Below the pieces are notes generated by a model. The model was not told where the DNA came from, made no database searches, and saw only the letters and a program-made list of their open reading frames with translations. Positions 1 to 28,370 of a stretch of 28,370 bases of DNA are shown in pieces (position 1 is the first letter of the stretch; every line of letters begins with the position of its first letter). The DNA comes from Candidatus Fervidifonticultor sextus (GTDB taxonomy: Bacteria > Sysuimicrobiota > Sysuimicrobiia > Sysuimicrobiales > Humicultoraceae). The DNA lies in assembly GCA_031459875.1 (NCBI GenBank), contig JAVKHQ010000033.1:1-28370 (forward strand), read 5' to 3'. A program made the position numbers and the translations under genes.

Positions 1-117
1 GCTTCTACAATCGGGAGCGGCCTCATCTGGGCTACCGTCTCAGAGGTCGCACTCCGGCGATGCTGTTCAAGACTCGGTTGGGGTCTCAAAGTGCAAACAC
101 CTAGTCCAAACTTGACA
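1..117 (+). mobile_element. Right end of an IS481-family insertion sequence (partial)
   Basis: Lower-GC stretch encoding a transposase C-terminus and ending ...CCTAGTCCAAACTTGACA (reads TGTCAAG... on the minus strand; IS481-family ends are 5'-TGT). Sequence switches abruptly to permease-coding DNA at 118. Confidence 0.8.
3..104 (+). CDS. IS481/IS3-type DDE transposase, C-terminal fragment (5' truncated by window edge)
   Basis: Frame 3 reads FYNRERPHLGYRLRGRTPAMLFKTRLGSQSANT*. YNxxRPH...GRTP is the integrase-core C-terminal signature. Not in the ORF track. Confidence 0.85.
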   Translation, partial: FYNRERPHLGYRLRGRTPAMLFKTRLGSQSANT

Positions 118-1634
118 GCCTGGCGGGCTTCCTCCTTGCGCTGCTCTACCTCGGCTTTGGGGCTCTGCGCAACAGCCTCCTGCTGGCCATCATCGTAGGG
201 GTGATCTCGACGGCGCTGGGATTTCTGTTCGCGCTGCTGGTGGAGCGGTCGCGGTGGTCAGTCCACCGATTGTTGGGCCCTCTGTCGATCCTGCCGATCA
301 TCACGCCGCCCTTCGTGCTGGGGCTGGCCATGATCTACATGTTCGGCCAGCGGGGCTTCATCACGCACCGCCTGCTGGGGATCTCCACCAACGTCTTCTT
401 CGGCCCCGTGGGTGTGGCGACCGCGCAGGTCCTGGCCTTTGCGCCCATCGCCTACCTGGTCTTGCGGGGCGCGGTGCGGGCGATGGATGTCGCCGTGGAG
501 GAAGCGGCGGAGACGCTGGGGGCCTCGCGGGAGCAGATCTTCAAGATGGTGGTCTGGCCGTTGGCCCGACCGGCCATCGCCAACGCCTTCCTCCTGGTCG
601 CCATCGAGAGCCTGGCCGACTTCGGCAACCCCCTCATCGTCGGCGGCGGCCAGCGGTACCTGGCCACGGAGATCTTCTACGCGATTGTGGGACGCTTCAA
701 CCTCAACGAGGCCGCCGTCTACGGTGTCACCCTCCTGGCCATGACCCTGACGATCTTTCTCATCCAACGGTACTGGATCGGAGAGCGCGGTTACGTTACC
801 GTCACCGGCCGGCCGAGCGCGGGCGCCGCGCGACCGCTGCCGATCGTCCTCGACTACGGCGGGACGGTCGCCATTGTGGCCTGGATTTTCCTGACCCTGC
901 TGCTCTACGGCTCTGTGTTTATTGGCAGCGTCACCAAACTCTGGGGGTTTGACTACACACCCACCCTGGAGCACCTCCGGGCGCTGTCCCCGCAGGGCTG
1001 GCAGGTGTTCTGGACCTCCACGCGTCTGGCCGCGGTGGCCGCCGTGCCGTCGGCCCTGCTGGGGTTCCTCATCGGTTACCTAGTGACCCGGGTGGACTTC
1101 CCGGGCCGATCGGTGCTGGAGTTCGCCTCCATGCTCTCTTTCGCCGTGCCGGGCACCGTCATGGGCATCGGGTATGTCCTGGTTTTCAATCAGGGGGTGC
1201 TGCTGCTGACTGGCACCGAACTCATCATCATCCTCGCCTTCGTGTTCCGCAACATGCCGGTGGCCATCCGGGCCGGCATCGCCGCCATCCACCAGCTGGA
1301 CCGATCGGTGGAGGAAGCCGCGACCCTCCTGGGGGCGGATACGGCAACCACGCTGCGACGCGTGGTGGGCCCGCTGCTCCGACCGGCCCTGCTCTCTGGC
1401 CTGATCTTCGCCTTTGTCAACGCCATGACGGCCGTCAGCCAGGTCATCTTCCTGGTCTCGCCGCAGCACAACCTGGCTACGGTTCAGATTCTCTCCCACG
1501 CGGAGTACGGGCGCCTGGGTCCCGCGGCGGCGCTGGCCTCACTGCTGATCGTCTGCATGGCGGCGGTGGTGCTGGCGGTCTACCTCGCGACGAACCGTCT
1601 GGGTGTGGGCCCTGGCGGGGAGGTGGCGATCTGA
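118..1634 (+). pseudogene. FbpB/AfuB-type ABC transporter permease, 5' part cut off by the IS insertion
   Basis: Two permease repeats with EAA loops (EEAAETLGAS, EEAATLLGAD). Hydrophobic coding frame continues upstream of GTG 201 (LAGFLLALLYLGFGALRNSLLLAIIVG) right up to the IS end. No well-spaced RBS at 201. Confidence 0.8.
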
Positions 1635-2707
1635 TGGCCGCTACCCACATGCCGCCCGACCGGACCCCCCGTGCGGCGGCCAGCGTGCGTCTGGAGGACG
1701 TCTGCAAGTCGTTTGGGCCGATCGTGGCCATCGATCGGATTTCGCTGGAGGTGCCGGCAGGAAGGCTAGTGACGCTGCTCGGTCCGTCGGGTTGCGGCAA
1801 GACCACGACCCTGCGGGTCATCGCAGGCCTGGAAGCCCCAACCCGTGGCAGGGTGTTCATCGGCGGCGAGGATGTCACCCCGCTGCCTGCGGCTCAGCGC
1901 CGCGTCACCATGGTCTTTCAATCCTACGCGCTCTTCCCCCACCTCACCGTGTTCGAGAACGTGGCATTCGGCCTGCGTCTGCTGCGACAGCCGGAAGCCG
2001 AGGTCCGTCGACGGGTCGAGGAGGCTCTGGCACTGGTGGGCCTTGAAGGGACCGAGGGCCGCTTTCCTGCCAGGCTCTCGGGCGGACAGCAGCAGCGCGT
2101 CTCGCTGGCAAGGGCCCTCGTCATGGAGCCGGCGGTGATTCTGTTCGACGAGCCCCTGAGCAACCTGGACGCCAAGCTGCGTAAGCACGTCCGCGCCGAG
2201 ATCCGCGAACTGCAGCGGCGTCTGGGCATCACCGCCGTCTACGTCACCCACGATCAGGCGGAGGCGCTCTCGCTGTCCGACATCATCGTGGTGATGCACA
2301 TGGGTCGCGTCGAACAGGTCGGCACCCCCGAGGAGCTCTACCGGCGTCCGTCCAACCGGTTCGTGGCCGACTTCATCGGAGAGGCCAACCTGCTCCCCGC
2401 CACCTATCACAGGGGGGAGGTCGTGGTGGCGACCTACCGGCTCCCCTACCAGCAGGAGGGCATCACCGACGGCGACTGGACGTTGCTCGTTCGACCGGAG
2501 GCCGTGCGCCTCGACGCCGGAGACGAGGGGCTGCCGGGAACGGTCCGCACCGCGGCCTACCTCGGCGTTCACATCGAGTATCGAATCGAGACGCCGGTGG
2601 GCATGCTGTTCGCGATCGGTCCGGCGGATCGCGCGCAGGTTCATCCCGTGGGAAGCCGGGTCACGGCGACCTTCGATGTCGGCGGCATCTACCTGCTCGC
2701 CCGTTAG
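1634..2707 (+). CDS. ABC transporter ATP-binding subunit (FbpC/AfuC/PotA type, C-terminal TOBE-like domain)
   Basis: Walker A GPSGCGKT, signature LSGGQQQR, Walker B ILFDEP, H-loop YVTHD. TGATG coupling to the permease stop. Confidence 0.95.
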   Translation: MAATHMPPDRTPRAAASVRLEDVCKSFGPIVAIDRISLEVPAGRLVTLLGPSGCGKTTTLRVIAGLEAPTRGRVFIGGEDVTPLPAAQRRVTMVFQSYALFPHLTVFENVAFGLRLLRQPEAEVRRRVEEALALVGLEGTEGRFPARLSGGQQQRVSLARALVMEPAVILFDEPLSNLDAKLRKHVRAEIRELQRRLGITAVYVTHDQAEALSLSDIIVVMHMGRVEQVGTPEELYRRPSNRFVADFIGEANLLPATYHRGEVVVATYRLPYQQEGITDGDWTLLVRPEAVRLDAGDEGLPGTVRTAAYLGVHIEYRIETPVGMLFAIGPADRAQVHPVGSRVTATFDVGGIYLLAR

Positions 2708-2733
2708 GGACCGATGACCGTGGTGCCGATCGC

Positions 2734-3507
2734 ATGACCGACCTTGATGCCCTGCTTCGGTGCGCCTGCGACGCAGCGCGGGCGGCGGGTGACGCGGTCT
2801 CCCCGTGGCTCGGGCGTGCCGTCCCGATGCGCGCGACGACGCCGGGCCCGGTCACGAAGGCCGACCTCGACGCCGAGCAGGCCGCGCTGGCCGTCATTCG
2901 GCGCGCCTTCCCGGCCCACGCCGTGCTGAGCGAGGAGCAGGGGCTGACCGGGACCGACCCGCGGCGGTGGATCCTCGACCCGTTGGATGGCACCGCCAAC
3001 TTCGTCCGCGGCATCCCCTGGTACGATGTTTCCGTCGCCTTCGAGACCGGCGGCCGGGTGGAGGTAGGCGTGGTCTATGCGCCGGCGCTGGGATGGCTGT
3101 TCACGGCCGTCCGCGGGCGGGGCGCCTGGCTCAACGGCCGACCCATCGCCGTCTCAACACACGGGACACTTGAGGGAGGGGTGGTAGACGTCGGGTTCCG
3201 GCGTCAGGACTGGACCGACCCCTCGCGCCTCGCCTGCCTGGCGCGGCTGTCTCAAGCCGGCGTCGAACTGCGCAGCCTGAACGCCTGTGCCCTCGATCTG
3301 GCGTTTGTCGCGGCGGGATGGTTGGAGGCCTACTGGGATGTCTGGGCGCATCCCTGGGACGTGGCGGCCGGGAAGGTGCTGGTCAGGGAGGCCGGTGGTC
3401 GCGTCACCGAGCGGCCTCTCGCCCAGGCCCCAGATGCTCCCATGGTGATCGTCGGATCCAACGCCGGGCTCCACGACGCGGTGTGCACTGCGGTGGAGCT
3501 GACGTGA
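2734..3507 (+). CDS. Inositol monophosphatase (SuhB/FIG) family phosphatase
   Basis: Motifs VTKAD, LSEE, WILDPLDGTANF and PWDVAAG...EAGG. Confidence 0.92.
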   Translation: MTDLDALLRCACDAARAAGDAVSPWLGRAVPMRATTPGPVTKADLDAEQAALAVIRRAFPAHAVLSEEQGLTGTDPRRWILDPLDGTANFVRGIPWYDVSVAFETGGRVEVGVVYAPALGWLFTAVRGRGAWLNGRPIAVSTHGTLEGGVVDVGFRRQDWTDPSRLACLARLSQAGVELRSLNACALDLAFVAAGWLEAYWDVWAHPWDVAAGKVLVREAGGRVTERPLAQAPDAPMVIVGSNAGLHDAVCTAVELT

Positions 3508-3513
3508 GGCGCG

Positions 3514-3542
3514 TTGACGGGGTGGGGGAGGCCTGCTACGAT
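3514..3542 (+). promoter_or_regulatory. Sigma70-type promoter of tRNA-Pro
   Basis: TTGACG-17 nt-TACGAT with TG extension, ending 8 nt before the tRNA. Confidence 0.7.
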
Positions 3543-3550
3543 CGCGGCGA

Positions 3551-3627
3551 CGGGGCGTAGCGCAGCCTGGTAGCGCGTCTGGTTTGGGACCAGAAGGTCG
3601 GCGGTTCAAATCCGCCCGCCCCGACCA
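3551..3627 (+). tRNA. tRNA-Pro(TGG)
   Basis: Acceptor CGGGGCG/CGCCCCG, anticodon arm TCTGG-TTTGGGA-CCAGA, T-loop TTCAAAT, encoded CCA. Confidence 0.97.
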
Positions 3628-3785
3628 GCCGGGATGCCGGTCACCCTGCGGTTGGCAGGTACTGCGATCCGCCGCGACGCGCGGCGCCTTGCCCCCGATG
3701 GGGCTTTCGGGCGCCGCAGTTCCTCCCCTCCCCCAAGGATGAGGAACGCGACGGTGGCCCACTTCGTGGTTCCCTCCGGCGACGT

Positions 3786-4631
3786 TCATGGGAAGAAGAA
3801 CTCGTCCGCGCTGCCGCCGTCATTGAACATGATCGAGCGCGGGCTCCGGCCGGTCGGGAGGACGAACACGAGCGCGCACGAGCCGCTCTCTCCGGGCCTC
3901 ACCGTCACCGTCGACCGGCAGGCGTCGCGACGCGCCAGGGTCGAGCGGTCGTACCGGTAGGCCTTTCCCTCGCGGTCGATCAGGGTGAAGAAGTTGGGGT
4001 TGAGCACCTTGGCGCCGCGACTCATGTTCCTCAGGGTCACGGCGATGATGGCCGCTCGGATCGGAGGCTGTCCGTCGCCGGCGGCCGCCGTGGCATAGGC
4101 GGGTGCCCGCGCCGTCAGCAGGACGTCCCGGGCCGGCACCTCGTCCGAGAGGATCGCGCGCACGAAGGTCCTGGGATCATAGACGCCGATCCGGATGATC
4201 GTGCCGGCACCCGTGACCACCACGAGCCCGATGGCGTCGAACCAGAGATGCCGGCTGTCGCCGCCGGATGCCGGGGTGCCGTAGGCCGTGGTCGCGGCCG
4301 CCGCCGGCTGGCCCACGGCCAGGCCGCGTTCGGTGCGGAACCGGTCGCTGCTGGTCAGAACCATGACGATCTGCCCGTCCCGCGTGGCCACGGTGACGCG
4401 GTGGCGCGCGTAGGTCAGATAGGAGATGGTCCCCGACGCGTGCGTGTGATCCGGCGGTCCCCAATCCGGCATCTGCTGGAGGGTCAGGACCGGCGCCCCC
4501 AGGCGGACTGGACCGAGGGACTGCCCGGGCACAATGAGCATGGGGTCGGGCGCGGCCCGGGCTGCGACGGTGAGCCCTGACGGCAGCGACAGGAAGGCAA
4601 GCAGCAGACAGCAACGCCTCACGGCGTTCAC
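3786..4631 (-). CDS. Exported protein with C-terminal DUF4352-like Ig-fold domain
   Basis: Signal-peptide-like RRCCLLLAFLSLPSGLTVAARA. C-terminal VTLRN...LNPNFFTLIDREGKAY...VRPGESGSCALVFVLP resembles DUF4352. Start uncertain (GTG 4631 or 4622); the track start 4784 overlaps moxR. Confidence 0.7.
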   Translation of the reverse strand: MNAVRRCCLLLAFLSLPSGLTVAARAAPDPMLIVPGQSLGPVRLGAPVLTLQQMPDWGPPDHTHASGTISYLTYARHRVTVATRDGQIVMVLTSSDRFRTERGLAVGQPAAAATTAYGTPASGGDSRHLWFDAIGLVVVTGAGTIIRIGVYDPRTFVRAILSDEVPARDVLLTARAPAYATAAAGDGQPPIRAAIIAVTLRNMSRGAKVLNPNFFTLIDREGKAYRYDRSTLARRDACRSTVTVRPGESGSCALVFVLPTGRSPRSIMFNDGGSADEFFFP

Positions 4632-4715
4632 GTATTCTGCATGCGCACGCCCGACCCTTGCAAGAAGGCCGAAAGGTCTCTGCACCAGGCAGTATGAATC
4701 GGGCCTGGGGGTTCC

Positions 4716-4745
4716 TTGACCCTCGTCGGACGTCGGTGCTAACGT
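4716..4745 (+). promoter_or_regulatory. Possible sigma70 promoter of the moxR operon
   Basis: TTGACC-18 nt-TAACGT with TG extension, upstream of the GGGAGG RBS. Confidence 0.4.
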
Positions 4746-4773
4746 GGTACCAACGACAGAAAGGGAGGATTGG

Positions 4774-5826
4774 ATGGTGACCATTTCCCTTGAGACTTTC
4801 CAGCAGGCGTCGTCGACGATGCGGAAGGTCCTCTACGAGGTCAAGCGGGTGATCGTCGGCCAGGACCTGATGCTCGAACGGCTGCTGGTGGCGCTGCTGG
4901 CGCGTGGCCACGTCCTCATCGAGGGTGTTCCCGGCCTGGCCAAGACTCTGGCCATCAAGAGCACGGCCCGGGCCATCGACTGCGACTTCAAGCGCATCCA
5001 GTTCACGCCGGATCTGGTCCCCGCCGATCTGGTCGGCACGCGGATCTTCAACCAGCGCACCAACACCTTCGAGACCGAACTCGGCCCGATCTTCGCCAAC
5101 TTCGTCCTGGCCGACGAGATCAACCGGGCGCCGGCCAAGGTGCAGTCGGCGCTCCTGGAGGCGATGCAGGAGCGGCAGGTCACCATCGGCAAGCAGACCT
5201 TCCACCTGCCTGAGCCGTTCCTGGTCATGGCCACCCAGAACCCGATCGAGAGCGAGGGGACCTATCCGCTGCCCGAGGCGCAGGTGGACCGCTTCATGTT
5301 CAAGGTCGTCATTGAGTATCCTAGCTACCACGAAGAGGTGACGGTCGTCGAGCGCATGAGCAGCAACCCGCCCGAGGTGGTCCCGGTGATCTCGGCGGCC
5401 GAGCTTAAGGATCTCCAGGCGGTGACCGATGCGGTCTACGTGGACCCGAAGATCCGCGAGTACGCCGTGGCGCTGGCCACGGCGACGCGACGGCCCCAGG
5501 AGGTGGGGCTGGAGCGGCTCCGGCGATATGTCGCCTACGGCGCCAGCCCCCGTGCGTCCCTCAATATGGTGTTGGGGGGGCGGGCCCTGGCGCTGCTGCG
5601 CGGCCGCGACTACGTGATGCCCGAGGATATCCGGGATCTCGCGCCGGAGGTCCTGCGGCACCGGTTGGTCCTCTCCTACGAGGCTCTGGCCGACGAGGTC
5701 ACCGCCGATGCGATCATCGAGCAGACCATCGGCGCCGTGGCGATTCCGCGTCTGGCGCTGGGCGATCCCTTGGAGCGGGAGCGCCTGCGGGCCGCCACCG
5801 CCGGTGAAGCGAGCGAAGGAATGTAG
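4774..5826 (+). CDS. moxR: MoxR-family AAA+ ATPase
   Basis: [79 protein letters not shown] before ATG 4774. Confidence 0.95.
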
Positions 5827-5833
5827 GCGCCGC

Positions 5834-6745
5834 ATGCCGACCGCCGCGTTCCAGGATACTCCGGAGCAGTTGCTGCGACGGCTGCAGTTCACCGTGGTGC
5901 GGCACCTGGACGGGTTCCTGTTCGGCGACTACCGCGGGATCTTCTACGGACCGAGCCTGGACCTGGCCGAGGTCCGCGAATACCAGCCCGGGGACGAGAT
6001 CCGCCGCATCGACTGGAACGTCACCGCGCGCATGAACCGGCTCTTCGTCCGGCAGTACCTGGAGGAACGCGAACTGACCGCCTGGCTGCTGGTGGACCTC
6101 TCGCCGTCCATGGCATTCGGGACGCGGCGGAGGCTGAAGCGTGAACTGGCCATCGAGTTCGCCGGGGTGGCCTCCTACATCATCACGCGCCACGGCGACA
6201 AGGTGGGGGCGATCGCCTTTCCGGGCCGGGGCGTCCCGGTGGTGCCCCCGCGGACGGGACGGCGCCACGCCCTGCGGCTCGTGCACACCCTGCAGCGCCT
6301 GGACGGAGCCGGCGCGGGCCGGACCGACCTGGCCGGGACGCTGGAGTCCGCCGTTGGGTTGTTCAAACGGCGGCACCTCGTCTTCGTCGTCTCCGACTTT
6401 ATCGCCCCGGCCGGATGGGAACGCCCGCTGCGGGAACTGGGCCGGCGCCACGACGTCGTCGCGGTGTGGGTCCGCGATCCGGCGGAAGAGGCCCTGCCTG
6501 ATGTGGGCGTGGTGCCGGTACGCGATCCCGAGACCGGCGAGCACTGCTGGATCGACACCTCCGACCAGCGGGTGCGGTCCGCGTTCGCCGCGCTGGTCGA
6601 CGCGCGCCGCGTGCGGGTCACCGACGCCTTTCGCCGGGCGCGCGTGGATCACCTGGAACTCTCGACGGCGGAGTCCATGGTCACTCCCCTGGTGCGGTTC
6701 GTGCTCCGCCGGCGGAGGCGCGTATGGAGTTCCGCTGGCCGCTGA
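5834..6745 (+). CDS. DUF58 domain protein
   Basis: EVREYQPGDEIRRIDWNVTAR, LLVDLSPSM, VVSDF; canonical position after MoxR. Confidence 0.92.
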   Translation: MPTAAFQDTPEQLLRRLQFTVVRHLDGFLFGDYRGIFYGPSLDLAEVREYQPGDEIRRIDWNVTARMNRLFVRQYLEERELTAWLLVDLSPSMAFGTRRRLKRELAIEFAGVASYIITRHGDKVGAIAFPGRGVPVVPPRTGRRHALRLVHTLQRLDGAGAGRTDLAGTLESAVGLFKRRHLVFVVSDFIAPAGWERPLRELGRRHDVVAVWVRDPAEEALPDVGVVPVRDPETGEHCWIDTSDQRVRSAFAALVDARRVRVTDAFRRARVDHLELSTAESMVTPLVRFVLRRRRRVWSSAGR

Positions 6746-7752
6746 TGCTGCTGGCACTGCTCCTGGTGCCCCTGCTGGCGGGCGCCTATCAGCTGGCGCT
6801 GCGCCGCCAGCGGCGGATCGCCGAGCGCTTCGCGGAGTCGCGGTTGTTCGAGCAGCTCGTCGTCCGGCCGCCGGCCTGGCAGCGGACGCTACCGCTGACC
6901 TGCTACCTGGCCGCGGTCGCCGTGCTGGCGGTGGCGATGGCGCGTCCGGTGGCGGCCCTGCCCCTGCCGGTGAACCAGGCGGCGGTCATCGTGGCCCTCG
7001 ACACCAGCAAGAGCATGATCGCCACCGACATGGCGCCGAGCCGGGTGGAAGCGGCCAAGGCCGCCGCGCGGACGTTCGCCGGCCTCGTGCCGCGGTCCAC
7101 CAAGATCGGCCTGGTTACGTTCAGCGAGTACGGGACCCTGCTGCTCGCGCCCACGACCGACCGCACGGCCTTCGCGGAGTCCCTGGAGCGCATTCAACTC
7201 CAGTCCGCGACGTCGGTGGGCGGCGGCATCCTGGAGGCGGTGCGCGTGCTGCCCGGCCGCGAGGCCGCGTTCCGCGAGCGGCTGGACCGGCTGATGCGCC
7301 GCGAGACCGGCCGTCTGCTGCCGCCGAACCCGCTGGAGCCGCGTCCCCGTCCCGAAGACCTGGTGCCCGCGTCGGTCATCCTCTTCTCCGACGGCGTCAA
7401 CAACTTCGGGCCGAACCCCTACGAGGCGGCCCAACTGGCGCGCGACGCGAAGGTTCGAATCTTCACGGTAGGCCTGGGGACCCCGGGCGGGACCGTGATG
7501 CGGATTGACGGGCAACTGGCCCTGGTCCCCTTCGATCCGGCCGGGCTGGAACGCATTGCGCAGATCAGCGGCGGGCGATACTATTCGTCGGCGAGCGACG
7601 AAGAACTCCGCCAGATCTCCCGGCAGCTCGGCCGGATCATCGGCTGGGAGCGGACGCGCACGGAGGTCTCGTTCCTGTTGCTGGCGATCGCCGGGGTCTT
7701 CGTGGCCGCCGGCGGGGCGATGTCCATGACGTGGTTCCGACGCCTGCCGTGA
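6724..7752 (+). CDS. Membrane-anchored VWA domain protein (BatA-like)
   Basis: N-terminal F.WP..L TM segment, LARP motif (MARP), MIDAS DTSKS, ILFSDG, C-terminal TM helix. Confidence 0.92.
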   Translation: MEFRWPLMLLALLLVPLLAGAYQLALRRQRRIAERFAESRLFEQLVVRPPAWQRTLPLTCYLAAVAVLAVAMARPVAALPLPVNQAAVIVALDTSKSMIATDMAPSRVEAAKAAARTFAGLVPRSTKIGLVTFSEYGTLLLAPTTDRTAFAESLERIQLQSATSVGGGILEAVRVLPGREAAFRERLDRLMRRETGRLLPPNPLEPRPRPEDLVPASVILFSDGVNNFGPNPYEAAQLARDAKVRIFTVGLGTPGGTVMRIDGQLALVPFDPAGLERIAQISGGRYYSSASDEELRQISRQLGRIIGWERTRTEVSFLLLAIAGVFVAAGGAMSMTWFRRLP

Positions 7753-8726
7753 CCTTCGAGTGGCCGGTCGTGCTGTGGGGCCTGGCGGCGGTGCCCCTGG
7801 TGGCGCTCGTCTACCGACGCCTCCTGGCCCGCCGGCCGAGGCGCGCCGTGCTGGTCCCCAACGTGGAGTTGCTCACCCAGGCTGCGTCCTACCGCAGCCG
7901 ATGGCGGCGGTGGGTGCCGACGGCCCTCTACCTGCTGGCCCTGGCCGCGATCGTGGCGGGGCTGGCGCGACCGGTCGCCCCGCTGCCGGTGCCCGCCAGC
8001 CAGGGCGTCGTGGTCCTCTCGATGGATGTCAGCCGCAGCATGCTGGCGGAGGACATGTCCCCCAACCGCATTGAGGCCGCCAAGGTCGCCGCGCGCGAGT
8101 TCGTCAAGGAACTGCCCGGCGGTTTCCGCATAGGACTGGTCACGTTCTCCAGCTATGCGAACACTGTGGTCCCTCCGACCGCGGACAAGGCAAGGGTGCT
8201 GGACGCCATCGATCTGCTTGCCACCGAGTTTGCCACGGCGATCGGCGACGGGCTCCTGGAGGCGGTCTACAACCTGCCCGGGCGCACGAGGCCGGCATTC
8301 CTGGGGGCGCCGCCCCCGCCGCCATCGGGCCCCCTGCCGCCCGGCGTGGTGGTCCTGATGTCGGACGGGCAGAGCAACCGCGGGGTGCTGCCGCTGGAGG
8401 CCGCCCGCACCGCCCGCGAACTCCAGGTCAAGGTCTACACGATCGGGATCGGGACCCCGGAGGGGACCTTCCTGAGCATCGGCGGACGGAGCATCTGGGT
8501 GCGTCTGGACGAAGAGACCCTGCGGGGGATGGCCGAGGCGACCGGCGGCGCGTACTACCGCACGACGAATGTCGCCGAGTTGCGGCGCGTCTACCGGCAG
8601 TTGGGCCGCGAGGTCGGCTGGGAGCGGAGACCCACCGAGGTCACCGGCGTCGCCGCTGCGGTCGCCCTCGTACTGGTGGTGGCTGCGGTCGCCGCATCGG
8701 TCCTCGACGTCCACCGCGTCCTGTAG
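7749..8726 (+). CDS. Second membrane-anchored VWA domain protein (paralog of the preceding gene)
   Basis: GTGA overlap with the upstream stop; FEWP, LARP, MIDAS DVSRS, VLMSDG, C-terminal TM helix. Confidence 0.92.
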   Translation: MTFEWPVVLWGLAAVPLVALVYRRLLARRPRRAVLVPNVELLTQAASYRSRWRRWVPTALYLLALAAIVAGLARPVAPLPVPASQGVVVLSMDVSRSMLAEDMSPNRIEAAKVAAREFVKELPGGFRIGLVTFSSYANTVVPPTADKARVLDAIDLLATEFATAIGDGLLEAVYNLPGRTRPAFLGAPPPPPSGPLPPGVVVLMSDGQSNRGVLPLEAARTARELQVKVYTIGIGTPEGTFLSIGGRSIWVRLDEETLRGMAEATGGAYYRTTNVAELRRVYRQLGREVGWERRPTEVTGVAAAVALVLVVAAVAASVLDVHRVL

Positions 8727-8743
8727 CGCCTCCTGCTCCGTCC

Positions 8744-10063
8744 ATGCAGACAACAAGGGTTGACGGCATCCCCGGCGCCGTCCGCCGGAATACCTGGCTG
8801 CTCTTCCTGGCCCAGGTGTGCGTGTCCACCGGACTGTCGACCTCGGCGCAACTGGGCAGCCTCATCGCGTACCACCTCAGCGGCACGGCGGCACTGGCCG
8901 GGCTGCCCTCGGCGATCTACTCGCTGGCATACGCGGGCGTGGGCTACCCCGCCGGCCGGTTCATGGACCGCCGCGGCCGCCGGGCCGGCCTGATGCTGGG
9001 TTTTGTGGTGGCGCTGGGCGGCGCGCTGCTGATCGCGGCCGGCGTCTCGCTGGGCTGGTTTGCAGGCTACCTCGCCGGCATGGTCGTTTTCAGCGCCGGG
9101 GTGGGCACCGGGATGCTGGCGCGCGCTGCGGCAGGCGACATGTACCCCACCACCCGCCGCGCGGGGGCGGTCGGCCTGGTCGTAAGCGGCGGGCTCGCCG
9201 GCGGCCTGCTCGGGCCGTCGCTGGTGGCGCTGGGTGACCGCCTGGCGCGGGCCTTCGGCGCGAACCCGCTGGTGCTGCCCTGGGCCTTCGTCTTCGCAGT
9301 GTTCGCGGCCGGGGCGGTCGCGCTGTCCCGGCTGCGGCCCGACCCGCGCGAGATCGGCCGCCGCCTGGCCGAGTACTTCCCCGACGAAGTCGAGGAGGCA
9401 TCGCCGAACGATGGTCCCGTGGCCGGACCCGCAGCGGCCCGGGCGACCACCTCGGTGCCGGCCATCATCGCCTCCCGGCCGGCTCAGGCCGCCATGGTCG
9501 CGCTCGCCTGCGCGCAGGCCACGATGGTGATGCTGATGGCGACGTCATCCCTGATGCTGTCGTTCCACGGACACCCGACCGAGACCATCTCGCTCATCTG
9601 GATGGCCCACATCCTGGGGATGTTCGCGCTCTCGGTGCCGGTGGGCCGGCTGGCCGACCGGGTCGGCCGGCGGCCGGTGTTGATCGGCGGGGCGCTACTC
9701 ACCGCTTCCAGCGGCCTGGTCTTCACCCTCGGCGTGCACTCGGCCTGGATCGCCGCCGTGGCTTTCTATCTCGTCGGGCTGGGGTGGTGCCTGGGGTTCG
9801 TCGCCGGCGCCGCGCTGCTGGGGGACCTTTCCGATGCCACCACCCGCGCCCGCGTGGTCGGCGTCAACGACCTGTTCACCAACCTCGCGGCCATGATGGC
9901 TGCGCTGCTGTCAGGCGCACTGCTCGCCCGCGGCGGGGAACCGACGGTAGGCGTGCTGGCGGCGGTTGTGGGCTCGGTGCCCCTGCTGGCCATCGCCCGC
10001 GCCGGGCGGACGATCGCGCCGACCTCCGCCCGGGCCGTCGCCACGACCGACGGCGGCAGGTAG
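8744..10063 (+). CDS. Major facilitator superfamily transporter
   Basis: About 12 hydrophobic segments; MFS motif A twice (GRFMDRRGRR, GRLADRVGRR). Confidence 0.92.
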   Translation: MQTTRVDGIPGAVRRNTWLLFLAQVCVSTGLSTSAQLGSLIAYHLSGTAALAGLPSAIYSLAYAGVGYPAGRFMDRRGRRAGLMLGFVVALGGALLIAAGVSLGWFAGYLAGMVVFSAGVGTGMLARAAAGDMYPTTRRAGAVGLVVSGGLAGGLLGPSLVALGDRLARAFGANPLVLPWAFVFAVFAAGAVALSRLRPDPREIGRRLAEYFPDEVEEASPNDGPVAGPAAARATTSVPAIIASRPAQAAMVALACAQATMVMLMATSSLMLSFHGHPTETISLIWMAHILGMFALSVPVGRLADRVGRRPVLIGGALLTASSGLVFTLGVHSAWIAAVAFYLVGLGWCLGFVAGAALLGDLSDATTRARVVGVNDLFTNLAAMMAALLSGALLARGGEPTVGVLAAVVGSVPLLAIARAGRTIAPTSARAVATTDGGR

Positions 10064-10112
10064 GCGCTGCCCCCGCTGGGTGGAGGGCCGTCGGGGTGGG
10101 CGGGCCTCAGGA

Positions 10113-10256
10113 CTACTGAATGACGACGCGTCGGTGCGTCGCGAGCAGCCAGATCAGGAACGCCAGGAGCAGGATCACCACGAGTTCAGCCTGCCCTGAT
10201 TCTCCGAGGCGCCTGCGCACCCAGGCACGAAGCAACATCTCAACCGTCGTCAGCAC
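10113..10256 (-). CDS. 47-aa single-TM peptide with a prepilin/Flp-like leader (not in ORF track)
   Basis: GGAGG RBS then GTG: MLTTVEMLLRAWVRRRLGESGQAELVVILLLAFLIWLLATHRRVVIQ*. Confidence 0.6.
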   Translation of the reverse strand: MLTTVEMLLRAWVRRRLGESGQAELVVILLLAFLIWLLATHRRVVIQ

Positions 10257-10370
10257 ATGTCACCTCCGCGGGATGAAAGGGTGTGACCCGGCTTCTGCCT
10301 TCCCCTTCAACTCTGTCCTCCGGACAGGTCCAAACACCATGGCGAGAGGGTCCAGGGGTGGTTCCGGCGC

Positions 10371-10448
10371 TGGCGGGCCCGGAGGGACTCGAACCCTCAA
10401 CCGGACGACTTAGAAGGTCGCCGCTCTGTCCAATTGAGCTACGGGCCC
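10371..10448 (-). tRNA. tRNA-Arg(TCT)
   Basis: Minus strand GGGCCCG...GCGAC-CTTCTAA-GTCGT...GAGGG-TTCGAGT-CCCTC-CGGGCCC-G-CCA. Confidence 0.95.
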
Positions 10449-10624
10449 GACGACCCTTGTTGCTCCCGCGACATCCGCAGCGGGGTCAGGACTCAAGACC
10501 GTCCGGCACCCCGTCCCGCCTGACATAGTATACCGTATCTCCTTGCGGACAGGAGACCGCGAGGACCCGAAGGTTCGGGCAGAGGGAGTACGTGTCTAAA
10601 ACCCCGGCTCTTGGGGACTAATCG

Positions 10625-10708
10625 CCTCTGGAATCCCTTTGCCTCCTCTCCAGCCCCCGACCTGGGGTTCGTCAGCGCCGAGGGATTTGCCGACTACCCG
10701 GCCGGAGG
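10625..10708 (+). promoter_or_regulatory. Structured leader, possibly a degenerate c-di-GMP-II-like element masking the RBS
   Basis: CCTCTGG(10625-31) pairs with CCGGAGG(10702-08, includes the RBS). Inner stem AATCCCT/AGGGATT. ACCCGGCC junction is identical to that of the riboswitch at 15827-15900. Confidence 0.35.
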
Positions 10709-10712
10709 TATG

Positions 10713-11153
10713 GTGTTGAGGAAGACTGCCAACGAGACGGGCCGCAGCGTCATCGAGCTGGTCATGGTCGCCGGCCTGCTGGGCATCCTGGTAACCGGCG
10801 GTCTCTACAGCGTGCGCCGGGCGGCGGCCCGCGAGGAGGCCGACGGCTGGGTCCGGGCCATCGTCTACGACATCGCGGCGGGCCAGCAGGCGGCCATCAC
10901 GCGGCGGACCACGGTCGCTGCCGTATTTCAAGACCGGACCTACGTCATCGCGGCGATCGGGGGAGGGATCATCCGTCAGGACACCCTGCCCGCCCACATG
11001 ACGTTCGGACCGCTCCCCCGGACCCTGACCTTTGACCGACGGGGCATCCCCGCTGGCGATCTCACCGTGAACCTGGCCAGTCCCGCGACGGGGCGGTCGT
11101 ACACGATCACGGTCGAGCCAGAGACCGGGCGCGTGAGCTACCGTGAACCGTAG
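10713..11153 (+). CDS. Type IV minor pilin, FimT/GspH-like
   Basis: Class III signal ETG|RSVIELVMVAGLLGILV; C-terminal LTFDRRG...ITVEPETGRV typical of FimT/GspH. Start is ATG 10710, GTG 10713 or TTG 10716. Confidence 0.8.
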   Translation: MLRKTANETGRSVIELVMVAGLLGILVTGGLYSVRRAAAREEADGWVRAIVYDIAAGQQAAITRRTTVAAVFQDRTYVIAAIGGGIIRQDTLPAHMTFGPLPRTLTFDRRGIPAGDLTVNLASPATGRSYTITVEPETGRVSYREP

Positions 11154-11595
11154 GGACGAAAGCCCCGGGTTCACCCTCATCGAGATCGTCGTCACGCTGG
11201 CGATCCTGGGCCTGGTGGCAACCGGTGTGATGGGCGGGCTGCTGTCTGCGATGGCCGAATCCCGTCGCGGATTCGACCGTGCCCAGGCGGTCGCCTGGGT
11301 GCAGTCTGAATTGGATTTCCTGCGCATCCAGGGGTATGGCATCGCACCGACGGCGACCCCGCGGCGCATTCCCGACCCGACGCATCCGGACAACGATCCC
11401 GCGACCGGGTACCTGCCGAACTACGGAGACCTCGAGGAACCGAGGATCCCCCCGGGCTTCTATCAGGCCGAGGTGGAAGTCAGCGAGGTGTCGGGCCTGC
11501 CGCTCAAACGCCTGGCCGTCCGCCTCTACCAGCGCCCGGGGTCTCCACCCTATACCATCCTGGTGACGTATGTGTCGCGGTTCGAGACCCCCTGA
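11143..11595 (+). CDS. Type IV minor pilin, PilV-like
   Basis: G|FTLIEIVVTLAILGLV N-methylation motif. Confidence 0.88.
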   Translation: MNRRDESPGFTLIEIVVTLAILGLVATGVMGGLLSAMAESRRGFDRAQAVAWVQSELDFLRIQGYGIAPTATPRRIPDPTHPDNDPATGYLPNYGDLEEPRIPPGFYQAEVEVSEVSGLPLKRLAVRLYQRPGSPPYTILVTYVSRFETP

Positions 11596-12268
11596 GGCCC
11601 CCCGCGGCTTCACGCTCGTCGAGGTCCTGGTGGCCGTCGGCGTGATGGTGTTCCTGGTCGGTACCCTCTCGGTCCTGGTCGGGGCCGCGGTCCGGAGCAG
11701 GATGATCGTCGCCGTCCGCTCCGCCGACACCGAGACGGCCCGCCAGACCCTGGAGTGGATGTCCGAGCGCCTTCGCAACGCCGGGCTGAACATCCATCCC
11801 AGCCAGCAGCCGGCGGAGCGCTGCCGCGATATGGTCGTGGCCCTGGTCCCGTCGCTGCGGCCTCGACCCGACCGCGTCTACGTCAGCGGGGAGATCCTGA
11901 ACTCCGACACCATCGCCGGCAACGAGGTCATCACGCTGGGATACTACCTCGAGGGTGGCGCGGTCTGGGAGGTGAGCGGCTCCTGCAACGCCATCTGGGC
12001 GCCGACACCCTCTCGGGTCTCCGACCCGCGGGTGACCGTCACCGACCTGGTGTTCCGATTCTACACGCGCACCGGAACCGAAGTCTCCGTGCCGACCGAC
12101 GACGTGGAGGCTATCCGCAGCATCCGGCTGATCACCATTGCCATCACGGTTCAGGGGCAGGAGGGCCGCTCGGGGATCCAGACCCAAACCTTCACGCGCC
12201 TGGTGGCGCTGCGCAACCCGCGTCCCGATGCCAACGACTGGCTGAGCCCGAGCGAGACCTATCCGTGA
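11570..12268 (+). CDS. Type IV minor pilin, PilW-like
   Basis: RG|FTLVEVLVAV, RLRNAG helix and C-terminal IRLITIAITV...VALRN pattern. Confidence 0.88.
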   Translation: MCRGSRPPEAPRGFTLVEVLVAVGVMVFLVGTLSVLVGAAVRSRMIVAVRSADTETARQTLEWMSERLRNAGLNIHPSQQPAERCRDMVVALVPSLRPRPDRVYVSGEILNSDTIAGNEVITLGYYLEGGAVWEVSGSCNAIWAPTPSRVSDPRVTVTDLVFRFYTRTGTEVSVPTDDVEAIRSIRLITIAITVQGQEGRSGIQTQTFTRLVALRNPRPDANDWLSPSETYP

Positions 12269-13713
12269 GACTCCCCGTGCGGCGCCCCAGGGGCATCTTC
12301 GGTCGGGCGGTCGGGGACTGGCCCGGGCAGGACGGCGCGGCCCTGCTGGCCGTGCTGCTCACCGTCACGCTCATCCTGATCGTGACCGTGGCGGTGATGG
12401 CCATCGTCCAGGCGGACCTGGCCGCCGGCATCCGCCAGCAGCAGGCCGTCCAGGTCTTCAACATCGCCGAGGCCGGCGTGCACCACGCCATCGCCCGCCT
12501 GCAGATCGCCGGAGCCCAGACCTACACGGGAGAGACCATCAGTATGACCGACGGCTCGGCGACCCTCGGCCAGGCCGCCATCGTAGTTGAGTGCCTGGAC
12601 GGGACCAGCCCGTCGGTCAATGCGTGCGCCGGCGCCAACGCCGCGTACCGCCGCGTCCGCTCCACGGGCACGCTGACCGTCACCGGGCCGGTCCGGGTCG
12701 TGACGGCTATCCTGGAAGGGACCACCTCCGTTACCAGCAACTACGCCGTCTGTGGATACGAAGGGGTGACGCTGGACCAGGGCGTCCGGGTCTACGGGGA
12801 CGTGGGCAGCAACGCCAGCATCATGCTGGCCCGAGGAGGTAGCCCCGCGAGGATCTGCGATTCATCGGCCGGTGGCTCGTGCCCGGCCCCCGATCCGCCA
12901 TCCCCGCAGGCCTACTCGGGCAGCGCCTACGCGGTCGGCACCATCACCTGCGGCGGCGCGGCCTGTAACGCGTCGCAGATCGAGGGGACCGTCGCCCCCA
13001 ACCAGCCGGCCGGGTCGGTCTGTCCGCCCGTGGCCCTCGTGCCGCCGTCCCCGCCGGGGGAGACGCCGTTGAACGTTCCGGGCGGAAGCACGGTCACGGT
13101 GGACCCCTCGGTCAACTACGGGGCGGTGACCCTGGCCTCGACGGGCACCGATGTGTGCCCGGCGGACGTCAGCCAGCGGGCCACGCTGGTGATCGATTCC
13201 GGCAGCGACCCCGAGGCCACCGTCACGGTTCGGATGCGCTCGCTCCGGGTGGGCAAGTGCGCCAGGGTGGTGATCCTCGGGACCGGCCGGGTCACCCTGT
13301 GGCTCCTCGAACCGGCGACCTCACCGCCCGAAGCCGCCCGGCAGGCCCTCAAGGCGGAGCAACTTTCCGTCTTCGGATCGACGAGTGCGGGCGCCACCCC
13401 GACCCCCATCGCCGGAGGCCGGTTCACCGTCAACGTCCTCTCGTCGAAACCCCTGGAGGATCCCGGGGACTGCCTGGACGGGACGGCAGCGTGTCCGGCG
13501 GTGCAGTTCAACCAGTCGGGGATGATCGCCGCGACCTTCGTCGTGCCCAACGGTGGGTTCAAACTGGATCAGGCCCAGCTGACCACAGGGGCGATCCTCG
13601 CCGGCCGGGTGCGGCTCGACCGCGGGTCCACCTTCACGTGGGACGCGTCGTCGCGCACGACCCCCGGCGTCTACGGGAACTTCACCCGGCTGAAGGCGTG
13701 GAAGGACCAGTAG
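12265..13713 (+). CDS. Large PilX/ComZ-like minor pilin with Cys-rich C-terminal domain
   Basis: DG|AALLAVLLTVTLIL (no E5, as in PilX), FNIAEAGV motif, 12 Cys, ends AWKDQ. GTGA coupling at 12265; the track's 5' extension is an artefact. Confidence 0.82.
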   Translation: MRLPVRRPRGIFGRAVGDWPGQDGAALLAVLLTVTLILIVTVAVMAIVQADLAAGIRQQQAVQVFNIAEAGVHHAIARLQIAGAQTYTGETISMTDGSATLGQAAIVVECLDGTSPSVNACAGANAAYRRVRSTGTLTVTGPVRVVTAILEGTTSVTSNYAVCGYEGVTLDQGVRVYGDVGSNASIMLARGGSPARICDSSAGGSCPAPDPPSPQAYSGSAYAVGTITCGGAACNASQIEGTVAPNQPAGSVCPPVALVPPSPPGETPLNVPGGSTVTVDPSVNYGAVTLASTGTDVCPADVSQRATLVIDSGSDPEATVTVRMRSLRVGKCARVVILGTGRVTLWLLEPATSPPEAARQALKAEQLSVFGSTSAGATPTPIAGGRFTVNVLSSKPLEDPGDCLDGTAACPAVQFNQSGMIAATFVVPNGGFKLDQAQLTTGAILAGRVRLDRGSTFTWDASSRTTPGVYGNFTRLKAWKDQ

Positions 13714-13720
13714 GGCTCAT

Positions 13721-15133
13721 TCAGGGGAGTTCTTCCCAGGCGGCCGCCCAGGCGACCACCGGCGCATCCGGCGGGAGCCGCAGCCCCGGGGTGCCCATCA
13801 CCGCCGGGTCGTAGCGGACGACCACCAACCCCCCGGAGTTGCGGAAACTCAGGACGGGATCTCCGGTCAGGACCGCGCCGACCACGTCCACGCGGGCCCC
13901 GTCGTCGACGGCGAGCGTCCTGGTCGCGTAGAGCAGGCCGTGGACCCTGAGGACCGCACCCTCGGTCACGACCAGGGTGCTTCGATCCAGCGCAATCAGG
14001 CCGGGCTGCGTGCGCGTGGCCTGGGTGTGGACGACCTCCAGCACGCTCCTGTGGCTGAGATAGACCGCCCCCTCGACGACCAGGGCGCCGTCGACGAGGT
14101 GAAGGCGCTGGCCGTCGCCGAGGAGCAGGGCGCCCTGAACATAGACGGGCCCGCGCAGGGGGGGCGGCACGGCCAGCGCGGACAGGTACGCCTGGATCTG
14201 GTCGAACTCCTGCGCCGAGTAGAGGCTGTCGGGTTTGTGGATCAGGTCGGCGTTGCCCGCCACCGTGCCGGCCGCCGCATTGAGGGCGGCGTTGGCGGTG
14301 TTGGCCGCCGCCCTGGCCCGGAAGTACGCCCGGTCCACCTCGGGCAGCGGCGGGAGGCTCTGCAGCGCCGGCAGGCGCATCTCCCGGATCTGCACGCCCA
14401 TGGCCTGAAGCTGCTGGTCGTCGACGCGCGCGTTCGGCCGGCCGATCGTCAGGGCCGCATCCCGCGTCAGCAAGACGCGCACGGGATCCGACCGTCCGAC
14501 CCCCTTCAGGGAGGCTGGGGTCCCCAGACCGTCTGCGGGTCCGGGACCGAACTCCGGGATCGACGTCGGGTGGTTCAGCAGGATGTCGCTCCGCGGAAAC
14601 CACAGTTCCCGGGCCGTGGCGATGTGGACCCACGGCCGGTCGCCGACGCCGGCGCCGTAGGGCAGGATGAAGGTCCGGGCCGGAGGGCCCTGGAGCTGCA
14701 CCATGCCCGGCGCGTAGAGCGCGACCAGGAGGGCGGGGGAGGCCAGGTAGACGCGCGCCCGCAGGCGCCGCGCAACGCCTCCCACCTCCGCGGCGCTGGT
14801 GATCAGCACGGCCCCGTCGGCCTGGTCGGTGACGGATACGGTGAAACGGCCCGGCAGGATCCCGGCGGAGAGGGTTTCCGAATACTCCATCGGCCGCCAC
14901 CCCCGGCCAGTTCCTGAGAGCGCCGCCGGGGCCTCCAGGACGGCCAGCGCGCGGTGGATCCCGGCTTCGGCCAGCACGGCAGCGGCCAGGGTCCGCGACC
15001 GCATCCCGGCCGCAGCCTGCTGGCGGCTCATCAGCGTGACGAACGTCGCCGACGAGCCGCCGATCGCGAACAGGACCAGGACCACCGCCAGCAGCGCGAC
15101 GCCGCGCTCCGGGCCAGACGGCCGGCGGTCCAT
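13721..15133 (-). CDS. Second large PilX/ComZ-like minor pilin (Cys-free, beta-solenoid-like C-terminus)
   Basis: ERG|VALLAVVLVL, LAEAGI motif, repeated G-hydrophobic strands (GPVYVQG, GALVVEG, GLLYA, GAVLTG), ends AWEELP. Confidence 0.82.
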   Translation of the reverse strand: MDRRPSGPERGVALLAVVLVLFAIGGSSATFVTLMSRQQAAAGMRSRTLAAAVLAEAGIHRALAVLEAPAALSGTGRGWRPMEYSETLSAGILPGRFTVSVTDQADGAVLITSAAEVGGVARRLRARVYLASPALLVALYAPGMVQLQGPPARTFILPYGAGVGDRPWVHIATARELWFPRSDILLNHPTSIPEFGPGPADGLGTPASLKGVGRSDPVRVLLTRDAALTIGRPNARVDDQQLQAMGVQIREMRLPALQSLPPLPEVDRAYFRARAAANTANAALNAAAGTVAGNADLIHKPDSLYSAQEFDQIQAYLSALAVPPPLRGPVYVQGALLLGDGQRLHLVDGALVVEGAVYLSHRSVLEVVHTQATRTQPGLIALDRSTLVVTEGAVLRVHGLLYATRTLAVDDGARVDVVGAVLTGDPVLSFRNSGGLVVVRYDPAVMGTPGLRLPPDAPVVAWAAAWEELP

Positions 15134-15200
15134 CAGCACTCCCGTGCCCTCAACGATTCTCCGTCCCACCCCTCACGAGCCCTTCCTCATCCGTACCGGA

Positions 15201-15746
15201 TCAGTTGAGCGGGCATCCCAGGTTGTTCGCCGTGTCGAAGTTCGACGCCAACCCCAGCATGGTGCTCCGGTCGCCGATGGCCAGCGCGGCGTTCGTCATC
15301 GAGATCACCTGAGCCGTCGTGTAGGGATACCCCCCGCTCACCGACGGATGCGCCGAGTTGAGCAGTGCCGCCACGGCGGCACGCAGCAGGATCCGGGCTG
15401 CGCCCTCGACTCCGCTACCACCCGTGAAGCCCAGCGCCTGGAGCAGGGTGGCGCCGGCGAGGCTCGGGAACGGGATGGCGAAGACGCCGCCCACCGGTGC
15501 GCTGGAGCTGTAGCCGACCCAGGCCGTGGGGTGGTTCTTCCAGAAGCCCGGCGTGCACCCCATCGGAGCCGGCGTGGGGGTTGGCGTCGCGGTGGCCTTG
15601 CCGGTCGCTGGGGTCGTCGGGGTCTTCGTCGGCTCGGGCGTCCCACCGCCGTCTCCCCCGGCCCACGTCAGACCGGTGTCGCCCGACAGGTAGAGCAGAC
15701 TCAGGACCAACACGGCCATCGTGACGACTGCCGCCGCCTTCTCCAT
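15201..15746 (-). CDS. Secreted/surface protein with Pro/Thr linker and GCTPGFWKNH domain
   Basis: GGAGGA RBS, hydrophobic N-terminus, TPEPTKTPTTPAT...TPTPTPAP linker, two Cys (GCTPG, LGCPLN). Confidence 0.8.
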   Translation of the reverse strand: MEKAAAVVTMAVLVLSLLYLSGDTGLTWAGGDGGGTPEPTKTPTTPATGKATATPTPTPAPMGCTPGFWKNHPTAWVGYSSSAPVGGVFAIPFPSLAGATLLQALGFTGGSGVEGAARILLRAAVAALLNSAHPSVSGGYPYTTAQVISMTNAALAIGDRSTMLGLASNFDTANNLGCPLN

Positions 15747-15803
15747 GATATCCTCCCCGTGTGTCTGGCGTCGGTCGGAGCGCACCAGTCTGCGTGGTTT
15801 TGG

Positions 15804-15838
15804 AAAACCAAAACCCGGCCTGGGCGTCTGGCCGGGTT
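15804..15838 (-). terminator. Intrinsic terminator forming the riboswitch expression platform
   Basis: AACCCGGCC/GGCCGGGTT 9-bp stem running into TTTTGGTTTT; the 5' arm overlaps the aptamer 3' end. Confidence 0.7.
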
Positions 15839-15900
15839 CGCCACTCGCTCGGCGCGGGTCAGGCGACCATCAGTACGATCCGCGCGTCATTGCATCCAGA
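15827..15900 (-). ncRNA. c-di-GMP-II class riboswitch aptamer
   Basis: TCTGG-ATGC-AATGAC-GCGCGGATC-GTACTGATGG-TCGCC-TGACCCGCGC-CGAGCG-AGT-GGCGA-ACCCGG-CCAGA. Shows P1 TCTGG/CCAGA, kink-turn AATGA/GAG, P3 GCGCGG/CCGCGC and pseudoknot TCGCC/GGCGA, colinear with the class II architecture. Confidence 0.82.
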
Positions 15901-15925
15901 AATCGCTGAGCGCCGTTTTACCCGA

Positions 15926-15954
15926 ATTCTGCGCCCTGCCCCCCGTTTCGTCAA
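15926..15954 (-). promoter_or_regulatory. Possible sigma70 promoter feeding the riboswitch leader
   Basis: TTGACG-17 nt-CAGAAT on the minus strand, about 25 nt before the aptamer. Confidence 0.5.
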
Positions 15955-15997
15955 GAGAAGATCACGGCAAGTTTCCGGGAGCCGGGTTGGGGACGCG

Positions 15998-16561
15998 CTA
16001 GACGGCCTCCACCCAGCCGTGGCCCACGTAGAACTGCTTCCGCCACATCGTACCGCGATAGCCCCGGGCCTCGCGCAGCACCCAGTGCCCGGTCTGGACG
16101 TCGTAGGTCGCCATCAGGAGTTCGGCGCCCTCGGGCAGCGCGTGGTCCACCGCCTCCTTTGCCAGGGCCGCCAGTTCCGCGATGTGCTCCAGCGCCGCGG
16201 CGACCGGCTCCTCCAGGCTGGCATCCACGTCGCCCCGCACGATGATGCCGCGGTAGTCCATCCGGACCATCAGCCGCAACGGCTGGAGACCGGCCTCGGC
16301 GAGACTGCGGGCGAGGGCGGCGCAGACCGCCCGGGGCGGCGGGGCGGGCAAGCGCGCGGTGACGTCACCAAACGTCACCAGCAGCGGTGCGGCCGGATCG
16401 GACTCGGTGCGCCGGAACGGCATCGTGCGCACCGGCGTCACGCCGCTCCACAGCGCGCGGACGGCGCCGACGGCCCTGGCGTCCAGCACGCCCTCGTCGT
16501 ACCCGATGACGATCTCTGCGGGGCGGTAGAACAGTCTCCGGAAGATCCCCCGCCTAGCCAT
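15998..16561 (-). CDS. Hypothetical protein coupled to the FIST gene
   Basis: ATG 16561 overlaps the FIST stop; GC-rich codon usage; no recognised motif. Confidence 0.7.
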   Translation of the reverse strand: MARRGIFRRLFYRPAEIVIGYDEGVLDARAVGAVRALWSGVTPVRTMPFRRTESDPAAPLLVTFGDVTARLPAPPPRAVCAALARSLAEAGLQPLRLMVRMDYRGIIVRGDVDASLEEPVAAALEHIAELAALAKEAVDHALPEGAELLMATYDVQTGHWVLREARGYRGTMWRKQFYVGHGWVEAV

Positions 16562-17738
16562 CGGGGACCAGCAGCGCGAGACTGGCCGTGAACCCGTGCA
16601 CATAGGGCTGGGTGCCGACCGGGCCGATCTCCCCGTTGCAGAAGACCCCGGCCAGGGGAATCGGCCCCAGGTGGTCCTCGACCGCCTTCACATCGTGGTG
16701 CGGCCGGCCAAACATACCGATTCCCCGCCCGTTGCACGAACAGAGGAGGGCGGCCAGAGGTCGCAACTGGCCGAGGTCCGCCTTCGTCCGGTCGAGGAGG
16801 TCATTGAGGTCCTCGGCGGCGGCCGCCGGGTCCCGCACCTGGAACTGGAGGGTCTGGCCGACCCGCGGGATGGCGCCGACGGCCAGGGCGCCGGTCTCGG
16901 GGATGACGCCGATCAGGTTGCGGATCAGAAAGTCGCCGCGGCGCAGTTCCTCGCGGCGCTCATCGATGGCCAGCCCGACCAGCAGGTTTCCCCGCGCGCG
17001 GGCCTGGAGGCGCGGCGGCAGTCCCCGCAGCGTCTCGATGAGTACGTCATAGGCCGGCCGTTGGCCGATGGTCTCGACGAGGTTCCCCTGGGCGCCGGTG
17101 ATGGTCCACGGCCGGCCGATGGGCGCGGCTCCCTGAGAGACCACCGTCTTCATCCGGTAGGGACCGCCGACCGCCAGCAGCACGGCCCCGCGATCGAAGA
17201 CGCGATCGTCAAGGAAGACGTGGGTCGTCTGTCGCAATGGATTCCCCGACGCCAGCCCGCCCACCAGCGGGATGCCCGGGTAGGCCGCCGACAGTGAGGC
17301 GAGCAGGTGGTCGGCGTCCAGCGTGTAGGGATCGGCCCAGATCAGCCAGCCCCGCAGGGCATCCGGCGCCACGCCGGTGAACCGGTGCCACACCAGGGCG
17401 CCGCCGAGGCGCTCCAGCTCGTCCTGGGTGAGGTGGCTGGCCCGCAGGGTCGCGCCTGGCAGCGCCAGCACCAGCAGCGCCAGCGCGGGGTCACCTTCGA
17501 TCTCCTCCCCGGGCCCGATCACGCCCTGCCCGGAGCATCCGACCAGGAGCCGCGCGCCTACCGCATCCCGGACCGCGGCCACCAGAGACGGGAACTCGGC
17601 GGCGTAGGCGCTGCTGGCGAAGAGGATCGCCAGGTCCGCCCCGCCGTCGGCGCGTGGGAAGAGGCGGAGCCGGTGGATGAGAGCGTCCAGCGCCTCGCGC
17701 CAGTCCGGATCTGCGACGATGGCGGCCGCGGCTGTCAC
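16554..17738 (-). CDS. FIST N/C-domain sensory protein (NosP-like family)
   Basis: LVGCSGQGVIG, PLVGGLASG, VSQGAAPIG, FLIRNLIG, GQTLQFQVRD, CSCNGRG, GVFCNGEIGP, HGFTAS. Confidence 0.92.
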   Translation of the reverse strand: MTAAAAIVADPDWREALDALIHRLRLFPRADGGADLAILFASSAYAAEFPSLVAAVRDAVGARLLVGCSGQGVIGPGEEIEGDPALALLVLALPGATLRASHLTQDELERLGGALVWHRFTGVAPDALRGWLIWADPYTLDADHLLASLSAAYPGIPLVGGLASGNPLRQTTHVFLDDRVFDRGAVLLAVGGPYRMKTVVSQGAAPIGRPWTITGAQGNLVETIGQRPAYDVLIETLRGLPPRLQARARGNLLVGLAIDERREELRRGDFLIRNLIGVIPETGALAVGAIPRVGQTLQFQVRDPAAAAEDLNDLLDRTKADLGQLRPLAALLCSCNGRGIGMFGRPHHDVKAVEDHLGPIPLAGVFCNGEIGPVGTQPYVHGFTASLALLVPDG

Positions 17739-17873
17739 GTCAGGCCTACCTTTCGCTGGGGATTCATCCGGCTCCTCCGGGTTCCCCCGGGCGCAGGCGA
17801 CGACCCGGAGGGTGGGGCAGGACCAAGGATTCCAGACGTGCTTTCTCTAAACAGTTCCGCACAGGGAGGAATC

Positions 17874-18787
17874 GTGCTGAACCGTTCCGAGCAGGGGTGC
17901 CTGGTCATAGCGGATGTCTCCGGCTACACGGGGTACCTGGCAGGCACCGAACTCGATCACGCACAGGACCTCCTGGCCGACCTGATCGGCACCGTCGTCG
18001 GCGCCTTCCAACCCGTGCTGCGCCTGGCCAAACTTGAGGGCGATGCGGCGTTCGCCTACGCGCCGTCCGACCGAGTGGACGGGACGATGCTCCTCGATAC
18101 GATTGAGGGCCGCTATTTCGCCTTCCGCCGACGCCTCCGCGACATCCGCCATGCCACCACCTGCCAGTGCAACGCCTGCCGGATGATCCCCTTGCTGGAC
18201 CTCAAGTTCCTCGCCCATGACGGGACGTTCATCCGGCAGCGCATTGCAGGCCGGGAGGAACTGGCCGGCCCGGACGTGATCCTGGTCCACCGGCTGCTGA
18301 AAAACTCCGTGACCGAGGCCCTGGGCGTACGCGGCTATGCCGTGTTCACCCCAGCGTGCGTGGCGACCATAGGCATCGATCCGCTGTCCCTTGGGATGCG
18401 CCAGCACAGCGAGACCTATGAGCATATGGGCAACGTGACGGGGTATGTTCAGGACCCGGAGCGGCGGTGGCGCGAGGAGCAGGAGCACCGACGCGTCGTC
18501 GTGGAGCCCGGGGACGCGGTCCTCGTCATAGACTTTGCGTTCCCGGCTCCGCCGCCGGTGGTCTGGGAGTATCTGACGGTCGAACTCGAGCCGGCGGCGA
18601 TGGGACGAGGCTGCAGTGGCGCGTGCAGCGTTTCCGAAGCCGGGCCCAGCGCGAGAAGTGGCCGGCGATGGCTGAGATGCTCCAGCAGGCCTATCGCGCG
18701 GGGGCGGCGCGGCTGGCGGCACTCCTGGCCGAGGAGACGGCGCGGCGCGCCCGGGATGCCGAAGGAGCAGCGCATCCACCATCGTGA
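17874..18787 (+). pseudogene. DUF2652 (nucleotide-cyclase-like)-SRPBCC fusion, frameshifted and apparently internally deleted
   Basis: GGGAGGA RBS then GTG; IADVSGYT, KLEGDA, CQCNAC, LDLKFLAH, HRLLKN. SRPBCC start (PAPPPVVWEYLT) jumps to VELEP, and the natural continuation GDGTRLQWRV...LAALL lies in another frame from about 18593. Confidence 0.72.
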
Positions 18788-18947
18788 CGTCGCATTCGCG
18801 TGCAGGTGCCTTGCGTTGCTCAACAGAAAACCGCCTCCAGGGGTCGAAACGGGCCTGTGCGACTAAAACCGGGGCATGGTGGGTACCTGGAACGATCGGG
18901 ACACGCACGCTGCCACAGCCAGTTCCCCTGCCGGAGGGGACGGATCA

Positions 18948-19217
18948 ATGCAGGATCAAATCGCGGCCGACGTTGCCCGCGTCCTGGCCGCCCTCCTTGA
19001 GCACAAGGCGTGGTTCCGCCACGGCCTGACCGACGCCCGCCTGTGCGAGGTGACCGGGCTGACCCTTACCCAGGTCGTCGCCGCCCGCCGCGAGGCGTAC
19101 CTGCTGGGCCTGGTGGAGCGGCGCGGGACGGGGACGGAGCAGGCGGTCACGATGCTGACGCCCCGCGGCGTCGCGCTGGCCCAGAAGCTGAGCCCACCCG
19201 TCCAGTCGTCGGATTGA
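18948..19217 (+). CDS. Small winged-helix DNA-binding-like protein
   Basis: GGAGGGG RBS; LTDARLCEVTGLTLTQVVAA...LGLVER...LTPRG resembles a MarR-like wHTH. Confidence 0.65.
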   Translation: MQDQIAADVARVLAALLEHKAWFRHGLTDARLCEVTGLTLTQVVAARREAYLLGLVERRGTGTEQAVTMLTPRGVALAQKLSPPVQSSD

Positions 19218-19243
19218 GGCTCCCTCGGGGCCTGTGCTAGAAT
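19214..19243 (+). promoter_or_regulatory. Sigma70-type promoter of tRNA-His
   Basis: TTGAGG-18 nt-TAGAAT with TG extension. Confidence 0.6.
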
Positions 19244-19255
19244 CAGCGACGGTGC

Positions 19256-19334
19256 GGTGGCCGTAGCTCAGCCCGGGTAGAGCGCCTGGCTGTGGCCCAG
19301 GAGGGCGCGGGTTCGAATCCCGTCGGTCACCCCA
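19256..19334 (+). tRNA. tRNA-His(GTG)
   Basis: G(-1) plus GTGGCCG/CGGTCAC, C discriminator, anticodon arm CCTGG-CTGTGGC-CCAGG, TTCGAAT, CCA. Confidence 0.96.
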
Positions 19335-19358
19335 GTCGGCGGGGGCATACCGAAGCGC

Positions 19359-21229
<1,871 letters not shown>

Positions 21230-21398
21230 GGGACCTCCGGCCTCCTCCGCTCGGCCTCTGCCTGCATTCTACCTCCGCAGCAGGAGGACTAGGCCGATTG
21301 CCACCGGGGGAATATACCCTCCGGTCTGCTCGCGCCAGCCACGCGGGCCAGCACGCCGCCGGAGTCCGGCAGTCGTCTCCATCAGAGGGGGGAGAGCC

Positions 21399-21665
21399 AT
21401 GGCCAAGCAGGTGCAACTCCGCGTTTCCGTCAGGGACGCCGCGGGCAACCTGACCGTCATCGACGCCACCGGGTACGTCAACGAGCCGCCGGTGATCGAG
21501 AACGTCATTATCGATCCGCCCGTGGTCCTCGCGGGTAAGGTGGCTCGGGTGACCATCATCGCTCGAGATCCCGAGAACGAGCCCCTGTCCTTCGAGGTGA
21601 CCGCCAGCGAGGGGACCATCGAGCCGACCGACCAGCCCAACGTCTTCCTCTGGCGCGCGGCCTAG
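21399..21665 (+). CDS. 88-aa Ig-like (PKD/cadherin-like) protein without signal peptide, apparently circularly permuted
   Basis: GAGGGGGGAG RBS; MAKQVQLRVSVRDAAGN...NEPPVI...ARDPENEPLSF...LWRAA. Confidence 0.75.
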   Translation: MAKQVQLRVSVRDAAGNLTVIDATGYVNEPPVIENVIIDPPVVLAGKVARVTIIARDPENEPLSFEVTASEGTIEPTDQPNVFLWRAA

Positions 21666-21679
21666 CCTGCGTGGTCGGC

Positions 21680-23623
21680 ATGGCTGAACTGCGGGTCACC
21701 GTCCGGAACCGCTCCGGTTGCCAGGCCCACCACACCATCATGGTGGAAGTGGGCGAGGCGGCGGGACGGCCTGCCGGCGGGCCCGAGGACCGCCCCCCTC
21801 AGCGCAGGGTCCGCCTGGGCCAGATCCTGCTGGAGGCGGGGATCATTACCCAGGCGCAGCTGAAGGACGCCCTGACCGAGCAGCAGAAGACCGGGGAGCG
21901 GATCGGGGTGGTCATCCAGCGCCTGGGCCTGGGATCCCAGGAGGGCGTCGCCCGGGCGCTGGCCCAGCAGCTTGGCCTCGAGTTCGTTCGGCTCGGCGAG
22001 GTCACACTGGACGAGGCCACGCTCCTGCGCGTGCCGAAGGAACTGGCGCGCCGATTTCAGGTCATCCCCCTGCGCGTCGACGAACGCCAGATGCTGCTGG
22101 GGATGGTGGATCCCCTCGACATCCTCGCCGTCGACGACCTCCGGCGGCTGACCGGCCTGGAGGTCGCGGTCGCCGTCATGACTCCCGACGACTTCCAGCG
22201 GGCGCTCAGCCAGTACCCCACCGTGGAGGGCTCCGTCAGCGAGCTGATCCAGCAGATCGGCGAGCCTGCGGCTCCGGGGGAAGAGCCGCCGACGGACCGT
22301 CTCCGGGATCTGACGGAGGAGGCGCCGGTCATCCGGCTGGTCAACCTCATCATCCTCCAGGCCGTCAGACAGGGCGCCAGCGACATCCACATCGAGCCCC
22401 AGGACCGGGTGGTCCGGGTGCGCTACCGGCTCGACGGCCACCTCCACGCCGCCATGAGCCCGCCCCGCCACGTGTACCAGGCACTGATCTCCCGGATCAA
22501 GATCATGGCGCACATGAACATCGCGGACCGCCGCGTGCCGCAGGACGGCCGTATCGACCTCAAGGTGGACGGCCGCGACATCAGCTTCCGCGTGTCCACG
22601 ACCCCGACCGTCTTCGGCGAGAAGGCCGTCCTGCGGATTTTGGACAAGCGCAACGCCCTGGTCGGGGTCGACCGCCTCGGCCTGGCACCCCATGACGCGC
22701 GGAGCCTGGAGCAGATGATCTCCCGGCCGCACGGGATCATCCTGGTGACGGGTCCGACGGGGAGCGGGAAGACGACCACCCTGTACGCCATCCTTAACCG
22801 GCTCAACCGACCCGAGGTGAACATCCTGACCATCGAAGATCCCGTAGAGTACCAGCACGACGGGATCGCCCAGGTGCAGGTCAATCCCAAGGCCGGCCTG
22901 ACCTTCGCCAGCGGCCTGCGGGCCTTCCTGCGGCAGGATCCGGACATCATCATGGTCGGCGAGATCCGCGACGAGGAGACGGCGCGGATCGCCATCCACG
23001 CGGCCCTGACCGGCCACCTGGTGCTCTCCACGCTGCACACCAACGACGCGCCGTCGGCGGTCACGAGGCTGGTGGACATGGGCATCGAGCCCTTCCTGGT
23101 CTCCTCGTCGCTCGTCGGCGTGGTGGCCCAGCGTCTGGTGCGGGTCCTGTGCGAGCGCTGTCGCGAGCCCTACCACCCGCTGCCGGAGGTGCTGACGACA
23201 CTGGGCGTGACCGCGGCGGGCCACGGGACGTTCTACCGGCCGGTGGGGTGTGCGGCGTGCAGCCACACCGGCTACCGGGGGCGGGTCGGCATCTTCGAGA
23301 TCCTGACGGTGGACGAATCCATCAAGGCGCTCATTGTCCGCCACGCAACCGACCGGGAGATCCGGGTTGCGGCCCGCTCGGCCGGGATGCGCACCCTGCA
23401 GGAGGACGGCCTTGCGAAGGTCGCCAGCGGCACCACCTCGCTGGAGGAGATCCTCCGCACCGTCTTCGTTGAGGGGGACCTGGCGCCCGCCCGAACCCTC
23501 GGAACCGACGCGGTCCGTCCGGAGCCTGGTGCCGGCAGCGAGCCCTCCGCTGATGGTGGCCAGCCCTCCGCAGATGGCGACGGGCCGGTCGGGCTGATAC
23601 CCGCCGGCCGCCCGGCTATCTGA
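21680..23623 (+). CDS. pilB: Type IV pilus assembly ATPase (PilB/GspE family) with N-terminal MshEN motif
   Basis: RLGQILLEAGIITQAQLKDALTEQ-x5-RIG..., ASDIHIEP, GPTGSGKT, TIEDPVE, RQDPDIIMVGEIRD, LSTLHTND, CERC...CAAC zinc site. Start ATG 21680 or GTG 21671. Confidence 0.93.
   Translation: MAELRVTVRNRSGCQAHHTIMVEVGEAAGRPAGGPEDRPPQRRVRLGQILLEAGIITQAQLKDALTEQQKTGERIGVVIQRLGLGSQEGVARALAQQLGLEFVRLGEVTLDEATLLRVPKELARRFQVIPLRVDERQMLLGMVDPLDILAVDDLRRLTGLEVAVAVMTPDDFQRALSQYPTVEGSVSELIQQIGEPAAPGEEPPTDRLRDLTEEAPVIRLVNLIILQAVRQGASDIHIEPQDRVVRVRYRLDGHLHAAMSPPRHVYQALISRIKIMAHMNIADRRVPQDGRIDLKVDGRDISFRVSTTPTVFGEKAVLRILDKRNALVGVDRLGLAPHDARSLEQMISRPHGIILVTGPTGSGKTTTLYAILNRLNRPEVNILTIEDPVEYQHDGIAQVQVNPKAGLTFASGLRAFLRQDPDIIMVGEIRDEETARIAIHAALTGHLVLSTLHTNDAPSAVTRLVDMGIEPFLVSSSLVGVVAQRLVRVLCERCREPYHPLPEVLTTLGVTAAGHGTFYRPVGCAACSHTGYRGRVGIFEILTVDESIKALIVRHATDREIRVAARSAGMRTLQEDGLAKVASGTTSLEEILRTVFVEGDLAPARTLGTDAVRPEPGAGSEPSADGGQPSADGDGPVGLIPAGRPAI
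23540..23581 (+). repeat. Two-copy 21-bp tandem repeat in the PilB tail (EPSADGG/QPSADGD)
   Basis: GAGCCCTCCGCTGATGGTGGC followed by CAGCCCTCCGCAGATGGCGAC. Confidence 0.75.
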
Positions 23624-25397
23624 CCGGTCCCCCGCGATAGGCGTTGGTGATCGGGAGCCGGCGGTCCTTGCCGAAGGCCTTCGGCGTGATCTTCACCCCT
23701 GGGGGAGCCTGCCGGCGTTTGTACTCGTTGCGGTCCACCATGGCCACCACCCGGGCGACGGTGGCGCGGTCGTGGCCCCGCGCCACGATCTCCTCGGGGG
23801 GGACGTCCTCCTCGACGTAGAGTTTGAGGATAGGGTCGAGGATCTCATAGGGCGGCAGGCTGTCCGTGTCGCGCTGGCCCGGCCGCAGTTCCGCCGTCGG
23901 CGCGCGGGTCAGGATCTCCTCCGGGATGACCTCGCCCCGGCGATTACGCCACCGCGCCAGCTCGTAGACCAGGGTCTTGGGGACGTCCTTGAGCAGAGCG
24001 AACCCCCCCGCCATGTCGCCGTAGAGCGTGGCGTATCCGCACGAGTACTCGCTTTTGTTGCCCGTCGCCAGCAGGAGCCACCCGAACTTGTTGGACAGCG
24101 CCATGAGCAGTGTGCCGCGAATGCGGGCCTGGACGTTTTCTTCGGCCACGTCTGCCGGCCGACCCGCAAACGCCGGCGCCAGCGCATCCAGAAACGCCTG
24201 GAAGATCGTCCCGATGGGGATGTCGGTGACGCGCAGGCCGAGCCGCTGGACGAGCCGGGCCACCAGGGTCCGGCTCTCCTGCGACGTGTACGGTGAAGGG
24301 AGAAACGCGGGGTGCACGTGCGCGGGTCCCAGCGCGTCGCAGGCGATGGCGGCGACCAGGGCGGAGTCGATCCCTCCCGAGAGCCCGACGACGACATCGC
24401 GGAACCCGTTCTTGCCCACATAGTCCCGCAGCCCCAGCTGGAGGGCGCGGTAGACCTCTTCCAGCGGCTCCACCGGCTCGGCCACCCTGGATGGGATCGC
24501 CGGGCGGGGCGAGGGTGGAGGGGGGAGGGAGACCTCGACCACCGAGGTGGGCAGCCGGTCATCGTCGGCGCTGACGCTGAGATGGGCGGCCTGGCCCATG
24601 ACCAGTACCTGCGCCCCCGCCTCGCGGGCGGGTCCGCCTTCCCGCGCCCGGCGCACGGCGGCCGGGTCGAGGTCCACCACCAGGAGGTCCTCCTCGAACT
24701 GCGCCCCCCGCGCCAGCACCGTCCCCTCGTGGTCCACCACCACGCTGGCGCCGTCGAAGACGAGTTCATCCTGGCCACCGACCAGGTTGACGTAGGCCAC
24801 GACCGCCGCGTACGCCCGGGCCCGCTCACGCAGCATCGCCTCGCGTTCGCGCCACTTCCCGGCATGGTAGGGCGAGGCATTGATGTTGACCAGGACCAGG
24901 GCTCCCGCCCGTGTGACCAGTTCGGGCGGGCCGCCGGGAAACCAGATGTCCTCGCAGACTGTGACCCCGATGGGGAGGCCGCCCAGCCGAAAGACCGGGC
25001 ACTCGGTGCCGGGCTGGAAATACCGCTTCTCGTCGAACACCCCGTAGTTGGGCAGGCGGCGCTTGTGGTAGGTGCCGGCGCGGCGGCCGTCGACCAGCAC
25101 CGCCGCGGCGTTGAAGAGAACTAGGCCGGCGGGGGAGGGCCGCGCATCCACGAAGCCGACGACGGCGGCCAGGCCGCGCGTTGCGGCGCTGACGCGTTCC
25201 AGAGCGTCGAGATTGGCGCGGATGAAGTCGGGCTTGAGCAGCAGGTCTTCGGGGGGATAGCCGGTGGTCGCGAGTTCCGGGAAGGCCACCACGTCGGCGC
25301 CCAGGGCCCGCATCCGATCCAGCGCCTCGCCGATCCGCCGGGCGTTGCCGTCCAGGTCCCCGACGGTAGTGTTGATCTGCGCCAGACCCAGACGCAT
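23616..25397 (-). CDS. nadE: Glutamine-dependent NAD+ synthetase
   Basis: Nitrilase domain (FPEL, LPNYGVFDEKRYF, VCEDIW) plus synthetase domain (GLSGGIDS, ENVQARIRG, TGNKSE, YATLYGD, PTAELRPGQ, NEYKRRQ). Confidence 0.96.
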   Translation of the reverse strand: MRLGLAQINTTVGDLDGNARRIGEALDRMRALGADVVAFPELATTGYPPEDLLLKPDFIRANLDALERVSAATRGLAAVVGFVDARPSPAGLVLFNAAAVLVDGRRAGTYHKRRLPNYGVFDEKRYFQPGTECPVFRLGGLPIGVTVCEDIWFPGGPPELVTRAGALVLVNINASPYHAGKWREREAMLRERARAYAAVVAYVNLVGGQDELVFDGASVVVDHEGTVLARGAQFEEDLLVVDLDPAAVRRAREGGPAREAGAQVLVMGQAAHLSVSADDDRLPTSVVEVSLPPPPSPRPAIPSRVAEPVEPLEEVYRALQLGLRDYVGKNGFRDVVVGLSGGIDSALVAAIACDALGPAHVHPAFLPSPYTSQESRTLVARLVQRLGLRVTDIPIGTIFQAFLDALAPAFAGRPADVAEENVQARIRGTLLMALSNKFGWLLLATGNKSEYSCGYATLYGDMAGGFALLKDVPKTLVYELARWRNRRGEVIPEEILTRAPTAELRPGQRDTDSLPPYEILDPILKLYVEEDVPPEEIVARGHDRATVARVVAMVDRNEYKRRQAPPGVKITPKAFGKDRRLPITNAYRGGPVR

Positions 25398-25416
25398 CAC
25401 CGGCCCTCCATCAGGC

Positions 25417-25448
25417 GGCGAGCCCCGGAGGCTCCTCCGGGGCTCGCC
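25417..25448 (-). terminator. Perfect 14-bp hairpin between groEL and nadE
   Basis: GGCGAGCCCCGGAG-GCTC-CTCCGGGGCTCGCC; no U-tract, so terminator or stabilising stem. Confidence 0.6.
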
Positions 25449-25477
25449 CTGTTGCGGCGTGTGGCGCGCGCCCCTGT

Positions 25478-27164
<1,687 letters not shown>

Positions 27165-27174
27165 TCCAACCCCT

Positions 27175-27203
27175 ATTCTTTGAACCTCCAAAAGGCAAAT
27201 CAA
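27175..27203 (-). promoter_or_regulatory. Probable groEL promoter
   Basis: TTGATT-17 nt-AAGAAT on the minus strand, immediately upstream of CIRCE. Confidence 0.5.
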
Positions 27204-27325
27204 GGCCAATTTTCGCCGGAAACCGGGATTTCGCGCGGAAAACATGGGATCTCTCATATTCACACTCGATATTTCTCTTCATTTCACACGATCATGATGG
27301 CCAGTCCTGGTGATATACTCGGGCC

Positions 27326-28048
27326 GTGACCAGGCCCCCGATCCTGCGCTGGCAGGCCGCACTGGCCGTCCTCCTGGCCGTCGTCGGCTTCCTGGCTGTC
27401 GTCCAGCAGAGGAGCCGGCAGCCGCTGCGCCAGGCGACCGACCTCCCGACCTGGCGGCTCCAGGAACTGGCGGTGCTGGTGCGCCAGCAGGAGACGGTGC
27501 GGGAGGCCCTGCAGCGGGAGGTGGAGACGCTGCAGCGCCAGGTGCGGGAGTTTGAAGCGGCCCTGACGGAAGGCCGGGGCCTCTCGGAGGCCATGGCCCG
27601 GGAACTGGCGCAGTACCGGCTGGTGCTCGGTCTGGTCCCGGTTGAAGGCCCGGGCGTGCGCGTGACCGTCGCGGAGGACGCCGATGCGGGTGGCGTACTC
27701 CCCTCGGCCGTCCACGCCCAGGATCTCTCCGGACTGGCGAACGAGTTGTGGTCTGCCGGCGCCGAGGCCATGGCCATCAACGGCGTGCGTGTCATGGCCA
27801 CGACCGGCATCCGGTCCGCGGATGGCCGACTTGAGGTGGGCGACCTCCCGGTGGCACCGCCCTATCGGCTGGAGGCCATCGGTGATCCCGCCGCGATGCA
27901 GGCGGCGCTCGCCATCAGGGGAGGGTTTGTCGACGGGCTGCGGGCCGTCGGGGTGCGCGTGGAGGTGCGCCCGGAGGCCAGGATCCGGCTGCCCGCCAGG
28001 CCGGGGACCGTTCCCTTTCGCCACGCCCGCCGTCAGAGCGTGGAGTGA
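27326..28048 (+). CDS. DUF881 domain membrane protein
   Basis: N-terminal TM helix, coiled coil, GLVPVEGPGVRVTV, NELWSAGAEAMAING, PPYRLEAIGDP. Confidence 0.9.
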   Translation: MTRPPILRWQAALAVLLAVVGFLAVVQQRSRQPLRQATDLPTWRLQELAVLVRQQETVREALQREVETLQRQVREFEAALTEGRGLSEAMARELAQYRLVLGLVPVEGPGVRVTVAEDADAGGVLPSAVHAQDLSGLANELWSAGAEAMAINGVRVMATTGIRSADGRLEVGDLPVAPPYRLEAIGDPAAMQAALAIRGGFVDGLRAVGVRVEVRPEARIRLPARPGTVPFRHARRQSVE

Positions 28049-28084
28049 ACAAATGGGGGCGGCCGCCGCCAGCTGAGCCGTAGT

Positions 28085-28214
28085 CCGTCTCCGCTGGCCG
28101 TCACGGCCGCACCACGCACCCCGTCCTGGAGAAGCCCCGCTGCGCTTGGGTCGCGGTCGTGCGGCGCGTTCTTGTGGCGACCGGACCGTGCAGCGGCGCC
28201 CTCGTTCGAGACGG
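28085..28214 (-). ncRNA. Candidate structured small RNA
   Basis: Follows a near-consensus promoter; ends pair (CCGTCTC/GAGACGG); nested stems CCGCTGC/GCAGCGG and GGTCGC/GCGACC; no credible ORF. Confidence 0.45.
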
Positions 28215-28220
28215 GGCTTC

Positions 28221-28249
28221 ATTATAGTCATGCCCCTCGGCGACGTCAA
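28221..28249 (-). promoter_or_regulatory. Near-consensus sigma70 promoter
   Basis: TTGACG-17 nt-TATAAT on the minus strand. Confidence 0.8.
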
Positions 28250-28356
28250 CAAGTCGAATCGCGCCGCCTAAACTGTTACCCGGGGACCTATCGTCGCGCC
28301 ATGTGATATGTTACCCGAGCAAGCGACTGTCTTCGGCCCCCGGGAGGAATACACCA

Positions 28357-28370
28357 GTGAGTCCAACGTC
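28357..28370 (+). CDS. Probable start of the next gene (truncated by window end)
   Basis: GGGAGGA RBS followed by GTG AGT CCA ACG. Confidence 0.4.

Follow-up and report, generated by a model that had tools for sequence, protein, structure and literature searches.

In the window, meaning the whole stretch of 28,370 nucleotides that was analysed, the gene for a protein of 88 amino acids (P0001) and the pilB gene behind it divide one Ig-like repeat between them. They are separate genes with complementary halves, the halves fall into the register of a single domain, and the two genes occur together in related genomes. By computation, the division of the repeat and the hairpin tag of PilB are real and well supported, while self-chaining of the small protein and completion of its fold by the PilB hairpin are predicted from structure models. 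We hold with moderate confidence that the products form a cytoplasmic head-to-tail chain of hairpin donors, in which a PilB of the c-di-GMP type caps the groove end. Taken singly, complementation of the small protein by PilB in trans is judged very probable, and self-association of the subunit likely. The features concerned are listed in Table 1.

Table 1. Features of the small gene and pilB, in window coordinates.
Feature	Position	Strand	Basis
Bipartite promoter-like element GACTA-N17-GGAATATAC, putative function	21287..21317	+	20/38 distinct upstream regions
Shine-Dalgarno (SD) site of the small gene, strong	21385..21394	+	anti-SD duplex -11.6 kcal/mol
P0001, permuted PKD/Big_9-type subunit, 88 aa	21399..21665	+	ATG 21399, TAG 21665
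Subunit donor hairpin, residues 1-27, with strands 3-12 and 18-27	21399..21479	+	secondary structure, three-copy model
Acceptor body, residues 28-88, Ig-like domain minus last two strands	21480..21662	+	profile columns 1-59, fold alignment
Kept stop codon and variable spacer	21663..21679	+	stop in 41/41 distinct copies
Hairpin-tagged PilB/GspE-family ATPase, 647 aa	21680..23623	+	TIGR02533, TIGR02538, PF00437
PilB donor hairpin, residues 1-24	21680..21751	+	V8, G13 invariant in 37/37
Pro/Ala/Arg-rich linker of variable length, hairpin to MshEN	21752..21811	+	MshEN start varies among relatives
MshEN c-di-GMP-binding tandem motif, residues 45-97	21812..21970	+	NF053729 53 bits, cut-off 38
ATPase domain, residues 212-593	22313..23458	+	PF00437 E 3.9e-146

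Sequence searches with P0001 in Pfam, NCBIfam and the PDB gave no family. A family profile of the small protein had 2469 protein matches at E 0.001, and the best of these were long proteins of tandem repeats, in which the match often spanned the junction of two repeats; PKD or Big_9 domains were present in the 16 long repeat proteins scanned. The top match of this profile in the PDB was a PKD domain (E 0.1), and divergent family members matched PF17963 (E 4e-5 and 3.5e-4). For a natural-repeat profile, 172 tandem repeat units of 71 proteins were cut from 149 family-profile matches. Residues 28-87 of P0001 align with columns 1-59 of this profile (40.1 bits) and residues 3-16 with columns 65-78, and PilB residues 3-26 align with columns 68-91; both hairpins thereby fall on the two final strands. 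On their own, the hairpin matches to the natural-repeat profile are weak (3.6 bits for P0001, 6.2 bits for PilB). When the hairpins were joined to the body and compared with shuffles, an equally high score was obtained in 4 of 500 cases for the subunit and in 1 of 500 for PilB, and with two control peptides the alignment stayed at or before column 63. Because of the profile register and the shuffle test, we read the small protein as a repeat cut in the loop ahead of its last two strands, so that the hairpin comes first, and PilB as opening with the missing piece; P0001 then corresponds to the last two strands of repeat n followed by the first strands of repeat n+1. A reading of the DNA made from the letters alone (hereafter the sequence-only reading) had proposed both a PKD-type repeat with its last hairpin placed first and a homologous hairpin ahead of MshEN in PilB, and the two proposals, like its translation of the 88-aa ORF, were borne out.

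Within one P0001 chain the Big_9/PKD sandwich is not complete, as the stop codon precedes the last two strands. The distance from the turn Asp of the hairpin to the next Asn is 15 residues in P0001 and 15-21 (mode 17) in most natural repeats. D-x-D-x-D is present in 146 of the 172 natural repeats, and the same site reads D-P-E in all 37 small-gene copies compared. The last strand carries V-V-V in PilB, as in natural repeats, and A/T-G-V/I in the hairpin of the subunit, of which G25 is nearly invariant. By hydropathy, neither the small protein nor PilB of any of the 37 pairs shows a long apolar stretch within its first 35 residues: runs without charged, amide or Pro residues extend to at most 10 residues in the former and 7 in the latter. 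To the extent that hydropathy can tell, this agrees with the earlier statement that neither protein has a signal peptide.

Among all loci fetched, 41 distinct copies of the small gene could be parsed, near-duplicates counted in. All of them stop at the same point (TAG in 18, TGA in 17, TAA in 6), and 38 encode 88 aa. A hairpin ORF with its own start follows in 37 copies; the remaining four are that of genome G012 and three near-identical metagenome copies. The window's pilB ATG lies 14 nt past the small-gene stop and in a different frame. Over the 37 pairs, the spacer ranges from -1 to 97 nt and is 0 in eight, stop and start are at most 1 nt apart in 13, and pilB starts in frame with the small gene in 14 and out of frame in 23. 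In contigs from 4 runs, all belonging to one study, the junction is spanned with no indel; one contig variant shows four substitutions in the spacer, none of them in the stop among the rows listed. Divergence of the small gene decreases from codon position 3 over 1 to 2 (0.45/0.25/0.12), and third positions also diverge most in the PilB hairpin. The sequence-only reading had kept as its alternative a single Ig-PilB fusion broken at the junction. The 14 in-frame spacers would suit such a fusion, be it with a sequencing error, a frameshift or stop read-through, but the use of all three stop codons, the 23 out-of-frame starts, spacers of up to 97 nt, the contigs free of indels and a loop that would be about 5 residues shorter than the natural one if read in frame all speak against it. 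This candidate was rejected, and its probability is negligible.

An AlphaFold2 model of the monomer (14 rows) reached a pLDDT of 88 and a pTM of 0.63, with hairpin and body built and the groove strand 62-70 unpaired. Compared with solved Ig folds, only the range 28-88 of this model aligned (best Z 5.6), and Foldseek returned no match at E 0.001. Residues 4-88 of an Atlas model align linearly with tandem Big_9/PKD proteins (TM 0.70). Three copies modelled with ESMFold2 scored 0.56, the best of 3 controls 0.00; this exceeds the mark of the test, which is approximate for the present case and was attained by 20 of 30 solved pairs but also by 1 of 23 single chains. Contacts agreed to at least 98% between runs at a partner pLDDT of at least 86. 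In the model, residues 28-72 and 85-88 accept the neighbour's hairpin, of which residues 2 and 5-30 contact the body; the partner's own body is not listed, and residues left off the contact list are uncertain, not necessarily free. Strand 5-11 pairs with strand 63-71 of the next copy, G25 packs on W85, and two donor strands (residues 5-30) are inserted, not one. Ring closure was not confident in the three-copy model, which fits an open head-to-tail chain, three copies being too few to tell a filament from a larger ring. The pass may reflect only likeness to solved tandem PKD proteins, since predictors can join halves that resemble them.

A read-through model from eight in-frame relatives, in which the stop was replaced by X and the PilB hairpin was tethered, has the PilB strands formed and the hairpin paired with strand 63-69. 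Its range 27-118 matches whole PKD/Ig domains (Z up to 10.2, rmsd 2.8 over 89 residues), and the tethered PilB hairpin is predicted to complete a PKD-like fold. The proposal of a fold completed by a hairpin given in trans thus gains computational support from the junction geometry, the open monomer, the three-copy and tethered models, and the co-occurrence and co-loss described below. As to head-to-tail chaining capped by PilB, entry of the hairpin into the groove of the next copy held in the homo-oligomer model, and completion of the fold by the PilB hairpin held for a tethered chain only.

The tagged PilB scores 653 bits with TIGR02533, above the cut-off of that model, and 636 bits with TIGR02538, below its cut-off. 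The HMMs lean slightly to GspE; tagged relatives lie in pilB-pilT-pilC-pilin operons, and the window's copy stands alone. It is the second pilB of its genome, an untagged one being located on contig C1. The Walker A/B, Asp box, His box and Cys motifs read as intact. A motor of the c-di-GMP type, as proposed earlier, is indicated by its match to the MshEN motif (Table 1), which was defined in PMC5013675 (accessible text), and the genome has 6 GGDEF matches over cut-off. Among relatives, the MshEN motif begins at residues 39-83 where located, and the hairpin is conserved while the adjoining linker is not. A quick tree of PilB, the base of which is open, places some untagged labels within tagged groups; two of these are G021 (a real loss) and L088 (cut by a contig end), and L092 is a long branch. 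In L093 (G017; 11031-12338), the frame of the tagged pilB stops at about 436 aa with the remainder in another frame, either a break or an assembly error, and a similar split was seen in L032.

The promoter-like element occurs upstream of stand-alone copies only, none of the 20 regions belonging to a core pilus operon. Its consensus in the window and 19 related upstream regions is G(A/T)CTA-N16-17-GG(C/A/T)ATATA(C/T), with the upstream half read by eye. It looks like an alternative-sigma promoter, and we take it to resemble the SigB/SigF types. A gene for a sigma-70-family protein with regions 2-4 was noted near the core pilus operon. The anti-SD duplex of pilB is weak (-2.2 kcal/mol) against that of the small gene, and the small-gene SD is the stronger one in 37 of 37 pairs, which suggests that the subunit is made in excess. 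Stops and starts at most 1 nt apart in 13 of 37 pairs suggest coupled, near-stoichiometric synthesis.

The small gene was found in 17 of the 94 genomes of the class, which are also all genomes of the phylum-level search, and all 17 belong to the window's family (34 genomes). Named homologues carry the label Armatimonadota and one CSP1-3. Hairpin-PilB is present in 16 of the 34 family genomes, every one among the 17 with the small gene, and PilB-like genes occur in 33 of 34. As the hairpin profile was built from small-gene neighbours and related genomes are not independent, the informative part of this tally is the absence of the hairpin from the other 18 family genomes; the unpublished genome G013 and G022 are counted as genomes without the pair. 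Among the genomes searched, the system of hairpin-PilB and small gene is limited to one family.

Two gene settings were observed. The pair lies either inside a merR-DUF6812-[small]-pilB-pilT-pilC-pilin operon or, as in the window, apart from it under its own promoter-like element, in many cases close to nadE and groEL. In G021 (92% complete), DUF6812 is directly followed by a PilB with linker and without small gene and hairpin, both of which are present in the sister sequence of this PilB. The co-loss amounts to one deletion, the DNA of gene and hairpin being adjacent, and it shows that the module is dispensable for PilB. In G012 (97% complete), the small gene is intact, no tagged partner was found for it, and the ORF behind it is presumably protease-like. 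The window's genome yielded no second tagged ORF, no second acceptor-type ORF and no cap gene. Divergent permuted proteins (P0158, P0207, P0208) have 41-56% identity; no true locus of P0158 was found among the genome contigs.

We propose that the small protein would act as a plug-and-socket subunit, its socket being the Ig-like body minus two strands and its plug those two strands at the N-terminus, joined by an ordinary repeat junction. The plug would fill the socket of another copy; it could not fold back on its own socket, because the junction of 15 residues leaves no spare linker. Copies would join head to tail, giving a polar rod with Ig domains as beads, and PilB would cap the socket end of the chain, since it carries a plug only. 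Each chain would then have one client at the socket end, and its opposite end would present an unoccupied plug. The product would be a non-covalent [PKD]n-PilB of variable length, attached within the cytoplasm to a pilus motor of the c-di-GMP type, with a flexible linker from the PilB plug to the MshEN motif. We infer a cytoplasmic location and an excess of the subunit, as well as tighter binding of the PilB plug, which should out-compete the subunit's own because it has full-sized core residues instead of A/T-G-V/I. Most likely, the rod would serve as a tether or spacer by which the motor is positioned, clustered or restrained.

The same plug and socket might also work without a long chain, as a closed ring or short oligomer opened by strand exchange with PilB, or as a one-bead adaptor with its free hairpin on another partner. 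This would suit the 13 pairs with closely spaced stop and start and the search of the window's genome, in which no cap gene was found, and the small core residues and short junction could bend or weaken a chain. Nevertheless, the three-copy model gave no confident ring closure, the search of this genome yielded a single acceptor-type gene, G012 keeps its small gene without a tagged partner, and the SD asymmetry favours excess subunit, so we consider a chain-free arrangement unlikely, though it deserves serious attention. A monomer that is circularly permuted, completes itself and ignores the PilB peptide, which the sequence-only reading had named as a possible outcome, agrees with the high monomer pLDDT and would require a linker for folding back that is not there; the unpaired groove strand at a pTM of 0.63 and the linear alignment of the Atlas model with tandem repeat proteins also speak against it, and it is highly improbable.

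That the pair is a vestige, an old Ig-repeat-PilB fusion decayed to two genes with halves no longer interdependent, is suggested by the spacers of 0, which look like a fission point, and by the loss of the module in G021 and of the tagged pilB in G012. A decayed pair would hardly keep 88 aa in 38 of 41 copies, third positions that diverge most in both gene and hairpin, a conserved hairpin next to a linker that is not, and an SD site and promoter-like element of its own, and we give this explanation very little credence. PKD/Big_9 repeats are usually extracellular, and the genes lie in or near pilus clusters, as would fit an extracellular fibre built by donor strands, which the pilus machine would export after recognising the PilB hairpin as a hook in the cytoplasm. 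BsaA of Clostridium perfringens is a pilus-associated donor-strand matrix polymer according to the accessible text of PMC11580942; its signal sequence is cut by SipW, whereas the N-terminus of the small protein resembles neither a signal sequence nor a prepilin. Together with D-P-E in place of the D-x-D-x-D of natural repeats, this makes an extracellular fibre scarcely probable here.

Hairpin completion itself is already known: in the Tuc2009 phage baseplate, the C-terminal beta-hairpin of BppU completes domain 2 of BppA (PMC4742702, accessible text). By analogy, this appears to be the nearest solved joint, in that a hairpin of about 25 residues completes the beta-sandwich of another protein, the Tuc2009 composite resembling a titin domain. 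According to the same text, the Tuc2009 joint is virion-borne, has a C-terminal donor and fixes two different proteins, whereas the system here would have an N-terminal donor, an acceptor with its own donor and a cellular ATPase as client. Donor-strand filaments, i.e., chaperone-usher pili, the archaeal cannulae/TasA superfamily (PMC12518558) and BsaA (PMC11580942), share the N-terminal donor that fills the next groove to give a polar non-covalent polymer, and in cannulae a conserved donor glycine matters too, as described in the accessible parts of these reports. There, however, a single strand is donated by secreted, extracellular proteins that depend on chaperone and usher, signal peptidase or a calcium trigger. 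Here, an incomplete Ig fold with an N-terminal donor entering the next subunit is likewise found in the model, but with two strands, the PKD/Big_9 family, no export signal (hydropathy in 37/37) and an ATPase cap; no chaperone, usher or dedicated signal peptidase was found among the recurring neighbours of 36 loci.

Completion of an Ig domain in trans within the cytoplasm is also described from muscle, for obscurin-like-1 Ig3 and the myomesin linker, which form a mechanically strong joint (about 135 pN); in the accessible text of PMC5222588 this is a eukaryotic heterodimer in which strand A is replaced, without a self-chaining subunit. Tandem Big_9/PKD/cadherin-like proteins (PF17963, PF00801, PF18911, PF22352) have the same repeat sequence, with the profile spanning junctions, but their repeats are covalent in one chain, while here a single junction makes up an entire gene. 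PilB/MshE ATPases of the MshEN type (PMC5013675, accessible text) share the c-di-GMP motif over cut-off and differ from the present PilB by its Ig hairpin ahead of MshEN and a partner predicted to bind by fold completion. In the literature searched, mostly outside subscription papers and with supplements set aside, no cytoplasmic bacterial polymer of hairpin-donor Ig domains was found, none that is self-chaining and capped by a motor, and no such PilB extension, and the donor-strand polymers found in print are extracellular.

If the proposal is true, a cytoplasmic polymer of 88-residue subunits with a pilus ATPase as cap would represent a novel means of placing or regulating the motor of type IV pili, and a single cut plus an added start codon would have turned a repeat protein into a self-assembling rod. 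The subunit should be easy to test, as it is small, has no cysteine and stems from a hot-spring metagenome, and a heat-stable tag/catcher pair might be made from the hairpin and the socket. PilZ/FimX and Hfq are accessory proteins of PilB, and a small partner on the motor is proposed here as well. A wider picture, which we offer tentatively and think somewhat more likely wrong than right, is a bacterial Ig filament that assembles itself in the cytoplasm, with a hairpin of 24 residues as a portable tag by which any protein that gains it (PilB, once a glycosyltransferase) is loaded at the socket end, with groove-only caps at the other end, and with up to six rods per PilB hexamer that set where or when pili are built.

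A search for tagged clients gave 17 matches, namely 16 full PilB/GspE-type proteins and one 109-aa N-terminal piece of PilB; with 8000 scored candidates, it supports an absence of other clients weakly. Two weak hairpin matches outside the family were noted (E 0.002-0.004). In G004, a family-2 glycosyltransferase opens with a PilB-type hairpin (E 2.4e-6 before it joined the profile), and the hairpin was seen in none of 5 close orthologues; this single case may be a recent accident. The gene (L133 3312-4970, minus strand, G004:C31) encodes a cellulose-synthase-like GT2 protein, with a GH26 gene behind it.

Groove-only homologues, most of which have a basic tail, are present in G017, G042, G013 (two copies; an unpublished genome) and two metagenome contigs, where they lie near a permuted gene and minor pilins. 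They are possible chain caps or anchors. For those of G013 and G042 no donor was found, and these donorless genes are left unexplained by the plug-and-socket model. The groove-only homologues of L016, L017, L018, L021 and L026 (5600-6001, minus strand) as well as P0209 and P0210 end in F-L-W-H, and most have an Arg-rich tail.

Further observations concern the surroundings of these loci. A merR-type HTH gene and DUF6812 precede pilB in every core operon mapped with that stretch, with or without the small gene (e.g., L040 5689-5928); DUF6812 is unlabelled in two loci. In L026-L030, a divergent permuted subunit of 95-96 aa adjoins a minor-pilin cluster, and the gene behind it is not pilB but encodes a protein whose N-terminus is signal-like. 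The window has a minor-pilin-like cluster at 10611-13713 (+), about 8 kb upstream of the pair, with FimT-, PilW- and PilX-like genes by comparison with related loci. A small helix-turn-helix-like protein with a W-F-R-H-G-L motif, for which no clear Pfam family was found, recurs near these loci (window 18876-19217, plus strand; L026 468-782, minus strand). In the DUF2652 gene at 17307-18866 (+) of the window, the C-terminal part reads as degenerate or frameshifted.
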